A DNA stretch of 64,000 bases, from positions 192,001 through 256,000 of the forward strand of contig CBDBHR010000030.1 of the NCBI GenBank assembly GCA_965205865.1, in the 5' to 3' direction. A program made the position numbers and the translations under genes. Below are positions 1 to 64,000 of the stretch, piece after piece (positions within the stretch are counted from its first letter, which is position 1; every line of letters begins with the position of its first letter). The notes under the pieces were generated by a model, which did no database searches, had not been told where the DNA came from, and saw only the letters and a list, made by a program, of their open reading frames with translations. This stretch comes from a bacterium (GTDB lineage Bacteria; SAR324; NAC60-12).

Positions 1-1305
1 ATCGTCGTCGATGCAGGACCTGCCAAAACCAAAGATGCGAAACTGAATCAAAACCTCTGGTGGCAATTTGGCAACAGCGTATCATATACCGAATCAGCGG
101 ACCGCTCCCCTGCCCGTTCAATTGTGGCGGAGGCGGACATCATCATCGATTCGATTTTTGGAACCGGTCTGGAGCGCCCCATCACTGGAAAATTCCGAGA
201 GTGGATTGAACATATCAATACAAATACCCTGGCTGTCAAAATAGGAGTCGATCTCCCTTCAGGTGTTCATTCGGATCAAGGACAGAGGATGGGAGTGGCA
301 GTCGAATGTCAATATACTCTGACTTTTCAGCTAGGCAAACAGGGGTGTTTTCAATATCCAGGAGCGCAAAACGCAGGCAAGGTGGTTGTCAAAGACATTT
401 CCATTCCTCCTTATTGGTCCAAGGAAGCTTTGCCCGTCTATTTGCTCACGCGATCATTTATTCAACAACTCCTCCCGGCTAAAGTTGTTGATGCGCATAA
501 AGGCACCTACGGACATTTGCTCACTATTTGCGGGTCCTCCGGTATGGCCGGTGCTGTGTTGCTCGTCTCTTTTGCGGCAATCAAGAATGGTAGCGGCTTG
601 GTTTCTGCTTGTGTACCACTGGCATTGCGTGACGCCTTTTTGGGACAATGCCCCGAATTGATGACCCTTTCTCCCGGAGGGGAATCTCCTCATCACTTCG
701 TCTCCTCACATGCAACCTTTGTTGCCTCCGAAATTGAAAAACGGGATGCCGCAGTATTGGGATGCGGATTGGGGCAAGCGCCGGAAACAGTAAAATTTGT
801 CCGGCAATTGGTGGCTTCAACAAGCAAACCTCTGCTCATTGATGCGGATGGCTTGAACTGCCTTGACAGTAAGTTGTTGAAAAAGCGTTCCGCTTCCACG
901 ATTATCACTCCTCATCCCCGAGAACTTTCCCGTTTGTGTGGGCTTACAACTGCGGATATTCAAAAAAACCGCATTGAAATCACCCGAAAATACGCCGTGG
1001 AATGGGAGGTGGTTTTACTGCTCAAAGGAGCGTATACTGTCATCGGCGATGCCGATGGATCGGTATTTATCAATCCGACTGGTCATGAAGGTATGGCGAC
1101 AGCAGGAAGTGGGGATGTGCTCAGTGGAATAATCGGCAGCTTTCTGACACAGCAATGCTCTCCATTACAAGCAACCTTGCTGGGAGCATACTTACACGGA
1201 GAGGCTGGTGACTGTTTGAAACCGTTTCTTGCTTCTTCATATTTGAGCGCTACCAACTTGATTCATAGTCTGAACGATGCCCGCCTTCTGCATGAACAGC
1301 CTTAG
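1..1305 (+). CDS. nnr: Bifunctional NAD(P)H-hydrate epimerase/dehydratase (YjeF/Nnr), 5' partial
   Basis: Frame is open from base 1. YjeF_N motifs DSIFGTGL and DLPSG, carbohydrate-kinase-like motifs HKGTYG, IDADGL, TPHPREL, ATAGSGDVLSG. Confidence 0.92.
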   Translation: MVVDAGPAKTKDAKLNQNLWWQFGNSVSYTESADRSPARSIVAEADIIIDSIFGTGLERPITGKFREWIEHINTNTLAVKIGVDLPSGVHSDQGQRMGVAVECQYTLTFQLGKQGCFQYPGAQNAGKVVVKDISIPPYWSKEALPVYLLTRSFIQQLLPAKVVDAHKGTYGHLLTICGSSGMAGAVLLVSFAAIKNGSGLVSACVPLALRDAFLGQCPELMTLSPGGESPHHFVSSHATFVASEIEKRDAAVLGCGLGQAPETVKFVRQLVASTSKPLLIDADGLNCLDSKLLKKRSASTIITPHPRELSRLCGLTTADIQKNRIEITRKYAVEWEVVLLLKGAYTVIGDADGSVFINPTGHEGMATAGSGDVLSGIIGSFLTQQCSPLQATLLGAYLHGEAGDCLKPFLASSYLSATNLIHSLNDARLLHEQP

Positions 1306-1489
1306 TAAAAGCATCCTGAAAAAGTAAAATCGCGCCTTCCGGCCTCTCTTTTTTCACACCTATCTTGAACAGTGAGCCTTGTTCATCCAACATTTGAGTG
1401 AGAGATTCGGCGATATAGGCTTTGTCGGCATAGATCGGATTATCATAAATATCCGAAGGGATTTCCTTTCTCCGCTTTGTCGTTCCCAC
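1302..1489 (-). pseudogene. Possible IS982-family transposase fragment
   Basis: Translation IYADKAYIAESLTQMLDEQGSLFKIGVKK resembles the YADKGYIS..L...G..F.T.VKKN segment of IS982 DDE transposases. No start or end of the gene is seen. Confidence 0.45.
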
Positions 1490-1532
1490 TACATCGGGTT
1501 TATACCATCATAATACTGGGAATTGAGTCAAT

Positions 1533-1790
1533 TAACCTGAGTTCGAGATAAGAATTTAATAAATTCAATATGTTATGGAATCTTCATATCTTAGAGAAAC
1601 TTTGTCATTCCTGCGAGATCCCTGCGTACGCAGGGAAGGAATCCTGAGGTATGCAGCCAGACTGAAATCCGGATTCCCGCTCCCCGCTCCCCGCTTTCGC
1701 GAGGACAAGTTTCGCGGGGACAAGTTTCGCGAGGATGACATATACACTGGGATACTCATATTATTGAAGATTTATGTCGAACTCAGGTTA
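1533..1790. mobile_element. MITE family A with terminal inverted repeat TAACCTGAGTTCGA, enclosing a GTCATTCC...GGATGACA REP-like palindrome
   Basis: TAACCTGAGTTCGA at 1533 and its reverse complement TCGAACTCAGGTTA ending at 1790. A near-identical left portion recurs at 9134-9268. Confidence 0.8.
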
Positions 1791-2640
1791 TTGAGGATCG
1801 CTGTGTTTATTTTGAAGCAAGGCGCGTAAATGTTTGATCTCTTCCAGGGCTTGTTTCTTTTGTTGTCGTTCCAGTTCTTCTCTTTTCAAGGCTTGCTCTT
1901 TTTGTTGCCGCTCCTGTTCTTTGAGTTGCCTTTCCTGCTCTTTTTGTTGCCGCTCTTTTTGGAGGGATTTTAAGAGATATGGTTGGTAGAGCGGATCATT
2001 CATCAGGGTCTCGAAAGGGATCTAGGCCTCCAAGTCTTGGCGCCGAAAAGCAAATTGGTCCAAGACGGTGGATTGAATCAGGCCCTCTTCTGCCGAATCC
2101 AATCGTTGATGGGTTCCCGCTTGATGGAGTCGATAAAAACATGTATGTTTTCCCAAACGATCTAAAATATAATAATCTGTCACCCCCGCTTTGGCGTATT
2201 CTTCTTTTTTGAAGACGGTGTCCCGTTCCACCTCCGAGGGAGTCGAGTCGGATAAAAACTCAATACAGAGGTCACACACCCCATGAAACGAACGATCCGT
2301 GGGGTGGGGCACTACCGGATTGGAATGCGGAAGGACCGCGAGATCCGGTTTCCGTATGCTGACTTTATCCCCCAATTCCAAACGAAAGCCCATTTCTAAT
2401 GCCATGATTCGCCCTTGAGGGAAGACGGTTAAGGAACAAACCTCAAATAACATGAAATTCTTCCAATGGTGTGAGCAAAATTGGGGGACATGTACAGCGG
2501 CATCCCAACTCTACTGTTTTATGCCTGCTGTTACCTGTCCCCTAATTTTGCGTATCCATACTTCTAACTTATTTAAATTTCATTCCTAAATATTCTTCTA
2601 ATAAGCGCAAGAACCATATGATACAGAGAGATGCTTAAGG
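1788..2640 (-). pseudogene. Uma2-family PD-(D/E)xK endonuclease pseudogene with coiled-coil tail
   Basis: IRKPDL, DLCIEFLSDST, RDTVFKKEEY, YYILD motifs. In-frame TAG at 2022-2024 joins ORFs 2022..2453 and 1788..2003. A MITE at 2433-2586 splits WFLRLLEEYL|TVFPQG. The upstream boundary is approximate. Confidence 0.82.
2433..2586. mobile_element. MITE family B (GGAA...TTCC ends, 3-bp TAA target duplication)
   Basis: TAA at 2430-2432 and at 2587-2589. Internal inverted repeat AAAATTGGGGGACA/TGTCCCCTAATTTT. Other copies at 7792-7948, 9271-9394 and 39398-39552. Confidence 0.85.
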
Positions 2641-2799
2641 GCTTCTGCGGGAAGGTCCTTATTTATACCAAAGTCTCTCCTCTCCGGCTTTCTCAAGTCT
2701 ATCAATATTTCATTGAGAAAACCCGAGCTACCTCTTGACAAACTTTTCTCTTTCGCATTATAAAACCATTCCCTGTTTTTCAAACAGATAAGGAGTGTC

Positions 2800-3903
2800 A
2801 TGGCCAAATCGGAAAAACCTGCAAACCCCAAACGAAAAGGGACGCCTCACAATGATTTTTTTATTCAACAGTGGAGTGATTTAAAAGTCGCTCAGGCTTT
2901 TTTTAAAGAGTATTTGCCCGCTTCCATTCAAGCAATCATGGACTGGTCTCAATTACGTCTGGCACCAGGCGATTTTGTGCAAAAAGCGTTGAAGAATCGT
3001 AAAAGTGATCTCCTTTATGAAACTCGTTTTAAAGGAAGCGAGGGCCAGGAAATCAAGGGATTCTTCTTGATTCATTTCGAGCATCAAAAGGAGCCGGATG
3101 AAACCATGTGCTATCGGTATTTGAGCTATTTGGTGGGGATTTATGAGCAATATTTGAAGCAATTTCCTCAAGAAGGGCTCCCGATTGTTTTTCCGATAAC
3201 ACTTTTTCAAGGTCCCAAAAAATGGACCGCCGCCCTCCACTTTCATGACTTTCTCAGTGTTCCCGAGGCCCTCAAACCCTATGTGCCTTCCTTTGAATAT
3301 CACCTGGTGGATTTATCAGGCATGAGTGATGATCAAATCAAAGGATCCTTGTTTTTGAGAGTGTTTTTAATGATCATGAAACACATCGACTCCCCAGAAC
3401 TTTCCCATCTTTTAGCCACTGTCATCTGGCCTTTGTTTGAAAAACTATTTGAAGAAGGCAGTGGTTTGAGGTATCTTGAGGATGTACTCTACTATTTATT
3501 CAAAGCCAGTTCCCACCTCAAAGAAGAGGAAATGGTGCAACAAGTGCAAAACCTGCTCAGCTTTGAAGACGCTCACGAGGTAATTATGACAATCGCCGAA
3601 CAATTGGAACAAAAAGGACTCCAAAAAGGACTCCAAAAAGGACTTCTGAAAGGTCGTCAAGAAGGTCATCAAAAAGGTCATCAAAAAGGTCGTCAAGAAG
3701 GTCGTCAAGAAGAAGCATATCATCTACTAAAAAAACAACTCCAAAAGAAGTTTGGTGAAGCCGCGGAACCTTATCAAGCCATTCTAGCGACTCTCTCTGT
3801 TGATGAACTCGAAACACTAGGAGAAAGACTCATCACTCAATCGACTTTAGAAGACATTTTTCAAGGGTTTCCCTGGAGTGGCTCTCCACCAAAGCTTTCT
3901 TAA
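2800..3903 (+). CDS. Rpn-family recombination-promoting nuclease / putative transposase (Transposase_31) with DUF4351-like C-terminus
   Basis: PHNDFF, KSDLLYET, FEHQ PD-(D/E)xK motifs, MTIAEQLEQKG followed by QKG/QEG repeats. SD AAGGAG upstream of the start. Confidence 0.9.
   Translation: MAKSEKPANPKRKGTPHNDFFIQQWSDLKVAQAFFKEYLPASIQAIMDWSQLRLAPGDFVQKALKNRKSDLLYETRFKGSEGQEIKGFFLIHFEHQKEPDETMCYRYLSYLVGIYEQYLKQFPQEGLPIVFPITLFQGPKKWTAALHFHDFLSVPEALKPYVPSFEYHLVDLSGMSDDQIKGSLFLRVFLMIMKHIDSPELSHLLATVIWPLFEKLFEEGSGLRYLEDVLYYLFKASSHLKEEEMVQQVQNLLSFEDAHEVIMTIAEQLEQKGLQKGLQKGLLKGRQEGHQKGHQKGRQEGRQEEAYHLLKKQLQKKFGEAAEPYQAILATLSVDELETLGERLITQSTLEDIFQGFPWSGSPPKLS
3586..3903 (+). CDS. Probable intragenic small Rpn product (RpnS-like antitoxin)
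   Basis: In-frame ATG of MTIAEQL preceded by SD-like GAGGT (CACGAGGTAATTATG), matching the known RpnL/RpnS arrangement. Confidence 0.6.
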   Translation: MTIAEQLEQKGLQKGLQKGLLKGRQEGHQKGHQKGRQEGRQEEAYHLLKKQLQKKFGEAAEPYQAILATLSVDELETLGERLITQSTLEDIFQGFPWSGSPPKLS

Positions 3904-3927
3904 ATGATCTGTAACAACAAAATCAAA

Positions 3928-4105
3928 TGGATCTCGCCATGAGAAAAAGAAAATATTTGACTTCTTGATCTCGCTATAATATAAAGATCAAAGAGGCCTT
4001 CAAACAGCGATTCAAATAGGAATTGAAAAAGGAGTTGACTTCTGGATCTCGCCATGAGAAAAAGAAAATATTTGACTTCTTGATCTCGCTGTAATATGAA
4101 AGATC
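3928..4105 (+). repeat. ~60 bp direct repeat containing a sigma70-like promoter
   Basis: TGGATCTCGCCATGAGAAAAAGAAAATATTTGACTTCTTGATCTCGCT at 3928 and 4043. First copy reads TTGACT-N17-TATAAA. Confidence 0.7.
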
Positions 4106-4285
4106 TTCATTGAATTTATAAGAATACAGAATTAATGAATCACCGTATTAAAAAAAAGTTTGACAACCATTTGCAAAGCGAGTATACAAATTATTCCAAG
4201 GACAAAAGGGCAATAATGCGATCCTTCGCTTTGCTCAGGATGACATGAAAGTCTGAAATTAAACCGTTTCAAGGATAAAAGAATC

Positions 4286-4315
4286 TTGACAATAAGGTAG
4301 ATATGCGAGTAAACT
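4286..4315 (+). promoter_or_regulatory. Sigma70-like promoter for the SBP leader
   Basis: TTGACA-N18-TAAACT. The homologous copy at 38361-38390 (minus strand) reads TTGACA-N18-TATACT. Confidence 0.6.
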
Positions 4316-4321
4316 TAAACA

Positions 4322-4397
4322 CCCAGTTCCCAGTTCCCAGTTCCCAGTTCCCAGTTCCCAGTTCCCAGTTCCCAGTTCCCAGTTCCCAGTTCCCAGT
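4322..4397 (+). repeat. Tandem heptamer array (CCCAGTT) x10 plus one partial copy
   Basis: Read directly from the sequence. Confidence 0.97.
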
Positions 4398-4675
4398 AAT
4401 TAGTCCCAGTCACACTTCACAAATCCCAAGTTCTACCCCCTTATCTCATCTCGACGGGGCCGTCGGTACGCCCGGTCCGCATACGGCGCATCGGCGTACC
4501 GGAAGCAACGCGGTAGCGGCGCCCAGTCCGAGAGGGAGAGATCCTTAAGATCCCTCGTTCCCAGTTCCAAATCCCAAGTTCCAAGTTCCAGGAACAGAAC
4601 GGCAAGGGTGAATTTGGAAAATCATGGACGTCTGAGAGCGTCCTTGTTTCGTTCATTTTTTATAAGGAGAACCCT

Positions 4676-4813
4676 ATGTTGAAATCACGTAAGCAGAAAT
4701 TTGTCGCCTCCGTCGTGAGGCTGAACGTGGCAGGCGCCTTGTCTGCCACAAAAAACCGATTCGCTCAATGGCTGAGTGAATCATTATCTTCACCCTCAAT
4801 TAAAAGAGGTTAG
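4676..4813 (+). CDS. Putative 45-aa leader peptide, unit 1 (MLKSRKQKFVASVVRLNVAGALSATKNRF...)
   Basis: SD AAGGAG before ATG 4676, TAG at 4811. Paralogous to the next small ORF. Confidence 0.45.
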   Translation: MLKSRKQKFVASVVRLNVAGALSATKNRFAQWLSESLSSPSIKRG

Positions 4814-4814
4814 T

Positions 4815-4937
4815 ATGGGTATTGTGAAGAAACTTTTAGCCCCTGTCGTGGAGCTGTTCGTTGCAGACGTTGGGTCTGCCACGAAACTGCGATTCACCTC
4901 AGAGCAGGTGAATCTTTTTATAACACCTCAAATGTAA
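4815..4937 (+). CDS. Putative 40-aa leader peptide, unit 2 (MGIVKKLLAPVVELFVADVGSATKLRF...)
   Basis: SD GAGG before ATG 4815, TAA at 4935. Shares the A.VV.L.VA...SATK.RF pattern with unit 1. Confidence 0.45.
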   Translation: MGIVKKLLAPVVELFVADVGSATKLRFTSEQVNLFITPQM

Positions 4938-4946
4938 GAGGACACA

Positions 4947-6675
4947 ATGGAAAAAAGAATAATAAGAAAACTTCAATCCCGCCGTGACCGTGCAAGAGAT
5001 GGTCAAAGACCCGTCCACTGGCGAGATGGTGGAGGCACCTCGGTATGGTGGCAGAATTGTCCTCAGCGAGGCCGCCCAGCAAACGCATCCTGACGGCTGG
5101 TGGGGGTCATCGAACTCCCGAATAGCAAGTCTCGCTTTGGATAAGCTGGGCATAGGGAATTGGGCATTAGATAGGGACGTATTTGACTGGACATACCAGT
5201 TTACTGATATGGAGTTTATTAAACCCCACCTGGCGGAAAGCTGGGAGATTTCCCCGGACGGCCTCACCTATACCTTCAACATCCGAAAGGGCGTTCACTG
5301 GCAGAACAAGGCGCCGATGAACGGGCGGGAGCTAACTGCCTATGACGTCGAGCATCACTTCCACCGTTTCTATGGTCTGGGCAGCGGCTTCACCGAGCCG
5401 ACCCCCCACACGGCTTAGGTCCAAAGCTTTCCAGTAGTATCAATAACGGCGACCGACAAATGGACAGTTGTTTTTAAGCTTTCACAGCCAAGCTTAACTG
5501 CGCTGGAGGAAATAACCTATAAGAGCTACGCGACTAGCTGGATACAGCCCCCCGAAGTCATCAAGCAATATGGCGACATGAAGGATTGGAGGAACGTCGT
5601 CGGCACGGAACCCTATATGCTGACCGACCAGGTCAGGGACAGCTCTACCACCTACACCAAGAACCCTGACTACTTCGCTTTTGACGAGAAGTACCCGGAG
5701 AACCGCCTGCCCTATGCCGACGAGATAAAGTTTCTGGTAATACCGGATTTACAGACGCAACTGGCGGCACTGCGCACGGGAAAGATTGCTGCCTACACTC
5801 AGGGCCTTACCATCCCCCAATGGGAGAGCATGCAGCGGACGAACCCCGAAATCAGAATGAAACCCTTACTCGACCAGCCAATGACTGGTTATGCCTTGCA
5901 CTTGCGCGACCCGGAGTCACCCTTTACGGACATCAGGGTGCGCATAGCCATGCAGAAGGCAATAGACCGCGAGACAATTAACAGGACATGGGCTAAGGGC
6001 TTGGGAGACCCGACACCTTATGGGATTATGGGGCCGTCAATGATCGGGTACTTCACCCCATTTGAGGAGTGGCCCGAGGAGGTCAAGGAAATGTGGCGCT
6101 ATGACCCGGCAGAGGCCGAGAGGCTCCTTGATGAGGCTGGGTTTCCGCGCAGCGCCGACGGCATTAGATTCAAGACGGACGTTTATTTCAATGAATGGTA
6201 TGGGCGTATGGACCTGACACAAATAGTCACAACCTACTGGGCAGCGATTGGCGTTGATGTCGGGATTAAGATGTTAGACCTTACTGCTCACAGGGCTGCT
6301 CAGACTGGCCGCACTTATAAACATATAATCCTCTGCAATCGAGCTACGGGTTACACCGCGGCGATATGGTGGCAAGCCCATAGTGAAAGTCAATGGAACG
6401 CGCCGGGTCTGAACGATCCTGAGTACGACGCCATGGTTGACGTCGCCAATGCCGCTACCACCGTTGAGGAGTTCAAGAGGCTGGTAAAAGAAATTAATAT
6501 GTACCTCTTAAAGCAGAAAGTTTGTGTAGGGGTTGATCGTCTTCCTGTCTTTAACGTCTGGCAGCCGTGGCTGGCTGGCTACAATGGTGAAGTACGGCTG
6601 GGAACCGATCTTGGCCGAGCCGCTTATGCCCGGGTCTGGGTTGACCAGGAGCTGAAGAAGGAAATGGGGCACTAG
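4947..6675 (+). pseudogene. Peptide/nickel ABC transporter solute-binding protein (family 5), disrupted
   Basis: True start MEKRIIRKLQS at 4947 (compare MEKSKTRKMQS at 29546) is out of frame with the body, and the signal peptide is deleted. In-frame TAG at 5416-5418. Otherwise colinear with the paralogs at 27762 and 36050. Confidence 0.88.
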
Positions 6676-6709
6676 GGCTCAGCACTTCACCGGTTGGCTC
6701 CTGACAAAA

Positions 6710-6745
6710 GAGGGGGGCTGGGGGCTTAGGCTCTCAGCTCCCTTA
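6710..6745 (+). terminator. Stem-loop between SBP and permease genes
   Basis: GGGGGGCTGGGGG-cttagg-CTCTCAGCTCCCTT. Weak U-tract, so it may be an mRNA stabiliser or attenuator. Confidence 0.45.
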
Positions 6746-6829
6746 CTGATTGAATAGTGGGAGGGGGGCGACGGGATTGCCACCCCTTTGGCTCACAATG
6801 ACGAGGGAGATCGCGATGAGGTGGGTGAC

Positions 6830-7789
6830 ATGCGAACCTACGTAATTAGAAGAATATTGCTCATCATTCCCACCGTGTTGATAGTGTCTATTATCGTCTT
6901 CCTTTCAGTACGTCTCATACCGGGCGATGTCATAGACGCGATGATGGCTTTGATGCCGCCTGAGGCTGGCATGGTGCTTGACCGTGAAGCGATTGAGCAG
7001 GCCCTGGGGTTGGATGCGCCCATCCACATCCAGTATGGACGCTGGATGGGAGACATTGTTCTGCACGGCAGCCTCGGGAAATCACTGTATGGCGGTCCGT
7101 CCGTGACTGAACAGTTGTTCAGTAAATTGCCGGTGACCCTTGAGCTTGGTATCCTGGCAATCATATTCGGGCTCGCCATAGCGTTCCCAGTCGGCATCTA
7201 CTCGGCGATCCATCAGGATACGGCCGGTGATTATGGAGGGCGTACTCTCGCCATCCTCTTTTTCTGCCTTCCCAACTTCTGGCTCGGCACTATCGTCATG
7301 ATTTACCCCTCAATCTGGTGGGCTTGGTCGCCATCCATGGAGCTGATTCCATTTGCCGACGACCCACTGGCTAACCTGGGAATGTTCACCATTCCAGCAG
7401 TCATTCTTGGCGCGTCCATGGCGGGGGTGACCATGAGAATGTCCCGCACCATGATGCTGGAGGTGTTGAGGCAGGACTACATCAGGACTGCCTATGCAAA
7501 GGGGCTCAAAGAGAGGGCAGTCATTGTCAGGCACGCCCTGAAGAACGCCTTCATCCCGGTAATTACCATAGTCGGCATGCAGTTGCCTATTCTGATTGGC
7601 GGTGCCGTTATTATGGAGCAGATATTCGTCCTGCCCGGCATAGGCCGTCTCTTTCTAGAGGCTCTCAATGACCGAGACTATGCGATGGTCTCCGGAGTAA
7701 ACCTGTTTATCGCCACCGCGGTAATAGGCATCAATCTGCTAATTGACCTCACCTATGGTTATTTAGACCCCAGGATTCAATACAAATAA
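6830..7789 (+). CDS. Peptide ABC transporter permease, DppB/OppB family
   Basis: MRTYVIRRILL start, IPGD, and EAA-loop region MLEVLRQDYIRTAYAKGL, ending LDPRI. Confidence 0.93.
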   Translation: MRTYVIRRILLIIPTVLIVSIIVFLSVRLIPGDVIDAMMALMPPEAGMVLDREAIEQALGLDAPIHIQYGRWMGDIVLHGSLGKSLYGGPSVTEQLFSKLPVTLELGILAIIFGLAIAFPVGIYSAIHQDTAGDYGGRTLAILFFCLPNFWLGTIVMIYPSIWWAWSPSMELIPFADDPLANLGMFTIPAVILGASMAGVTMRMSRTMMLEVLRQDYIRTAYAKGLKERAVIVRHALKNAFIPVITIVGMQLPILIGGAVIMEQIFVLPGIGRLFLEALNDRDYAMVSGVNLFIATAVIGINLLIDLTYGYLDPRIQYK

Positions 7790-7791
7790 AA

Positions 7792-7948
7792 GGAAAGAAA
7801 ATTAAATAAGTTAGAGTAGGGATACGCAAAATTAGGGGACACGTAACAGCAGCCGGACAACAGTATCATAAGCATGCACGGTGGTGTACATGTCCCCCAA
7901 TTTTGCTCCCATCATCAGAAAAATCACAGGTTATTTAATTTCTATTCC
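7792..7948. mobile_element. MITE family B, diverged copy between dppB and dppC
   Basis: GGAAAGAAAATTAAATAAG...GTTATTTAATTTCTATTCC with the same internal GGGGACA/TGTCCCC inverted repeat. Confidence 0.75.
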
Positions 7949-7965
7949 TAAAAGGAAAGAGCCGG

Positions 7966-8934
7966 ATGAGTGGCGTTACAGATACATCTTTGGAAATAGC
8001 GGCGCCCAAGAGACGTGGCCTGCTGGCCGATTTCCTGATCAGGCTTCTAAGAGAGAAGCCGCTCGGTACCGTCTGTGGACTTATCGTGCTGGTACTGCTT
8101 TTTGCCGGCATCTTTGCGGATCTCCTGGCTCCTTATCCCTATGCTGAAATCCACCTTGAGAGCATTCTGGAGGAGCCATCAGGCCAGTATCTTCTGGGCA
8201 CCGACCAGTTGGGGCGGGATGTCCTCAGCCGCCTGATCCATGGGGCTCGTATTTCGTTAGTTGTCGGTCTGGCGGCGACCACTGTCAATGTGGTGGTCGC
8301 TGTCTTGATCGGCATCATTTCAGGATTCTTTGGCGGTAAACTGGACCTGGCTGCGCAGCGCTTTGTCGACGCCTGGATGGCTTTTCCGGGACTGCTGCTC
8401 TTGCTGACCGTCATGTCCATCGTGGGACAGGGTATCTTCCAGATCATCGTGGTCCTGGGGATCGCCGGAGGCATCGTCGGTTCCCGAGTCGTCCGAAGCG
8501 CCGTGATTGGGGTCAAAGAGAATGACTATTTTCTGGCAGCCAAAGCCGTGGGCACCCCCACGAGCCAAATCCTGGTCCGCCATGTGCTGCCCAATATTAT
8601 GGCGCCCGTCATCATCATCTTCTCCATCAACATCGGGGGGGTGATTATCAGTGAGGCGTCGCTGAGCTTCCTCGGATTCGGTCTGCCCCCTGAGGTTCCC
8701 AGCTGGGGAGGTATGCTGAGCGGCGAAGGGCGTCGATTCATGGAGATGGCGCCACGGCTGGCGCTCTGGCCGGGGCTCTGCCTGACAATTGTCGTCTACG
8801 CTCTCAACATGTTTGGCGACGCCCTCAGGGACCTGTTCGACCCAAGACTGCGCGGCGGAGAGGGCAGTTACGGCACCGCAAAGAGGAAACGCAAACCAGG
8901 TCTCCTGGCCCGACTGATCAACCCCTTCTCTTAG
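7966..8934 (+). CDS. Peptide ABC transporter permease, DppC/OppC family
   Basis: LLGTDQLGRDVLSRL, RHVLPN, EASLSFLGFG, PSWGGML, GDALRD. Confidence 0.94.
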   Translation: MSGVTDTSLEIAAPKRRGLLADFLIRLLREKPLGTVCGLIVLVLLFAGIFADLLAPYPYAEIHLESILEEPSGQYLLGTDQLGRDVLSRLIHGARISLVVGLAATTVNVVVAVLIGIISGFFGGKLDLAAQRFVDAWMAFPGLLLLLTVMSIVGQGIFQIIVVLGIAGGIVGSRVVRSAVIGVKENDYFLAAKAVGTPTSQILVRHVLPNIMAPVIIIFSINIGGVIISEASLSFLGFGLPPEVPSWGGMLSGEGRRFMEMAPRLALWPGLCLTIVVYALNMFGDALRDLFDPRLRGGEGSYGTAKRKRKPGLLARLINPFS

Positions 8935-8989
8935 AAATCAGGGAATTGGGGTCAAGCCTGTGACTTTGGGAATTTAAGTTCATATTTCC

Positions 8990-9038
8990 GTGAGGCAGGT
9001 TGGGAGTCTTACGACTCCTTTCCCCCCTGAGAACGGCT
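8990..9038 (-). other. Group II intron 3' remnant (collapsed domain V plus domain VI)
   Basis: Minus strand GAGCCG-TTCTCAGGGGGAAAGGAGTCGTAAGACTCCCAACCTGCCTCAC: DV start and end with the stem deleted, then a DVI hairpin with GTAA loop ending in AC. Confidence 0.55.
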
Positions 9039-9133
9039 CGTCGGACGGGGATGAAGGGATTGCCATAACCCTGGGTCAGCCCGAACTTTCAGCCTCATTC
9101 ACAAGGAAAGGGGGAGAGATGAGATCAGGTAGT

Positions 9134-9397
9134 TAACCTGAGTTCGAGATAAGAATTTAATAAATTCAATATGTTATGGAATCTTCATATCTTAGAGAAA
9201 CCTTGTCATTCCTGCGAGATCCCTGCGTACGCAGGGAAGGAATCCAGAGATATGCAGCCAGACTGAAATATGGTGTGAGCAAAATTGGGGGACATGTACA
9301 GCGCTGTACATCCCAACTCTACTGTTTTATGCCTGCTGTTACATGTCCCCTAATTTTGCGTATCCATACTTCTAACTTATTTAAATTTCATTCCTAA
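9134..9397. mobile_element. Composite of MITE A left part fused to MITE B right part
   Basis: 9134-9268 matches 1533-1668. 9271-9397 matches 2467-2589. Confidence 0.8.
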
Positions 9398-9980
9398 TTG
9401 GGGGAATTCTGCGCGAAGATGACGAGAAACATAATCTCGATAATAGGATTTCAACTCCCGATAGTGGGATTGATGAAAATGAATCAAGATCCTTATGACT
9501 TCACTTGGGGATAAACTCGATGCTTTCAAACGCTGTTTTTCTCCATAGCGCAATTGTTGTTGATGCCACTAGCACCGTAGGGCAAAAGTGCGTACATGTT
9601 TTTCTCCTTCCGGCTAATCGCAGCGTTGTCATTCCGGGCGAAGACCCGGAATCCAGGGATTGAGGGTCTTCAGAAATCGGTTGTTGATGACTCTCATCGC
9701 CGATTCTCGAATGTCGAATAACTCATGAGATCAAGGGAGCGCATGCGTCTGTCCGAAGTGGACCTTCCCTGACGACTAGTCGAAAAGACTTCGGCAAGGG
9801 TAATGGAATTTTTCTTTTGACATCCTCCAATTCAGCATGTACGGTTAGGTGCCGTTCTTAGCTTGGGAAGGCGAGTTTTCTTTGTTCACCACTTATCCTG
9901 AGTTGTTGCGGATATGGAGCATGGTAACTCCCGGCGAGACTGGGTTTGTGGGATGATGAACGGAAGCAAAGGGGTAGACA

Positions 9981-10769
9981 ATGACGGGCTTTGAACGGGC
10001 CTTTGGTGATACGGAAAAGGCTGCAAATTCGACTATGAAATCTGCGGCAGAACTTGCAAAGCTGGCCGGGGTTTTGCGGAATGCAGCTAAGAAAGGGGAT
10101 ATCGGCGCCATAAAAAAGGCTGCTTCAAGGTTAAACAGCGCTCTGAGTTCTCTAAGGCAGGAGGTGGAAAACGCGGTTGAAACATGGCCTTTCAAAGACG
10201 GTGAAGAGTCGGAATATCTCAGAGAACACTTTGCCGCCGAGTTGCGTGGCTCCGCGGTGGAAAAGGGACTGAACATCTATGAAAGAGATGGCGTATTGAT
10301 TTCTCACCCGTCTATCGTTCAAATCTTGCCTGAAAACCATGCTGTGAGAATCGACCGGAAGAAAGTATCGACTTTGAGGCCGTCCTACCTTGCTGACATC
10401 CTGATCAATAACCAGAAAAAACCACGTCGCTTTCGTTCAGACCGTTTCCTGGAGGCTTTGTACAATAATTACAAACTCTGCGCTAAACTCTCCTCTAGCA
10501 GTTCGATCAAAGATCCTGTGGTGCCTCTGGAGGAAATCTATAAGACATTCACCTCTCTTCCTGGTGTCAGCAATGAGTACAAGAAGCTGGACTTTGCAAA
10601 GGACCTGTATTTTTTAGAGGTCAATGGCCCGTTCAGCACCAGGTCAGGCGCGCGTGTAGCTTTCCCCTCTTCTACATTGGCAAGAAGCGCTCGAGGCAGT
10701 TTTCCCATCGTAGGTCCTGACGGGCAAATAGTGACGTATTACGGAATCCAATTCATTGGAGGCGAATAA
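9981..10769 (+). CDS. Hypothetical protein, first gene of the DUF2791 module
   Basis: 262-aa ORF whose stop overlaps the next start (TAATG). Helical N-terminus. Candidate promoter TTGACA-N17-TACGGT near 9818. Confidence 0.75.
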   Translation: MTGFERAFGDTEKAANSTMKSAAELAKLAGVLRNAAKKGDIGAIKKAASRLNSALSSLRQEVENAVETWPFKDGEESEYLREHFAAELRGSAVEKGLNIYERDGVLISHPSIVQILPENHAVRIDRKKVSTLRPSYLADILINNQKKPRRFRSDRFLEALYNNYKLCAKLSSSSSIKDPVVPLEEIYKTFTSLPGVSNEYKKLDFAKDLYFLEVNGPFSTRSGARVAFPSSTLARSARGSFPIVGPDGQIVTYYGIQFIGGE

Positions 10770-11755
10770 TGAACCTGCCCCTTCATGATTGGCTGAGACG
10801 TATCGATTCCGAATACTTGTCGTCTTTCATCCAGGATGGCGGCGGCTCCGTCAAATTTGTCGTCACCCCGGAAGACTTGAAACCAGCCTTGTACGAAACT
10901 GTGGAGAACCGAGGAAAGGAACAAGATTATGTGGTTGTCAAGCTGGATGCGTCAGATATGAGAATTCATATGCCCCAGGACATTTTTTTCGAAATGGCAA
11001 AACAGGTTGATTGGCGGCATTTGGCCCGTCGTCTTCTTTTACGATTGGCCAGGGAAATTGGTTATCGGGTTGATACTATTGATCCTCATCAGACTGATAA
11101 CATCTTTAAGGCTATGGGAGACGTCAATGATCTCGAGTTGGAGTCCGTACTGCAAGAGCTGAGACCTCAATTAGAAAATAAAGTTACCAAAAAATATCGT
11201 ATGACTAAAGATTTCAGGGTTGCTATGACTCATCTTTGCCGATACGAAAACAACCGTGGAAATCAATCCTACGAAGGTCAACCGCTGATTGATTGGCTAA
11301 CAGGAAATGCCAAACTTGGCGCGGTCAGGCCATTCTCGATCTACACCAGCATCAACCGCAAGACAGCCAGGTATTTCATTGAATCGGCTCTTTACTATTT
11401 CCAGTATGCGGGATATGCGGGAACCGTGATTCTGCTCGATAATTCCCGTGTGACGCTTGCCCGTAATCCGCTAGATGGGCTCAGATACTACACCAGAAGC
11501 ATGACGACAGATCACTATGAGCTTTTGAGGCAGTTTATCGATAGAACCGAACATTTGGTTGGGACTTTGCTTGTGGTGGTGACGGATAACGCATTTCTTG
11601 AGCAGGATGCTCGTTCCAGAGGGTTTGGTATCTATCCGGCTCTCATGACAAGAGTCATGGACGATGTCCGTGACAAAAACATGGTGAATCCGATAGCTCC
11701 CTTGGTGCAGCTATCTCAAGAAGGGACTAACCCTTATGGATACTGTGATAGATAA
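10769..11755 (+). CDS. BrxD/DUF2791-like P-loop protein lacking an intact Walker A
   Basis: GGGSVKFVV, AGYAGTVILLD, YELLRQFID, IYPALMTR resemble DUF2791 blocks. No GxxGxGK[ST]. Confidence 0.65.
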   Translation: MNLPLHDWLRRIDSEYLSSFIQDGGGSVKFVVTPEDLKPALYETVENRGKEQDYVVVKLDASDMRIHMPQDIFFEMAKQVDWRHLARRLLLRLAREIGYRVDTIDPHQTDNIFKAMGDVNDLELESVLQELRPQLENKVTKKYRMTKDFRVAMTHLCRYENNRGNQSYEGQPLIDWLTGNAKLGAVRPFSIYTSINRKTARYFIESALYYFQYAGYAGTVILLDNSRVTLARNPLDGLRYYTRSMTTDHYELLRQFIDRTEHLVGTLLVVVTDNAFLEQDARSRGFGIYPALMTRVMDDVRDKNMVNPIAPLVQLSQEGTNPYGYCDR

Positions 11756-13025
11756 AAATGCTTTTGCCTGCAGGCAGGCGTTGGAAGCCCTGCGGAGCGG
11801 TGTGCCCAATGCGGAATCCGTAAAATTATTGGGATGTGGTCAATCGCAAGTAGAAAGTAAGTTCACCGAACTCTTGGCCAAATGTACGGACCTGGATAAT
11901 CCCACTTCCCATTCCCTGGGGATGTTGGTTTCCGGTGATTTTGGTACGGGGAAGTCTCACCTGCTTTCCTATCTGGAGCACCAAGCGTTGAAGAAGGGTT
12001 TCGTCTGCAGCAGGGTAGCTATCAGCAAAGAGACGCCGCTCTATGACCAGGCCAAAGTGTTCACATCCGCGATAGACAACGGCCGGATACCAGACCGCAC
12101 CGGGCAGCTAATGGAAGAAATCGGACTCAGCCTTGAACAAGAAACCGATGCGTACGCGCGTTTCTTCCAGTGGGCCAATAGGAGCGGACTGCTGCACTCT
12201 ATTTTCCCGGCGACCTTAATGCTCCATGAAAGGGCAAACGATCTCGAACTGATTAACGAAGTCAGAGCGTTCTAGTCGGGAGAACGAATTGCGATGGCCA
12301 AGGTAAAGAATGGCCTCAAAGCGATAGGTCAGCTACAAAATTTTCCCTTCAAAGCGCCGAAAGCGAGAGAATTACCCCCGCAACGGCTACGGTTCGCATC
12401 AGAGTTGATCAAGGCAGCAGGCTACAAAGGTTGGGTCGTTTTGTTTGACGAAATCGAATTAGTCGCTTCTTACGGGCCGCTCCAAAGAGCTCGCTCCTAC
12501 GCTGAACTGGCCTGCTGGTTAGGAGAGGTTTCCGCTGAAACGTGCCCGGGGCTCGTTGTTGCTGGCACGGTGACGGACGACTTCGCTACAGCCATTTTAA
12601 CTGGCAAGCGAGACCTCGACTCGGCAAGTTCCCGGTTGCGTTCCCGTGGAAATGGTGATGCTGCGGACAGGGCTGAGGCGGGTATGCGGAGCCTCGAGCA
12701 GGGTACGATTGCGTTAGAACCCCCGACTGCGGAAGACGTGAAGGCGACCGTCGAAAAACTACGGAAAATCTACAGCATTGCCTATGGATGGGAGGCGCCA
12801 CAATTAAAGAGCATGGCAGGTGGTGCGGGATATCGAAGCAGGATGAGATACAAGGTCCGAGCTCCGATAAATGAATGGGACCTGTTGCGCTTGTACCCCA
12901 ATTCACGCCCTGAAACAGTGGGAACCGAGTTCAGAGTCAGCTATGAAGACATTCCGGAACCGGAGGATGACACGATCTTCAACGATCTCAACAATGGTAT
13001 CCATCCCGCCGTCGGGTTGGAATAA
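11736..13025 (+). pseudogene. BrxD/DUF2791-like ATP-binding protein with one in-frame amber stop
   Basis: ALEALRSGVP, Walker A GDFGTGKS, ISKETPL, Walker B VVLFDEIE. TAG at 12273-12275 (F*SGE, probably TGG) joins the two ORFs in frame. Confidence 0.78.
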
Positions 13026-13126
13026 TGTTGGTTTTTGATTGATAGTATGGCTAGAGTAAATAGGGATCACAAAATTTTTTACGGAATTCCACCTGCCAGG
13101 GAGATTCTGGTAACTTTAAAAACGGC

Positions 13127-14239
13127 TCAATTAAAATCAGCTCCCACCGCTTGAGAAACTGAGGAAAATCCATCCTGATCCAGCAAGCGCAGCAATTCCT
13201 GTTTGATAAATTTGGCAGTTGCCGGTCCACGATATACCATACCCGTATAAACTTGGACCAATGAAGCGCCGGCACGGATCTTTTCGTAAGCATCCCTACC
13301 CGTAAAAACGCCTCCCACTCCAATGATAGGCAGAGATTTTTCAAAATGCTGGTATAGCTGCCTGATCACACGGGTAGAAAGTTTCTGCAAAGGGACGCCA
13401 CTCAATCCTCCTACCTCTTTAGCGGCTCGATCGTTTTTTATGTTTTCACGTTTCTTGGTCGTGTTGGTTGCTATAATGCCATCCAGCTCAAATTCCTCCA
13501 TGACTGTTACGATTTCATGGAAGATTCCCTCTGTCAAGTCTGGTGCGATTTTGAGCAAAATGGGCTTGCTCAGTATTCCTTGGTGGACAAATTCTTTTCG
13601 GATCTGCAGCAGTTTGCTCATCAATATACTCAGCGATTCTTGTTCTTGCAACGCACGTAGCTTTTCCGTATTTGGAGAACTGACATTGATGACGATATAA
13701 TCCGCCTGCTCATACACACGCCTCAATGTCGTCTCATAATCCACATAGGCTTCTTTTATCGGAGTCTCTTTGTTTTTTCCTATGTTGATTCCCAAGATAC
13801 CCTGAGGGGGAGATCGACGCACATTTTTAAGCAAGGCTTGCGCTCCCTGATTGTTGAAACCGAGGCTATTGATCAGGGCCTGATCTTCTTCAAGGCGAAA
13901 AAGACGCGGTGCCGGATTCCCTATTTGGGGCTGCGGTGTCACTGTCCCTATTTCAACATATCCGAATCCCAGGGAGAATAACGGATTGAAAACGATCCCG
14001 TTTTTATCAAAACCAGCCGCCATTCCAATTGGATTGGGAAAAGTTTTCCCCCACAGCTCCATTTGCAGGGCCGGATGCTCGAATCCATAAACGTGTTGCA
14101 AGACCTGGGAGACCCCAAAGCACTTGAAAACATGTCGCATCGTCCAAAGTGTTTGCTCGTGAATCTTTTCGGGATCTTGTTTGAACAAAAAAGGCCGGAT
14201 GAGCTGAAACAGATGGTCCTGACGAAAGAAATTCTCCAT
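13127..14239 (-). CDS. pyrD: Quinone-dependent dihydroorotate dehydrogenase
   Basis: NPIGMAAGFDK, GNPAPRLFRL, NVSSPNT, KIAPD, TNTT, GGLSG. Confidence 0.96.
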   Translation of the reverse strand: MENFFRQDHLFQLIRPFLFKQDPEKIHEQTLWTMRHVFKCFGVSQVLQHVYGFEHPALQMELWGKTFPNPIGMAAGFDKNGIVFNPLFSLGFGYVEIGTVTPQPQIGNPAPRLFRLEEDQALINSLGFNNQGAQALLKNVRRSPPQGILGINIGKNKETPIKEAYVDYETTLRRVYEQADYIVINVSSPNTEKLRALQEQESLSILMSKLLQIRKEFVHQGILSKPILLKIAPDLTEGIFHEIVTVMEEFELDGIIATNTTKKRENIKNDRAAKEVGGLSGVPLQKLSTRVIRQLYQHFEKSLPIIGVGGVFTGRDAYEKIRAGASLVQVYTGMVYRGPATAKFIKQELLRLLDQDGFSSVSQAVGADFN

Positions 14240-14380
14240 GGGCTGGTCTCCTGACCGTAAGCATTCTCAGTTTTCCATGAATAACATTTTGCTTTTCAAT
14301 TTACATCATTTTCATTTGCTCATTGCTTTTTTCCAGCAGAAAGCATAATTTTATTGTTTCATTCTTAAAAGGAGAGGCAT

Positions 14381-15286
14381 ATGGAACGATTAGAAACGAC
14401 ACGGTTATTGACTGCGATCAAAACTCCCTACCTGGAAAATGGTGATATTGACCTGGATACTTATGATTTCCTGGTTGATCAACAAATAAAAAATGGTGTG
14501 GAAGGATTGATTGTCGGCGGTACGACAGGAGAAGGTCATTTGATGAGTTGGGATGAGCACATCATGTTGATTGCGCACAGTGTTCATCAATTTGGAAATC
14601 AATTAGTGATTGTTGGTAATACGGGTAGCAATAACACGCGAGAGGCGGATCATGCGACATCGCAGGGTTTTGCCGTCGGGATGCGCGCCTCTCTGCAAAT
14701 CAATCCTTACTATGGAAAAACTTCAAAGGAAGGCTTGAAAGCCCATTTTAAGCGTGTGTTCGATTTGGGACCGGCAATTGTTTACAACGTACCGAGTCGA
14801 ACCGGACAGGACCTTGAGCCTGAATTGATGCAAGAACTGGCAAAGCATCCTAATTTTAAAGGAATCAAAGAGTGTCAAGGACCTGAACGGATTGCCGGAT
14901 ACACGGAACAAGGCATACGTTGCTGGTCAGGCAATGACGATGACAGTTTTTCTTCTCGTCATGATTGCGGTGCCAATGGGGTGATTTCCGTAACGAGTAA
15001 TGTGGTCCCGGGACTGATGCGCCGTTTGATGGACACGGAGGACGCTCAACTCAACGAACAACTTCGCTCGTTGATGTCCTGGCTCTTTTGCGAACCCAAC
15101 CCCATTCCCCTGAATACGGCACTGGCCATGACAGGCGCTGCTGCTCCGATTTTTCGTCTCCCCTACGTTCCTTTGGATTTGCAAAGAAGGCGCATTGGTT
15201 TGGAAATCCTGCAGGGATTCGACGAAAAAGATTGGGTTGGGGACAAACTGGAACTCTTTGATGACGACTGCGTCATTTTTATATAA
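14381..15286 (+). CDS. dapA: 4-hydroxy-tetrahydrodipicolinate synthase
   Basis: GGTTGEG, GNTGSN, YNVPSRTGQD, IKEC, SGNDD, PNPIP. SD AAGGAG. Confidence 0.94.
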   Translation: MERLETTRLLTAIKTPYLENGDIDLDTYDFLVDQQIKNGVEGLIVGGTTGEGHLMSWDEHIMLIAHSVHQFGNQLVIVGNTGSNNTREADHATSQGFAVGMRASLQINPYYGKTSKEGLKAHFKRVFDLGPAIVYNVPSRTGQDLEPELMQELAKHPNFKGIKECQGPERIAGYTEQGIRCWSGNDDDSFSSRHDCGANGVISVTSNVVPGLMRRLMDTEDAQLNEQLRSLMSWLFCEPNPIPLNTALAMTGAAAPIFRLPYVPLDLQRRRIGLEILQGFDEKDWVGDKLELFDDDCVIFI

Positions 15287-15291
15287 GAATG

Positions 15292-15535
15292 GGGGACGCT
15301 TTTAACGTCGAGATCGTCAATTACCACAGAGGATAAACCGATGCGCCCCGTCGCGCACTCCAACCGATTGTTGAAACGCGGCTTTGAAGCGCGTTGTCTG
15401 GCGGTGCGGTTTGACCGCTATTTCGGTAACCGCCCTTGTTTCCGGCTCGCCCCCCAGAGCCAATATGACATTGCCTTGGTCAAACGAGACCACGGTGTGG
15501 AAATAACCAGGCAAGTGCAACCCGACGGTTCCTGA
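15292..15535 (+). pseudogene. higBA toxin-antitoxin remnant
   Basis: GDAFNVEIVNYHRG* resembles the HigB C-terminus. The following ORF 15341..15535 (AVRFDRYFGNRPCFRLAPQSQYDIA) resembles HigA with the HTH internally deleted. Confidence 0.6.
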
Positions 15536-15540
15536 TACCC

Positions 15541-15705
15541 ATGCCAACTCAGAACTTGCTGACACGAGATACCGATATCCACTCTGCCAACCGCGTGCCC
15601 TATCGTCTGCTGGAAGAAGCGTCCGACCATTTCTCCGGTGAGTTGGATGTCGGCAACATGCTCAAACATGGTGACAATCTGGAAAATGAACCGCATCCAC
15701 TGTGA
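15541..15705 (+). pseudogene. Truncated diverged copy of the Type III mod 5' end
   Basis: MPTQNLLTRDTDIHSANRVPYRLLEE...GNMLKHGDNLE aligns with MPILHWLTRDADIRATAGMHYRLLEE...GNMLIQGDNLE at 19411. Confidence 0.85.
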
Positions 15706-15781
15706 GATGTATACTTAGCTTTTTCATAGGGGATGAGCGCCAAGGAGTTCAATCACTTGAAATCGAAATTGGGTGACATAA

Positions 15782-17890
15782 ATGAGTAACGAATACATCA
15801 TGAGAATATCTCGGCTCACGGTCGACAAACTCGGCGTAAAACTCTACGACAAAGTTTCTGCCGTTATCGCCGAACTTATTGCAAATTCCTACGATGCCGA
15901 TGCAAAGGTGGTCACCATAAGCGCCCCTATGGGACAGTTTCTTGCTTCAAAGGCAGGTGGTTCACTCTCTGACAAAGGTTTCACGATTGAAGTCGTGGAC
16001 GATGGTAGCGGTATGACTCCTGAACAGATGCAACAGTTTTTTCTTGTGGTCGGTGCTGAGCGTCGAGCCGACCCCCTTCGAGGTTCAACTTCCCCACACT
16101 ACAGACGGAAAGTCATGGGAAGAAAAGGTGTTGGTAAGCTTGCGCCGTTCGGAATCTGCAAGATTATCGAAGTAATCAGCGCGGGTGGTGAAGATATCAA
16201 ACAGACAAACAGAGGGAATCACCACGGATATTTAACGTCGCACATCATCTTGAACTATGACGAAATCGTCGCAGAGAATGGCGAACCAGGCGAACTGTAT
16301 AAGCCAACGGTCGGAGAAAATGACGATACGCTTAGTGATAGACCTGGAACGACAATAAAACTGAGACAGTTCAACTATCGACGGGTTCCAGACATTGATA
16401 CTCTCTTACGCCAAATTGCTCAACGATTTGGCATTCAATCTGAGAACTGGAGAATAGTTCTTGAGGACAACACCCAGACTTCCTCCGAAACCAGCAGGCA
16501 TGTAGTTGGCGCGTTTAACGTTGATACAATGCCGAACACGCGCATTAGGTTTCAGGAGAATGGACCGAACTCGACGCAAGTCATTGGACCAGAAAACGAT
16601 CCGATCTCTGATATTCAAGCAGGCTTTGATCATGATGGAAAATTCTATCCCATAACGGGATGGATAGCTTATTCCAAAGAACCGTATAAAGACGATTTGA
16701 TGGCGGGAGTAAGAATTTACTGCCGCGGGAAAATAGCCGCTCAAACGTCTGTATTCAACAGGCGCGCTGGTTTTACTGGAGAGCATAACATCCGTTCTTA
16801 TCTGGTAGGTGAGTTGTATGCAGATTGGCTTGATGAAGAGGATGATTTGATTCAGACGGACCGTCGGGACATTCTTTGGTCAGACGAACTCGGGCAAGAG
16901 TTTCAAAAATGGGGCCAGCGTATAGTTTCACGAATTGGAACTCTATCACGGGACCCAATGCGAAAGGCTGCTTTGGATTTGTTTCTTGAAACCGGGCGTG
17001 TCGAGGAGCGCATCCAGGAGAGTTTTCCAACAGAAAGTCAGAAAGACATTCGAGAGCAGGCGATCAACGTAGCCAAAATGTTTGGCCGAACCATCAGCCG
17101 AGCGGAAGCAGGGGACGGCGACGTGGTAGGCGACTTGGTTGATCTGAGCATAACCCTTGCCCCACACGTTACTCTCGACGAAATGATGAGGGATGCCGCG
17201 GAAAAAACTGAAACGCCTCTTGCGGCGCTTAGTTCTCTCTTAAGAATCGCACGCATCGCGGAACTTGCCTCGTTTGGCCGGATTGCCGAGGATCGTCTGA
17301 AGGTAATCAATCGTCTGGAGACACTGAAAGACGATGACGGCACCATGGAAGACAGCCTTCAGAACCTCATTGAGGACGCGCCCTGGCTGATCAACCCCGA
17401 ATGGGCGCCGGTAATCGCAAACCAGTCACTCAACAGACTGAGGAAGGAGTTCGAGAAGTACTACGAAAAGAAAACAGGACAAATTATCTCGTTGTCTGAC
17501 TTTCAGAATCCAAGAAGGGAACCTGACTTTGTCTTGTCAAGTCAGGACGGCGTGGCTCAGATTGTTGAGATAAAGAGACCCGGACACGCCCTGAAGAACA
17601 AAGATATGGATAGAATCGTCAAATACCACGATTGCATGCAGTCGTTTCTGATGGATGATAGGAACGTCGACTTTCAGAAATTTTTCCATGACTTCCACAT
17701 TACGCTTGTGTGTGAAAAGCTGGCTCTCACAGAAGCTCAGAGAGCAGCGTACAATGGTTATTTGGCAACGAAAAAACTGACGCACATCAATTGGAAAAAT
17801 TTTTTGCTGCGAACCGAGACCGTGCACCAGGACTTCTTGGCAGAGGCGAAGAGACAACGTACTTTAATTTCGGGAGGGGACAGTTGTTAG
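15782..17890 (+). CDS. GHKL (MutL/MORC-like) ATPase with C-terminal PD-(D/E)xK nuclease-like domain, probable restriction component
   Basis: ELIANSYDA, DDGSGM, GRKGVGK, PGTTI GHKL boxes. C-terminal EPDFVL...IVEIKRP. Confidence 0.82.
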   Translation: MSNEYIMRISRLTVDKLGVKLYDKVSAVIAELIANSYDADAKVVTISAPMGQFLASKAGGSLSDKGFTIEVVDDGSGMTPEQMQQFFLVVGAERRADPLRGSTSPHYRRKVMGRKGVGKLAPFGICKIIEVISAGGEDIKQTNRGNHHGYLTSHIILNYDEIVAENGEPGELYKPTVGENDDTLSDRPGTTIKLRQFNYRRVPDIDTLLRQIAQRFGIQSENWRIVLEDNTQTSSETSRHVVGAFNVDTMPNTRIRFQENGPNSTQVIGPENDPISDIQAGFDHDGKFYPITGWIAYSKEPYKDDLMAGVRIYCRGKIAAQTSVFNRRAGFTGEHNIRSYLVGELYADWLDEEDDLIQTDRRDILWSDELGQEFQKWGQRIVSRIGTLSRDPMRKAALDLFLETGRVEERIQESFPTESQKDIREQAINVAKMFGRTISRAEAGDGDVVGDLVDLSITLAPHVTLDEMMRDAAEKTETPLAALSSLLRIARIAELASFGRIAEDRLKVINRLETLKDDDGTMEDSLQNLIEDAPWLINPEWAPVIANQSLNRLRKEFEKYYEKKTGQIISLSDFQNPRREPDFVLSSQDGVAQIVEIKRPGHALKNKDMDRIVKYHDCMQSFLMDDRNVDFQKFFHDFHITLVCEKLALTEAQRAAYNGYLATKKLTHINWKNFLLRTETVHQDFLAEAKRQRTLISGGDSC

Positions 17891-17891
17891 C

Positions 17892-19385
17892 ATGTCGCTA
17901 AAAGCAATCGACGTGTATGCAGGGGGAGGCGGGTTGACCGTGGGCTTAAAGCGGACAGGCTTTAAGGTAGTGGCAGCAATAGAAAATGAAGAACATGCCT
18001 ACGCAACCTATCGGGCGAACCATCCGGAAGTCCACGCTTTAAAACAGGACGTGACGACCGTGTCAGGAAAGGATCTGCTAAAACTGACCGGTGAGAAGAG
18101 AATCGATTTGCTTGCAGGTTGCCCGCCTTGTCAAGGCTTCACCAGTTTGACCGCCAAGTATCGGAGAGATGACCATCGGAATACGTTGATTTTTGAAATG
18201 TCTCGTTTAGCCGAAGAGATACAGCCAAGGGCAATCATGATAGAAAACGTTCCTGGACTAGCCAAGAAGGGAGTCTTGCTGTACGAGGAATTAAAACGTC
18301 AACTTCGAGAACTCGGTTATGACCTGACCGATGACGTTTTGGAAGTTGCCGACTATGGGGTCCCGCAGTTCCGCCGACGTTTGGTATTGTTAGGTGGACT
18401 CGGTTTCGAGATTAGACTACCCAAGCCGACGCATTCCAAAGACGGCAAAAACGCATTGGTCCGCTGGAGAACCGTGAAAGATTCAATCGGCCAAATGGTC
18501 GATCCAGTTACCCTGCAAGACGCTAAGAGGCGCGGTGAAGTCCAACAATCGGATTGGCATGTCGTACGAACGCTTTCACCGGAGAACGTGAAGCGTATGA
18601 AGCTCGCGAAAGCAGGAAAGACCTGGACGAGTATACCTGAGACTTTAAGGCCCAACTGTCACCAAGGTGGCTACAACGGCTTTACGAACGTATACGGCCG
18701 TATGGAATGGGATCAGCCATCACCTACAATCACCGGTGGATGCACGACGTTCAGTAAAGGTCGGTTTGGACATCCGATAAAAGATAGAACGATCTCGGTT
18801 CGTGAAGCTGCTTTACTCCAAACCTTCCCAGAAAGTTATTGGTTCGATACGCCTTATATGGAACATGTCTGTAACGTAATCGGAAACGCGCTGCCATGCG
18901 ACTTCGCGGAAGCAATATCGCGTCAATGCCAAATGGAGTTGGTTGCTTCTGACAAGCGAAAATCCAATGAAAGAAGGGGTGACTTGCATGTTGATGAGAG
19001 AGTGTCGCTTCGTATGAAACGTGTGAAGCAGCGAGATACAACTCCTGAATTAGTCGTCAGAAAACTTCTTTTCGCAAAAGGCTACAGATACAGAATTCAT
19101 CGAGACGACCTTCCCGGCTCTCCGGACGTTGTTTTTCCGAGTAGACGAAAGGTTGTCTTCGTGCATGGCTGTTTTTGGCACGGTCACGAAAACTGCACTC
19201 GAGCGTCTTTGCCAAAATCGCGAACAAGGTATTGGGCAGATAGGATTGCCAAAAACCGAGAGCGAGACGTGCGATCTATCTCTGCTCTTGAGTTGTTGGG
19301 GTGGTCCGTTTACGTCGTATGGGAGTGCGAAACCAAGAACTTGAGTTCCTTGGAACAGCGCCTTTCATGTTTCTTGCAAGTATGA
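17892..19385 (+). CDS. C5-cytosine DNA methyltransferase fused to Vsr very-short-patch endonuclease
   Basis: YAGGGG, GCPPCQGF, ENV, QFRRR, REAALLQTFP, IGNA, then in the same frame DTTPELVVRK, LPGSPD, FVHGCFWHGH, VWECE. Confidence 0.9.
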   Translation: MSLKAIDVYAGGGGLTVGLKRTGFKVVAAIENEEHAYATYRANHPEVHALKQDVTTVSGKDLLKLTGEKRIDLLAGCPPCQGFTSLTAKYRRDDHRNTLIFEMSRLAEEIQPRAIMIENVPGLAKKGVLLYEELKRQLRELGYDLTDDVLEVADYGVPQFRRRLVLLGGLGFEIRLPKPTHSKDGKNALVRWRTVKDSIGQMVDPVTLQDAKRRGEVQQSDWHVVRTLSPENVKRMKLAKAGKTWTSIPETLRPNCHQGGYNGFTNVYGRMEWDQPSPTITGGCTTFSKGRFGHPIKDRTISVREAALLQTFPESYWFDTPYMEHVCNVIGNALPCDFAEAISRQCQMELVASDKRKSNERRGDLHVDERVSLRMKRVKQRDTTPELVVRKLLFAKGYRYRIHRDDLPGSPDVVFPSRRKVVFVHGCFWHGHENCTRASLPKSRTRYWADRIAKNRERDVRSISALELLGWSVYVVWECETKNLSSLEQRLSCFLQV

Positions 19386-19410
19386 TGCACGTTTTAACAA
19401 ACGGTAACCC

Positions 19411-20964
19411 ATGCCCATCCTGCACTGGCTGACACGAGACGCTGACATCCGCGCAACCGCCGGCATGCACTATCGTCTACTAGAAGAAGACAACACCCTC
19501 TCCGCCAGCAACCAGGAAACAGGCAACATGCTGATCCAAGGCGACAATCTAGAGGCGTTAAAGGCGCTGCTGCCGTTCTATGCCGGGCGAGTAAAGTGCA
19601 TCTACATCGATCCACCGTACAACACGCGCTCGGCCTTCGAGTACTATGACGACAACCTGGAGCACACCAAATGGCTTGCGATGATGTGGCCGCGTCTGGA
19701 ATTGCTGCGTGACCTGCTCGCAGAGGACGGTTCAATTTGGGTGTCCATTGACGACAACGAGGCCCATTATCTTAAAGTCATCATGGATGAGCTTTTCGGA
19801 AGAAGAAACTTCGTGGCTAACGTGCTTTGGCAAAAAACCCACACGCGTGAGAATCGGACAGATGTCTCGGCTGTACATGATCATATTATTCTCTTTGCAA
19901 GGAATCGGGACGTCTGGAAAGAGATTCGGAATATTCTTCCCGCGTCAGAGAGTCAACTTGAGAGATTTACGAATCCTGATAGCGACCCACGAGGTTCTTG
20001 GTCTTCAATTCCAGCCCATGCGAAAGCTGAGAAGGGTCGCAGAAAGGAACAGTTTTTTACAGTGACAACCCCTTCAGGCCGCCAGGTTGATCCTCCTCTG
20101 GGGCGATGTTGGTTATATACTCAAGATCGTTTTTCAGAAATGGTTGCAGACAACCGCATATGGTTTGGAACCGAAGGCACCAATGTTCCCCGAGTAAAGA
20201 AATTCTTGGCAGAAGTTCAACAAGGACTCGTTCCATCTACACTCTGGCTTTACCAAGATGTCGGTACGACCGGAGAAGCAAAAAACGAAACCACAGGGCT
20301 GTTTCCCGGAGAAACACCTTTTTCAACCCCTAAACCCGAACGCCTCATTCAACGCATCCTCCACATCGCCACCAACCCCCGAGACATCGTGCTCGATTCT
20401 TTTCTCGGTTCAGGCACCACCGCGGCCGTGTCACACAAGATGGGCCGGTGTTACATCGGCATCGAAATGGGAGAGCACGCTGTCACGCATTGTGTGCCCC
20501 GCTTGCACAAGGTCATCGACGGCGAGCAGGGCGGCATCTCGAAAGTCGTCGGCTGGAAGGGCGGCGGTGGGTACCGCTTCTACCGCCTCGGCCCGCCCGT
20601 GTTCGACGCGGAAGGGCATATCCGCCAAGACATTCGATTTCCCATACTGGCCGCGCATGTCTGGTTCAGCGAGACCAGGTGTCCGTGGAACGGCAACGGC
20701 GGTTCGCCATTCCTTGGTCTGCACGACGGTCGCGCCTACATCCTACTCTACAACGGCATCCTCGGTGATAAACGGCCGCGCGGCGGCAACGTACTGACCC
20801 GCACTACGCTGGCCCTGGTACGCAAGGAGATCGCCAAGGCGAAGACGGGTTTCGACGGGGTGCTGATGGTCTATGGCGAGCAGTCGCGCCTGACGCCGGC
20901 GACGCTCGAACGCGAACACATCGTCTTCAAGCAGACGCCTTACGACATGAAGGTGAGAACCTGA
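19411..20964 (+). CDS. mod: Type III restriction-modification methyltransferase subunit
   Basis: IQGDNL, IYIDPPYN, TPKPERL, DSFLGSGTT. Confidence 0.9.
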   Translation: MPILHWLTRDADIRATAGMHYRLLEEDNTLSASNQETGNMLIQGDNLEALKALLPFYAGRVKCIYIDPPYNTRSAFEYYDDNLEHTKWLAMMWPRLELLRDLLAEDGSIWVSIDDNEAHYLKVIMDELFGRRNFVANVLWQKTHTRENRTDVSAVHDHIILFARNRDVWKEIRNILPASESQLERFTNPDSDPRGSWSSIPAHAKAEKGRRKEQFFTVTTPSGRQVDPPLGRCWLYTQDRFSEMVADNRIWFGTEGTNVPRVKKFLAEVQQGLVPSTLWLYQDVGTTGEAKNETTGLFPGETPFSTPKPERLIQRILHIATNPRDIVLDSFLGSGTTAAVSHKMGRCYIGIEMGEHAVTHCVPRLHKVIDGEQGGISKVVGWKGGGGYRFYRLGPPVFDAEGHIRQDIRFPILAAHVWFSETRCPWNGNGGSPFLGLHDGRAYILLYNGILGDKRPRGGNVLTRTTLALVRKEIAKAKTGFDGVLMVYGEQSRLTPATLEREHIVFKQTPYDMKVRT

Positions 20965-20966
20965 CC

Positions 20967-23618
20967 ATGCAGCTCAAGCAATACCAGACCAATACGTTGG
21001 CCGTGCTACGTCGCTTTTTTGAGGAAACCCGCGTCGCCGGTGCAGTGCATGCCTATGAGGCTATCACCCAGGAGCCGGATCAGGTCGGGCGTCTTGGAAA
21101 CTATGCCGGGGTCTACGCGCCGCTGGCTGAACTGCCGCTTGTGCCTTACGTTTGCCTGCGTCTACCTACCGGCGGGGGCAAGACGATCCTTGCCGCACAT
21201 GCAGTCTCCATCGCCTGCCATGCTTGGATTGAGAAGGACTATCCATTGGTGCTCTGGCTAGTGCCGAGCAATACCATTCGTTTGCAGACTGTCGAGGCGT
21301 TGAAAAATGCCCGTCATGCGTATCGGCAGGTGTTGGACGACTCGTTTGACGGCCGGGTGCGCGTGTTCGACATTGTCGACTTTACCCATATACGACCTCA
21401 CGACCTGCGCGATCACTGTTGCATCGTGGTCGGTACTATTCAGACGCTGCGGGTCAAGAGTACCGAGGGACGCAAGGTTTACGCCCACAACGAGGAGATG
21501 GAACCGCACTTTTCGGTAGCGTCAAAAACAGCGACAGGACTGGAAAAGTTGGAAAATGGCGCTGTCAAGTATTCCTTCGCCAATCTGCTACACCTCCACC
21601 GCCCACTGATGATAGTGGACGAAGCGCACAACGCTGTTACGGGTCTGACACGGGAAATGCAAGCGCGGGTGAATCCGTGCGCGATCATAGAGTTCACGGC
21701 AACACCCCGGCTCATGTCGAACATTCTGTACAGCGTCACCGCCCAAGAACTCAAACGTGAAGACATGATCAAGTTGCCGATCAAGCTATCCGAACATGAC
21801 ACTTGGCAGAACGCAGTAAATGGGGCTATTGCCGCCCGCGCCTCGCTTGCCATGGTTGCCAAGAAGGATGCTGATTTCATACGTCCCATTGTCTTGTTCC
21901 AAGCGCAGCCGAAAAACCAGGGAATTACGGTCGGAGAACTGAAGAAGCACTTGATGGAAGTCGAACAGATCCCCACAAGTCAGATCGCCATTGCCACCGG
22001 CGATCAGCGTGGACTATACGGCATCGACCTGTTTGACCCGACCTGCCCTATTGAATACGTCATCACCATCAAGGCGTTAAAAGAAGGCTGGGACTGCTCC
22101 TTCGCCTATATTTTCTGTTCCGTCTCGAGAATCCACAGCGCGGTGGATGTTGAACAGCTTCTTGGCCGCGTACTGCGTATGCCATATGCCAAGCGGCGTA
22201 AGGCTACCGAATTGAACAAGGCTTATGCTTACCTGTCCGAACCCTCCTTCGGCGAAGCGGCCCGAGCTCTGGCGGATAAGCTGGTGGGTATGGGTTTCGA
22301 GGAGGACGAGGCGCTTGACAGCATAGAGTCAGTTCAACTAGAACTTGGCGATTGGGACGACCTATTCGGTCCACGCGAACGACCCAAGCCAACCTTGAGG
22401 TGCACCATGACTGCGTCGCCGGAAGTCCTCTCAGCTTTGCAGGGCGTCAAGCACGACAGGATGAAGGTTCGTCAGACTGCTGACGGACTGGTCGAGATCG
22501 TCGTCACCGGCGGTGTGGATAATCGCTTGGAAGGGATGATCTACAAAGCGATCCCAGAAGCAGAACGCCAAGGTGTCGCCGAGGCTATTTCAACTTATCA
22601 AGTCGAGGTAAAAGACCAGTTGTCACCTGCGGAACGAGGCGAAAAGTTCAAGGTTCCGCGTCTCATGGCGAAAATCCAGGGAGAGTTGGGGTTCGCAGAT
22701 GTCGATGTGTTCATGGAGTTTCACGATTGGTCTCTGCTCAACCATTCGCCGAAAATGAACGAGCGTGAATTTACGATCCGTGAGACGGCACGCAGCTTCG
22801 AGATCGACATCGATGGCAGGCATGTCAGATACCAGTTCTCCGGCGAGGAGGAACAACTAACGCTGAACGTAGACGTGGAAGGCTGGACACCTGAAGCCCT
22901 GGTCCTGTGGCTCGACCAGCAAGTGCGCCAGCCTGACGTCGCTCAGCGCGACTTGCTCAAGTGGCTTTCCAATCTCGTTGGCCACCTGAGCATCGCACGC
23001 GGTCTGCCTATCGCTGCGCTTATGCGCTGCAAGTTTATCTTGGCGCGAAAGATACGGGACAAGATTTCTGAAATTCGCCGACAAGAACGGAAGAGCACCT
23101 ATCAGCGGTGTCTCTTCGCACCGGAGGCAAAAGTCGACATATCCTTTGACAACGCCTTTTTGTTCAAAGATGGGAAGTATCGGGACCAGAGGCGATACCG
23201 GGGGCACTGGAAACCACGGAAACATTTTTTTGGCCCGGATCACGTTCCAGCCTTCGACGGCCTGGACGATGGTGAGGAAGTCCAGTGCGCCCGAACCATT
23301 GACAGTTTGCCCAATGTAACCTACTGGATTCGTAACGTGGCACGAAATTCAGATTCATTCTGGTTGCCTACTGCGACAGACAAATTCTACCCTGACTTCG
23401 TATCGTTGCTGGACGACGGTCGTCTTCTCGTCGTCGAGTACAAGGGTGCGCATATCGCTGACGGATCCGATACTGCCGAGAAGCGGGTAATTGGTGAGCT
23501 TTGGCAACGACAAAGCGGGGGCAGGGGCCTGTTCATGGTGGCGGAGAAACGCATTAATGGGAAGGATGTGCGACAGCAGCTGATGGAAAAGTGTGGTAAC
23601 ATCGTTGGCCATACATAG
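20967..23618 (+). CDS. res: Type III restriction endonuclease/helicase subunit
   Basis: LPTGGGKT, DEAH, TATP, EGWDC, QLLGRVLR, and C-terminal FYPDFV...VEYKG. Confidence 0.9.
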   Translation: MQLKQYQTNTLAVLRRFFEETRVAGAVHAYEAITQEPDQVGRLGNYAGVYAPLAELPLVPYVCLRLPTGGGKTILAAHAVSIACHAWIEKDYPLVLWLVPSNTIRLQTVEALKNARHAYRQVLDDSFDGRVRVFDIVDFTHIRPHDLRDHCCIVVGTIQTLRVKSTEGRKVYAHNEEMEPHFSVASKTATGLEKLENGAVKYSFANLLHLHRPLMIVDEAHNAVTGLTREMQARVNPCAIIEFTATPRLMSNILYSVTAQELKREDMIKLPIKLSEHDTWQNAVNGAIAARASLAMVAKKDADFIRPIVLFQAQPKNQGITVGELKKHLMEVEQIPTSQIAIATGDQRGLYGIDLFDPTCPIEYVITIKALKEGWDCSFAYIFCSVSRIHSAVDVEQLLGRVLRMPYAKRRKATELNKAYAYLSEPSFGEAARALADKLVGMGFEEDEALDSIESVQLELGDWDDLFGPRERPKPTLRCTMTASPEVLSALQGVKHDRMKVRQTADGLVEIVVTGGVDNRLEGMIYKAIPEAERQGVAEAISTYQVEVKDQLSPAERGEKFKVPRLMAKIQGELGFADVDVFMEFHDWSLLNHSPKMNEREFTIRETARSFEIDIDGRHVRYQFSGEEEQLTLNVDVEGWTPEALVLWLDQQVRQPDVAQRDLLKWLSNLVGHLSIARGLPIAALMRCKFILARKIRDKISEIRRQERKSTYQRCLFAPEAKVDISFDNAFLFKDGKYRDQRRYRGHWKPRKHFFGPDHVPAFDGLDDGEEVQCARTIDSLPNVTYWIRNVARNSDSFWLPTATDKFYPDFVSLLDDGRLLVVEYKGAHIADGSDTAEKRVIGELWQRQSGGRGLFMVAEKRINGKDVRQQLMEKCGNIVGHT

Positions 23619-23644
23619 TGAGATGAGCAGCATAAAAATCGGTT

Positions 23645-23820
23645 GCCAGTCAATGCACCACTTGTGGAAAAGCTTCAAGTGAATGATTGAAAGCCCATTT
23701 CATGCGTGTGTTCGATTTGGGAGCGGCGATTGTCTACAATGTCCCCAGTCGAACCAGACAGGACCTCCCGCCTGAGTTGATGCAAGAATTGGCGGAGCAT
23801 CTAAACTTTAAGGGATCAAG
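23645..23820 (+). pseudogene. Diverged internal fragment of dapA
   Basis: TTGAAAGCCCATTTT..GCGTGTGTTCGATTTGGGA...AGTCGAACC.GACAGGACCT...TTGATGCAAGAA matches dapA at about 14695-14870, with indels. Confidence 0.88.
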
Positions 23821-24682
23821 GCCAATTGGGTCCTCTTGAAAAATAAACTCAGCAATCGCTTTGCTTACAATCTGCCTTTTTCAAACCAGCACAAAAGAAG
23901 AGCAATAAAAAATTGAGCAGGCCGCATAAACCCTCAAGAAACCTTCCAAAAAATCAATAAAGTCCGTCGTAGAATTCCCTTGACACACCAATTTTTGTGA
24001 AATTTTTAATTTTTCTTCTATGAAAGCATCTGTCAAGAAGGTAGTGAAAAAAAATCTAACCAGCCTACTATTCGTGGTCCCGAAAGCCAATATGTTACTT
24101 TTTCGAAGTGGATTGAATAAAACTGGAGTTGGCATACTTCAGGAAGTTGCTTGGAGTCAACAAGGGGAACTCCGCTATACTCCCTCACTTCGAGGATAAG
24201 GTGTTGAAATTTTTCAAGTTTCTATACATAAATTTAATGTTAACTTTTTTTCATAGCGGTCTCCTGTCAAAGAGTTGTTTGAATTTTGACAAACTTCATT
24301 ATTATCACAACCCCCGGAGACTGTCTGTTTTACATAGTAACTATGTTGCTGTTGTGCTGTCTGGAAGGTTCAAAATGACACAGTGTACAATTGAATTTAG
24401 AGTGTCTGCCAACAGAAGCAAATCAGACAACGATTTTTCACGAGGAAACTAGTATTTCGCTAGATCAATGGGAATGGACAAAGCATTGATCCGATTGGTT
24501 TAAGGTTGAGTTCACATGAAAAATAGTTGTTACGAGTGCTTTGATCAACGTGGGAAATTCACGATACAGGATCGGCGCCAAATTGCTCATCCACAGAATT
24601 TGAAAAAAACTCAACCAGTACAACCATATTGTAACGAAAATTTATCTCATCACACTATGTCTACACTTAGAAGGAGTTTGCC

Positions 24683-25180
24683 ATGTCGGACAAGTCGGAC
24701 AAATTAGCTATCGTCGCCTGTTGGTCCCCTATCTTGCAGGCTCTGTTCACATTAGTAATTGCTGTGTCCAGTGGTTGGTGGGCGTACACTACTTACATGA
24801 ACGACCAAAAACGTTTCGAGGAGCAGAAGAATCGGGATCGGTATGAGACTCAGAAAGAGGCCATCTCTCAGATGAGCCGCCAGCTTGGATTAATGAAGGC
24901 TCAATGCCCCGAGAGTTCGTTGCTAGACCTCGCAGACGAGATATCGAGCCTCGATAAACGGTGCTTTGAGGCGTACATTGGTGCACGCTCACTCTTCTTT
25001 TTGTCGAGAGTTCGGATTTTCCGCTCGCTCAAAATGGAAGAGTCTGAATGGAATAAGCTTTGGAAATCCCTGGAAGACTCGCTAATTAACGCGGGGACAA
25101 GTAAATACGATGCGAGCACGGTGTCAATACTTTGGGAAGGTATCGTCAATAAATCGGAACAACCTAGTGGGGGGATGTGA
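24683..25180 (+). CDS. Hypothetical protein with N-terminal transmembrane helix
   Basis: SD AAGGAG, hydrophobic ILQALFTLVIAVSSGWWAY followed by a charged helix. Confidence 0.7.
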   Translation: MSDKSDKLAIVACWSPILQALFTLVIAVSSGWWAYTTYMNDQKRFEEQKNRDRYETQKEAISQMSRQLGLMKAQCPESSLLDLADEISSLDKRCFEAYIGARSLFFLSRVRIFRSLKMEESEWNKLWKSLEDSLINAGTSKYDASTVSILWEGIVNKSEQPSGGM

Positions 25181-25181
25181 C

Positions 25182-26018
25182 ATGTGGAACGGATGCGTAT
25201 GTAAAGTGTGGAACCAGACCCTTCTCGTGTTTGGTGTGTTGCTGGTGGCGGTGATGGGGAATGTACAAGGTCAGGTACAGCCAGAGCAAGAACGAAATCA
25301 GGAAAAGAAGGACGCGCTTGAATTCCTTGAGGTTTGCAAATCTGGTAATAACTCGTTCGTCACAGTAACGTTTACCCCGGTTCGCAGACTTCGACAAGAT
25401 GAAAAGCCTCAGTGCGGTACTTGGCGGTACATCTACACCGATCAGCAGTACACCGACAACAAATACGACCTGACAAATGGGAACCAGATACACTTCGTCT
25501 CGACCCTGAGTCGTCCGACATCTGAGGATCTTCCGCAATACTTGTGGCATGTCATCTCCGTGCCGAGTCCGATCAATAATGCAATGGCGGACAGAAGAAC
25601 GGGATTCATAGCTCGCCATAAGAAGTTTTATGATATAGAAGGTGAATGGACGACCGAAGAATATTATGATTATTTAAGGCGTTCCATCGTCGATACGAAT
25701 AGTGGAGGCTCGTTTCCAGTCTACTTGAGGAAGGATGGGATGAACGAACGACGAATTCCGAAAATTAGAGAGATTTGGGAAGAGACCTTCGGGAGAGCCA
25801 TGGAAGTCCTAGTCCTGAATTCCTATACAGCGTACTCATCTGGTTACACGCACACTTTTATCTATCAAGATACCCCCGGAAATTCAAAATCTATCGGGGG
25901 ATGCGGAGACCGTCGTAATTCATCTCGCTACGTGCAGGTGCCCGGCACAGCATTCGGGTTTGTACTCGATGATAAGGGCAATTGCTTGGCGGGGACGACG
26001 ATGGAGTTGGTGCCATGA
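25182..26018 (+). CDS. Hypothetical exported protein
   Basis: ATG 1 nt after the upstream stop, signal-peptide-like LLVFGVLLVAVMGNVQG, four Cys in the mature part. Confidence 0.68.
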   Translation: MWNGCVCKVWNQTLLVFGVLLVAVMGNVQGQVQPEQERNQEKKDALEFLEVCKSGNNSFVTVTFTPVRRLRQDEKPQCGTWRYIYTDQQYTDNKYDLTNGNQIHFVSTLSRPTSEDLPQYLWHVISVPSPINNAMADRRTGFIARHKKFYDIEGEWTTEEYYDYLRRSIVDTNSGGSFPVYLRKDGMNERRIPKIREIWEETFGRAMEVLVLNSYTAYSSGYTHTFIYQDTPGNSKSIGGCGDRRNSSRYVQVPGTAFGFVLDDKGNCLAGTTMELVP

Positions 26019-26335
26019 ATAAGAGGCGACTCACAGATGATCAGATTATCGATTTTTTGAAACAGGCAGAAGCATGGGAAAAGACTACCGTCTTGTGCCG
26101 CCATTTGGGAATCACGAAACAGACGTTTTATTGATGGAAAGTGTAACTATTCAGGTGCGAAAACACTGGGCTAGAGGTCGACAGAACCTCTAAATTGCGT
26201 CAAAATATCTCAAAAGTGGATGATTTAGTGCGCTTTTTCAAAGGGAAATGCCCGCAAGCCCAGGAAACCCGCACCTGAATAGTTACTGGAAAGCCACATA
26301 CGCAGGCATGAAGGTGTTCGAAGCGAAACGGCGTC
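26015..26335 (+). pseudogene. IS3-family OrfA transposase remnant interrupted by a MITE
   Basis: MNKRRLTDDQIIDFLKQAEA...LCRHLGITKQTFY*WK|ATYAGMKVFEAKR. Confidence 0.78.
26143..26286. mobile_element. MITE family C (17-bp TIR GTAACTATTCAGGTGCG)
   Basis: Perfect inverted repeats. Flanks TGGAAAGT and TGGAAAGC form a 7-8 bp target duplication. Confidence 0.85.
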
Positions 26336-26714
26336 TTGTAGTGTTCCTGATGGACATTAATTCACAACCCACGTCACAGTTTTCTATTTCGCTTACTCTC
26401 AGAAACGTTCCACTGGGTTATGTCCAGCCCGTTTCACGGTTCTGGTCTGCTGGCTGGTTGGTGACCTAGAGGTTGCGCCCGATTTTCGATATGACTGATC
26501 TCGCTTGTAGTAGACACATTGGTACGGCGGAATGGGGGTCAGGCCTTTGATTATTTGATTAGAAAGTGATTAGGAATGAGTCCAGTTTTTTTGCCCCCTT
26601 TTCATTAAATCAAAAGCCTGATAAACATCTAGCAGGAGGTGAGACATCGTCCCAGATTATGGTAATATTTATTTTTCACCCATAAATATTTTTACCATAA
26701 CAAGGAGATGTCTC

Positions 26715-27621
26715 ATGAGAGAATTATATGCAGGAATTAATTTACATTCAAACAATAATTACCTTTGTATCATTGATGAAGCGGATAAGCGGCTACATGA
26801 AGTGAAATTAGAGAATAATCTAAGGGCGGTTTTGTTTGCTCTGTTTCCTTATAAAGATGATTTAGTAGGAACGGTGGTGGAATCGACGTTCAATTGGTAT
26901 TGGTTAGTCGATGGACTGATGGAAGCGGGATATCAGGTTCATTTGGCCAATCCGGCTAAAAATGTTCAATATTCTGGACTGAAACATAGCAATGATAAGT
27001 ATGACGCTTTCTGGTTGGCTCATCTTCTGCGGCTTAATATACTGGCGGGAGGTTATATTTATCCGAAAGAAGAGCGCGCGGTTCGAGATGAAAATAGTTC
27101 CCGCTGATCTTCCTTATATGCTAAAAAATGAGGACAAGATTATGGCCTTGGAGAGCAATCTCATGATGATCCATATTCTGAAGGAACGAATAAAACAGGT
27201 GGAAAAGCGGATTCGTCAACGCATCCAATTAAAACCAGAGTATAAAAAATTGTTAACCGTCTCAGGGATCAGAACAATCCTCGCCTTAACAGTCATGTTA
27301 GAAACAGGAGAGATTAGTCGATTTCCCGGCGTGAGCGATTTTGTTTCTTATTGTCGAAATGCTCCCAGTAAAATAACATCCAATGGCAAAAAGAAAGGAG
27401 AAGGGAATCGGAAAAATGGTAACAAATACTTAGCCTGGGCTTTTGTGGAAGCGGCTCATTTTTCCCTCATCCATAGTGAGCTGGCGCGACGGTATTACCA
27501 GAAAAAAATATCAAAAACGAAGACGGTGGTGGCAATCAAAGCCTTAGCCAGTAAACTGGCGCGAGCAAGCTATTTTGTCATGAGAGATCAAGTGGATTTT
27601 AGAGATTCAGAGCTATCTTGA
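26715..27621 (+). pseudogene. IS110-family transposase pseudogene
   Basis: YAGINLHS (first catalytic Asp appears as Asn), VVEST, KHSNDKYDA, SNGKKKG, GNKYLAWAFVEAA. Frameshift or internal deletion near 27090. Confidence 0.87.
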
Positions 27622-27761
27622 AAAACAAAAAAAAGACTGAAACCAAGCACAACAAAACCGAGAGAGCCAAGAAACCCTCTGACAAGAAGCCCGGTTGTGT
27701 GACACGGTAGGCAGAGGACAGGGGACCCCTAAAGCAGTCCCCCATCCTGGAAGTAAGTATA

Positions 27762-29546
27762 CTAGAACCCCATCTCTTTTTTCAGATCCTGGTCAATCCA
27801 GAGGCGTGCGAAGACGCCATTAAAGTCCATGTTTCCCATTTGCATTTCACCGTTATATCCGATGAGCCATGGTTGGTTCACGTTAAACTGTGGCGCTCTA
27901 CCACCCCAGATATACCAGTGGTTTTTGATCACGTACATATCTGCCTCGATAATCAGCCTCTGCTGCTCCTCGATGGTGGTAGCAGCTTGGGCGGCTTCCA
28001 CCATGGCGTCATAAACCGGGTCCTGGACATTCGGGGGGTTCCATCCGGAGTCCGATTTAAACCAAGCGATCTGCCCTAGCGGGTTCCACTCGTAGCCCGG
28101 ATTTGAATCGATTACGCCTTCATAAACACGATCACGTATGATAGCGCCAAAATTGGATCCGTCCATCTCCCTGATCTCGATATCAATGCCGATCTTACCC
28201 CAGTAGAAGGCCACTAATTCTCTATAAGCCAAATCCCAGCGATCGAGGTGGTTCAAGACGGTCTTGAATCGAATGCCGTCAGCGCCGCGCGGATATCCCG
28301 CCTGATCCAGGAGCTTCTCCGCCCCTTCCGGGTCATAGCGATAGTATTTCTTGATCTCCTCGGGCCACTCGTCAAAGGGGATGGCATACCCCTTCAAACC
28401 CGTGCCATTCACCCCCATCGGTTTCCACTCGGCCCAACCCCTGAAGTAGGTATTGGCAATGGTCTCGAGGTCCAGTGCCATTTGCATGGCCTGGCGCACC
28501 CTGAGGTCGTTAATGGGCGAGTTGTCGGGGCGCACGCCAGCCGCAAAAGACGTTTCTGAGCGAAAGGCAAACGCCGTCAGTACGAGTTCGGGATTGGTAT
28601 TCTTGAGGCTCTCCGCCTCGTCGATCGTAAATATTTGAGAGACGCCGAGGTGACCGATGTAATCCAGCTTACCCGATCGCAGTGCCGCAAGACGGGTGGC
28701 GTCTTCCGGCAAAATCAGGGCCCTCAACTCGTCGACGTACGGCAGGCGGTTCTGCGGATATTTTTCGTCGGTGCCCCAGTAGTCCGAATTCTTGACCCAA
28801 GTCATCGAGCTGCCCTCAACCCAGTCGGTCAGCATAAAAGGGCCGGTGCCGACCAGGTTCCGCCAATCCTTCACATCCCCGTGTTGCTTAATTACCTCGG
28901 GCGGTTGTATAAACACATAGGGACTGTCGAGGATAGTCAGCAGCGCGGTGGGCGATGGTCGTTTCAGCTTAAACACAACCGTATTTTTATCGGTGGCAGT
29001 GATCGATTCGAATGGTACAGAGGTGATATCCGCGGTATAGGGGCTCGGTTCGGAGAAGCCGCTGCCCAGACCTGTGAGGCGGTGGAAGTTAAACTCCACG
29101 TCCTCGGCGGTGAGCGCACGGCCGTTCATTGGCGCCTTGTCGTGCCAATGCACGCCCTGGCGGATGTGGAAGACAATCGTGAGTGGATCGGGCTGCTCCC
29201 AGTTTTCAGCCAGATGCCCTTTCATGGCAAAGAGAGGCGTGTAGTTTGACTTAAAGTGGTGTTCGTTCCGATCGATTCCCCAGTTGCCATCGGCTAACTT
29301 CTCGACAACGGCACTGTGGGCGGCGCCCGCTCCGTGCGTGAACCAGGAGTCCGTATGCGGTGGTTCAGGTTTCTTGGCGATGGTCAAAATCCCGCCATAC
29401 TGTGGCGCAGTCACCATCTCCCCGGTTGTGGGGTCAGTCACCATTTTCTTCTCAGCCGCGACGGCCAAACCGACCCAAAGGGCGGCCACCATCAGGATGA
29501 AGGTTAACAACAATGATTGCATTTTTCTTGTTTTACTTTTTTCCAT
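27762..29546 (-). CDS. Peptide/nickel ABC transporter solute-binding protein (family 5), intact
   Basis: Signal peptide, PQYGG, HLAENWEQPD, GTGPF, VRQAMQMALD. SD AAGGAG. Confidence 0.93.
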   Translation of the reverse strand: MEKSKTRKMQSLLLTFILMVAALWVGLAVAAEKKMVTDPTTGEMVTAPQYGGILTIAKKPEPPHTDSWFTHGAGAAHSAVVEKLADGNWGIDRNEHHFKSNYTPLFAMKGHLAENWEQPDPLTIVFHIRQGVHWHDKAPMNGRALTAEDVEFNFHRLTGLGSGFSEPSPYTADITSVPFESITATDKNTVVFKLKRPSPTALLTILDSPYVFIQPPEVIKQHGDVKDWRNLVGTGPFMLTDWVEGSSMTWVKNSDYWGTDEKYPQNRLPYVDELRALILPEDATRLAALRSGKLDYIGHLGVSQIFTIDEAESLKNTNPELVLTAFAFRSETSFAAGVRPDNSPINDLRVRQAMQMALDLETIANTYFRGWAEWKPMGVNGTGLKGYAIPFDEWPEEIKKYYRYDPEGAEKLLDQAGYPRGADGIRFKTVLNHLDRWDLAYRELVAFYWGKIGIDIEIREMDGSNFGAIIRDRVYEGVIDSNPGYEWNPLGQIAWFKSDSGWNPPNVQDPVYDAMVEAAQAATTIEEQQRLIIEADMYVIKNHWYIWGGRAPQFNVNQPWLIGYNGEMQMGNMDFNGVFARLWIDQDLKKEMGF

Positions 29547-29574
29547 GATTTCTCCTTTTTTACTTAAATTTTGC

Positions 29575-29994
29575 GTAACTATTCAGGTCTCTGAAAAACC
29601 CGTTTAGTTCAATATCATTAAAAAAGATTCCCAGGGAGGATCAATCGTTTTCAATTCCTCTCACGATATTGTTCCATCGATCGGGAATCCCCTCTTTCAC
29701 CAAAACAACTCAGTGAAGGCATGATTGTAGCAAACAAAAACGCAATGTCAACCCCCTGCTGTAAAATAAATGCGGGATTCGCAAAAAAAAAATCAATAAA
29801 TCTGCTCAAATCCGGGGACAGTCAGAAGCCGTTCAGTTCAATAACATTGAAAAAAGATTCCCGGCAAGGATCCATCGTTTTCACATCCTCCCAGGGTATT
29901 GTTCAATCGATCGAGCGGGAACCCTTCTATATTTTATGCAACGCAAAATCCGTGCTTAAATCGATGGGTTCTCTGAATATACCTGAATAGTTAC
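29575..29994. repeat. Upstream block bounded by family C TIRs (GTAACTATTCAGG / CCTGAATAGTTAC), duplicated at 38837-39181
   Basis: Contains two internal AAAAAAGATTCCC..GGATC..TCCTC..ATTGTTC.ATCGATC units and a minus-strand TTGACA-N16-TACAAT. Confidence 0.72.
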
Positions 29995-30003
29995 CTTTCC
30001 GTC

Positions 30004-31227
30004 ATGAAAGAAATTGAATTGAAAAAGCGATTTGAGCAAATCGAACCATATCTTGATGAAAAAGCCAGACGGCTATGGTGTGCTAATGAGGCTGTCTGTA
30101 TAGGAAGAGGTGGGATCACTTTTGTAGCTCTCGTTACTGGAGTTTCTCGCACAACCCTTACAGAAGGAGTAAAGGAAATTAAGGGAGAGAAAACACCTGT
30201 AGCAGGGAATGTCCGCAGAAAAGGAGGAGGTAGAAAACGCAGTGCGGAAAAAGATAAACATTTACAATCAGATATTGCCGTTTTAGTGGAATCTTCTACC
30301 AGAGGAGATCCTGAATCTCCCTTAAAGTGGACTTCTAAAAGCACGCGTAAACTTGCTGAAGAATTGAATTTGCAAACAAAGCGTGTGAGCCACACCCTGG
30401 TATCACGGTTGCTTTCTGAGACAGGTTATTCGTTGCAAGCTAACAAAAAGACAAAAGAGGGTGGAGATCATCCGGATCGTGATGAACAATTTCGATTTAT
30501 CAATGAGAAAACCAAGCGCTTCCAATTCAATGTTCAACCTGTCATTTCTGTAGATGCCAAGAAGAAAGAAAACATTGGGAACTTCAAAAACAATGGGAAA
30601 GAATATTACCAATCTGGAAAAGCTCCGGAAGTAAATGTCTATGACTTCCTTGATAAAGAAAAAGGGAAGGTTACTCCATATGGAGTCTATGATCTCTCAA
30701 AAAACAAAGGATGGGTTAGTGTTGGAGTTAGTGCTGATACCGCTCAATTTGCTGTGGCAAGTATTCGAGGCTGGTGGTTCCAAATGGGAAAAGAATCCTA
30801 TTCAAATGCTTCTAAACTTTATATCAATGCTGATGGAGGAGGAAGCAATGGATCGAGAAAAGGTCTATGGAAAATTGAGTTACAGAAACTGGCAAATGAA
30901 CTTCAAATGGAAATTCATGTTTCACACTTTCCTCCAGGAACAAGCAAATGGAATAAGATTGAACACAGAATGTTTAGCTTTATTTCTCAAAATTGGTGAG
31001 GAAGACCTCTCATTAATCGTGCGACAGTGGTCAACTTAATTGGCAGTACAACTACTAAAACAGGATTGAAAATTACGGCAAGATTGGATGAGACTCTGTA
31101 TCAAAAGGGAATTAAGGTTTCTGATAAAGAGTTGGCGGATGTCTACTTGCAAAAAGAAAATTTCCATGGTGAATGGAATTATAAAATATTACCCAAAAAT
31201 GTTCAGGTTATTTCGTGACAGACACTA
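30004..31227 (+). mobile_element. ISAzo13-family transposase with premature stop
   Basis: TRGDPESPLKWTSKS, ISVDAKKKE, ADGGGSNG, PPGTSKWNKIEHRMF. In-frame TGA at 30997-30999 (NW*GRPL), ending FHGEWNY. Confidence 0.9.
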
Positions 31228-31642
31228 AGGAGGATTTATATCTGGAGGCGGCTCGAGCGATGGGGAGCTCAACCTCAAGAGTGCTTATGCGCCATATCCT
31301 GCCCAATATCATGGCTCCCATCATTGTCCTGTATACGACAATGGTGCCAGGGATCATTCTTTCTGAGGCGAGTCTCAGCTTCCTCGGTCTGGGCATCCCT
31401 CCCCCCACTCCCAGTTGGGGGGCATGCTTAGTTCGGAAGGGGTCTCTTATATGTTGCGGGGGCCCTGGCTGGCAATATGGCCGGGTCTGGCGCTGAGCCT
31501 TGTCGTCTACGGAGTAAGCATGTTTGGAGATGCCCTCAGAGACCTGCTCGACCCAAAACAGCGGGGCGGTCAGGGCAGTTATGGCACCACGGGGAAACGC
31601 AAAAAAGGATTCCTCTCCAGACTGATCAACCCTTTCAATTAA
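31228..31642 (+). pseudogene. 3' half of a DppC-family permease, truncated by ISAzo13 and frameshifted
   Basis: KEDLYLEAARAMG..RHILPN..EASLSFLGLG..PSWG, frameshift in the G-run near 31417, then GDALRDLLDP...LSRLINPFN. Confidence 0.85.
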
Positions 31643-31729
31643 CAAGGTCAACGTCTCACAAGGTGCGGACCGCTCTATGAAATCAGGGCATTAGGGTTGC
31701 TTTCAACGATACATTGTGTCGAATTCTGA

Positions 31730-31984
31730 TCAAGCCGATTGTTTCATTTCGCTTTCAGTGTAGGGGAAGCAGCTAAAAAAATATCCTGTGTCCACAAGAA
31801 TATCTTCCAGCCGAATTGCTAATTTTTCCTCCAATTCAATTGCTTGGTCATCATCATCAGGAATGACGATATTGACATCAAGAGAGGTTCCATTCTCGGC
31901 TCTGACCCACATACTAAAGGGGGGGAAAATTTTTTTCATTTCCGCGGTAATTTGTTCTATCAACTCTTTCTGTTTGGGGTTCAT
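31730..31984 (-). CDS. Small acidic protein, probable partner (antitoxin-like) of the HEPN gene
   Basis: Start overlaps the HEPN stop (ATGA), SD GGAGG. DVNIVIP..LEDILVDTG loosely resembles a minimal nucleotidyltransferase fold. Confidence 0.55.
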   Translation of the reverse strand: MNPKQKELIEQITAEMKKIFPPFSMWVRAENGTSLDVNIVIPDDDDQAIELEEKLAIRLEDILVDTGYFFSCFPYTESEMKQSA

Positions 31985-32352
31985 GCTAAATCCTCCCTAA
32001 TGGTGTTAAAAAAATGACTTGCTTTTTTGATAAGTCGTTCCACCTTTTTACGACTCACCGTCTGCTCTTGATAGTCCGCTTAATTTCTCAATTCTAAGGC
32101 CTCCATTAAATACCCTTGTAACCCTGGATACGTTTTCTGCCTTTTTACGAGTCGTTTAGCAAATTCCGATTGTACCCAATCATGTTTGTTATCTTCTTTC
32201 GCTGAAGTGTAGTCATAATGGATCAACGCTGCTAAAGCTGCCTGATACATGGCATAATATATTCTATTGACGCCAGCGTTGATATGTTGATTTTTAAGAC
32301 ACCATTCAGCTACTTGAAGATTTTCTTCCGCCTTTTCAAGAAAGGGTATCAT
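31981..32352 (-). pseudogene. HEPN-domain protein with premature stop
   Basis: LEKAEENL..A, NRIYYAMYQAA, H.WV, ELRN*ADY. The frame continues to a stop at 31981. Confidence 0.8.
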
Positions 32353-32606
32353 GATCCCTGGTGCTTCATTCAGATTGACAACCTGCCGTCCTTCCGCTAA
32401 TTCTGAAAAGAAAACTCAACAATGACGCAAGTTTGATTGCTATTTTTTGCTGTAATCCTTGCCACAGGCACCTTAAAAAATAACAAAAGCAGGAATAAGT
32501 TAAAAGATAAAATATTAGAAAGTCAAATATAATAAAGGACGAAGATAGAGCAAAAGGTCACCGTAAAGAACTGACTTATAGTGGTTTCCAGCCACCTTTC
32601 GTCATT

Positions 32607-33276
32607 CCTCCGGTACAAATCCGGACATGCGCTGCTAACGCATCCGGCTCCTGCTTCGAGTCAGACGCTCAAACGTTGATTCGGATACGGGTGGGTTGTC
32701 CTTACAGAAGGAATGTGTAGTTTGAGCAGTACTTTGAAGCGTTCTTGGTGGATCCTCCGGTGCAGATCGTTAATCCGCTCCATGAGATTGATGCCATAGT
32801 CCCTCCAGGTCTCCTCGTCCACTCCCGCCGCTGAATTGCGATTGAGATCAAAGTAAGCTCTCCGCCGCCGCTTCATCGCTACTACGAACTTGTCCGACTT
32901 CCTGAAGACGTAGATATCGGGGTTATTTATTAATTTTCCCGATCCGACTACCAATGGAATGTTGACAGTCATCCTCAGGATCTCCCAGGTTCCGATCAAG
33001 AAACTTCCACACATGCGCCGGGTCTTTGACTCCGCCAGGCTCGACCGGGACTCACGCTAACGCCTTCGGTTGATGTTGCCTTCCCCACCAGACCACAAGG
33101 TCAGCGCCTGAAACTATGATTTCGGAGCTCAATACCGAGCCTATGTTCTCCCTTGTCAACGCTTAGCGCCTATCCTTGTGAATAACCACTCATGACTCGG
33201 GGACTCGGCGGGTCGTTACTGCCTTACCGAGTAAGAGACTTTCACTCTCTATTTCTTGCCAGCTTTCCTGGCGCAT
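32607..33276 (-). mobile_element. Internally deleted group II intron
   Basis: 5' ATGCGCCAG (GTGCG-like) at 33276, DI-like motifs GTGAAAGTCTCTTAC, GCGTTGACA, GTATTGAGC, GGAAGGCAACA. DV GAGCCGGATGCG-ttagcag-CGCATGTCCGGATT at 32617-32650. RT N-terminal segment (AAGVDEETWRDYG) joined to maturase C-terminus (HPYPNQRL). Confidence 0.85.
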
Positions 33277-33455
33277 AGCCTGACCCAATTTCTAGACTAC
33301 CAGGCCGTCATTGACTAAAAGTCCACATGAAAATCATGAAATGTGCTTTCGTGACTTTTTCGGCAGACCCTACTTGGTTATGAAGGCAGCGCCCGTTGGC
33401 CCGGAAGCAATGCGGTTGGATGGGTTTTACGACCCGATTGGAGAGAGTGTTGCTG

Positions 33456-34424
33456 CTAAGCGAAGGGGTTGATCAGTCGGGCCAGGAGGCCTCGTTTGCG
33501 TTTCCTCCCTACGGTGCCATAACTGCCCTGTCCGCCCCGCAGCCGGGGATCCAGCAGGTCCCTCACCGCGTCGCCGAACATGTTGAGGGAGTAGACGGTA
33601 ATCGTCAGAGCAAGACCGGGAAAGAGAGCCAGCCGTGGCGCCGTCTCCATGTATTCACGCCCTTCCCGGCTGAGCATTCCTCCCCACTCAGGAATCGAGA
33701 ATGGCAGCCCGTATCCGAGGAAGCTCAGAGAAGCCAAAGACATAATCACCCCCCCGATGTTAATGGAGAAGATAATGATGACGGGTGCCATAATATTGGG
33801 CAGGACATGGCGGATCAGGATTTGGCTCGTGGGGGTGCCCACAGCCTGGGCTGCCAGAAAATAGTCATTCTCTTTGATAGCGATCACGGCGCTTCTGATG
33901 ATTCTTGAGCCGCCGATGCCTCCGGCGATCCCCAGGACCACGATGATCTGGAGGAGACCCTTTCCCACAATGGACATGATGGTCAGCAAAAGCAGCAGTC
34001 CCGGGAAACACATCCAGGCGTCGACAAAGCGCTGAACCACCAGGTCCAGTTTCCCACCCAGGAATCCGGAAGTGCCGCCGATCAGGGTACTGATCACAAC
34101 ACTAAGAGCGGTCGTGGCCAGGCCGACAAGTAACGAAACACGAGCCCCGAACATAAGGCGGCTCAAGAAGTCTCGCCCCAACTTGTCGGTCCCCAGGAGA
34201 TACTGGGCTGATGGGCCTTTCATGATGTCACGAATGTGTGCTTCATCATAGGGATAAGGAGTCAGAACATCGGCAAAGATCGCCACAAAAATCAAGAGCA
34301 AGACGATCATCCCGCAGAACGCCCCCAGCGGCTTCTCCTTGAGAAGCCTGCGGAAGAAATCCACAAACCGGCTTCGTCGCTTGGGCTCACTGACGGCGGA
34401 GGGTGCCTCTGTGGCATTGCTCAT
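33456..34424 (-). CDS. Peptide ABC transporter permease, DppC/OppC family
   Basis: Close paralog of 7966..8934. Confidence 0.93.
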   Translation of the reverse strand: MSNATEAPSAVSEPKRRSRFVDFFRRLLKEKPLGAFCGMIVLLLIFVAIFADVLTPYPYDEAHIRDIMKGPSAQYLLGTDKLGRDFLSRLMFGARVSLLVGLATTALSVVISTLIGGTSGFLGGKLDLVVQRFVDAWMCFPGLLLLLTIMSIVGKGLLQIIVVLGIAGGIGGSRIIRSAVIAIKENDYFLAAQAVGTPTSQILIRHVLPNIMAPVIIIFSINIGGVIMSLASLSFLGYGLPFSIPEWGGMLSREGREYMETAPRLALFPGLALTITVYSLNMFGDAVRDLLDPRLRGGQGSYGTVGRKRKRGLLARLINPFA

Positions 34425-34447
34425 ATTAAGGCCTTTCGCGCCAGCGA

Positions 34448-35150
34448 CTATTCATACCGCACTCTCGGATCCAAATACGGATAAATCAGGTCGATCAGTA
34501 GAATGTTAAGCATCACCACGCCGGATAAAACCAGGTTTATTCCGGAGACCATCGTGTAATCTCTGCCTTCGAGTGCCATCAGAAAGAGACGACCCAGCCC
34601 CGGCAGGTTGAAGATGTTCTCTATGATAACGGAGCCACCTACCAGCAGAGGCAACTGCAGGCCAATCAGGGTAACTATCGGGATGAGGGCATTTTTGATG
34701 GTGTGCCGGATAATCACGACCCGTTCCTTGAGACCCTTGGCCCAGGCCGTCCGGATATAGTCCTGCCGGAGCACCTCCAGCATCATGGTGCGCGTCAACC
34801 GCATCGTGCCTGCAGACATGGCCGTCCCCAGAATCAGGCTGGGAATGATGAGCACCCCGAGATTCCCCAGGCGGGTCTTTTGTGAAAGTAATCAGCCGCA
34901 TCGGTGGCGACCAGCCCCACCAGAGTGCCGGGTAGATCATGACCATAATTCCCAGCCAGAAGTTCGGCGTGGCCAGGCTGATGATGGCGACCGAGCGCCC
35001 CAGGTAGTGGGCGGCGGTATCCTGGCAAATCGCCGAGTAGATACCCACCGGCAGCGCGATCACCAGCCCGATGAGGATGGCCGGGAGCCCCAGCTCAAGG
35101 GTGACTGGCAGTCTCTCTATGATCTTCTTCTCCACCGCCCAACCGCCCAT
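34448..35150 (-). pseudogene. DppB-family permease, 5'-truncated and frameshifted
   Basis: ERLPVTLELG..PNFWLG in one frame, MLEVLRQDYIRTAWAKGL..LDPRVRYE in another, shift near 34870. The N-terminal third is missing. Confidence 0.87.
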
Positions 35151-35257
35151 CTTTTCTTTTTTGAAGCGTAGTTTTGCTTAATTCCCGGGGTTCATGTAGA
35201 ATTTGAAAAATAGGGCATAATCCCTTTGTCACAGCAACGATTTTCAAAAAGGTTAGC

Positions 35258-35482
35258 ATGGAATTTACCACAACGGTTAAGGGGTTTCCCACTCAAGTCC
35301 AACTTCATCACCTTTCAGCTGATGCTGAGATACGAGTGATTGTCGAAGCAAAGCAAGCAGAGCAGAAGAGTCCGTATATTCAAATTGGGGATAAAGCGGC
35401 CTTTGAAGAATTTAAGGCAGTTGATCCTGAACCGGGGGCAAGATTGGCTTCGGATATTATCTATGAACATCGCAAACCCTAA
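35258..35482 (+). CDS. Putative antitoxin (VapB position)
   Basis: 74-aa ORF ending 1 nt before the PIN gene, C-terminal LASDIIYEHR typical of VapB tails. Confidence 0.6.
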   Translation: MEFTTTVKGFPTQVQLHHLSADAEIRVIVEAKQAEQKSPYIQIGDKAAFEEFKAVDPEPGARLASDIIYEHRKP

Positions 35483-35483
35483 G

Positions 35484-35972
35484 ATGAAGTTCTATTTCGA
35501 TACTTCTGCCCTGGTCAAGGAATTTGTCAATGAAACCGGTTCCGCTGAAGTCAAACAATATGTTGTGGAGAAGGTTCATCAAGAAGATGTCGTATTTTCT
35601 ACGGCTGTCATTACAAAAGCGGAGATTGCCGCAGCGTTGTCAGCAATGCGTCGCAATCGAGAGTTGACCCAACCAAAATTAGATGAAGCAGTAAGCAGGT
35701 TTCAGAAAAGATGGAAACTCTTCAACATTGTCAATGCGTCTCTTGCTGTTATTGAAAAATCGTATCAGATCGGGTTGCAACATAAAATTAAAGGGAGTGA
35801 TGCCTTTCAATTAGCTTCGGCTTTGATAGACGGAACGGAATTGCTGATTTCATGTGATCAAGATTTAAACGCAGCTGCAAAAAAGGAAGGGATACAGGTC
35901 TGGAATCCGATGAATGGCAGGTTTGAACCGATCAAAGAAGAGCCTGAGCCGAGCGATGACCAAGAGAGATGA
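35484..35972 (+). CDS. PIN-domain toxin, VapC family
   Basis: MKFYFDTSALVK..ETGS, AEI, DAFQLASA, SCDQDL. Confidence 0.88.
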   Translation: MKFYFDTSALVKEFVNETGSAEVKQYVVEKVHQEDVVFSTAVITKAEIAAALSAMRRNRELTQPKLDEAVSRFQKRWKLFNIVNASLAVIEKSYQIGLQHKIKGSDAFQLASALIDGTELLISCDQDLNAAAKKEGIQVWNPMNGRFEPIKEEPEPSDDQER

Positions 35973-35985
35973 GCACCAAGCAAAT

Positions 35986-36021
35986 AAAAAACCCTCCCAT
36001 CCACACCGTGGGTGGGAGGGT
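35986..36021 (-). terminator. Intrinsic terminator downstream of SBP gene
   Basis: ACCCTCCCATCCAC-acc-GTGGGTGGGAGGGT stem with adjacent A-tract (U-tract on the minus strand). Confidence 0.75.
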
Positions 36022-36049
36022 AGCTAATGTGAACGGGTAGGTGGTTCGG

Positions 36050-37833
36050 TTAGAACCCCATTTCTTTCTTCAGATCGTGGTCAATCCACAGGTAAGGTAA
36101 AACCAAAATGGGGTAAGCATTACTGCCTCCCAATTCGGCTTCACCGTTATAACCTATGACCCACGGCTGGGTCACATTAAAACTTGGAGTTCTCGGGCCT
36201 GCTATCCACCAGTGATTCTCTATGATGTACATATCGGCCTCTTTAACCAGCCTTATCTGCTCCTCAAGAGTAGTAGCTGCGTCGACGGCTCTAACCATGG
36301 CGTCATAAACCGGATCATTGACGTTGGGGGTGTTCCAGAGATGACCCTTGGTAGGGCTGGATATTGCAGGAAAAGCGCCATAGTCGACGTTGGTGCTGTC
36401 AGTTATCAGACCTTTCATTTGATGCCCTTGTATACGAGCGTTATGAGTGGTTCGATCATTTAAACTCATCTCTACACCAATGCCAATGGCACGAAAGTAT
36501 TCCACGGCTATCTGGAAATAGTCTAAATCGAAGAACTCGTAGTGCTCATAGGTGGTCTGGAATCTAACGCCGTCGGCGCCGCGCGGATATCCAGCCTCAT
36601 CAAGCAACGCTTCTGCCGTTTCCGGGTCATACTTGTAGTATTGTTTGAGTTCTTCGGACCACTCCTCAAATGGGGTGAGATGATCGACAAGACCTAACCC
36701 TATACGCCCTGTTCGTGTCGTATCTGCCCAGCCATTGAAGTAGGTAGCGTTGATTGTCTCCCAGTCGATTGCCATCTGCAGTGCCCTCCGCACTCTGATG
36801 TCGCTCCAGGGCTCTATCTGCGTATTAAAAGTAAAAGCCGTCTCCGCTCGAAATGAAAATGGCCATACGTTCACTTCGGGGTTGGTCCGCTGGAGGCTTA
36901 CCGCCGCGTCGACTTTAATTAGCTGAGTGTTGCCCGCCCTACCGAGGTAATCAGCCTTACCCGAGCGAATTAACGCCAGATGTGTCGCTCTATCCTTCGA
37001 AACCAGGATCCTTATCTCGTCAAGATAAGGCAGGCGGTTCTCCGGGTATTTTGGGTCGTAGCGCCAGTAGTTAGGATTCTTGACATAGGTGATAGAGCTG
37101 CCCTCCACCCAGTCAGTTAGCTCAAAGGGCCCGGTGCCGACCACATTCTTCCAATCGGTAACGTCGCCATATTGTTCGACTACCTCGCGGGCCACTATAG
37201 GAGTGTTACCTCCAATGGAGATTTCCTTCAGCGATGATATGGTCGGTGACTTCAGCTTAAAAACAACCGTCCAATCGTCGCTGGCCGTTACCGATTCAAC
37301 ATTGAAGTAACCGAGCTGAATATCTATGCCGGGTTCGGTGAAGCCGCTACCCAGTCCCAATATACGCTGAAAGCTAAATTCGACATCATAAGCCGTCAAT
37401 TCTCTCCCATTCATTGGGGCCTTATTATGCCAGTGAACGCCCTTGCGGATGTGAAAGATAATAGTTTGTAGGTCGGGTTGCTCCCAGCTTTCAGCCAGCA
37501 GCCCTGTTATGAGAGAGTCAGGGATGAACGTTGTTCTAAAATTAAATACGTCCCTATCTATTGCCCAGTTCGCAGTGCCGAGCGTCTCATTAACCACCCC
37601 GATTTTGTATGGGGCCGAGCCCCGGAAATAGGGATCAATCGGGTCTCCCTCCCCTAATCCGGTGCTGACGAAGGTGAGTGTCCCGCCGTACTCTGGTGCG
37701 GTCACGAGCTTGCCAGTACTGGGGTCGGTGACATACTTGGCTGCCCAGACCTGGCCAGCCATGAAGACGCTTGCTCCCAGGATGAGAGCCAGCAGGGTTG
37801 CGCTCAATTTTGAGCTACTTTTTTGAGTATCCA
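36050..37833 (-). CDS. Peptide/nickel ABC transporter solute-binding protein (family 5), with two additional in-frame upstream starts at 37939 and 38038
   Basis: Signal peptide follows MDTQKSS. PEYGG, LAESWEQPD, GTGPF. Paralog of 27762..29546. Confidence 0.9.
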
Positions 37834-38268
37834 TCTTTTTCCTTTCGAATGGATGTTGAGAATTAAGGATTGATTTGAAACCTGCCTTCATTCCCGAAAG
37901 CAGGTTCTCGAGGATTCCTCTACTTTTTTGACGATTCATGGTGCTCCTTTCTGCTTTTTGATTAAAAACAAGATTGCGGGTTGCTTTAAAACCTGCTTTC
38001 GTTCCCGAAAGCACGTTCTTGACGATTTCTCTACACATTGTGTCTCCTTCATTTTGGAGTGATCAAAAAATCGATTCATTGGCTCCAGGATGGGGCAATG
38101 AACCCTGAGCTTTCAATCCCCATTCTCTTGAGAAATTTCCATTTGCTGAAATGAACTTTGGTGTAATTTAAGGATCTCTCCCTGAAGTCGAGATGACATA
38201 AAGGGAGACAACCCAATGAACTTGGGATTGAGGACTTGTGACTTGTTGCTTGGAACTTATTTGGGACT

Positions 38269-38352
38269 GGGAACTGGGAACTGGGAACTGGGAACTGGGA
38301 ACTGGGAACTGGGAACTGGGAACTGGGAACTGGGAACTGGGAACTGGGAACT
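38269..38352 (-). repeat. Tandem heptamer array, (CCCAGTT) on minus strand, 12 copies of GGGAACT on plus
   Basis: Read directly. Lies within a block homologous to 4200-4440. Confidence 0.97.
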
Positions 38353-38486
38353 GGTTTTTAAGTATACTCTCATAGCCACCTCATTGTCAATATTTTTTAT
38401 ACTTGAAACAGGTTAATTTCAGACTTTCATGCCATCCTGACGGTCCGCCGATGTGGCAAATCGAAGGATCGCCTTATTGCTCTTCT

Positions 38487-38826
38487 GTCCTATCTCAGGG
38501 CATAAAGTTAATAAATTTCTTGCCAATCTCTCGGTATTTTAACGAAATGCAGTGAAAATCTTGCTCAAATGTAACAAAATCTGACAGCTTTCAGAGACAG
38601 AATAAAGAGATTAAAATGGTAAGTCAAGCATTTCTCTAAAAAAAAAAAAAGAATAAAATATTATTGAACAACCCGTCCTATCTCAGGGCATAAAGTTAAT
38701 AAATTTCTTGCCAGTCTCTAACGGTATTTTAACGAAATGCAGTGAAAATCTTGCTCAAATGTAACAAAATCTGACAGCTTTCAGAGACAGAATAAAGAGA
38801 TTAAAATGGTAAGTCAAGCATTTCTC
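38487..38826. repeat. Near-perfect ~150 bp direct repeat (38487-38636 and 38675-38826)
   Basis: GTCCTATCTCAGGGCATAAAG...GGTAAGTCAAGCATTTCTC occurs twice. Confidence 0.92.
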
Positions 38827-38836
38827 AAAAAAAGAT

Positions 38837-39181
38837 AACTATTCAGGTCTCTGAAAAACCCGTTTATTAAATATCATTAAAAAAGATTCCCGGGGAGGAT
38901 CCATCGTTTTCAAGTCCTCTCACGATATTGTTCAATCGATCAAGCGGGAACCCTCATCTTTCACTCAAACAACTCAGCGATGACATGATCATAGCACAAA
39001 ACAACGCAATGTCAACCCCCCAAGGCAAAATAAATGCGGGATTCGCAAAAAAAAACAAAAAATCAATAAATCTGCTCAAATCCGGGAACAGTCAGAAGCC
39101 GTTCAGTTCAATAACATTGAAAAAAGATTCCCGGGAAGGATCCATCGTTTTCACGTCCTCCCACGATAATGTTCAATCGAT
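38837..39181. repeat. Second copy of the 29575-29915 upstream block
   Basis: Same orientation and high identity, including minus-strand TTGACA-N16-TATGAT. Confidence 0.85.
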
Positions 39182-39397
39182 CTGGAACCCTCCGCGAGAG
39201 CGACCCTTGTTTTTACATGAACTTTTGCTCTTGCGACTTGCATCGGTGGATGGAGGCTTACTCGAGTTTGGTTGATCAAAAAAACCGACTCATTAGTGTA
39301 TCGCACTTTATGAGTTTGAAAATAATTCCTTGGTGTGCTTTACTAGGGGCTGTCTTTTTTTTTGCAATATATGGAGATTGCATGAAGAAAGCACTAA

Positions 39398-39552
39398 GGA
39401 ATGAAATTTAAATAAGTTAGAAGTATGGATACGCAAAATTAGGGGACAGGTAACAGCAGGAAAACAGTAGAGTTGGGATGCGCAGCGCTGTACATGTCCC
39501 CCAATTTTGCTCACACCATTGGAAAAATTACAGGTTATTTAAGGTTTGTTCC
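39398..39552. mobile_element. MITE family B copy with TAA duplication
   Basis: TAA at 39395-39397 and 39553-39555. Reverse complement of the 2433-2586 copy. Confidence 0.85.
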
Positions 39553-39636
39553 TAAGTGTAGACTGACCCAGGAAGAACGGGATGGATTGAGCAAAACCGC
39601 CCTCCGTTAAACCGGAGCGATGCGAGACACTCTTCC

Positions 39637-39732
39637 ATTTCACTTCGAAACTCAAGGATGTCATCGCTTTGTACATGAATCATCCTGAGAAAGCGCTGGT
39701 CTTGAGCGTCGATGAGAAATCACAAAACCAGG
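39637..39732 (+). pseudogene. IS630-family transposase fragment
   Basis: [31 protein letters not shown]. Confidence 0.75.
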
Positions 39733-39749
39733 TATTTGTAACCAGCCCT

Positions 39750-41840
39750 ATGAAAACACATACCACCAGCTATACGCCAACTCATACCATCAGTGTAACC
39801 CACACGCTAGAAGAGCCACGGGCAACCAAAAGCGTCAATTCACGGGCCCAACTGGCAGAGTACGTGTCGCGAGGTTTCATTTTGCTGACACCCGAGGAGC
39901 TGGGTGTGGACGCCAGCATTCACCCGCGAATCCACCAGCAAACAACGAAAGCGCTGAATGCACTGGAGCAGCAGCGCGCAAAGAGACAAGAAACTATGCC
40001 GTCCGGTGCCGTACGTGTGGCTCCACGAGAGCAGGTGGGCAGGGGACTCCATCCTGGAGTTTCTCAAGCGCGGGCGGAGTAAAAACCGCCACGCTGACCG
40101 GTGCTGCGGAGGAGGAATCGGTAACAGAAAAGGCGATCTTTGCTGCCAACCTTGCTGCGGAAGTGCCAGAGCTGTCCGAGATTTTTGCCTCACCAGGGCT
40201 CACCGTAGTAGTGGAAGGCATCCTTGGCCCAGGTTGGGCGATCGTGCCCTTTGGAAGCAACGTGATCTCGGCCGGCTCCTATGATCAGCACTGGCACAAG
40301 GACGACCTACTTCCATGGAATGCGCGAAAACCAGGCCTCCGTCACCATCACCTCGAAACCGTTGACATGTTCTACTACCCGCAGGAGGTCCCAGAGACTA
40401 TGGCACCGACGGCGATCGTGCCACACTCACAATACTGGACCTTCGACCACGATGAGAACAACGACAACATCTGCCTTGAAATGCTGGACTACAACTTTGT
40501 GCGAGAGAAAATGGGCGCAAATCCTGACCTCGCAGAGCGGGACCGACGCTTCGACAGTGCCGTTGCAGGCACTCAGTGGCCACTTGTCCGCCAGGTCAAG
40601 CTGTGCGTACCAGCAGGCTCCATTGTGCTAATGAACCCAAACTGCTTCCACCGAGGGCAGCGGCGCAGTGATGACCCATCACTCTGGGTTGAGAACCCTC
40701 GCTATATGTGGCGATTTTGGATGTACCGGACGGTGGAACCACCGCAGGCGCCATCGAGCGATCCGTCTCCGTCAGAGAATGAGAATGCCTGCATGCGGCT
40801 GTTACCTGCAGTGGACCAGCTTACCGGCATACCTCTGCACTCTCCGGAAGCGGCGGCGGTGTGGGAGCCTATCTTCGCGTGGGCTACCGGCACGGCACAG
40901 CCAAGCGTTGCAACGCCCCAGCCCACCGAGGAGCTTGAGAAGATGTTGTACCTCCGCGGAGACGAGAATGAGCCGCAGCGAGTTGCCGCCGCCTACCACC
41001 TGGCAAAGGCAACACAGGGAGTCGAGGTGCTGAGGCGGGCCTTCGTGGACGACCGCGAGAGTGTGCGACGCGCGGCCACCCACGGCATCGTCGCCGCAGG
41101 CGCCGATGCTGCGTGCGAGGTTGCGTTGGACGTAGCCCTGTCGCCTTCGACCCACAAATGGGCGAGGAAGAATGCAGCGTGGGCCCTCGGCGAGACAGCC
41201 CCCGCAGAGCCTGAGGTTGTGGACGCCCTCCGGGAGCTGCTCAAGCGCGAGCATTCGGTCCACGTTCGCGCTACCTGCGCAGCGTCACTCGGTCTTGTCG
41301 GACGGCGCGCCTTACGCGACGGCAGGTTCGAGGTAGCGGCTAGGGTGGTTTCGGCACTACTCGAATGCCTCGAAAGAGAGGAGAACCGACCGTGCCAGGC
41401 CATCGCTCAGAATCGAGGAATATACGACATTCGGCCGACGGATGAGTCAGACATGTGTGAAGGCAGCGGCGCTACCGCCCGGCGAGCTTTCGCAAGCTGT
41501 GGTCCGGCCTGACGGCAAACCACGCTTCGCACAAGTGCGTTCGGCGGTTCGCGAGAATGCGCTGTGGGCGGCCGTGACGTTAGCAACGCAACAAGGCTCC
41601 GGCAACACTCGTCTGTCCAGCGCATCTATCGAGGAGTTGCGCCGTGGAATGTTGCGCGTGATCGCAACCGACGACAACATTGTGTGCTTCGGCTTCGCTT
41701 TGGATGCGTTTTGCCGACTCTCGGCCGCGCAAGGAGGCGAGGCGATTGTGGAAGCGCGACAGCTGGTTGCCTCTGAGCCAGTGGTGTGCGTAGCCAGTAT
41801 ATGGCAAGCGCAGCGGCTTACCGATGGGCTACTGACGTGA
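39750..41840 (+). pseudogene. Phytanoyl-CoA dioxygenase-like (2OG-Fe) plus HEAT-repeat protein, two frameshifts, GC-rich
   Basis: [39 protein letters not shown], followed by HEAT-like repeats (ESVRRAATHG, ARKNAAWALG, VRATCAASLG). Frameshifts near 40080 and 41470. Start uncertain. Confidence 0.72.
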
Positions 41841-42224
41841 GTACCGGTGAAATGCCTCATGGTGAGGTGGTTTCTCTCGGCATAAGCGGTGATTCTCCTG
41901 CCAACAAACCGCGAGACAGCTTTTTTCCTGATCCGGATCTAATTGTGACTGAGCACTCACATGAACCAAGTGGAATTTTCATCGCCCTGCGGGACATGTT
42001 CTCTGAACAGAGGCTTGTTGATGCAGAAAAAAATGGTTAGAGTAGCAGACAGGCATGCGCCTTCTTCCAAGGGGCTGAAGTTCGCCCCTTTTTTGTTCTC
42101 AATTGCGCTGAAACTCACCCCATCCAAACCGGGCGAGCCTTGTTGGGGTCTCATTCAAACGGAAGCATTAATATCTTTTTTCTCCAAGAACCATCCCTGA
42201 AAAAACAGTGCTGAATAAAGGCAA

Positions 42225-42491
42225 TCAGGACGAGCGGTTGGGAACAACAGGCGTATTGACCTTTAATGCGGATTGACCTTTGTTATTGTAAAGAATTTCA
42301 ATCTCCAGACTGGTTCGATTGATCGTGAAATATCGGGAAATCACTCGATAGAGATCACCTTTCAATTTATTGAGATCATTCTCCGAAAGGCCGGTTCGTT
42401 CTCGGGTCAACACCAGTTGCAGACGGTTTTTGGCAGTTTGCGCGCTTTTCCCCCTGGTCTGGCCAAACATTTTTTTCAACTTTGTAAACAT
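42225..42491 (-). CDS. minE: Cell division topological specificity factor
   Basis: SAQTAKNRLQLVLTRER, VISRYF, downstream of minD. Confidence 0.92.
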   Translation of the reverse strand: MFTKLKKMFGQTRGKSAQTAKNRLQLVLTRERTGLSENDLNKLKGDLYRVISRYFTINRTSLEIEILYNNKGQSALKVNTPVVPNRSS

Positions 42492-42493
42492 AA

Positions 42494-43276
42494 TTATCCC
42501 CTTCCAAGAATCCTGGCGATAATGCCTTTTTTTTGTTCAACTTCAGGAATTTCCACGCGTTCTCCCAGCAATCGCTGGGCAATCCTCTGATAGGCCCGCC
42601 CTGCGGGGGATTTGTTATCCAGGGCAACTGGAATTCCCTGGCCACCGGAAGTTATTATCTTAGGATCTTCCACAATCAATCCTAACAAGTCGATGGCGAG
42701 AATATCCACCACGTCTTCCTTGCTCATCATCTCTCCGTTTGCCACCATATTTACTACAAGTCGGTTGATCAGCAAAGATGCGGGGATATCATGATTTTGC
42801 AGCAAGCCGATGACCCGGTCGGCATCACGCACCGGAGAGACTTCCGGGGTGGTCACCACAATTGCATGATCTGCGCCAGCCAACGCATTTTTGAAACCCT
42901 GCTCAATGCCGGCAGGGCAATCAATTAACACAAAATCGAAATCTTTTTTGAGTTCTTGACACAGATTTTTCATTTCTTCGGGGGAAACAGCCGATTTGTC
43001 ATCGACTTGAGAGGCAGGCATGAGAAATAGTTTATGGTTTCTTTTATCCCGGATGAGGGCCTGTTTGATCTTGCAGCGATTTTTTACCACATCGACCAAA
43101 TTATAAACAATCCGGTTTTCCAAACCCATGATAAAATCTAAATTCCGCAAGCCGATGTCTCCATCCACAGCCACTACTTTTTTGCCAAAGTCTGCTAAAG
43201 CAGTGCTGAGATTTGCCGTACTTGTGGTTTTGCCAACTCCTCCTTTCCCTGAGGTAATAACGATTGCTTCTCCCAT
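42494..43276 (-). CDS. minD: Septum site-determining ATPase
   Basis: SGKGGVGKTT, DIGLRNLD, DCPAGIEQGF, C-terminal amphipathic helix. Confidence 0.97.
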   Translation of the reverse strand: MGEAIVITSGKGGVGKTTSTANLSTALADFGKKVVAVDGDIGLRNLDFIMGLENRIVYNLVDVVKNRCKIKQALIRDKRNHKLFLMPASQVDDKSAVSPEEMKNLCQELKKDFDFVLIDCPAGIEQGFKNALAGADHAIVVTTPEVSPVRDADRVIGLLQNHDIPASLLINRLVVNMVANGEMMSKEDVVDILAIDLLGLIVEDPKIITSGGQGIPVALDNKSPAGRAYQRIAQRLLGERVEIPEVEQKKGIIARILGRG

Positions 43277-43402
43277 AATATCATCCCTAATATTCTGACA
43301 ATTCCACAGGCAGAAACGTATGCCCGGGATTAAGATGCCTTCTATAAGTTTTTAAATAGCGACACTCATTGAAAGGTGAAAAAAATAATTATTTCATAAA
43401 GA

Positions 43403-44326
43403 TCATAAACGAATTTTTTGACAAATTTCAATAATAATTGATTCTCCTTCAATAAAAGCTATTTCTGATTCAAAGCGTTGTGATCGTTTGTCTTCTTTTG
43501 AAGGTTGAGTGATCAGTTCTGCAATACGCAATTGTGTGGGCTGCATCCGCAGGGCAAAAACAAGGGCTTTCCGATTTCCGGAAGCACCCGCGTGCACCGT
43601 CCCACGAAGGGTTCCCAAGACAACCACGTCATGATCCGAAACGATCTCGGCGCCTGCATTCAAGTCTCCCATCAAAATTACGCCGCTTTGAGAACGAAAT
43701 GCCTGTCCGGAATGCATTGTTTGACGAACTATCAATGCATCTGTCGTTTTAAATCCTTTGATGGGAAACAAGGAATCAGGTGTGGATTCGAAGGATGTTT
43801 TCTTTCGTTCTTCTTCCGCAGTTTTTTCCGAATAATCAGGGGGCAAAGATCCTTTTGCTGTCAATGAAGAATAGGGCATTTCTCTCTTTTTCATGGGTAG
43901 TTGGGCTTGTAGAGATTCAGAGACCCCATCCATACTCTTCAGCAATTCGTTGTCAGACTGTGGAGGGGAAAACCAGGCTGTTTCCCGATTTCTTTCGAGA
44001 GAAGAAGATGGGTCTGCAAACAATTCCGTCGAATTGGATGCGCTTTCCTGAGAACGGATCATCTTTTTGGCAGTTTCACTGACTAGATGAAGATCGCCTT
44101 CGCGTTTCAAAATACGCTGTAGGCGAGAAAACTCATCGGGATTTAAGCGGCGGCCGTCGCTTTGAAGAAATATTTCCGCCCCCTTGAAAAACTGTCTCGA
44201 GTTGAGGCGCTGTAGCAACTTCTTTAATTCTTCCTCCAATTGATCAAATGCAGCCATTCCATCAAGAAGAAGCCCTAATTTCCCTCCAAAACCTTTGATT
44301 TCCACCAACGGCTTTTCAAATTTCAT
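43403..44326 (-). CDS. minC: Septum site-determining protein with long linker
   Basis: HSGQ, GDLNAGAEI, LGTLRGTVHAGASGN, PTQLRIA. Confidence 0.9.
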   Translation of the reverse strand: MKFEKPLVEIKGFGGKLGLLLDGMAAFDQLEEELKKLLQRLNSRQFFKGAEIFLQSDGRRLNPDEFSRLQRILKREGDLHLVSETAKKMIRSQESASNSTELFADPSSSLERNRETAWFSPPQSDNELLKSMDGVSESLQAQLPMKKREMPYSSLTAKGSLPPDYSEKTAEEERKKTSFESTPDSLFPIKGFKTTDALIVRQTMHSGQAFRSQSGVILMGDLNAGAEIVSDHDVVVLGTLRGTVHAGASGNRKALVFALRMQPTQLRIAELITQPSKEDKRSQRFESEIAFIEGESIIIEICQKIRL

Positions 44327-44448
44327 AGTGGCTTAGCAATGGAGATGGCCTGCAGACAAATGCTAATATAAACGGGGAATATGCCATTTTATACACAATC
44401 TCTTGAAAAGAAACAACAATATTTTATGAATATAGTGGGGTTTCTCCG

Positions 44449-46131
44449 TTACAAAATGTTGGCAGCCAATTCTGCCAACTGAGAACGCTCTCCTCGTTTG
44501 AGTGTCACATGACCAGCCATTTCTTGTTTTCGAAACTTTTCAACAAGGTAGCTCAAGCCGTTGGAGGCTTTGTTGACGTAGGGATTGTCGATTTGATCCG
44601 GGTCGCCCGTCAAGACCATCTTGGTACCTTCTCCCACACGAGTAATGATCGTTTTTATCTCGTGAGGTGTCAGATTTTGCGCTTCGTCGACAATCATATA
44701 TTGATGAGGAATACTTCTTCCTCGAATATATGTGAGCGGTTCTATGATGAGCAAGCCTTGTTCAATTAACTCCTCATGGCCTGTTGAGGCAGGAGGCGCA
44801 TTTTTTGACACGCCCCCTAGCAGCAATTCCAAGTTGTCGAAGATAGGCTGCATCCAGGGAGCCAATTTTTCTTGAACGTCACCCGGCAAATAGCGGGAAT
44901 AAAGCCAAATTCCGGCCCATGGGAAAGATAGGGCGGGAAACCAGTAGACGGGAATATTGATTTTCAAGCAACATCATTTGCAACCCTGAGGCAAGCGCCA
45001 TCAATGTTTTTCCAGTGCTCGCTCGCTGTGAAAAACGGCACCGACACCAAGACCCGCTTCCTGCGTCTTGACTACCTCGAAGCAAAGGTACACTTGATCC
45101 TGCAATTACGATAGGGATTGCAGGGTTGAGTAGTAAATCGAAAGCGAGATGCTGCTCGGCGTTGCGGGGTAAAATTCCCCAAATCCCTTTTTTGTAGGCA
45201 ATTCCAAGTTGTCGAAGATAGGCTGCATCCAGGGAGCCAATTTTTCTTGAACATCACCCGGCAAATAGCCCAAATTCCGGCCCATGGGAAAGATAGGGCG
45301 GGAAACCAGTAGACGGGAATATTGATTTTCAAGCAACATCATTTGCAACCCTGAGGCAAGCGCCATCAATGTTTTTCCGGTACCCGCCTTGCCCACCAAA
45401 GTCACGATAGGGATTGCAGGGTTGAGTAGTAAATCGAAAGCGAGATGCTGCTCGGCGTTGCGGGGTAAAATTCCCCAAATCCCTTTTTTGTGGACTGCTT
45501 TGAAAAAACACTGTTTTTTATCATCAAAGACGGCCAATTCATAATCATCCGCATCTTCCTCATTGACCAGAAGCAAACCTTCGTGTGGAGCAAATTCCTC
45601 TTCAAATTGAAAAGTATCCTGTTTTCGATATTTTTCCAGCTCAACTGAAGGGAGAAAGTGGTACTGAATACCAGTGTAGAACCCTGGGCTTTCCTGCTTT
45701 TCCTGGTAGGACGTCACCTGTATCCCAAAGGCATTTCCTTTGACGCGCAAGTGGGCGTCCAGAGTCACTATAATCGGCTCCATTCCAGCCTTTTTCAGTT
45801 GCAAAGCGACACCGAGCACCCGGTTGGAGGATTTCTTCCAATCCAGTGAGCCCTCGTTCTCTTCGGGTGGTACGGAAAAGTCAATACGGAGGCATGCTTT
45901 GTTGGCAAGGAGGATACCTTCGGAAAAGTTGCCATGTTCCCGATAGACGTCCAGCATTTTTGAGAGCACTCGGGCGCTGTTTCCGGTTTCGCTCAAAGTT
46001 CCTTTGAATTGGTCGATTTCTTCAATCACGTCAATGGGAATCACAATTTCCGCATGCGGGTATGCATTAAGGATTTCGGGATCATAGAGCAAAACGCTGG
46101 TATCAAGGACGTAGTTGGTTGCTGATGCCAT
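44449..46131 (-). pseudogene. PIN-PhoH (PhoH2/YlaK-like) protein disrupted by an internal ~300 bp duplication
   Basis: YVLDTSVLL PIN start, GKAGTGKT, GYLPG, YIRGRS, DEAQN, GDPDQID. 45198-45491 is duplicated at 44823-45195. Confidence 0.85.
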
Positions 46132-46463
46132 TTTACACTGGTCTGAAGGAACGAGCAGGTAATCAATCTTAATCCTTGTCTATAAAAACTTCTTTGGAAT
46201 TTCAAGTTAAAATAATATCCGTCAAACTGCTCGCCTGCTTGTCACAGACAAGGAAGTAGCTACCAGGTTTTATCCCTTCGGGTTTAATTCCCCTCTGCTT
46301 GCTGAAGGGATTTATTTATTTGCGTTGCGGAATTCTCACGGAAATTGCGATTGGCAAACGCTTGCGTGTTTGCTATATTGCGGTGATGCGCAAGACCAAT
46401 GAAAGCACGACGTGTCGTAACCAAGTGAAACATTTGCTCAACATGCATAGTGAGCTTAGAAAA

Positions 46464-47546
46464 ATGAATGAAACATCTCATCAACAATCCGAGCAGCGAC
46501 AAGAAAACTGGCTTCGATGGATTGCTCTATTTTTAGGAGGATTGCTGCTGGTGACGGTTTGTCTGGTTTTGGAAACCTTGCAAACGATCTTGATTCCTTT
46601 TTTTATCGCGCTTTTCCTCGTCTACTTAGTCGAGCCTCTGCAGAAAGTACTGGTCGGTCTGAAGCTTCCCCGTAGTGCCCGGATTGCCGTGATTTTATTG
46701 TGTACCGCATTGCTGCTCTACTTGGTAGGGTTGCTGGTTTATTCAAGTGTCAAGTCCCTCAGTCTTAGTCTCCCTCTGTATGAAGAGCGGGTCGTGGGGC
46801 TCCTCGGTCAGATGGTCTATGTCCTCCCCTTTCCTTCGGAAGAAGTAGAATCCTTTATCCGGAATTTTCGCTGGGAAGAACATTTCAAACCCGGCGCCGT
46901 TGCGCAAATCATTGGTAAGAGTTTTGGAAAATTCGGCGGTTTTTTGGGGAACCTCTTACTGGTTTTGCTCTACATGGTCTATTTGCTGTTTGAAAGGGAA
47001 TCGTTTTTCAAACGAGTGCGCAACAGCTTTGAAGAGGAAAAAGCCCAGCGAATAGCCCTCGTTGTCAAACAGATCAACAAGCAAATCGCCAACTACCTGG
47101 AAGTCAAAACATTGCTTTCCTTTTTGACGGCAACTATTGTCACTGTCGTTTTATGGTTTTTCGACATCGATTTTGCGATCTTTTGGGGCATATTGACATT
47201 TTTATTCAATTTCATCCCCGCAATCGGCTCTGTGATTGCCACACTACCACCGGTCGTCATTGCTTTTTTACAATTTGACAATCTTTGGATTCCACTCGTC
47301 ATTCTCCTGTTGCTGATTCTCGTTCAAGTGACGATTGGAAATGTGGTTGAACCGAAAGTGATGGGGGAAAGACTGGGTTTGAGCCCTTTAGTTGTGGTTC
47401 TTTCTCTTATCTTTTGGGGATGGCTGTGGGGTCCGGTGGGGATGATCCTCGCGGTTCCCATTGTGTCGGGTTTGCGAATTATTTGTGAAAATATTGAGAC
47501 TTTGAGACCCGTCAGCCGTTTCCTTGCAGAAAAATTTGAGCAATGA
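46464..47546 (+). CDS. AI-2E family transporter
   Basis: Polytopic membrane protein with LFNFIPAIGS, EPKVMG, LSPLVV, WGWLWGPVGMILAVP. Confidence 0.92.
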   Translation: MNETSHQQSEQRQENWLRWIALFLGGLLLVTVCLVLETLQTILIPFFIALFLVYLVEPLQKVLVGLKLPRSARIAVILLCTALLLYLVGLLVYSSVKSLSLSLPLYEERVVGLLGQMVYVLPFPSEEVESFIRNFRWEEHFKPGAVAQIIGKSFGKFGGFLGNLLLVLLYMVYLLFERESFFKRVRNSFEEEKAQRIALVVKQINKQIANYLEVKTLLSFLTATIVTVVLWFFDIDFAIFWGILTFLFNFIPAIGSVIATLPPVVIAFLQFDNLWIPLVILLLLILVQVTIGNVVEPKVMGERLGLSPLVVVLSLIFWGWLWGPVGMILAVPIVSGLRIICENIETLRPVSRFLAEKFEQ

Positions 47547-47556
47547 AAGAAAAAAT

Positions 47557-48943
47557 ATGAGTCCTGCCATTCCGGGAAAACCAACAGGAATTCGCCAGGT
47601 TATTTTGTCCGCTTCCAATCCTGATGCGTTGGTGACCAAATGTCAATCAACTCTGACTGATCTCGAATCCGCAGACCCTGAACCCCACTACCAAACGCTG
47701 CTTGAAGACAGTGTCAAACCTGTCTCCTGAGGATTTTGCGAGAATGGGATTCGTAAGCGAGTCGGTGGCAGAAGCAGCAATGCTCCTGCAAAGTGGTCTC
47801 CGGAATTTGGAGAAAAAACGGGAGGAGACTGCCTGGACGTTGCGCAAAGGCGTCCATTATCGTCGTCAGGCTATGGATTCCCAAAGCAAGGTGGTGGCTT
47901 TGTTTCCCGGACAAGGCTCTCAATATGTAAGCATGTTAGAAGTACTGCACACCTCTTTCCCAACGATGGCTACCTGTTTTGAAACCATGGATACATTGTT
48001 TCAGAAAGAGGGATTGGAACCGCTTACCTCGATTGTGTTTCCCCCTCCTACAGAAGACAAATCCAAGAAAAAAGAGCAGGAAACACGCTTGACTTTGACA
48101 GAACACGCGCAGCCTGCCATAGGGGCGGCCAGTGTTGGCCTGTATAAAATCTTACAGGCAGCCGGTTTGAAGGCGCACGCTACAGTGGGGCACAGTTTTG
48201 GAGAGGTAACAGCTTTGTGGGCGGCTGGGGTTTTCAGTGATTCCGACTATTTTTATCTTGCAAAAGTCAGAGGAAAGGTTATGGCGGCACCGCAAACCTG
48301 CCCAAGTGATGATGCCAACTTTGATGCGGGAGCCATGCTGGCAGTCAAAGCGGATGCAGCCCTGGTTGAAGAAGAAGCCAAATTTTTATCGAGGACTATT
48401 GAAGCCGAAATTACGGTAGCCAATTTGAATTCGGACAAACAGGTCGTATTGGCGGGTTCCAAACAAGCGATTCTGAAAGCCTGCGAACTTTTGCGGGAAA
48501 AAGAATATTCGCCGGTACTGCTTCCGGTTTCTGCGGCATTCCACACTTCTTTCATGGAACATGCTCGCAAGCCTTTTGCCGAAGCTATGCGCAACGTTCA
48601 ATTTCATTCCCCCAAAATTCCCGTCTATTCAAATACGACTGGAACTCTATATCCAACGGACCCGCATGCGATCCGGTCAATTCTGGAGCAACACGTCATC
48701 AAGCCCGTTTTGTTCAAAACCGAAATTGAAAAAACCTACGAAAACGGCGGTCGAATTTATATCGAATTTGGTCCCAAAAACGTATTGACCGGTTTGGTTT
48801 CCAGCATCCTGGCAGAGCAAATTCACGCCACGGTCGCTTTGAATGCCAGTCCTAAAAAAAGCAGTATCCATCAGCTGCAAGACGGGTTGGTTCAACTACG
48901 CGTACTGGGCTTGGAAATCAGGATTTGCTCAAATCAGACCTGA
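47557..48943 (+). CDS. Standalone PfaA/PKS-type acyltransferase domain protein, apparent frameshift near 47715
   Basis: LFPGQGSQY, AQPAI, GHSFGE, AAFHT, EFGPK. The N-terminal linker (MSPAIPG...) is in a different frame. Confidence 0.75.
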
Positions 48944-49121
48944 TGACCTGCGCGAGGTCCTGTGATCCTCAATAAAACAAACGCAAAAATTGGCGCTGAG
49001 CCTTGTTCCACTTCCCTTGATTTTTCTCGGGTTTTTCTGGAAAATATAGTAAATGAAGGGCTGAAGACCTTTATGCTGTTTCCAGTCAGCAGACAATTGA
49101 ACCACTATAAAGGAGAAAGCG

Positions 49122-49916
49122 ATGCATACCCCGGAACAAGTCAGAGAATTGTTGGAAATTATTGAAATAGAGGATGATAAAATCGACATTTTGTTGAAGG
49201 AGCAAAGCTTGGAGCAAGCTCATACTACCATTGATATCGACCTGTTAGTAATTTATTACAATTTTTTTCAGTACGAGGAAACCTGGGAGCATATCTCGCA
49301 GGTACTCGAAGGTTCCATTGCAGGATGGATCCGGTTTATCGAGAATCAACATGTTGGCAGTCCTGTCCATAAAAAGGGCATTCAAACCTTGATCAAACGT
49401 GTTTTTGTCCATATCAATCCCTGGTTCAAGTATGAAAAAGCATGGAAGGAATTGTTTCGGCATTGTGAAGTATCTGCTTTAGATGCCAACCAATTCAAGG
49501 ATTGGCTCATTGATCAGCTCTTTGAAGATCCTCCCCCGACCCTGGAAGCTTCGAGAATTCTTGTCGATTATGCCAGTCAGCCCAAATTAGGCCGTCCTTC
49601 AGAAACCCGCAGGTGTTTAACAGACGAGGAATTTCAGCATGTTTGTGAGTTGGAAGATTCGATCCTTCATCTCAAACACACCCTGGATAGTTGGCATGAA
49701 ACGGATACAACGGGCAAAATGGAGCGCTATGCTCCGGTATTGGAGAAGATTGCCGAATTTGCGGCAGATTTGGACAATGTGCGCTACGTGTGGGATTTTA
49801 TTAAAAAATATGAAGACAAATTCAAAGTGCGGGAGGAGGAAGTCAAACTGCTGATCCGGCGCACTGCTTTCAAAGAGTATAAGTTACCCACGGTGGTCAA
49901 TCCCATGTTTTTTTAG
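49122..49916 (+). CDS. Hypothetical acidic helical protein
   Basis: 264-aa ORF with SD AAGGAG. Confidence 0.75.
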   Translation: MHTPEQVRELLEIIEIEDDKIDILLKEQSLEQAHTTIDIDLLVIYYNFFQYEETWEHISQVLEGSIAGWIRFIENQHVGSPVHKKGIQTLIKRVFVHINPWFKYEKAWKELFRHCEVSALDANQFKDWLIDQLFEDPPPTLEASRILVDYASQPKLGRPSETRRCLTDEEFQHVCELEDSILHLKHTLDSWHETDTTGKMERYAPVLEKIAEFAADLDNVRYVWDFIKKYEDKFKVREEEVKLLIRRTAFKEYKLPTVVNPMFF

Positions 49917-51027
49917 CATTAAATGAGCGGAATTGACGAGTTACGCGAGCAAGGGCGATCAGCAAGATTTCCAGTTGTTGCCAGTACTCTTCCTTCAGCA
50001 TCTCTGATTTGCGATTACGGAGTAACAGGACGGAGCGTTCCAACTCCAACATTTTCGCCATCAGATTTCTTGCGATGTTGCCGTCCTCGTTTGTTAATTT
50101 GGCTGCCTGCGTAACGGGCAGGAATGTGGTCAAGGGATCAACGGTGGCTACTTGGGCTAATCCTCCGTCGTTTTCAGTGGGGTCCGGATCCGAATTGAAG
50201 AACCCGTCCCCATTGTCATCGAGCGTCGCATGTTCTGTGGACAATCTTTCCTGCTCCACATACCAGTTCTCTGCCCGTTTCCGTGCGTATTGAAAAGCTT
50301 CCCAGATGGAAAGACGCGTGTTTTTATCATAGTCACCAGCATGGTTGTTGAGTGCTTCGATAAAAAACTCGGCAAAAATAGTATCGTATTTTTCCGCACT
50401 GCTTCTGGTGGCGGAAATAACAATCCGTCCGGGGGAAGAAATTGCCATACTGAAAGGATAGCTGCTGTTGGTAGTGTTGATCACGATTATGTCCTGGCCG
50501 GAAAAGGCATTCAACCAGTCTGAGAATTCCTTGCCGGTGATATCGGGACCAACGATATTGAATTTAGCGACGGTTCCTCTTTTTCTGTCTGAGTCGCTGG
50601 TACCATGTCCCACCAGAAAGAAAAGAATTTGGTCTCCGGGTTGGACTTGATTGTGAAGTTCCCGCAAAGCGTCACGGATGGTTTCTTTTCGGCAAGGGCC
50701 GGAAATTCTCGGCTCCGAGCTATCTCCGTTTCCGAGGAGAGTAAAAATGTGATCGGCAGTATATCGATATTCCACGGTCAGGATGTCATGGAGTCTCAAA
50801 ATCCAATGCCGAAACTGCTCTTCATATTTTTTCTCCGCAGCGGCACCTCCAAGGAGGACTGCATATTTTTGTGTCGAAGGGGCGGCAAGAAAATAATCCC
50901 GTTGCTGAGCAAACCCGAGAATGCTTGCCGATAAAAAAAAGAAAAGCGCGCACGCCACCAGAAATCCGAAAGTTCGCATGAGTGCTGACAGGGGGGCTGG
51001 TGAATCATTGAATATCCAAATTTTCAT
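49897..51027 (-). CDS. Exported caspase/legumain (clan CD)-fold protein, probably lacking the catalytic Cys
   Basis: ILFFLVGHG, INTTNSS where a catalytic Cys is expected, RIVISAT, D-rich DYDKN and DDNGDG motifs. Confidence 0.6.
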   Translation of the reverse strand: MKIWIFNDSPAPLSALMRTFGFLVACALFFFLSASILGFAQQRDYFLAAPSTQKYAVLLGGAAAEKKYEEQFRHWILRLHDILTVEYRYTADHIFTLLGNGDSSEPRISGPCRKETIRDALRELHNQVQPGDQILFFLVGHGTSDSDRKRGTVAKFNIVGPDITGKEFSDWLNAFSGQDIIVINTTNSSYPFSMAISSPGRIVISATRSSAEKYDTIFAEFFIEALNNHAGDYDKNTRLSIWEAFQYARKRAENWYVEQERLSTEHATLDDNGDGFFNSDPDPTENDGGLAQVATVDPLTTFLPVTQAAKLTNEDGNIARNLMAKMLELERSVLLLRNRKSEMLKEEYWQQLEILLIALARVTRQFRSFNAKKTWD

Positions 51028-53363
51028 GAAAGCCCTTTTTGACGACGGCTAATCCATTCGATACTGAAAAATGCGAATAGCAATATCAGCACCAGGGGCA
51101 TATCCCAGAGATCTTCCTCCATTTCAACAGAGTAAGTATTCCGAGTGTGTTTGATTGCTTCCAGCAGCGCTTCCTGATCCTGCCACCTAAAAAATTTTCC
51201 TCCACTAGTCTCTGCGATTTTTTTAAGCAAGTCGGCATCCATGCCCGGGTTTGAGTATTCCAAATTGGAAGCGGCAACTAAAAAACTGAGGGGGTGGTCC
51301 GCAAAAATAGTCTCTTCCGCTTGCTGAGAAGAGCTTACCGCAGTGGCATCCAAGAGATGCGCTCCTTCTTGTTGGACCATGAAAGTTCCTTGGTAAATGC
51401 CATCCTTTTCAATGTTCCACTGAAGTTGCAGATCCTGAATCGTTCCGTCAGGTTCGGTGATTTTCAACCAGACTGTGGCGTCATCCACGGGAGTGTAAGT
51501 TTTATCAGCAACTTGGATCTGAACTTCTACCATCTCACCCACACTATAGCTGTCGTGATCCAAATTCATTTGTAAGCGCGGTGGAGAATCCATCGTCAGC
51601 CAGCGTGCCACCTGCCGCCAAAAACGTTCATGGGAGAGATCATCATAAGGTTGTAGCATTTGCCAACGCCAAGTACTCGCTGTCATGATGGCCATAGTGC
51701 GTCCCCGGCCAAAACGTTCGTAGACAATGACCGGCAGTGGAATTTCGTTGTAGCTGAGAATAGGGTGAACCGCCAGCACAATAGCTCCGGATTTGGCTCG
51801 CTCGGTGACATTGACCCCTTGTAGTTGGGGCATCTTGTCCCATAATTGCCGATTCTTCTCCTTTTCCAGTTCCAGCCGCAAGATAGGGGCCTCTTCTCCC
51901 TCCTGCGTGAGTCGCAGGGTGAATTTATCCCTGATCGGACGGTCACCGAAAGCATCGGGAGAAAGCCGACCCCCTTGCAAGTTGGCAGGCAGGGATTGTT
52001 TGCGTATTTGAATGACCGGCAAGATTTCTGCGATTGGCGTATCAATGAAATTCTCTTCAAAACCAGTGGAGCCACCCAGCATTAGAAAGCCCCCGCCTCG
52101 TTTCGAGACGAATTCCTTTGTCAAATCCAACTGTTTTGTTGAGAAAAAGGAGCTGGAAATGTCCCCAAAAATAATAGCTTGATACTCAAAAAGCTCCTCC
52201 ATGCTGTCAGGGTAGCCATTTTCCAGCTCCTCAGGGGATTTGATTCCCTGGCGAAGAAATTTACGGGGACCGGTTTGCAAGTAAGTCACCAAACGCAAGG
52301 CATTATCGCCTTTGATTGCGCGTTGGATGAATTTATATTCGTGGCGCGGATGTCCTTCAACGTATAGAATGTCGCTTTGCTGCTGCTTGTTCTGAACCAG
52401 GAACATTCGCTGGTTGTTCTCGGAGATGATTTCATCTTCTTGCAAGGGAATACGCAATGTATAAATCAGATTCCCTTTCCGTTCCGGAGTCAGTTGCAGT
52501 CTGTGTCGAGTTACGCTTCCGCTTTTCTGCAGTTTGAGCGTCTTGGAAAGCGCAACCCGATCTCCTTCTTCAATCCGCAATTCGATTTGATGGTCTGCAT
52601 AACCCTGATTGCGGAGCAAAACGTCGACATGAAAAATAGAGCCTTCCAAGACAGATTCAGCAGTATGAATTCTGACGACCTCCAAATCTTTGGGAAGGCG
52701 CTCTTGTCCAATGCCTATCGTAAAAACAGGAATGTTGGCTGATTTGAAAATGTCTGCCGTACGAAGAGGATCGATATTGCTGTTGTCTCCTCCATCACTG
52801 ATCAAAATTACTGCCGACAATGGAAGTCCTTTCATGGCTTCCCCGGATTGTTGGAGGCTTTGGGAAAGAACAGTCTTCGATCCCTCAAAGGTGAGATCTT
52901 CAGAAGCGGAGATCAGTCGGGCACCCACGTTAAAACCGAAGACCCGAATTCGAAAATCTTCCTCGAGGCGGGAGAGCAATCCTTTACTGCCATAAAGCGC
53001 GTTGGTCATTACATTAGCGCGGGATTGCCCTTCTGCTATATCTTGGATAGTCATGCTCCGGGAATCGTCGAGGAGGATAGCCAAATAGCTTTCCTGCGGA
53101 ATGACGCGTGAAATGCCCAATTTTGGCTGCAGCAAGCAGAGCAAAAGAACCATCAAGATCCCGGATCTCAAGCCAACAAGCAGGATTTTCACTGGTAAGG
53201 ACACCTTCGCCGTCGTTCGGTAGTAAAGGACCCAAGTCAGCATCACCACCAGAATGGCACCGATGATGAGAAGAGGCGCGTCGACTGGAATCCCAAAAGA
53301 AAATTCCCCCTCAGCCAGCTCATGCAGTTTGTGACCTGTCAGAAAATCAAAGATCTCCATCAT
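51024..53363 (-). CDS. Membrane protein with vWA and glutamine-amidotransferase-like domains
   Basis: LDDSRSM, LISDGGDN, RGGGFLMLGG, GRGRT, WRW, terminal TM segment EWISRR. Confidence 0.8.
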   Translation of the reverse strand: MMEIFDFLTGHKLHELAEGEFSFGIPVDAPLLIIGAILVVMLTWVLYYRTTAKVSLPVKILLVGLRSGILMVLLLCLLQPKLGISRVIPQESYLAILLDDSRSMTIQDIAEGQSRANVMTNALYGSKGLLSRLEEDFRIRVFGFNVGARLISASEDLTFEGSKTVLSQSLQQSGEAMKGLPLSAVILISDGGDNSNIDPLRTADIFKSANIPVFTIGIGQERLPKDLEVVRIHTAESVLEGSIFHVDVLLRNQGYADHQIELRIEEGDRVALSKTLKLQKSGSVTRHRLQLTPERKGNLIYTLRIPLQEDEIISENNQRMFLVQNKQQQSDILYVEGHPRHEYKFIQRAIKGDNALRLVTYLQTGPRKFLRQGIKSPEELENGYPDSMEELFEYQAIIFGDISSSFFSTKQLDLTKEFVSKRGGGFLMLGGSTGFEENFIDTPIAEILPVIQIRKQSLPANLQGGRLSPDAFGDRPIRDKFTLRLTQEGEEAPILRLELEKEKNRQLWDKMPQLQGVNVTERAKSGAIVLAVHPILSYNEIPLPVIVYERFGRGRTMAIMTASTWRWQMLQPYDDLSHERFWRQVARWLTMDSPPRLQMNLDHDSYSVGEMVEVQIQVADKTYTPVDDATVWLKITEPDGTIQDLQLQWNIEKDGIYQGTFMVQQEGAHLLDATAVSSSQQAEETIFADHPLSFLVAASNLEYSNPGMDADLLKKIAETSGGKFFRWQDQEALLEAIKHTRNTYSVEMEEDLWDMPLVLILLFAFFSIEWISRRQKGLS

Positions 53364-56300
53364 TGCTCCCTCAGCCTTCCTTCGTGAGGCTGCGAAAGAG
53401 CCCGGTAATACTCTTCAACCAGATTTTCATAAGTTGCAGGAATATCCTCCTGCTCTACCGAAAAAAGTCTATTCTTCAGTTGACTGATTTCCGCCTGAGC
53501 CTGCAATTGAGATTCGAGTTCCAGGATTGGTTCAAGGAGCTGTTTCCAAATGTCGGATCGAGTGAGGAAATCTTCGATTTCTTTCCGGGTCAATTCTCGG
53601 TGAATGGAACGCGCATCCTCTGCCCATCGCTCACCACGAGTCCAGGGCTCTATCAAGCCACGGGCATAATATTGAACGCGTTCCAGATTTTCCTGCATTT
53701 GATTGATCCTAGCACCCGGTTCTTCCCCTTGACTCAACTGTCTACCTCCCATCTGATCTGCTCTCCGTTGTCCCCGTTGTCCCTGCTGTGATGCCGTCCC
53801 TTGCCGCCCTTGCCGTGCAATCTCTTGCGGGGATGGGACCGCTCCCTGCCGTCCTTGATTTTCCGCCTGTACTTGTGGGGATAATTCGGTTTCGGAAGGA
53901 CGGTTCATTTCCGATTGTTGTTGCAACTGTTGATCAGCCAAGGGGTTGATTTGGTTCGAGTTTTCCACTTGCTGACGCAGGTTTTCCAATTCTCGTCGCA
54001 GCCTGCCAACATCAGCAGTTGCCTGTTGGATTTGTTCATCCCGGGATAGGGTTGCTCTTCCGCCTACTTGCTGTAGTTTGGTACTGAGAAAATCGATCGA
54101 TTGAGCGATTTCCTTTTCCATTTCTTTGGAACTTTCGAGCATTCCATTCTCCAGCAAAAAACGAGAAGACTCGACACGGTCAATCAAATGTTCTCTGCGA
54201 AGCGTGCGCAATGCATCCAGCGCTCGAGTTGCGATCTGCGGCTGTTTTTCATTTCCCCGCGCCAGTATTGTCCGTAAGAGCTTTTCAGTTTCACGTAAAT
54301 CATGTTCCAACTGTTCTTTTCCGGTTAATACTTCTTGTGTCAATGGTTGACTCGATTCCTGTGCAGGCGTGTTCTCTTCTATGGAAGCAAGGGTATCTTC
54401 TTGCGCGCCGTCTTGCATTTCCGTTGAAGCAGGTTGACCGGCATCGGAAACATCAGCGTCTGATTCGCCCTGATCGGCATGGGATAAATCCTGAATGTTT
54501 TCCAACAAAGCTCGCTGCAAGTTCTTTTGAATTTGGTCTTCCAGTTCTCGCAGTTGCCAGGCTTTTCGATTGAGGGCATCTACCAGATTGGACATCGCAT
54601 CCTTATTTTCCCGACTTCGCATGGCTTGTTCCTGGTTTCGCAGGTTCTCCAAGGCTTGGCTGCTTTTTTGAGCCGCGGTTTTGGTGTCTTCACGCAGGAG
54701 ACTGCGGGCAGCATCCTGCATTTGTTGGGATGCTTGCTCGAGTTGTTGCAAACGACTGGAGCCAGGGCGATTCATCCGACCATCCGCAGTACCTTGCCGA
54801 GTTAACCGAGAGGCGCTCTGGGAGAGTTCTTCCGTCTGGCGCTGCAACGCTTCCTGTTCCCGTCTCAGTTCTTCCAGGCGTCGTTTCATTTCTTCTTCGG
54901 AAATTTGATTTTGCCGGCGAGCGAGATCATTTTGACGCCGGTTCATCAATTCCTGACGCTGGGCCAATTCTTGCAATCGTCTCAGGACCTCCTCTTCTTC
55001 TGCTTGTTGAGGAGAGAGATTATTCTGTCCCGGCATCTCATAGCGATTTTCCAGACGTCCCATTTCCATTTCGAACAATTCCCTGAGATCTTCCCTTTCT
55101 TGTTGTTCTCTGCTACCGGCCCCTCCTCTTTGTCCACGGTTTTGGGCCGTCTCGATCTGAGTTTTTTTGCTGAGGGCGTCTGCTTTCAAAATGGCTTGCA
55201 AGGCAGTCTGCTCCGGAACCAACGCTTCTTTCAATTGTTGAGCATCCAGTTTTTCCCGGGCAAGCGCCATTTGCTCTACTGCCTGTTCCATGTAGGAGAC
55301 TGCGGTATCATAGCTTTCATCAGAATAGGAAAACCGTTCTGTCAGGCGACGCAAAGACATTTGGGCACGTTGCAGGACTTCGGATTGGGAACTTGCCACA
55401 ACTTGGACGTCTTCAGTAAATTTATTCGTGTTGACGTTTTTTTGTTGTTTCAACAATTTCCAGGTTGCTACAATGATTTTCTTTTGATTTTCCGCCAGGG
55501 CGCTGGATTGCTGCTGGCGCCCGCCCATTTCTCCGCCTCCCATTCCTCCTTCGTTCGGCCTTGCGACAACACGGCGAAATTCTTCTTTGGTGGAAATCAC
55601 TTCGAGGAAATAAATATCAGAAAACACTTCGCTGGAGCCTTGCAGGCCATTGTTGTCTGCGGCGGATAAATAATACGAAACAAAATCTCCCGGTTTTACC
55701 TCCAACTCCTCCAAATAGATTAGCGCGTCACCCTCCAGGGTGAGATCGAGTTGCTGTTGGGGTTCACCGGACAAGGGAACTTGCTGTTCGTCTCCTCCGG
55801 AAATGCTGTAATGCAGGACAAATCTGTTCAGTCCATAATCATCTGACGCCGTTGCGCGCAGGAAGACTTCTTCCAAGGAGGTCACTCTTCGGTCTTTTCC
55901 AGGATGGAGAAGAGACAACTGAGGCGCCTTGTCGGGGATCGAACGGACAAAGTATTCAGTGGGGTTGACGTTTTCCAGGCCCTCCTGGTCTGTCACCCGG
56001 ATGGTATAGGTAGCATCTTTCAAGACGGTAAAGCCACCACTGCTACCCAACTCTCCAAGACGGACGGCAGACGTTGAATTTTCCGGCGGGCTCAGTTCTA
56101 TAGTGGTACCGTCTTTGAATTGAAGAGTTGCCCTGCTGACCGGTTTATTGAAGGTTGCATGGAGCGTGACCCGAGTCCCTTGCGGAGCAATGATATCGCC
56201 TTCGGGTTCTCCGGTTTTTGATGGCATCCCCGTGTAGTGCGGATAGTCATAGTCCACTTCCAACTTCTCCAATCGTGGCATTTCAAAGACTGAGACTCGA

Positions 56301-57169
56301 TACTGTCGGGAGCGTTTTCCGCCTGTATCGACATAGTAACTCAGATCTTCTTGGACCGATGACAAGTAGTAAGTATAAGTCTGCTCTTCACCTTCAGTGC
56401 GCATCGGTTCGGATTCCCAATGCGCGCGGTTTGTTTGCAGGTAAAGATTGACTCGTTCCGGGAAACTGTTTTCCACAGTGGCTACGATGGTGAGATCCTT
56501 CCCCCTTTGCATGCGGAGATCTCCGGGTATCACCGTCAATTCGACAGGCAATGTTTTCGCCTCACCTGCTTGCCAAGGCCAGAGAATTTGGCTGCTGGCA
56601 TGAAAAAAATCAACGGAAGTGAAGAGCAAGGTCATCCAAAAGACTGATATCAGCAAAGCCGTTCCCATTGCCGGCCAAGCTTTGCGAAATGTCGCTACGC
56701 GTTCAATGCTTTGATGCCGGATATGGGTCTGCGCGTCTTCCCAGAGTTGATTGAGCAATTGGGCGGAAACTCCGCTTTGGCCCGCTGTCCGCTCAGCTTG
56801 AGCCGCAATTTTTTCGTTTTCAGGGTAAGCGCTTTTGTCAAATTCGATGGAAGTGAGAAGCCGCTGTTCCAGATCGGGGAGCCGGTCTTCCACGTAATGA
56901 GCAAGCCGCTGCTGGTCGGATTCCAAGCGTCGCGCTTTCCAACTATGACGGCCGATCATGGAAACCAAGCCAAGAATCCAAAGGAAAAACAGAAAAACAC
57001 GGCCTTGCCATGAAAATTGAAAGGACATTTCCAACCACCCGAAAATGAGCAACAAAACCACAATTCCAGCAAGCGTCAGGCTACATTGCCGCAGAAAGAA
57101 AACTCGCTGACGGCGCTGTTGAACGCTTTTGATTTTTTCACGCAGGTTTTCAATTGCTGATAAGGACAT
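53360..57169 (-). CDS. Large membrane-anchored coiled-coil protein (DUF4175-like)
   Basis: N-terminal TM helices, YPHYTG Ig-like region, ASDDYGL, long Q/E-rich coiled coil, VEEYYRAL. Confidence 0.8.
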   Translation of the reverse strand: MSLSAIENLREKIKSVQQRRQRVFFLRQCSLTLAGIVVLLLIFGWLEMSFQFSWQGRVFLFFLWILGLVSMIGRHSWKARRLESDQQRLAHYVEDRLPDLEQRLLTSIEFDKSAYPENEKIAAQAERTAGQSGVSAQLLNQLWEDAQTHIRHQSIERVATFRKAWPAMGTALLISVFWMTLLFTSVDFFHASSQILWPWQAGEAKTLPVELTVIPGDLRMQRGKDLTIVATVENSFPERVNLYLQTNRAHWESEPMRTEGEEQTYTYYLSSVQEDLSYYVDTGGKRSRQYRVSVFEMPRLEKLEVDYDYPHYTGMPSKTGEPEGDIIAPQGTRVTLHATFNKPVSRATLQFKDGTTIELSPPENSTSAVRLGELGSSGGFTVLKDATYTIRVTDQEGLENVNPTEYFVRSIPDKAPQLSLLHPGKDRRVTSLEEVFLRATASDDYGLNRFVLHYSISGGDEQQVPLSGEPQQQLDLTLEGDALIYLEELEVKPGDFVSYYLSAADNNGLQGSSEVFSDIYFLEVISTKEEFRRVVARPNEGGMGGGEMGGRQQQSSALAENQKKIIVATWKLLKQQKNVNTNKFTEDVQVVASSQSEVLQRAQMSLRRLTERFSYSDESYDTAVSYMEQAVEQMALAREKLDAQQLKEALVPEQTALQAILKADALSKKTQIETAQNRGQRGGAGSREQQEREDLRELFEMEMGRLENRYEMPGQNNLSPQQAEEEEVLRRLQELAQRQELMNRRQNDLARRQNQISEEEMKRRLEELRREQEALQRQTEELSQSASRLTRQGTADGRMNRPGSSRLQQLEQASQQMQDAARSLLREDTKTAAQKSSQALENLRNQEQAMRSRENKDAMSNLVDALNRKAWQLRELEDQIQKNLQRALLENIQDLSHADQGESDADVSDAGQPASTEMQDGAQEDTLASIEENTPAQESSQPLTQEVLTGKEQLEHDLRETEKLLRTILARGNEKQPQIATRALDALRTLRREHLIDRVESSRFLLENGMLESSKEMEKEIAQSIDFLSTKLQQVGGRATLSRDEQIQQATADVGRLRRELENLRQQVENSNQINPLADQQLQQQSEMNRPSETELSPQVQAENQGRQGAVPSPQEIARQGRQGTASQQGQRGQRRADQMGGRQLSQGEEPGARINQMQENLERVQYYARGLIEPWTRGERWAEDARSIHRELTRKEIEDFLTRSDIWKQLLEPILELESQLQAQAEISQLKNRLFSVEQEDIPATYENLVEEYYRALSQPHEGRLREQ

Positions 57170-57187
57170 AAGCGCCTCGCTTGAAAA

Positions 57188-59350
57188 TTATCTGAAAGTC
57201 CGATTTGCCAGTATTGTTTCTCCGATTCCCAGAAGGACAACAAAGAGGAGCAGCCACCACCAGAAACGCTGTGATTTGTCCGCCTGAAGGTTGTAAAAGA
57301 AAGTTTGCGATTCCTGTGAAGTCCGGGTTTCGATTTCAGGATTGACCACCAAATCGTGAAGCGCCTGGGGAGCGAATGACGTCAAATCCGATTCTTTGGG
57401 GGAAGTATTGACAGCAAAGTAATCCTGAAAATTATTGCTGCGGATGTGGTAAAAACCGGGTGTCTGGGTCTTGCTATAGAAATGACGTTCGCCAGATTCG
57501 GCGAATTGCTCATGAGGAGTCAATACAGTTTTTTCCCCCAGGGGTGAAATAACATGCATCAGCGTCCTTGCCGGAACATGTATCGAAACCGGCTCATCGA
57601 TCACATAGGCCCGTTTTTTTTCGACATGTCTGGATAGATAGCGGAAAGTTTCATGCAGCCAGGGAAGATACCAAACCTGCAAAGGGAGGTTACTCCATTC
57701 GATATCCAATGACGAGGTGAGTAGCAATACTCGTCCCCTGCCAATCTTTTGCTCGACAAGAGCGGGTTTGCCGTTGTCGAATTGCATGAGGATTTCGCTC
57801 TCTTCTTTAGCTGTCACCAACCAGTAACCTTTAAATCGGGCGGTCCCAAAGTCACTATCCGCATTTGCTCGCAGCGCCTGAAACACCGGATGCCGGTGCT
57901 TGACGTCAGCAAGCACCAGATAACCATCGTCAAGGATCTTTTTTTCCTCCAAAACGGCTGGCGCCATTTTTGAAAAAAATCGGTTAAAACCTTCGACTTC
58001 CACTCTATCCCCCAGAGCAATCAGCAAATTGCCTCCGCGTGACACAAAAGACTGAATGGCTTTCAACTCGTTTTCTCCCAGTTGTCTCACATTGAGCAGG
58101 ACAATGACTTTATAAAGATTCAGAGATTGCCGGTCGAACTGATGGGGCTCGACCACCTCCAGTTGAAAATTGGATGCGCCGTCGGACTGGAACGTTAAGG
58201 CGGGTGATTCACTTTCGCTGAGTCCGTCATAGCGAGTAGATGGCTCGCCCATGGCCAAACGGAACCAATGACTCTCGTCGTCATACCAATCCTCGTCGGA
58301 TTCTCCATTGACCGCCAAAATATGAATGGGCGAAGGAAGATTGACCGTGAAATGGTAAGTGTTGTCCGGTGGAAATTGATCGTCCTCAACCACCACGGCA
58401 CCCCGCTGCGTCAATTGCTCAGTGGTGGACTTCCCAGTATCTGAATTGCTCTCGAAAGTGGCGTGGAATACTACCACAGCTTCCGATTCATGGCTCAGCT
58501 CCACCGTCCGGGTTTCAATGATTTGCAGATCACTGCCCGTCCGTTCCATCATCAAGGATACTCTTGCTCGAGAGACGTGTTGGCTGCCCAAGCTTCGAAT
58601 TTTTCCCAGGATGGTATGCTCTTCTTCATCTCGGCCCACCAAATTGGGCGATTTGACATCGGTTACAGCAAGGTTGGAGGTGGTCTCATTTCCGATTTTC
58701 CTGGATTTCAAGGTGATTCCCGGGCTCAACTGCCAAGAGGTATCCGGACTTTCGAATGCCTGACGTTGAAAATCAGACACCAGATAAATAGTCCGTTCCG
58801 GATTGCCTGCCGAACTCAGGATTTGATCGGCAAGCTTCAGTGCCGGAAGATATTGAGTTTCCCGGTAGTCGGGGCTGTCCAGGCTTTTTAAGAAAGATTC
58901 CAGTTCATTCAGATCGGTGGTCAACCCTTTAAGATGATCGGTGCTTTCCGAAAAAGTTACCAAAGCCGCTTCGTCTCCTGTCTGCAGCGACTGGAGAATT
59001 TGGAGTGCTTCTGCCTTTGCACGGGCAAAATGATCTCCATAGCGCATGCTCATGGACCTGTCCAACAGGATCACCACAGACTGAGGAGACAACCCTGCAA
59101 TTTGAGAAAAGGCTCCGAGGAATGGACGAGCAAAGGCCAGCGCCAGCAGGACAAAAATCAGCGTGCGCGCCAACAGGAGTAGCCATTGCTGAATCTGCTG
59201 AAAATAAACCGTCCTTTTCGAAGTCGTTTTCAAGAATCGGAGAGTGGTGAAAACTACTTTGACGGCCTTTTTTCTGCGGATCATGTGAATCGCAATGGGA
59301 ATCGCGATACCTGTGATTGCAAGCAAAAACCAGGGCGTCAGAAAGGACAT
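57188..59350 (-). CDS. BatA-domain and vWA-domain membrane protein
   Basis: MSFLTPWFL..PIAIH..FARP, LDRSMSM, VSDFQ, C-terminal TM. Confidence 0.85.
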   Translation of the reverse strand: MSFLTPWFLLAITGIAIPIAIHMIRRKKAVKVVFTTLRFLKTTSKRTVYFQQIQQWLLLLARTLIFVLLALAFARPFLGAFSQIAGLSPQSVVILLDRSMSMRYGDHFARAKAEALQILQSLQTGDEAALVTFSESTDHLKGLTTDLNELESFLKSLDSPDYRETQYLPALKLADQILSSAGNPERTIYLVSDFQRQAFESPDTSWQLSPGITLKSRKIGNETTSNLAVTDVKSPNLVGRDEEEHTILGKIRSLGSQHVSRARVSLMMERTGSDLQIIETRTVELSHESEAVVVFHATFESNSDTGKSTTEQLTQRGAVVVEDDQFPPDNTYHFTVNLPSPIHILAVNGESDEDWYDDESHWFRLAMGEPSTRYDGLSESESPALTFQSDGASNFQLEVVEPHQFDRQSLNLYKVIVLLNVRQLGENELKAIQSFVSRGGNLLIALGDRVEVEGFNRFFSKMAPAVLEEKKILDDGYLVLADVKHRHPVFQALRANADSDFGTARFKGYWLVTAKEESEILMQFDNGKPALVEQKIGRGRVLLLTSSLDIEWSNLPLQVWYLPWLHETFRYLSRHVEKKRAYVIDEPVSIHVPARTLMHVISPLGEKTVLTPHEQFAESGERHFYSKTQTPGFYHIRSNNFQDYFAVNTSPKESDLTSFAPQALHDLVVNPEIETRTSQESQTFFYNLQADKSQRFWWWLLLFVVLLGIGETILANRTFR

Positions 59351-59368
59351 GCGAATTACTCTGCGCAA

Positions 59369-60277
59369 TTAAAAGCTTTTGGCGCGCCTCATCAAATAAG
59401 ACGACAAAGCGGCATCTATTGGTTCCGAAGTATTTAAAAGGTGATAATCGATTCCATGGATCTGGCATTGCTTCCGGCAGAATCGGCAAAATTTTTCGAG
59501 CTCCTGCAGATAGGATTCACGGACTGCTTCGGGTACGGTCGTGATGGTTTCCAGACTTTCCATGTCTTCGAATTCGGAAATCCGCTCGAAAGGAAAGGTC
59601 AATTCGGCGTCATCCATAACATGAAACACGATGACGTCATTGCCCTTGAAACAAAGTTGCCGCAAGGCTTTGACCGCCGATTCCTCCATCTCCACGGGCT
59701 GATCATCCAGCAGATCACTGATCATGATAATCAAACTTTTCCGCTTCAAACTGAAAGCCAATTCCTCAAGTGGACGCATGAAGTTGGTCCGCTTCCCCAA
59801 CTCCACCTGGGCCAGGGTTCTTAAGATTTGCATGAGATGTCCTTGACGGCAGCGGGATGGCAAGTGTTCGCGGATTTTCTCGTCAAAGGTGATCAATCCC
59901 ACCGCATCCCTTTGGCTCATCATGAAATAGGCCAAAGCGGAGGCTAGAGTCCGCGCATATTCCAGTTTCGTCATCGCTCCGGATTGATAGCCCATGGAAG
60001 CGCTGCAATCGAGCAGAATATGGCAGCGGACATTCGTCTCGTCTTCATATTGCTTGATATAATACTTGTCGGTGCGCGCATAAAGCTTCCAGTCGACGTG
60101 CCGGATGTCGTCGCCGGGCGCGTAATGTCGATAGTCGGTAAATTCGACGCTGAATCCCCGGTAAGGGCTTTTGTGCAATCCGTTGAGAAAACCCTCTACC
60201 ACCGTTTTGGCGCGCAACTCCAAATTTGAGATACTGGCCAAAACCGTTGGGGGGAGAAAACGAAGTTCTTCAGCCAT
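59369..60277 (-). CDS. DUF58 domain protein
   Basis: GLHKSPYRGFSVEF, YAPGDDIRHVDWK, LDCSASM. Confidence 0.92.
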   Translation of the reverse strand: MAEELRFLPPTVLASISNLELRAKTVVEGFLNGLHKSPYRGFSVEFTDYRHYAPGDDIRHVDWKLYARTDKYYIKQYEDETNVRCHILLDCSASMGYQSGAMTKLEYARTLASALAYFMMSQRDAVGLITFDEKIREHLPSRCRQGHLMQILRTLAQVELGKRTNFMRPLEELAFSLKRKSLIIMISDLLDDQPVEMEESAVKALRQLCFKGNDVIVFHVMDDAELTFPFERISEFEDMESLETITTVPEAVRESYLQELEKFCRFCRKQCQIHGIDYHLLNTSEPIDAALSSYLMRRAKSF

Positions 60278-60290
60278 GTATTGCCTGTTT

Positions 60291-61382
60291 TTATAAGCCG
60301 GAGCTTGGCTCGGGCACCACCTCCAGCAGTTTGTGGATCACCCGGGTCGTGTCAATGCGCTCTGCCTCGGCATGGAAATTAAGAAGAATACGGTGACGCA
60401 GGACAGGATGCGCCAGTGCCCGGATGTCATTGAAAGAAACATTGTAACGACCCTGAAGCAAAGCTCGTACTTTTCCGCCCAGGATCAGAAATTGAGAGGC
60501 GCGGAGTCCGGCGCCCCAACTCACCCAGTCTTTAATGAACTGAGGAGCGTCGGGTGTGGACGGACGACTGCTTCGAACTAGCCGTACTGCGTATTGCGTG
60601 ACTATTTCTGCCGCCGGGACTTGACGGGCAATATATTGAAAATCGAGAATGTCCTGCCCCGTGAGAAGATGTTCCACGGTAGTATCGATGATTCGCGTAG
60701 TGTTATTCACCACCTTGATTTCATCTTTCTCTGGCAGGTAGTCGATTATTATTTTGAACATGAATCGGTCCAACTGCGCCTCCGGCAAAGGATAAGTGCC
60801 TTCCAATTCAATGGGATTTTGTGTTGCCAGTACGAAAAATGGCTCGTCCAACCGGTAGGTTGTACCTGCAGCGGTGACTTGTTTTTCCTCCATTGCTTCC
60901 AGCAAGGAAGATTGGGTTTTTGGAGGCGTGCGATTGATTTCATCTGCTAGTAAAATGTTGGCAAAAATAGGACCCTTGACGAACTTCAAAGTTCGATGTC
61001 CGGTCGCATGGTCTTCTTCCACGACCTCTGTCCCCACCACGTCCGAGGGCATCAAGTCGGGAGTGAATTGAATGCGGTTGAACTGGAGTTGCAGGATATC
61101 GGCAATTGTCTTGATGAGCAGTGTTTTGGCAAGTCCGGGAACGCCGGTAATCAAGCAATGTCCACCGCAGAATAGCGCAACGAGCACTTCCTCGATCACT
61201 TCATCCTGCCCCACGATCACCTTTTTCAACTCCCGGACCATTTTTTCCCGCCCTTCTTTCATGCGGGCTACTAATGCCAGATCGTCGTTTTGCCGGGCTG
61301 ACGGATCGTCAATCGGATCTCCTGAATTTTGGCTATGCGAAGTGTTACAAGGGAGATCGGTTGAGTCAGTACGTCCCATCAT
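60291..61382 (-). CDS. MoxR-family AAA+ ATPase
   Basis: GVPGLAKT, RIQFTPDLMPSD, DEINRTPPKTQS, ATQNPIE, LPEAQLDRF. Confidence 0.95.
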   Translation of the reverse strand: MMGRTDSTDLPCNTSHSQNSGDPIDDPSARQNDDLALVARMKEGREKMVRELKKVIVGQDEVIEEVLVALFCGGHCLITGVPGLAKTLLIKTIADILQLQFNRIQFTPDLMPSDVVGTEVVEEDHATGHRTLKFVKGPIFANILLADEINRTPPKTQSSLLEAMEEKQVTAAGTTYRLDEPFFVLATQNPIELEGTYPLPEAQLDRFMFKIIIDYLPEKDEIKVVNNTTRIIDTTVEHLLTGQDILDFQYIARQVPAAEIVTQYAVRLVRSSRPSTPDAPQFIKDWVSWGAGLRASQFLILGGKVRALLQGRYNVSFNDIRALAHPVLRHRILLNFHAEAERIDTTRVIHKLLEVVPEPSSGL

Positions 61383-61480
61383 TGCTCCTTTGATCAAGGA
61401 AAAGGTCGACGCCGTTCACCATAAATAGTACCCTGTGATTTTCTTTGATTAATTTTAAAAAAGATAATTATTTCAACAAC

Positions 61481-61563
61481 TTGTCATACCGGACTTGATC
61501 CGGTATCCAGATAATGAATAGTGAGGCAGACCACTGGATTCCGGGTCGAGCCCGGAATGACAA
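61481..61563. repeat. REP/RPE-like palindromic element
   Basis: TTGTCATACCGGACTTGATCCGGTATCCAG...CTGGATTCCGGGTCGAGCCCGGAATGACAA. Related half-element at 9625-9658. Confidence 0.8.
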
Positions 61564-61639
61564 AAATAGAAAATCACACCCAACTAAATAGCATAATTTT
61601 CAATAAATAATGTTATTTTTCAAATGTGATTCTAATGTT

Positions 61640-62404
61640 TCAATGCGTCATGGCGTAAATCAAGTAATTGATCCCAAGCTGGTAAGCCAGATTGGCGTAT
61701 TTGGTTGGATATGCCGGATGGTAGGTATGTTCCCAGCCATCACCTATATCAGAATTCCAGTTGATCAAAACCATCACTCGTCCCTCGTCGTCAAGAATGG
61801 CCCGATTGATGGCGACGGCCACGTCTTGTTCCGGGTAATTGTATTGGCTGCGACTGATTGCAGGAATCATTTGGGGACCATCGATATCATAGAAACAGTG
61901 GAAAATTGGATGATTTCTATCAAGTTCAACCACCGGTCGGTCTGGAAAAACTTTGGAGAAAGCATTGTAAAAGTAGTCCCATTCCAAGCTTCCCCAAAAA
62001 TCGTCGATGAAGAGAAAGCCTCCCCGCAGGAGATACTCGCGCAGGTTTTTGATTTCTTTTTCGTTGAAATCAGGCCCCTTTCCTCGTCCCATTTCCAGCA
62101 TGTAGAGAAACGGGTATTCAAAAATCCGGTCATCGTCCAAACGCAGAACTTCCGGACTGGCATTGATATGGATATTGGTCAGTCGAGTAACGCCACGGAG
62201 GAAATTGAAGTCGGCATCCGGATAATCGACCGACCAACTGGACCAACCGCCCCACGAGTATTCATTTCCCCAAGTGCCGAAATTGTCGTATTGGATGCGA
62301 ATGAAGGTAAATTCATCTCCGGCAGCTCCTATTTTTTTTGACCCTTGCTGCGCCAATGCGCAAGAACCGATGAGCAAAGCCAAGAAGAAAAGCAGTTTTT
62401 TCAT
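61640..62404 (-). CDS. DUF4159 domain exported protein
   Basis: Signal peptide, DYPDAD.NF, YPFLYM, LREYLLRGGFLFIDDFWG, DIGDGWE, GINYLIYAMTH. Confidence 0.88.
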   Translation of the reverse strand: MKKLLFFLALLIGSCALAQQGSKKIGAAGDEFTFIRIQYDNFGTWGNEYSWGGWSSWSVDYPDADFNFLRGVTRLTNIHINASPEVLRLDDDRIFEYPFLYMLEMGRGKGPDFNEKEIKNLREYLLRGGFLFIDDFWGSLEWDYFYNAFSKVFPDRPVVELDRNHPIFHCFYDIDGPQMIPAISRSQYNYPEQDVAVAINRAILDDEGRVMVLINWNSDIGDGWEHTYHPAYPTKYANLAYQLGINYLIYAMTH

Positions 62405-62501
62405 TTTTTATCCCAAATTTTTCGCTACAGCGACTGAGTTGTCCACTTGGAAAGGCACTCCCGCAAATTTTTCAATCATTGTCCTGCAGCTTTCATTTTC
62501 C

Positions 62502-62609
62502 AGTTGACAGTTCCTCTGTCATCCTCGCGAATGCGGGGATCCAACTTCGTGACTACCACTGGATTTCTGCCTGCGCAGGAATGACAACAAAGGCGGCAAA
62601 CTGTCAACT
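62502..62609. repeat. REP/RPE-like palindrome inside an outer inverted repeat
   Basis: AGTTGACAGTT...TGTCATCCTCGCGAATGCGGGGATCCA...TGGATTTCTGCCTGCGCAGGAATGACA...AACTGTCAACT. Confidence 0.75.
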
Positions 62610-62660
62610 ACTTTTTACTATTTGTGAAGGCTCCCCATTGTCCTGCGAAATATTATTTTA

Positions 62661-64000
62661 TCAGGGTTCGAGGGATTCCAAAAGAATGTTTTGCGCAGGC
62701 TCGTAAGTGGGAGCGATTTCGAGAGCAACCAGGACAGTTTTTTTTGCCTCCGCTTTTTTACCTCCCTTTAAAAATACATTGGCAAGATCAGTGTGCGCTC
62801 TGGCGGGATCTGTCTTGTCGAGAATGACCAGAATTTGGTATTCACGAATGGCGGAAGGAAAATCTCCTTGCCCCAGCGAAATCTCAGCCAGCATTTTGTG
62901 AACGTCTTCATCGTAAGGATTGACGTCAAGCGCCCGTTCCAGGTAGTAGGTCGCCAAGTCATGATTCTTGTCTTGATATGCAGCCTGCGCCAACTCGTAT
63001 GAAGCTTGAAAAGCGAGCTGCTGGAAAGCCACCCATTTTTTCAACTCACGTAGCCGGGCTTCCTTGTTCCCTTGAATCTGATAAATAGCTGCCAGAATCT
63101 GGTGGGGACTTGGAACGCCACTGTATTCCGGGAGTAGCTTCTGCGCGAGGATCAAGTGTTCGATCGCCTCGTCGTAGGATTCGCTTTGATAAAGAAGAAT
63201 TCCCAATTGGAAATGGGCCAAAAAGTCGCGAGGCTGCGCTTTGATGCGGCTTCTCATGACTTCCATGATGGCTTCTCGGTCGGGACGCTCAGACTGTGAT
63301 GAGAAAGAGTTGCGTCGAATTCCGTGACCATGGCCTGTCAGTTGATCATTGGGATCGTCCCGATACACAAAAACATCGATCTCTTTTGCCCGTGCTTCCG
63401 CCCAACTGAAAAACAATTCTTCAAATGAATCGAGAGGTTGTTGGAAAACGGTTTGAAAAATAGTCTCCATCGGTTGATAGCCGCGGTATTGCTGAAGCAG
63501 GGAAAGCAGGGCTTCGAATCCATACGTTTCGACGATATATTCCACAACCAGAGATGACTGGTAATATGCAAAGTTCAAATCTTCGCTGGATTTTGCCTTG
63601 GAAAACCCCTCGTTGAGTTTCTTCAAACTGAAAAGCCGGTTTTCCTCGATAGCCCGTACCAGGTCCATTTCCTGTTCGCGTCCCCATTCGGGGCGACCCT
63701 GGTGTTCTTCATAGACGGATATGCCTTCCGAAAGCCAACGGGGCAGGCGATTGTCCGTCATTTGAAGAGTGATCACATGGACCAATTCATGCCAGAGGAT
63801 TTCCTTCCAATTTGCCAGGTTACCGGCTTTCAAAGTAATTGGGGAAGACATGGTGATCACGTTACCAAAACAAACCGCAAGTAAGGGTCCGATGTAGGGT
63901 AGCCCGATAGTGCGGACGGCAAAGTCCTCATTTTTATGAAAGATTTCAATGAGAACAGGCCCCTCGGGAGTGAATCGGTATTTATGCGTAAGCCTGTCCC
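62661..64000 (-). CDS. Zinc metallopeptidase (MA clan-like) with TPR repeats, 5' partial
   Basis: Frame open to the window edge. HELVH...PRWLSEGISVYEE, AYYQS, TPR-like C-terminus. Confidence 0.85.
   Translation of the reverse strand, partial: DRLTHKYRFTPEGPVLIEIFHKNEDFAVRTIGLPYIGPLLAVCFGNVITMSSPITLKAGNLANWKEILWHELVHVITLQMTDNRLPRWLSEGISVYEEHQGRPEWGREQEMDLVRAIEENRLFSLKKLNEGFSKAKSSEDLNFAYYQSSLVVEYIVETYGFEALLSLLQQYRGYQPMETIFQTVFQQPLDSFEELFFSWAEARAKEIDVFVYRDDPNDQLTGHGHGIRRNSFSSQSERPDREAIMEVMRSRIKAQPRDFLAHFQLGILLYQSESYDEAIEHLILAQKLLPEYSGVPSPHQILAAIYQIQGNKEARLRELKKWVAFQQLAFQASYELAQAAYQDKNHDLATYYLERALDVNPYDEDVHKMLAEISLGQGDFPSAIREYQILVILDKTDPARAHTDLANVFLKGGKKAEAKKTVLVALEIAPTYEPAQNILLESLEP

Follow-up and report, generated by a model that had tools for sequence, protein, structure and literature searches.

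The question raised by this locus is what two hairpin-rich units, lying in tandem just upstream of a gene for a family-5 periplasmic binding protein (SBP), do for that gene or for themselves. The locus is in a window of 64,000 nt, the whole stretch of DNA that was analysed, from contig CBDBHR010000030.1 of assembly GCA_965205865.1 (SAR324; NAC60-12). The first-pass annotation took the units for a candidate new cis-regulatory RNA, and inferred that it works either as a tandem riboswitch or as a ribosome-relay attenuator.

With regard to the units themselves, the hairpins, the short open reading frames (ORFs) and the CCTC-N8-GAGG stems that could pair with the next Shine-Dalgarno (SD) sequence are all present at the positions described, each of which was checked (Table 1), and the two units can be aligned to each other. 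The 291-nt stretch that holds them has a minimum free energy of -99.5 kcal/mol, as against -75.1 +/- 5.0 for shuffled sequences (n=200, z -4.92), and none of the 200 shuffles was as stable. A terminator scan picked H3, H3' and an extra hairpin at 4626-4643. The ORF of unit 1 stops 1 nt before the next ATG and that of unit 2 inside the anti-SD loop. The annotation had recognised no known riboswitch, and this agrees with Rfam: region 4200-5200 has 0 matches up to E 10, and over the whole window nothing passes the gathering score except a group II intron at another place.

Table 1. Leader units, upstream repeats and downstream genes, in window coordinates
Feature	Position	Strand	Details
Promoter-like site	4286..4315	+	TTGACA-18-TAAACT; consensus match only, 2 in region vs 1.8 expected in shuffles
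Heptamer tract	4322..4397	+	(CCCAGTT) x 10.9; similar tracts 5' of many other leaders in the genome
Upstream leader modules	4398..4662	+	themselves genome-wide repeats (57 HSPs for 4398-4556, 45 hits for 4578-4662); GC-rich hairpin insert; second, short heptamer tract 4557-4590; hairpin 4626-4643 + T-run
Unit 1	4664..4813	+	SD AAGGAG 4664-4669; ATG 4676; 45-aa ORF 4676-4813, stop TAG 4811-4813; profile HMM 2-136, model R1 score 136.9 bits
H1	4706-4721	+	GCCTC/GAGGC, 4706-4710 paired with 4717-4721
H2	4727-4749	+	GTGGCAGGC/GTCTGCCAC, 4727-4735 paired with 4741-4749
H3	4758-4782	+	GATTCGCTCA/TGAGTGAATC, 4758-4767 paired with 4773-4782
Unit 1 anti-SD stem	4794-4809	+	CCTC 4794-4797, N8, GAGG 4806-4809
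Unit 2, T-tail subtype	4803..4941	+	SD GAGG 4806-4809; ATG 4815; 40-aa ORF to 4937, stop TAA 4935-4937; profile HMM 1-136
H1'	4838-4855	+	4838-4843 paired with 4850-4855; one C-A mismatch, absent from the first-pass annotation
H2'	4859-4883	+	4859-4868 paired with 4874-4883; one T-C mismatch
H3'	4891-4914	+	4891-4899 paired with 4906-4914, then TTTTTAT (terminator-like)
Unit 2 anti-SD stem	4926-4941	+	CCTC 4926-4929, N8, GAGG 4938-4941, then ATG 4947
Canonical-type SBP start	4947..4979	+	MEKRIIRKLQS, signal-peptide n-region; paralogues have MEKSKTRKIQS-LLLTL....AAA-EKKMVKDP
Family-5 SBP pseudogene	4993..6675	+	one frame, broken by TAG 5416-5418; without signal-peptide core
Two ABC permease genes	6788..8934	+	6788-7789 and 7966-8934; same operon; BPD_transp_1, OppC_N

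The gene downstream is indeed an SBP gene, as Pfam PF00496 is found in both of its ORF pieces (1.7e-14 and 7.5e-40), the NCBIfam matches all being under their curated cut-offs. However it is a broken one. The hydrophobic core that follows the signal-peptide n-region in paralogues has been deleted in the window and the reading frame is shifted, and a single tblastn HSP over 4993-6672, with 49% identity to a paralogue, runs through an internal stop. Contigs of DNA run X1, which may be the source sample, show 0 differences from the window over the SBP. We class the SBP gene in the window as a pseudogene, and the cassette there fronts a dead gene. Contigs of three marine metatranscriptome runs cover parts of 5208-6700 with 92-99% likeness and most likely come from paralogues or relatives. 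The leader units lie outside that coverage, and the only RNA depth upstream of 5208 (1.96 in bin 4284-4367 for X15 and 3.35 in bin 4956-5039 for X16) has no bearing on leader expression.

Iterated nhmmer searches of the window's own genome (G000) gave 108 hits to the unit. They form 65 arrays, of which 29 have one unit, 29 have two and 7 have three. In 54 of the 65 arrays the end lies no more than 400 nt upstream of an SBP N-terminus on the same strand, and by array position no unit was seen inside any other gene of that genome. There are 124 SBP N-termini in the genome and 70 of these genes have other leaders, so that the units, which we describe below as modular start cassettes of about 130 nt, front about half of an expanded periplasmic family. 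The units are therefore not a leader peculiar to the one SBP gene of the window. The first-pass annotation had named genome-wide, position-independent repeats as an outcome that would refute it; genome-wide they are, position-independent they are not. The genome is of 4.7 Mb and its 124 paralogues belong to one SBP family; we call it marine from the labels of runs that each hold a small share of the stretch.

The unit family is restricted to one genus. A sister species (G001) carries units, and an SBP gene follows in 26 of the 30 arrays fetched from it, whereas a search with model R1 found nothing in 39 further genomes from within that family or order, and the two nearest SBP loci of other phyla (L051 and L052) have no unit. 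A pattern scan of a genome-contig collection, from which the window's own and near genomes may be absent, gave 0 matches. The same kind of scan picked out 12 metagenome-contig loci, none of them better than E 0.016 with R1, and we take these to be chance matches. Among public proteins there are 34 SBP_bac_5 entries with the N-terminal extension, the gene-caller precursors being of 640-705 aa. A targeted literature search found no description of such an element, which is not proof that it is unpublished. It should be kept in mind that all of the family counts given here overstate the support, as paralogues are not independent.

The composition of the units can be read from comparison of the copies. 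Over its first ~90 nt, which take in SD, ATG, H1 and H2, a unit corresponds to the 5' end of the SBP gene. In the final unit of each array the match breaks off at model position ~87-93 and goes straight into the hydrophobic core, and the weakest HMM hits are the canonical signal peptides of other SBPs. By sequence, then, there is a start module, made up of SD, ATG and ~25 codons bearing H1 and H2; its homologue in related SBP genes is the 5' end that encodes the signal peptide. The repeated starts are joined by a linker module, which consists of H3 followed by a CCUC that pairs with the next SD. An array is (start + linker) x n, then a final start, the true signal-peptide core and the mature SBP. 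A T-rich tail follows H3 in 11 of the 43 distinct full units, unit 2 of the window among them; 9 of the 11 precede a canonical MEK- or MK-type start and 2 were not classed. The tail is absent from 31 units, 30 of which precede another unit-like start.

The modules are gained, lost and swapped among orthologues, with a sharp breakpoint directly 5' of the signal-peptide core. Where the mature parts of orthologue pairs are 93-98% identical, one pair has the same leader, two have entirely different leaders and one differs by an extra unit and a 45-nt insert. For the window locus G001 gives an 87% match to the downstream part alone (query 7138-9201), the leader and the SBP having no clear orthologue there. 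Unit 1 of the window is a mosaic, as its first ~40 nt, with the start MLKSRKQK, come from a different leader family, and positions 1-41 of the unit have 15 separate matches of 38-40 nt at other places in the genome. Repeats make up all of the 5' region 4286-4946.

Turnover of this sort brings in the main rival reading, that the unit is a selfish or neutral repeat, which spreads by tandem duplication and by recombination among more than 100 SBP paralogues, always at start codons, and whose hairpins serve copying (by slippage or recognition of single-stranded DNA) and not gene control. It would persist because its own SD, ATG and open frame leave the host gene undisturbed. Gain and loss between close orthologues fit such a repeat equally well, and it is also favoured by the high copy number within a single genus, the mosaic units, the wholly repeat-built region upstream of the window's SBP and a deletion copy that has become fused to a permease gene at C23:160802. 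The positions and strand of the arrays, though, are too specific for transposition. The genome has 15 Y1_Tnp matches, a point in favour of mobility, yet by coordinates no array adjoins a Y1 transposase gene. Extragenic palindromes of the REP/RAYT kind, which are 20-40 nt long and lie by a Y1 transposase gene, were considered and rejected, the units being ~130 nt long, at gene 5' ends and away from those 15 matches.

There are two precedents for a repeat of this nature. MIRUs (mycobacterial interspersed repetitive units), by the account in PMC12548453, insert at start codons and carry a coupled ORF. Ours too are short tandem units at start codons, oriented with the gene, having a small coupled ORF and varying in copy number among relatives. 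However the units of the window family are longer (~130 nt), have three conserved hairpins and an anti-SD stem, and occur with a single gene family, whose signal-peptide-coding end is the source of their first two thirds. They mostly run in frame into the gene, whereas a MIRU overlaps it by 4 nt (-4 stop/start), and it is by this type of junction that we set the two apart. The other precedent is the RPEs (Rickettsia palindromic elements), which according to PMC10969869 insert in frame into ORFs. These are palindrome-rich repeats of ~100-150 bp that add a peptide to the product, and in that our units resemble them. In contrast RPEs are found at internal sites in many unrelated genes, while our units, in frame in 27 of 41 cases in the one species and 20 of 26 in the other, are found only at the 5' ends of secreted SBP genes, in tandem and with their own SD and ATG.

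The reading frames bear on both the selfish and the regulatory readings. The annotation had each window unit as an SD-led ORF, and this is borne out for the family, as frames are kept open in both species. Of the 41 units that could be evaluated in the window's own genome, the 27 in-frame ones stay open as far as the following ATG, another 4 stop within 25 nt of it and 3 overlap it out of frame, with control frames open in only 19 of 82 cases. In the sister species the control frames are open in 12 of 52. That SD and ATG are conserved and frames open at 75-80% unit identity points to selection on translation, which argues against the selfish or neutral repeat. Past the H3 loop the frame that is read differs from copy to copy, so that the requirement appears to be for an open frame and not for a particular peptide.

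That last point also weighs on an improbable alternative, in which it is the encoded peptide that matters: as an N-terminal extension it would give the SBP precursor some further property, for example slower export, a bound chaperone or a membrane anchor. The frames are open and in phase, the public gene calls include the extension in their precursors, and the start-module peptide MxxxKKLVASxVGLNPAGxWSAAK is fairly conserved. However the linker frame varies among copies, the unit peptides are without any Pfam or NCBIfam match, and they are only weakly hydrophobic (1.46 as against 2.59 for a true signal-peptide core). Correlated S/P and R/G changes follow H1 base pairing rather than any protein logic, and synonymous stem sites are invariant: the stem codons GCA, GGC and TCT are the same in 27 of 27 genes. 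A comparison can be made with the ESPR, the extended signal peptide region of autotransporters. There as here, an ordinary signal peptide is preceded by a conserved stretch of ~24 aa; unlike the ESPR the units have no Pfam match, are conserved at the RNA level and are tandemly repeated.

The RNA structure itself was examined in two alignments. As RNAalifold traced the helices incompletely when given the nhmmer alignment, the structure was set by hand. In alignment A2 95.2% of cells are paired and 7 of 27 pairs are changed on both sides, while slid controls gave 37-45%. Alignment A3, of 40 distinct rows from two species and fitted to the model, is 95.6% paired, with 29 double-change cells as against 9.9 in shuffles and a covariation score reached by none of 500 shuffles. 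Two other statistics are less decisive, as the count of pairs in which both partners change is reached in 36 of 500 shuffles and that of further pair types in 24, and we regard the covariation as moderate, not overwhelming. The first-pass observation that most stem differences keep pairing thus extends, as compensatory changes, across the family. The GTCGT loop motif that it had noted in the window does not generalise: by our reading of A2, where each hairpin has 21 loops, it is present in 4 of those of H1 and 6 of those of H2.

The hairpins are under RNA-level selection on the sense strand. Pairing of the antisense strand in A3 is only 86.5%, and there are 124 G-U as against 28 A-C combinations; together with the compensatory changes this points to RNA structure of the transcribed strand and so tells against hairpins that serve copying, with the reservation that top-strand single-stranded DNA would also fit. 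Diversity at fourfold sites is 0.17 in the leader (15 columns) and 0.42 in the gene body (134 columns), and the low leader value could come in part from recent recombinational spread and not from purifying selection. Taking this with the evidence on position and frame, we consider the selfish or neutral repeat somewhat unlikely, if still the rival to be taken most seriously.

The conserved stems do not rescue the riboswitch. Tandem structured leader units with no match to a known family are what suggested metabolite sensing in the first place, but what is found is three simple hairpins with conserved stems and variable loops, and no conserved junction or pocket such as the invariant unpaired nucleotides of a ligand core. 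The units are under a coding-frame constraint, half of each is the gene's own 5' coding end (the first ~90 nt), and with more than 100 copies per genome they are neither few nor non-coding. A tandem metabolite-sensing riboswitch is now very improbable indeed.

Another reading of the invariant stems is that the leader is a shared docking site for a regulator acting in trans, a small RNA or an RNA-binding protein that co-regulates the whole SBP family, as AbcR-type small RNAs do with ABC-transporter mRNAs in alpha-rhizobia. More than 50 SBP mRNAs have the common structured 5' segment, and small-RNA control of many SBP mRNAs is already known (PMC8844928). Against this, more than half of the SBP genes carry other leaders, the loops are variable and so offer no conserved single-stranded target, and, two or three orphan units aside, the 108 hits include nothing antisense or free-standing with the appearance of a regulator gene. 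We think it an outside chance.

There remains the masking of the SDs, on which the annotation's second proposal turned. Folding predicts that unit SDs are mostly paired, with a mean unpaired probability of 0.20 (77 SDs) as against 0.41 overall, and that the CCUC:GAGG stem forms with a mean pair probability of 0.62 at 34 sites. The predicted masking is thus in line with the proposal that CCTC sequesters the next SD. By prediction the leading SD of an array is about as closed as those that follow it (0.22 vs 0.18), which does not single it out as the point of ribosome entry and so tells against the relay. SD-sequestering hairpins that are opened by upstream translation are a general mechanism, reviewed in PMC12548453, and the CCUC stem on the next SD, located within the upstream ORF, resembles them. 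It differs in having only 4 bp, and in that most family members have no stop but run on in frame. For such units, if they do run in frame without a stop, classical termination-reinitiation coupling would not apply.

The conserved hairpins, open SD-led ORFs and predicted anti-SD stems leave the ribosome relay or attenuator, the other half of the original proposal, as the best guess at mechanism. We accordingly favour, at a probability of roughly 0.45, the reading that the units are a genus-restricted cassette family of translated, structured start modules, which would work through SD masking and translational coupling. A ribosome would load at an upstream start and translate through the hairpins and the anti-SD stem, and would then either continue in frame or halt beside the following ATG and restart, as would be the case for both window units. 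Such serial coupling, or relay, may set SBP output. The N-terminal extension made in the process would be lost with the signal peptide, and it would then be understandable that SBP genes alone tolerate units in frame.

Some units may do more than this. In attenuators of the pyrBI type the leader ORF spans the terminator. The T-tail subtype, which includes unit 2 of the window, looks from its sequence like a leader-ORF attenuator: unit 2 and 10 other units appear to have an SD-led ORF of 40-45 codons across a hairpin and U-tract just 5' of a gene start, in which H3 with its U-tract resembles an intrinsic terminator. The short SD-led leader ORF is present in units generally, while by sequence the hairpin and U-tract between leader start and gene are confined to those 11 of the 43 units. 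Read-through in the T-tail units could then depend on leader translation, as in attenuation with a leader ORF across the terminator. They depart from the pyrBI type in that the terminator is putative and the units are modular and in many copies, and a non-systematic look at folds and peptides revealed neither an antiterminator alternative nor a run of regulatory codons.

A bolder extension of the start-module reading, which we hold to be rather doubtful, is that the genus tunes expression with a plug-in system. In each genome more than 50 genes for periplasmic binding proteins would be fronted by exchangeable tandem in-frame start cassettes, each with masked SD, ATG and hairpins and some with a terminator inside the ORF, and recombination just 5' of the signal-peptide core would reshuffle them among paralogues. 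Removal of the signal peptide would take the cassette peptide with it, and translation of each transporter gene and read-through into it would therefore be set by how many cassettes there are and of which type.

Whichever reading is right, gene callers add 40-110 N-terminal residues to dozens of SBPs in these genomes, and these extra N-termini are probably wrong for the mature protein. If the units are selfish, they provide a clear second case, beyond mycobacteria, of repeats settling at start codons together with their own coupled ORF, in this case with RNA structure also under selection. If they control expression, the output of many transporter genes would be set in a novel and very compact manner, by a stack of self-contained initiation modules from which signal peptidase removes the peptide by-product, and regulatory parts would be seen to pass between paralogues like cassettes. 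Were the plug-in extension also to hold, the regulation of a transporter family with 124 members would evolve fast.

The two hairpin-rich units in the window are members of a genome-wide repeat family and not the private leader of one gene for a family-5 substrate-binding protein (SBP; SBP_bac_5, PF00496). A DNA search of the home genome (4.74 Mb, 30 contigs) with the window units gave 48 matches, and iterated nhmmer gave 99, then 106 and finally 108 unit matches, which form 65 arrays of one (29 arrays), two (29) or three (7) successive units. With the mature part of one paralogue as tblastn query we located 124 N-termini of the SBP subfamily, which in a 4.74-Mb genome is an extreme expansion of one ABC-transporter family, and 54 of these have a same-strand array ending no more than 400 nt upstream. 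They account for 54 of the 65 arrays, and the units, although genome-wide, are thus not the position-independent repeats that the first-pass annotation had named as refuting its own proposal. The remaining 11 arrays fall into four groups: weak HMM matches to the ordinary signal peptides that other SBPs have; a deletion copy of the window locus at C23:160802 (contig:position in the home genome), which is 96-99% identical and is fused to a permease gene in its middle; arrays whose SBP is over 400 nt away; and two or three orphans. The deletion copy (C23:160802-161106) corresponds to window 4550-4852; its second unit joins the permease at a short shared GTCGTGG, and it looks like the product of a microhomology deletion.

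The other 70 SBP genes have different repeated leader types. A second family of tandem leader units has its own SD-ATG and an AAGAGG/CCTCTT pair (peptides MMDAVKNKRSNGMGRKSLFNSIVFGKEII... and MEMTKNKRSQGRGTK...), a third leader type (peptide MVHCPILEPMNRFF...) has a hairpin and T-run, and both front other SBP paralogues (e.g. C30:308559-308625, C15:1745-2172 and the C30:864457 region). Near-identical operons, about seven in a run, lie at C30:855-902 kb, and at least 40 copies of the permease, ~80% identical in nucleotide sequence to that of the window, are present in the sister species.

With regard to the window units themselves, all of the hairpins, ORFs and CCTC-N8-GAGG stems of the first-pass annotation were found where it had placed them (see table), with a single mismatch in H1' and another in H2' of unit 2 that it had not mentioned. 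The 291-nt region has a folding energy of -99.5 kcal/mol, against -75.1 +/- 5.0 in shuffles (z -4.92; 0 of 200 shuffles as good). The annotation did not recognise a known riboswitch, and Rfam has no match over 4200-5200 at E <= 10; at the gathering score the sole match in the whole window is a group II intron away from the units (domains D1-D4, RF02005, 33020-33242, minus strand, 154 bits). The tandem riboswitch that it offered as one explanation now has only a marginal chance of being correct, and is set aside for the units along with the private leader; the finding itself is real and unusual.

Features of the window units and of the leader region upstream of them (window coordinates; primes denote unit 2)
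Feature	Position	Strand	Basis
Unit 1 hairpins	H1 4706-4721; H2 4727-4749; H3 4758-4782	+	sequence check
Unit 2 hairpins	H1' 4838-4855; H2' 4859-4883; H3' 4891-4914, then TTTTTAT	+	sequence check
CCTC-N8-GAGG stems	4794-4809 and 4926-4941	+	sequence check
SD-led ORFs	4676-4813, 45 aa; 4815-4937, 40 aa	+	ORF reading
Promoter-like site	within 4286-4662	+	repeated module
CCCAGTT x 10.9 tract	4322-4397	+	repeated module
Repeated segment with GC-rich insert	within 4286-4662	+	repeated module
~85-nt module ending in hairpin and T-run	within 4286-4662	+	repeated module

The last unit of an array usually stops at model position ~87-93, right after H2, and runs straight into the signal-peptide hydrophobic core (...SAAK-LQSLLLTLTLMVAAFWVSPAAA-EKKMVKDPTTG...), so that SD, ATG, H1 and H2 constitute the 5' end of the SBP gene itself. 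Canonical SBP signal peptides (MSNIFKKMMTLLVVLLVAGVVSAAE...) are the weakest HMM matches, and the start module thus descends from these. H3 and the CCTC...GAGG stem form a ~45-nt linker present only between successive starts. Among 43 distinct full units, 31 have a linker without a T-rich tail, and 30 of these precede another unit-like start; 11 have a T-tail (at least 6 T in the 9 nt after H3), nine of them preceding a canonical MEK/MK-type signal-peptide start and the other two a start that was not assigned; in the one left over, no H3 arm could be identified. The T-tail, terminator-like subtype includes window unit 2. Window unit 1 is a mosaic: the initial 40 nt (MLKSRKQK start) recur alone at 15 other sites in the genome.

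The entire 4286-4662 stretch consists of modules that occur tens of times in the genome. Perfect heptamer tracts (4322-4397 and 4557-4590) are found again, in differing copy numbers, ahead of dozens of other transporter leaders, and the CCCAGTT tract sits just downstream of the promoter-like site; such tracts could serve as phase-variable spacers or belong to the 5' UTR. A YhgA-like putative transposase (Transposase_31 and DUF4351; 2800-3903, plus strand) lies just upstream of the leader region, and has copies in the sister species at 84-89% nucleotide identity.

The hairpins are conserved as RNA. For a four-helix structure set by hand, 95.2% of cells are paired in an alignment of 21 full units, with both sides changed in 7 of 27 pairs, against 37-45% paired when partners are shifted by 1-3 columns. 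In 40 distinct rows from the two species, an alignment itself fitted to the unit profile model, the figure is 95.6%; double-change cells number 29 against 9.9 in shuffles, the covariation score was reached by none of 500 shuffles and the number of doubly changed pairs by 36 of 500. The strongest covarying pair, in H1 (CG 20, UA 8, GU 7, UG 2), switches Ser/Pro and Arg/Gly codons jointly, which fits a helix and not a protein. The structure is strand-specific: 95.6% of cells pair in the sense strand and 86.5% in the antisense, with 124 G-U against 28 A-C cells. In 27 intact genes with the ORF starting in a unit, fourfold third-position diversity is 0.17 in the leader (15 columns) and 0.42 in the body (134 columns), and recent recombinational spread could add to the low leader value. 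However the stem codons GCA, GGC and TCT are unchanged in all 27 while loop codons vary freely, and this contrast argues for selection on pairing. Conserved hairpins at so many SBP 5' ends could also be the common target of a trans-acting regulator, which we consider improbable.

Selection is also seen at the level of translation. Each unit is an SD-led ORF, as annotated for the two in the window, and most are open in frame: of 41 evaluable units (from 55 distinct full units in the home genome, those with a recognisable ATG and next start) 27 are open in frame with the next ATG, four, including both window units, stop no more than 25 nt before it, three overlap it out of frame and seven stop early, and for the two control frames the open cases number 19 of 82. 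The sister species gives 20, 1, 1 and 4 for 26 such units, and 12 of 52 for the control frames; the counts for both species include related paralogues and so are not independent. After the H3 loop the frame differs among copies (...RVNRSQHPQLKEV and ...CGESFYFTSIVRG) and yet is restored to the next ATG, so that conservation is of an open ribosome path and not of a specific peptide. A protein-level role of the N-terminal extension is accordingly a poor candidate; the unit peptides have no match in Pfam or NCBIfam, and over 12 residues their hydropathy reaches 1.46 at best, where the true signal-peptide core has 2.59.

The annotation's proposal that CCTC-N8-GAGG can sequester the next SD is in keeping with partition-function folds, computed for 35 multi-unit arrays. 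The SD tetramers are predicted to be mostly paired (mean unpaired probability 0.20, n=77; ATGs 0.48; overall 0.41), and the four CCUC:GAGG pairs have a mean predicted probability of 0.62 at 34 sites, exceeding 0.5 at 65% of them. The first SD of an array is not predicted to be more open than later ones (0.22 and 0.18).

The family is restricted to the genus. The profile model has 76 matches in the home genome and 50 in the sister species, the sole other species of the genus (one 4.26-Mb contig), and none in a further 23 genomes from the family and 16 from the order. A pattern scan of 185,579 species genomes, a collection that may omit the window's own and near genomes, gave no match, and none of 12 loci from a pattern scan of JGI metagenomes was confirmed by the model. 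A protein search found 34 public SBP_bac_5 proteins (278-705 aa) with the N-terminal extension, on contigs from several different assemblies, and the element is therefore not an artefact of one assembly.

Leaders were compared at sister-species loci (L) with a mature SBP part 93-98% identical to that of the home-genome gene. L050 and C30:902434 share one leader. L038 and L046 have unit arrays where their counterparts (C30:1042090 and C30:1027883) have a quite different leader, and identity sets in sharply at CAATC(A/C), immediately ahead of the hydrophobic core. Relative to C30:928035, L044 has one full unit extra and a 45-nt insert with a GAAA-loop hairpin and its own GGAG...ATG. Turnover of the cassettes is thus much more rapid than that of the genes behind them. 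The ~45-nt insert (L044:~1700-1745; also C25:27131, C26:250438 and C29:560765) is made up of directly repeated AAACTTGTCC (x 2) plus a CCCCGC-GAAA-GCGGGG hairpin, and the insert ends in GGAG..ATG. Orthologues differ in whether they have it, and where present it supplies a new SD and start immediately ahead of the signal-peptide core. At L042 (1340147 region) a full unit is followed by a ~1.5-kb element in place of an SBP gene; it has at least six home-genome sites at 95-96% identity and probably represents the arrival of an insertion sequence in an SBP locus. Y1_Tnp (IS200/IS605 or RAYT-type) has 15 matches in the home genome, five being ~335-aa ORFs within 25 kb (e.g. C29:722638-745882), and no link between these matches and the arrays was seen.

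The main rival reading is a selfish or neutral repeat of MIRU or RPE type, which keeps an SD, ATG and open frame so that the host gene is unharmed. PMC12548453 describes insertion of MIRUs at start codons with a coupled ORF, and PMC10969869, which cites Ogata 2000, describes in-frame insertion of RPEs into ORFs. These are the closest in kind to our units, which also have RNA structure and predicted SD masking. We hold this rival reading to be unlikely, if the most serious of the alternatives.

The window's own SBP gene is dead. The MEKRIIRKLQS start (4947) is out of frame with the mature part, ~50 nt coding for the hydrophobic core are missing, and the single frame 4993-6672 is interrupted by TAG at 5416-5418. 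Contigs of one DNA run match with no differences, though this run is possibly the sample from which the window came and hence no independent evidence. Both permease genes appear intact.

Our analysis shows hairpins conserved on the sense strand, a conserved SD and ATG, frames that are open and for the most part in phase, SDs predicted to be masked, a location at SBP 5' ends and fast exchange of the units. We put at about 45% the probability that the units are start cassettes acting as a combined relay and attenuator. Ribosomes loading at an upstream start would melt H1-H3 and the anti-SD stem, and would then run on in frame, or stop adjacent to the next ATG and reinitiate, giving a serial coupling relay. 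In the window the stops are a TAG 1 nt before ATG 4815 and a TAA within the anti-SD loop, 9 nt before ATG 4947. The extra N-terminal peptide would be lost with the signal peptide, and this would account for the cassettes being tolerated on secreted SBPs alone. The leader ORF of T-tail units crosses a terminator-like hairpin, and transcription into the gene may thus depend on leader translation, for which pyrBI-type attenuation would be a parallel.

Our literature searches found no description of this start-codon repeat family, although one under the organism's name is possible. The units form a new family of start-codon repeats, structured, translated and restricted to one genus, and the added RNA structure and predicted SD masking may give them a regulatory role.

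Follow-up and report, generated by a model that had tools for sequence, protein, structure and literature searches.

In-frame, multi-start leader units with GGAA-capped hairpins recur ahead of many family-5 solute-binding protein genes of a SAR324 bacterium

The gene considered here lies on the minus strand of the window, which is the whole 64,000-nucleotide stretch of DNA that was analysed. Its open reading frame starts with two leader units, continues with a signal peptide and ends with a mature solute-binding protein (SBP). The features of the locus are the following, from the 3' end of the gene to the upstream elements.

36050..38038, minus strand: open reading frame of 662 aa, with in-frame Met residues 1, 34 and 69 (from the translation)
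36050..37741, minus strand: mature family-5 solute-binding protein, 563 aa plus stop (match to PF00496)
37742..37834, minus strand: proximal start, ATG 37834-37832, followed by a Sec-type signal peptide of 31 codons with VWA at its end (read by eye)
37835..37939, minus strand: leader unit 2, 105 nt, with ATG 37939-37937, hairpin 37906-37879 and a linker ending in SD3 (37844-37840)
37940..38038, minus strand: leader unit 1, 99 nt, with ATG 38038-38036, hairpin 38017-37990 and a linker ending in SD2 (37949-37944)
37936..38079, minus strand: alternative-frame ORF of 47 codons across unit 1, whose TGA overlaps the second start as ATGA (frame scan)
38039..38104, minus strand: conserved 5' block of the cassette before the first start, with SD1 (38050-38044) and a CTCC-N8-GGAG mini-hairpin (38059-38044)
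38172..38213, minus strand: inverted repeat I7, …CATCTCGAC-TTCA-GGGAGAGATCC…, the short form of a dispersed repeat
38263..38350, minus strand: tandem heptamer array (CCCAGTT)n, repeat family D1, between the promoter-like site and the leader
38361..38390, minus strand: promoter-like TTGACA-N18-TATACT, 11/12 consensus matches, about 320 nt upstream of the first ATG

The protein belongs to the SBP_bac_5 family (PF00496): the match covers residues 178-542, with an E-value of 2e-63 and a score of 215.2 bits against a gathering cut-off of 32.4. The solved structures nearest to it are those of peptide, opine and dipeptide binders (E 8e-26 or weaker), and an NCBIfam search with this protein gave no match at its cut-off. 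The Sec signal peptide (residues 69-99) was recognised by eye from the n/h/c layout of the sequence, and its type is common to many SBP5 paralogs.

The in-frame ATG codons at 38038, 37939 and 37834 are spaced by 99 and 105 nt and are preceded by the Shine–Dalgarno (SD) sequences GAAGGAG (38050-38044), AAGGAG (37949-37944) and AAGGA (37844-37840), respectively. The first-pass annotation had described two in-frame repeats of about 100 nt ahead of the signal peptide in the 662-aa ORF, which are indeed there; the SD sequences that it quoted and its first two starts stand, while its third start, given as 37833, is one base off. The repetition also shows up as two direct repeats, D2 (62 nt, 82% identity, spacing 111) and D3 (32 nt, 78% identity, spacing 105). 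As had been claimed, each unit contains a GGAA-capped hairpin, and the two stems differ by G-U wobbles. Hairpin 1 (I2) has 12 bp (arms 38017-38006 and 38001-37990, loop 38005-38002) and a predicted folding energy of -18.0 kcal/mol (z -5.48); hairpin 2 (I3), also of 12 bp (arms 37906-37895 and 37890-37879, loop 37894-37891), folds at -18.3 kcal/mol (z -4.45), and in both cases none of the 200 shuffles was as stable. The folding z-score of the whole leader is -4.35. The loops, C-GGAA-G in unit 1 and G-GGAA-U in unit 2, are GNRA tetraloops as well, in agreement with the earlier remark; across units, they are mostly GGAA, GGGA or GAAA, with a minority of GGAG, GGUA or GGCA. The CTCC-N8-GGAG motif reported at the first SD is present, and the matching anti-SD geometry reported elsewhere in the window was found as CCTC-N8-GAGG near positions 4793 and 4926. 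However, the mini-hairpin at the first SD is weak (-4.9 kcal/mol, z -2.45, 5 of 200 shuffles as stable), and CTCC occurs in just 17 of 29 first-start units, the other 12 having CTTG.

Upstream of the leader, the promoter-like site is one of four in the region, against 1.2 ± 1.0 in shuffles, a count that reflects consensus matches only. Arrays of at least five copies of the heptamer CCCAGTT occur 19 times in the genome. The flanks of the CATCTCGAC-TTCA-GGGAGAGATCC repeat recur with inserts of 4, 19, 38 and 78-84 nt, and the long form of this dispersed repeat lies at 4440-4545 of the window. Contigs from metatranscriptome libraries match the SBP5 gene body and the segment 37990-38101 exactly, which is a weak sign of expression; these RNA runs consist of contigs only, which show neither level nor ends and are broken at repeats, and the parts that they leave uncovered carry no meaning. 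A search of the window with Rfam 15 gave a single match, a group II intron at 33020-33242; a further search hit nothing but the model of a mammalian lncRNA, on the other strand (21.9 bits for a cut-off of 60), and there was no hit at locus 1. Regarding the alternative 47-codon frame, a 14-nt deletion in two paralogs fuses it to the SBP frame.

The repeated unit, referred to as unit A, is found 66 times in the genome by nhmmer and in 52 blastn clusters. It consists, in this order, of an SD-ATG, 7-11 codons, a 12-bp GGAA-capped hairpin and an A/U-rich linker with the next SD-ATG at its end; it is about 100-111 nt long, and one to three units stand in frame directly before the Sec signal peptide of an SBP5. 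The genome contains 109-119 SBP5 paralogs (median identity 47% to the present protein), and the sister genome G001 gives 113 SBP5 matches. About 45 of the 109-119 paralogs are fronted by unit A, with one or two units per gene here and up to three in the sister species. An SBP5 start lies within 800 nt downstream of 57 of 63 A units; some of the remaining six belong to SBP5 loci that are broken or divergent, and one of them, a partial unit, precedes a secreted M16-like peptidase. Unit A is itself one among several families of modules found at the head of nearly every paralog; the other families also have tandem in-frame SD-ATG starts, and some of them have hairpins. The recurrence of unit A and the similar designs in other families bear out the proposal of a general modular leader. 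What had been regarded as the leader of one locus is instead a cassette shared by, and recombining among, more than 100 paralogs.

Within the family, the unit was found in 3 of the 45 genomes searched. A pattern scan of metagenomes matched 31 stretches, one of which (L059) has the unit with its hairpin, and two further weak profile hits are without hairpin. The first-pass annotation had asked whether homologous SBP loci lack the hairpin: it is kept in the paralogs, in the sister species, in one genome of another genus and in one metagenome contig. Recoding was considered for the TGA codons of four paralogs and rejected, three of these codons being ordinary earlier stops and the fourth a CGA-to-TGA nonsense change. 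Nothing relevant was found in the literature on solute-binding-protein paralogs of sponge symbionts or Deltaproteobacteria.

The leader DNA is about 82-96% identical in full-length matches, in most of which the similarity begins at 38104 (query position 97). The downstream frame matches the mature protein in 37 of the 52 clusters, at 41-63% identity in 35 of them and at 36% and 25% in the other two. Together with the signal peptide and the first few codons of the mature part, the leader makes up a mosaic cassette that is exchanged among paralogs by recombination or gene conversion, which accounts for a leader DNA identity of about 90% beside mature parts that are mostly 41-63% identical. In nine G001/G000 pairs, whose mature proteins are 79-97.5% identical, the leader architecture differs in most, with homology breakpoints from -46 to -1111. 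The last 100 nt before the mature start are only 64-79% identical in 6 of 7 ortholog pairs, compared to 92-98% for the mature DNA; leader and signal peptide differ in these 6 pairs, so the cassettes recombine fast. Variants of the 5' and 3' units are found in every combination. As a mark of concerted evolution, alleles specific to one species were looked for and discarded: there are no strong frequency differences between G000 and G001 (the nearest neighbour of a unit is in its own genome in 13 cases and in the other in 17, with 2 ties), a comparison that is uninformative because the mature-gene DNA differs by just about 2-8%. Genes for YhgA-like (Rpn) nucleases were also dismissed as drivers of the recombination: of the 10 matches, three are near SBP loci by coordinates, which is not clearly above chance (the SBP gene density is about one every 43 kb).

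Although unit A is unconstrained at the peptide level, its phase is maintained and it remains free of stops. The diversity at the three codon positions of the unit core is flat (0.131, 0.139 and 0.131 in 61 units), compared to 0.242, 0.185 and 0.50 in the first 20 mature codons of unit-A loci. Upstream of the proximal ATG, the open stretch has a median of 60 codons in the SBP frame versus 7 and 13 in the others, and the SBP frame is the longest open one in 76 of 97 loci. Leaders contain 241 ATGs in the SBP frame, 60% of which have an SD, and 114 out-of-frame ATGs, of which 12% do. Among the A units, 46 of 63 are in phase and open to the SBP, 10 are out of phase and one bears a stop, in counts of events that are not independent because the units share ancestry; across unit 1, two frames out of three are open, so that a single open unit counts for little as evidence. 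Where module families adjoin, some junctions are of the stop-restart type instead of being fused.

The most conserved part of unit A is the 5' arm of the hairpin, with a pi of 0.064 versus 0.14-0.17 elsewhere. When pairs are counted on a hand-defined stem, 89.3% of the cells are paired in 89 distinct units, versus 26-52% with slid partners. The commonest stem changes preserve the pairing as sense-strand G-U (GC to GU 30 times, UA to UG 11 times). Most stem pairs never vary, which leaves little covariation power, and RNAalifold returned no structure for the A-unit alignment. There is one CG-to-GC double change, found in 2 units and again in L059. Pair-breaking variants are common (CG to CC 10 times; 40 breaking versus 52 preserving cells). 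In family-B modules there are three hairpins, in which five pairs show double-sided changes while the encoded peptide varies. The idea that the hairpin insulates the SD was tried and rejected: in local folding, the unpaired probability of the 12 nt before the starts is no different from background (medians 0.018 and 0.016 versus 0.009, mean 0.033 versus 0.044), which leaves an insulator role without computational support.

We propose, with a probability of roughly 0.5, that the SBP5 genes share a standardised leader that recombines and is translated from several starts, and that its hairpin acts as RNA. In this mechanism, ribosomes would load at any of the tandem SD-AUGs, and every product would have the same cleavable signal peptide, so that the variable extension would be discarded on export. 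The hairpin would be a cis RNA element (a stabiliser, a pause or a spacer), possibly a protein-binding site, rather than coding sequence.

Other explanations have to be weighed against this one. It may be that the units have no function, since frequent gene conversion alone could suffice to make them uniform: they would simply result from unequal crossing-over and gene conversion among the interchangeable 5' ends of a huge family of paralogs, the palindrome would be a passenger or a selfish repeat, and the frames would be open only because the templates copied by conversion are intact and severely disruptive variants are eliminated. The fast exchange of leaders, the mosaic units in one to three copies, the flat codon-position diversity, the absence of an SD-accessibility signal and the presence of the unit in just 3 of 45 searched genomes of the family are all in line with this explanation, and palindromic repeats that lie in frame have been described in other bacteria, as the Rickettsia palindromic elements (PMC10969869). 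We nevertheless find it somewhat unlikely, considering that the stem changes favour sense-strand G-U and include a CG-to-GC double change, that family-B hairpins covary, that the bias of ATGs and SDs to the SBP frame is strong across several unrelated module families, and that the 5' arm is conserved above its flanks. Alternatively, the fact that most paralogs have long stop-free in-frame extensions may mean that the extension has a function of its own, as an N-terminal pro-peptide or as part of a longer signal peptide (a segment for cytoplasmic targeting or chaperone docking, for example); in some family-B loci the sole ATG is about 25 codons before the hydrophobic core, so that part of the module must be translated. 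This is very unlikely as an explanation of the leader: third-position variation is not in excess, there is free variation in the residue that follows the loop Gly (T, M, I, E, P, A, V or K), first units with a frameshift are tolerated, and the 68-aa extension (residues 1-68) matches no Pfam family at E 0.01 or better, including the model of the extended signal peptide region (ESPR) of type V secretion. One could also see in the 12-bp palindrome, a near-perfect inverted repeat with a 4-bp spacer, in tandem, a DNA operator at which a dimeric transcription factor would act as a roadblock on all SBP genes. This is hardly credible, because the palindromes are about 350 to 460 nt downstream of the sole promoter-like site, and the commonest variants of the 3' arm (C to T, A to G) break the DNA symmetry while they keep the RNA pairing.

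A more specific proposal, which takes up the CsrA/RsmA idea of the first-pass annotation, is that a CsrA dimer would bridge the GGA of the loop and that of a neighbouring SD, and so repress or tune translation throughout the SBP regulon. Between the loop GGA and the GGA of SD1 upstream there are 42 nt, and 58 nt to that of SD2 downstream; these distances are within the reported range of CsrA bridging. A search of the genome for csrA, which the first-pass annotation had suggested, gave a single copy, coding for a 79-aa CsrA (92 bits); FliW was not found in this 92%-complete genome, and CsrA therefore need not be tied to flagellar control. GGA is within the loop window in 84 of 92 distinct units, and CsrA recognises hairpin loops that contain GGA (PMC13443453 and PMC4894983). 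Against this proposal, the loop varies more than the 5' arm (pi 0.153 versus 0.064), its GGA is missing in 8 of the 92 units, and GGA is mildly enriched (191 observed versus 141.5 expected); a related candidate, a GGA 'sponge', was rejected because this enrichment is just 1.35-fold. No GGA is visible in the loops of family-B hairpins (read by eye, uncounted, in the locus-1 and family-B sequences), so that CsrA would not explain the general design. Besides, GGAA is itself a stable GNRA tetraloop, and a small element nested in the B modules has GAAA as its cap, an indication that stability is selected for, not GGA. Altogether, a role of CsrA appears doubtful.

Solute-binding proteins are usually among the most abundant proteins in nutrient-scavenging bacteria, and more than 100 genes in the genome of this sponge-associated bacterium are devoted to a single SBP subfamily. 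If the multi-start leader operates as we propose, this shared, movable, in-frame element is a natural 'standard expression part' and a clean case of concerted evolution limited to the exchangeable 5' ends within a gene family. It makes it possible to test whether tandem in-frame SD-AUGs raise yield, whether an extension of 70-130 residues is tolerated before a Sec signal peptide, and what a hairpin of -18 kcal/mol does 20 nt into each reading frame. It is also a warning for annotation: the start-codon calls and the predicted N-termini of the SBP5 family are probably inconsistent. One could go further and imagine the leader cassettes as a recombinational switchboard, in which more than 100 SBP genes would exchange promoter, leader and signal-peptide units via the shared hairpin-bearing start modules and the promoter-proximal repeats. 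We consider this quite unlikely; if it were true, the symbiont population would hold many expression settings of its nutrient-uptake repertoire, and expression level, not antigen sequence, would be shuffled on a natural multi-start translation amplifier.

Like the SBP5 proteins described here, the Erp/Elp proteins of Borrelia are a multi-copy family of exported proteins. Akins et al. reportedly described in 1999 that the upstream region and leader peptide are nearly identical among Erp/Elp paralogs with different mature parts, and attributed this to recombination. The SBP5 family is likewise a family of paralogs with a conserved leader and exchange. However, the SBPs are periplasmic and chromosomal, whereas Erp/Elp are lipoproteins encoded on prophage plasmids; there is no lipobox Cys at position +1 of the SBP5 signal peptides, which end in VWA/A or AVA/AE. 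We know of no report of tandem in-frame SD-ATG modules with RNA hairpins for Erp/Elp. The name 'OspE/F-like leader peptide' and the structure of the Erp/Elp family are given in PMC12242104. The Rickettsia palindromic elements and other in-frame MITEs resemble unit A in being in-frame palindromic repeats; the former are repeats of about 100-150 bp inside ORFs, whose added peptide is tolerated (PMC10969869). They are scattered in unrelated genes, whereas unit A is confined to SBP5 5' ends, with 57 of 63 units upstream of an SBP5 start and no dispersal into unrelated genes like that of these MITEs, and each unit A brings its own SD-ATG. Leaders bound by CsrA/RsmA have in common with unit A, as far as can be told from its sequence, a GGA in the loop and another in the SD, and csrA is in the genome; they differ in that the GGA of unit A is in a 4-nt GNRA loop and that the other module families, as read, are without this feature. 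Last, in synthetic bicistronic or tandem-RBS designs, ribosomes from an upstream SD-ATG run into the downstream start, and initiation depends less on the coding sequence that follows. By analogy, such a property would suit a leader that serves more than 100 different genes, with the difference that the upstream starts are here mostly fused in frame, some junctions being of the stop-restart type.

The gene of the second solute-binding protein (SBP) opens with an in-frame leader ahead of its signal peptide. The features of the leader and its surroundings are the following (SD, Shine-Dalgarno):

36050..38038, minus strand: SBP ORF, 662 aa, with in-frame Met at residues 1, 34 and 69
38038, 37939 and 37834, minus strand: three in-frame ATGs, from sequence and translation
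38050-38044, minus strand: SD1, GAAGGAG, preceding ATG 38038
37949-37944, minus strand: SD2, AAGGAG, preceding ATG 37939
37844-37840, minus strand: SD3, AAGGA, preceding ATG 37834
38038-37940 (99 nt) and 37939-37835 (105 nt), minus strand: direct repeats with a common core of 62 nt, 82% identity
35340-35969, opposite strand: PIN-domain ORF between the SBP and an OppC-like permease
33020-33242, minus strand: match to a group II intron (D1-D4; 154 bits), immediately past the OppC-like permease on its downstream side

The first-pass annotation had described three in-frame starts, each with an SD, two repeats of about 100 nt ahead of the signal peptide and a GGAA-loop hairpin in each repeat. This observation is confirmed, except that the proximal start, given as 37833, lies one base off, at 37834. 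A 12-bp inverted repeat surrounds GGAA in each repeat, and the RNA folds at -18.0 (z -5.5) and -18.3 kcal/mol (z -4.5). The anti-SD pairing proposed at the first SD (CTCC-N8-GGAG) is present, but it is weak (-4.9 kcal/mol) and conserved only in part. By eye, residues 69-99 resemble a Sec signal peptide ending in VWA; the remainder of the ORF is a family-5 solute-binding protein (SBP5; PF00496, E 2e-63), only distantly related to solved peptide and opine binders, and an NCBIfam search with the SBP gave no match at or above the cut-off. A 47-codon ORF in another frame spans the first repeat (37936-38079, minus strand), and its TGA overlaps the second start (ATGA). Such a stop/start overlap is a classic coupling arrangement. 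In two paralogs, a 14-nt deletion of the 5' arm joins the frame of this ORF to that of the SBP.

The module, hereafter unit A, had been taken as a feature of a single locus, which it is not: a profile search of the genome returns 66 copies. A search of the 4.74-Mb genome with the 278-nt leader stretch gives 49 matches, 42 with E < 1e-19; the full-length matches have 82-96% DNA identity. The copies group in 52 blastn clusters, in 37 of which the downstream frame matches the mature SBP (35 at 41-63% identity, the other two at 36% and 25%); the SBP has 109-119 paralogs in the genome, with a median identity of 47%. In the sister species G001, a single contig of 4.3 Mb, the mature protein is matched 113 times, and the same units occur in tandem runs of up to three. 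Unit A is present in 3 of the 45 family genomes searched, namely this one, G001 and G023, which belongs to another genus (89% completeness, 5% contamination), and the SBP subfamily in 3 of 32 genomes with a completeness of 85% or more. When the leader peptide was used to scan the GTDB representative genomes, 18 loci came up, 16 of them in OZ242383.1; the other two are in a MAG labelled Deltaproteobacteria, where the match is limited to the signal peptide. Labels of sequencing runs suggest that the organism is sponge-associated.

A metagenome contig (L059, locus 347-841) has a full unit A placed in frame ahead of another kind of SBP, whose SBP_bac_1/8 matches are weak and below cut-off because the locus is truncated. 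At about 1190396 (minus strand) of contig C30 of this genome, a partial unit A and an SBP-type signal peptide precede a secreted M16-like peptidase, whose HxxEH was seen by eye. On account of these two genes, the cassette is not strictly tied to SBP5.

Inspection of the upstream in-frame region of each paralog showed that nearly all have a long open extension, assembled from recurring modules: unit A, family B and at least three further families. The idea of a general modular leader design therefore holds. Family B, with 105 profile matches, is the type found at the first SBP locus of the window (4677-4947). Unit A is itself a mosaic: its conserved hairpin core is flanked by one of three or four 5' variants and one of three 3' variants, in free combination. 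Some B modules contain, nested in their second hairpin, an element of about 50 nt, or less in certain copies, that has a GC-rich hairpin capped by GAAA; it keeps the frame and adds about 17 residues (for example at C23:117545, C29:532701 and C30:126427 of this genome). Some junctions between families are not fused but stop and restart (ATG-TAA, then SD, then ATG), as at the first locus, which fits a hand-on of ribosomes from upstream modules.

Is it the peptide or the RNA that is conserved? Diversity in the unit core is flat across codon positions (0.131, 0.139 and 0.131 for 61 units), and the amino-acid sequence of the unit is therefore not the conserved thing; the first 20 mature codons of the same loci have a coding pattern (0.242, 0.185, 0.50). 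The codon after the loop Gly may be T, M, I, E, P, A, V or K. Within the unit, conservation is highest in the 5' arm (pi 0.064). In a set of 89 distinct units without gaps, drawn from three genomes, pairing holds in 89.3% of stem cells, versus 26-52% when partners are slid by 1-3 columns. The commonest stem changes keep pairing on the sense RNA only (GC to GU 30 times, UA to UG 11 times), and a CG-to-GC double change occurs at one stem pair in two units and in a metagenome unit. On the other hand, 40 cells break pairing versus 52 that keep it, the former including a common ATC variant (CG to CC, 10 times), and most pairs never vary. Support for an RNA-level hairpin in unit A is moderate, not decisive. 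Family B has more power for this test: RNAalifold on 37 distinct units gives three stems, with double-sided changes at five stem pairs (one being CG 19, UA 6, UG 4), and the peptide over the third hairpin varies freely among copies. No Rfam family matches the second SBP leader or that of the first locus.

In nine ortholog pairs between G001 and this genome (mature protein identity 79-97.5%), the leader architecture is mostly different. In the pair at 97.0%, two A units in G001 stand against a B remnant, two C units, one A unit and a different signal peptide in this genome; in the pair at 97.5%, B modules in G001 face C plus A modules here. Relative to the mature start, homology begins at -46, -88, -167, -184, -203, -511, -552, -1061 and -1111. 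For seven pairs, identity is 92-98% over the mature DNA (89-97% at third codon positions), whereas over the last 100 nt upstream of the mature start it is only 64-79% in six and 98% in one; since the two species separated, paralogous copies have therefore taken the place of leader and signal peptide. Such recombination or gene conversion accounts for the uniformity of the units, whatever they do. Of 10 matches in the genome to YhgA-like genes (Transposase_31/Rpn-type nuclease), one adjoins the first SBP locus (window 2800-3900) and one a broken A-unit leader near C29:405.7 kb (gene at C29:405886-406470); that they are linked to leader recombination is speculative.

Among 97 loci with a recognisable proximal ATG, that of the signal peptide, the median open stretch upstream is 60 codons in the SBP frame, versus 7 and 13 in the other frames, and the SBP frame is the longest in 76; the extensions contain 241 in-frame ATGs, 60% with an SD motif, versus 38 and 76 in the other two frames, 12% with an SD, and 80 loci have at least one upstream in-frame SD-ATG, these counts not being independent events since the modules are of common ancestry. 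The 63 A units divide into 46 that run in phase and uninterrupted into the SBP, 10 that are out of phase, 1 interrupted by a stop and 6 for which no SBP5 start lies within 800 nt; as a caveat on openness, the first unit is open in two of three frames regardless. Unit A is kept translatable despite its unconstrained peptide.

We favor, with a probability of about 0.5, a standardised, recombining multi-start leader whose extension is discarded on export. Ribosomes would be able to start at any of several in-frame SD-AUGs, and the extension would be lost because all products would carry the same cleavable signal peptide, which would account for phase and openness being under selection when the peptide is not. 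As for the hairpin, it would be a cis RNA element, with stability, pausing or spacing, or a protein site as candidate roles; its predicted effect on SD accessibility is nil. A serious rival is that the units are a neutral by-product: the rate of leader exchange counts for it. It is also possible that CsrA acts on the hairpin leader, as first proposed: csrA is present in the genome, FliW was looked for and not found, and most unit-A loops contain GGA, but, judging from the family-B sequences that were read, the idea does not carry over to that family. The initial interpretation thus receives partial support: the design is modular as proposed, a role for CsrA is unproven and conservation of the anti-SD is incomplete.

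Some 320 nt ahead of the first ATG, at 38390-38361, there is a strong promoter-like site, separated from the leader by a dispersed inverted-repeat element and a (CCCAGTT)n array. The heptamer array (38263-38350), whose changes in copy number could alter the length of the 5'-UTR, belongs to a genome-wide set of 29 heptamer arrays of at least five copies, 19 of which have the CCCAGTT unit. The dispersed element has fixed flanks (…CATCTCGAC … GGGAGAGATCC…) and occurs genome-wide, in the window at 4440-4545 and 38172-38213; its inner parts are of 4, 19, 38 or 78-84 nt, the long ones GC-rich and structured in appearance, and an Rfam search gave no match. In RNA libraries of two studies, contigs agree with the gene body and with 37990-38101 to within 0-1 differences; they give no level, strand or ends, and the libraries may contain DNA, so that they say only that nothing obvious keeps the leader out of transcripts.

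A 214-aa ORF with no Pfam match also lies between the SBP and the permease (region 34509-35969), and the operon may be disrupted. The first SBP locus (4677-6675) looks decayed: its family-B leader ends in stop-restart junctions, the hydrophobic core of the signal peptide is missing, with only 9 open in-frame codons before the mature start, and the gene is split (ORFs 4984-5418 and 5578-6675). In the SBP5 paralog at C30:86428-88098, the CGA codon of an Arg that is conserved elsewhere has become TGA, a nonsense change that probably makes the gene a pseudogene; in three other paralogs with apparent internal TGAs, these are earlier natural stops.

A limited literature search found no description of tandem in-frame SD-ATG hairpin modules common to an SBP family. 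The Borrelia Erp/Elp family is reportedly accounted for by recombination (Akins, in 1999). These paralogs with conserved leaders, whose name and family are given in PMC12242104, are the nearest evolutionary analogue. The nearest structural analogue is provided by in-frame palindromic repeats such as RPEs, as described in PMC10969869; unlike RPEs, unit A is not dispersed among unrelated genes.
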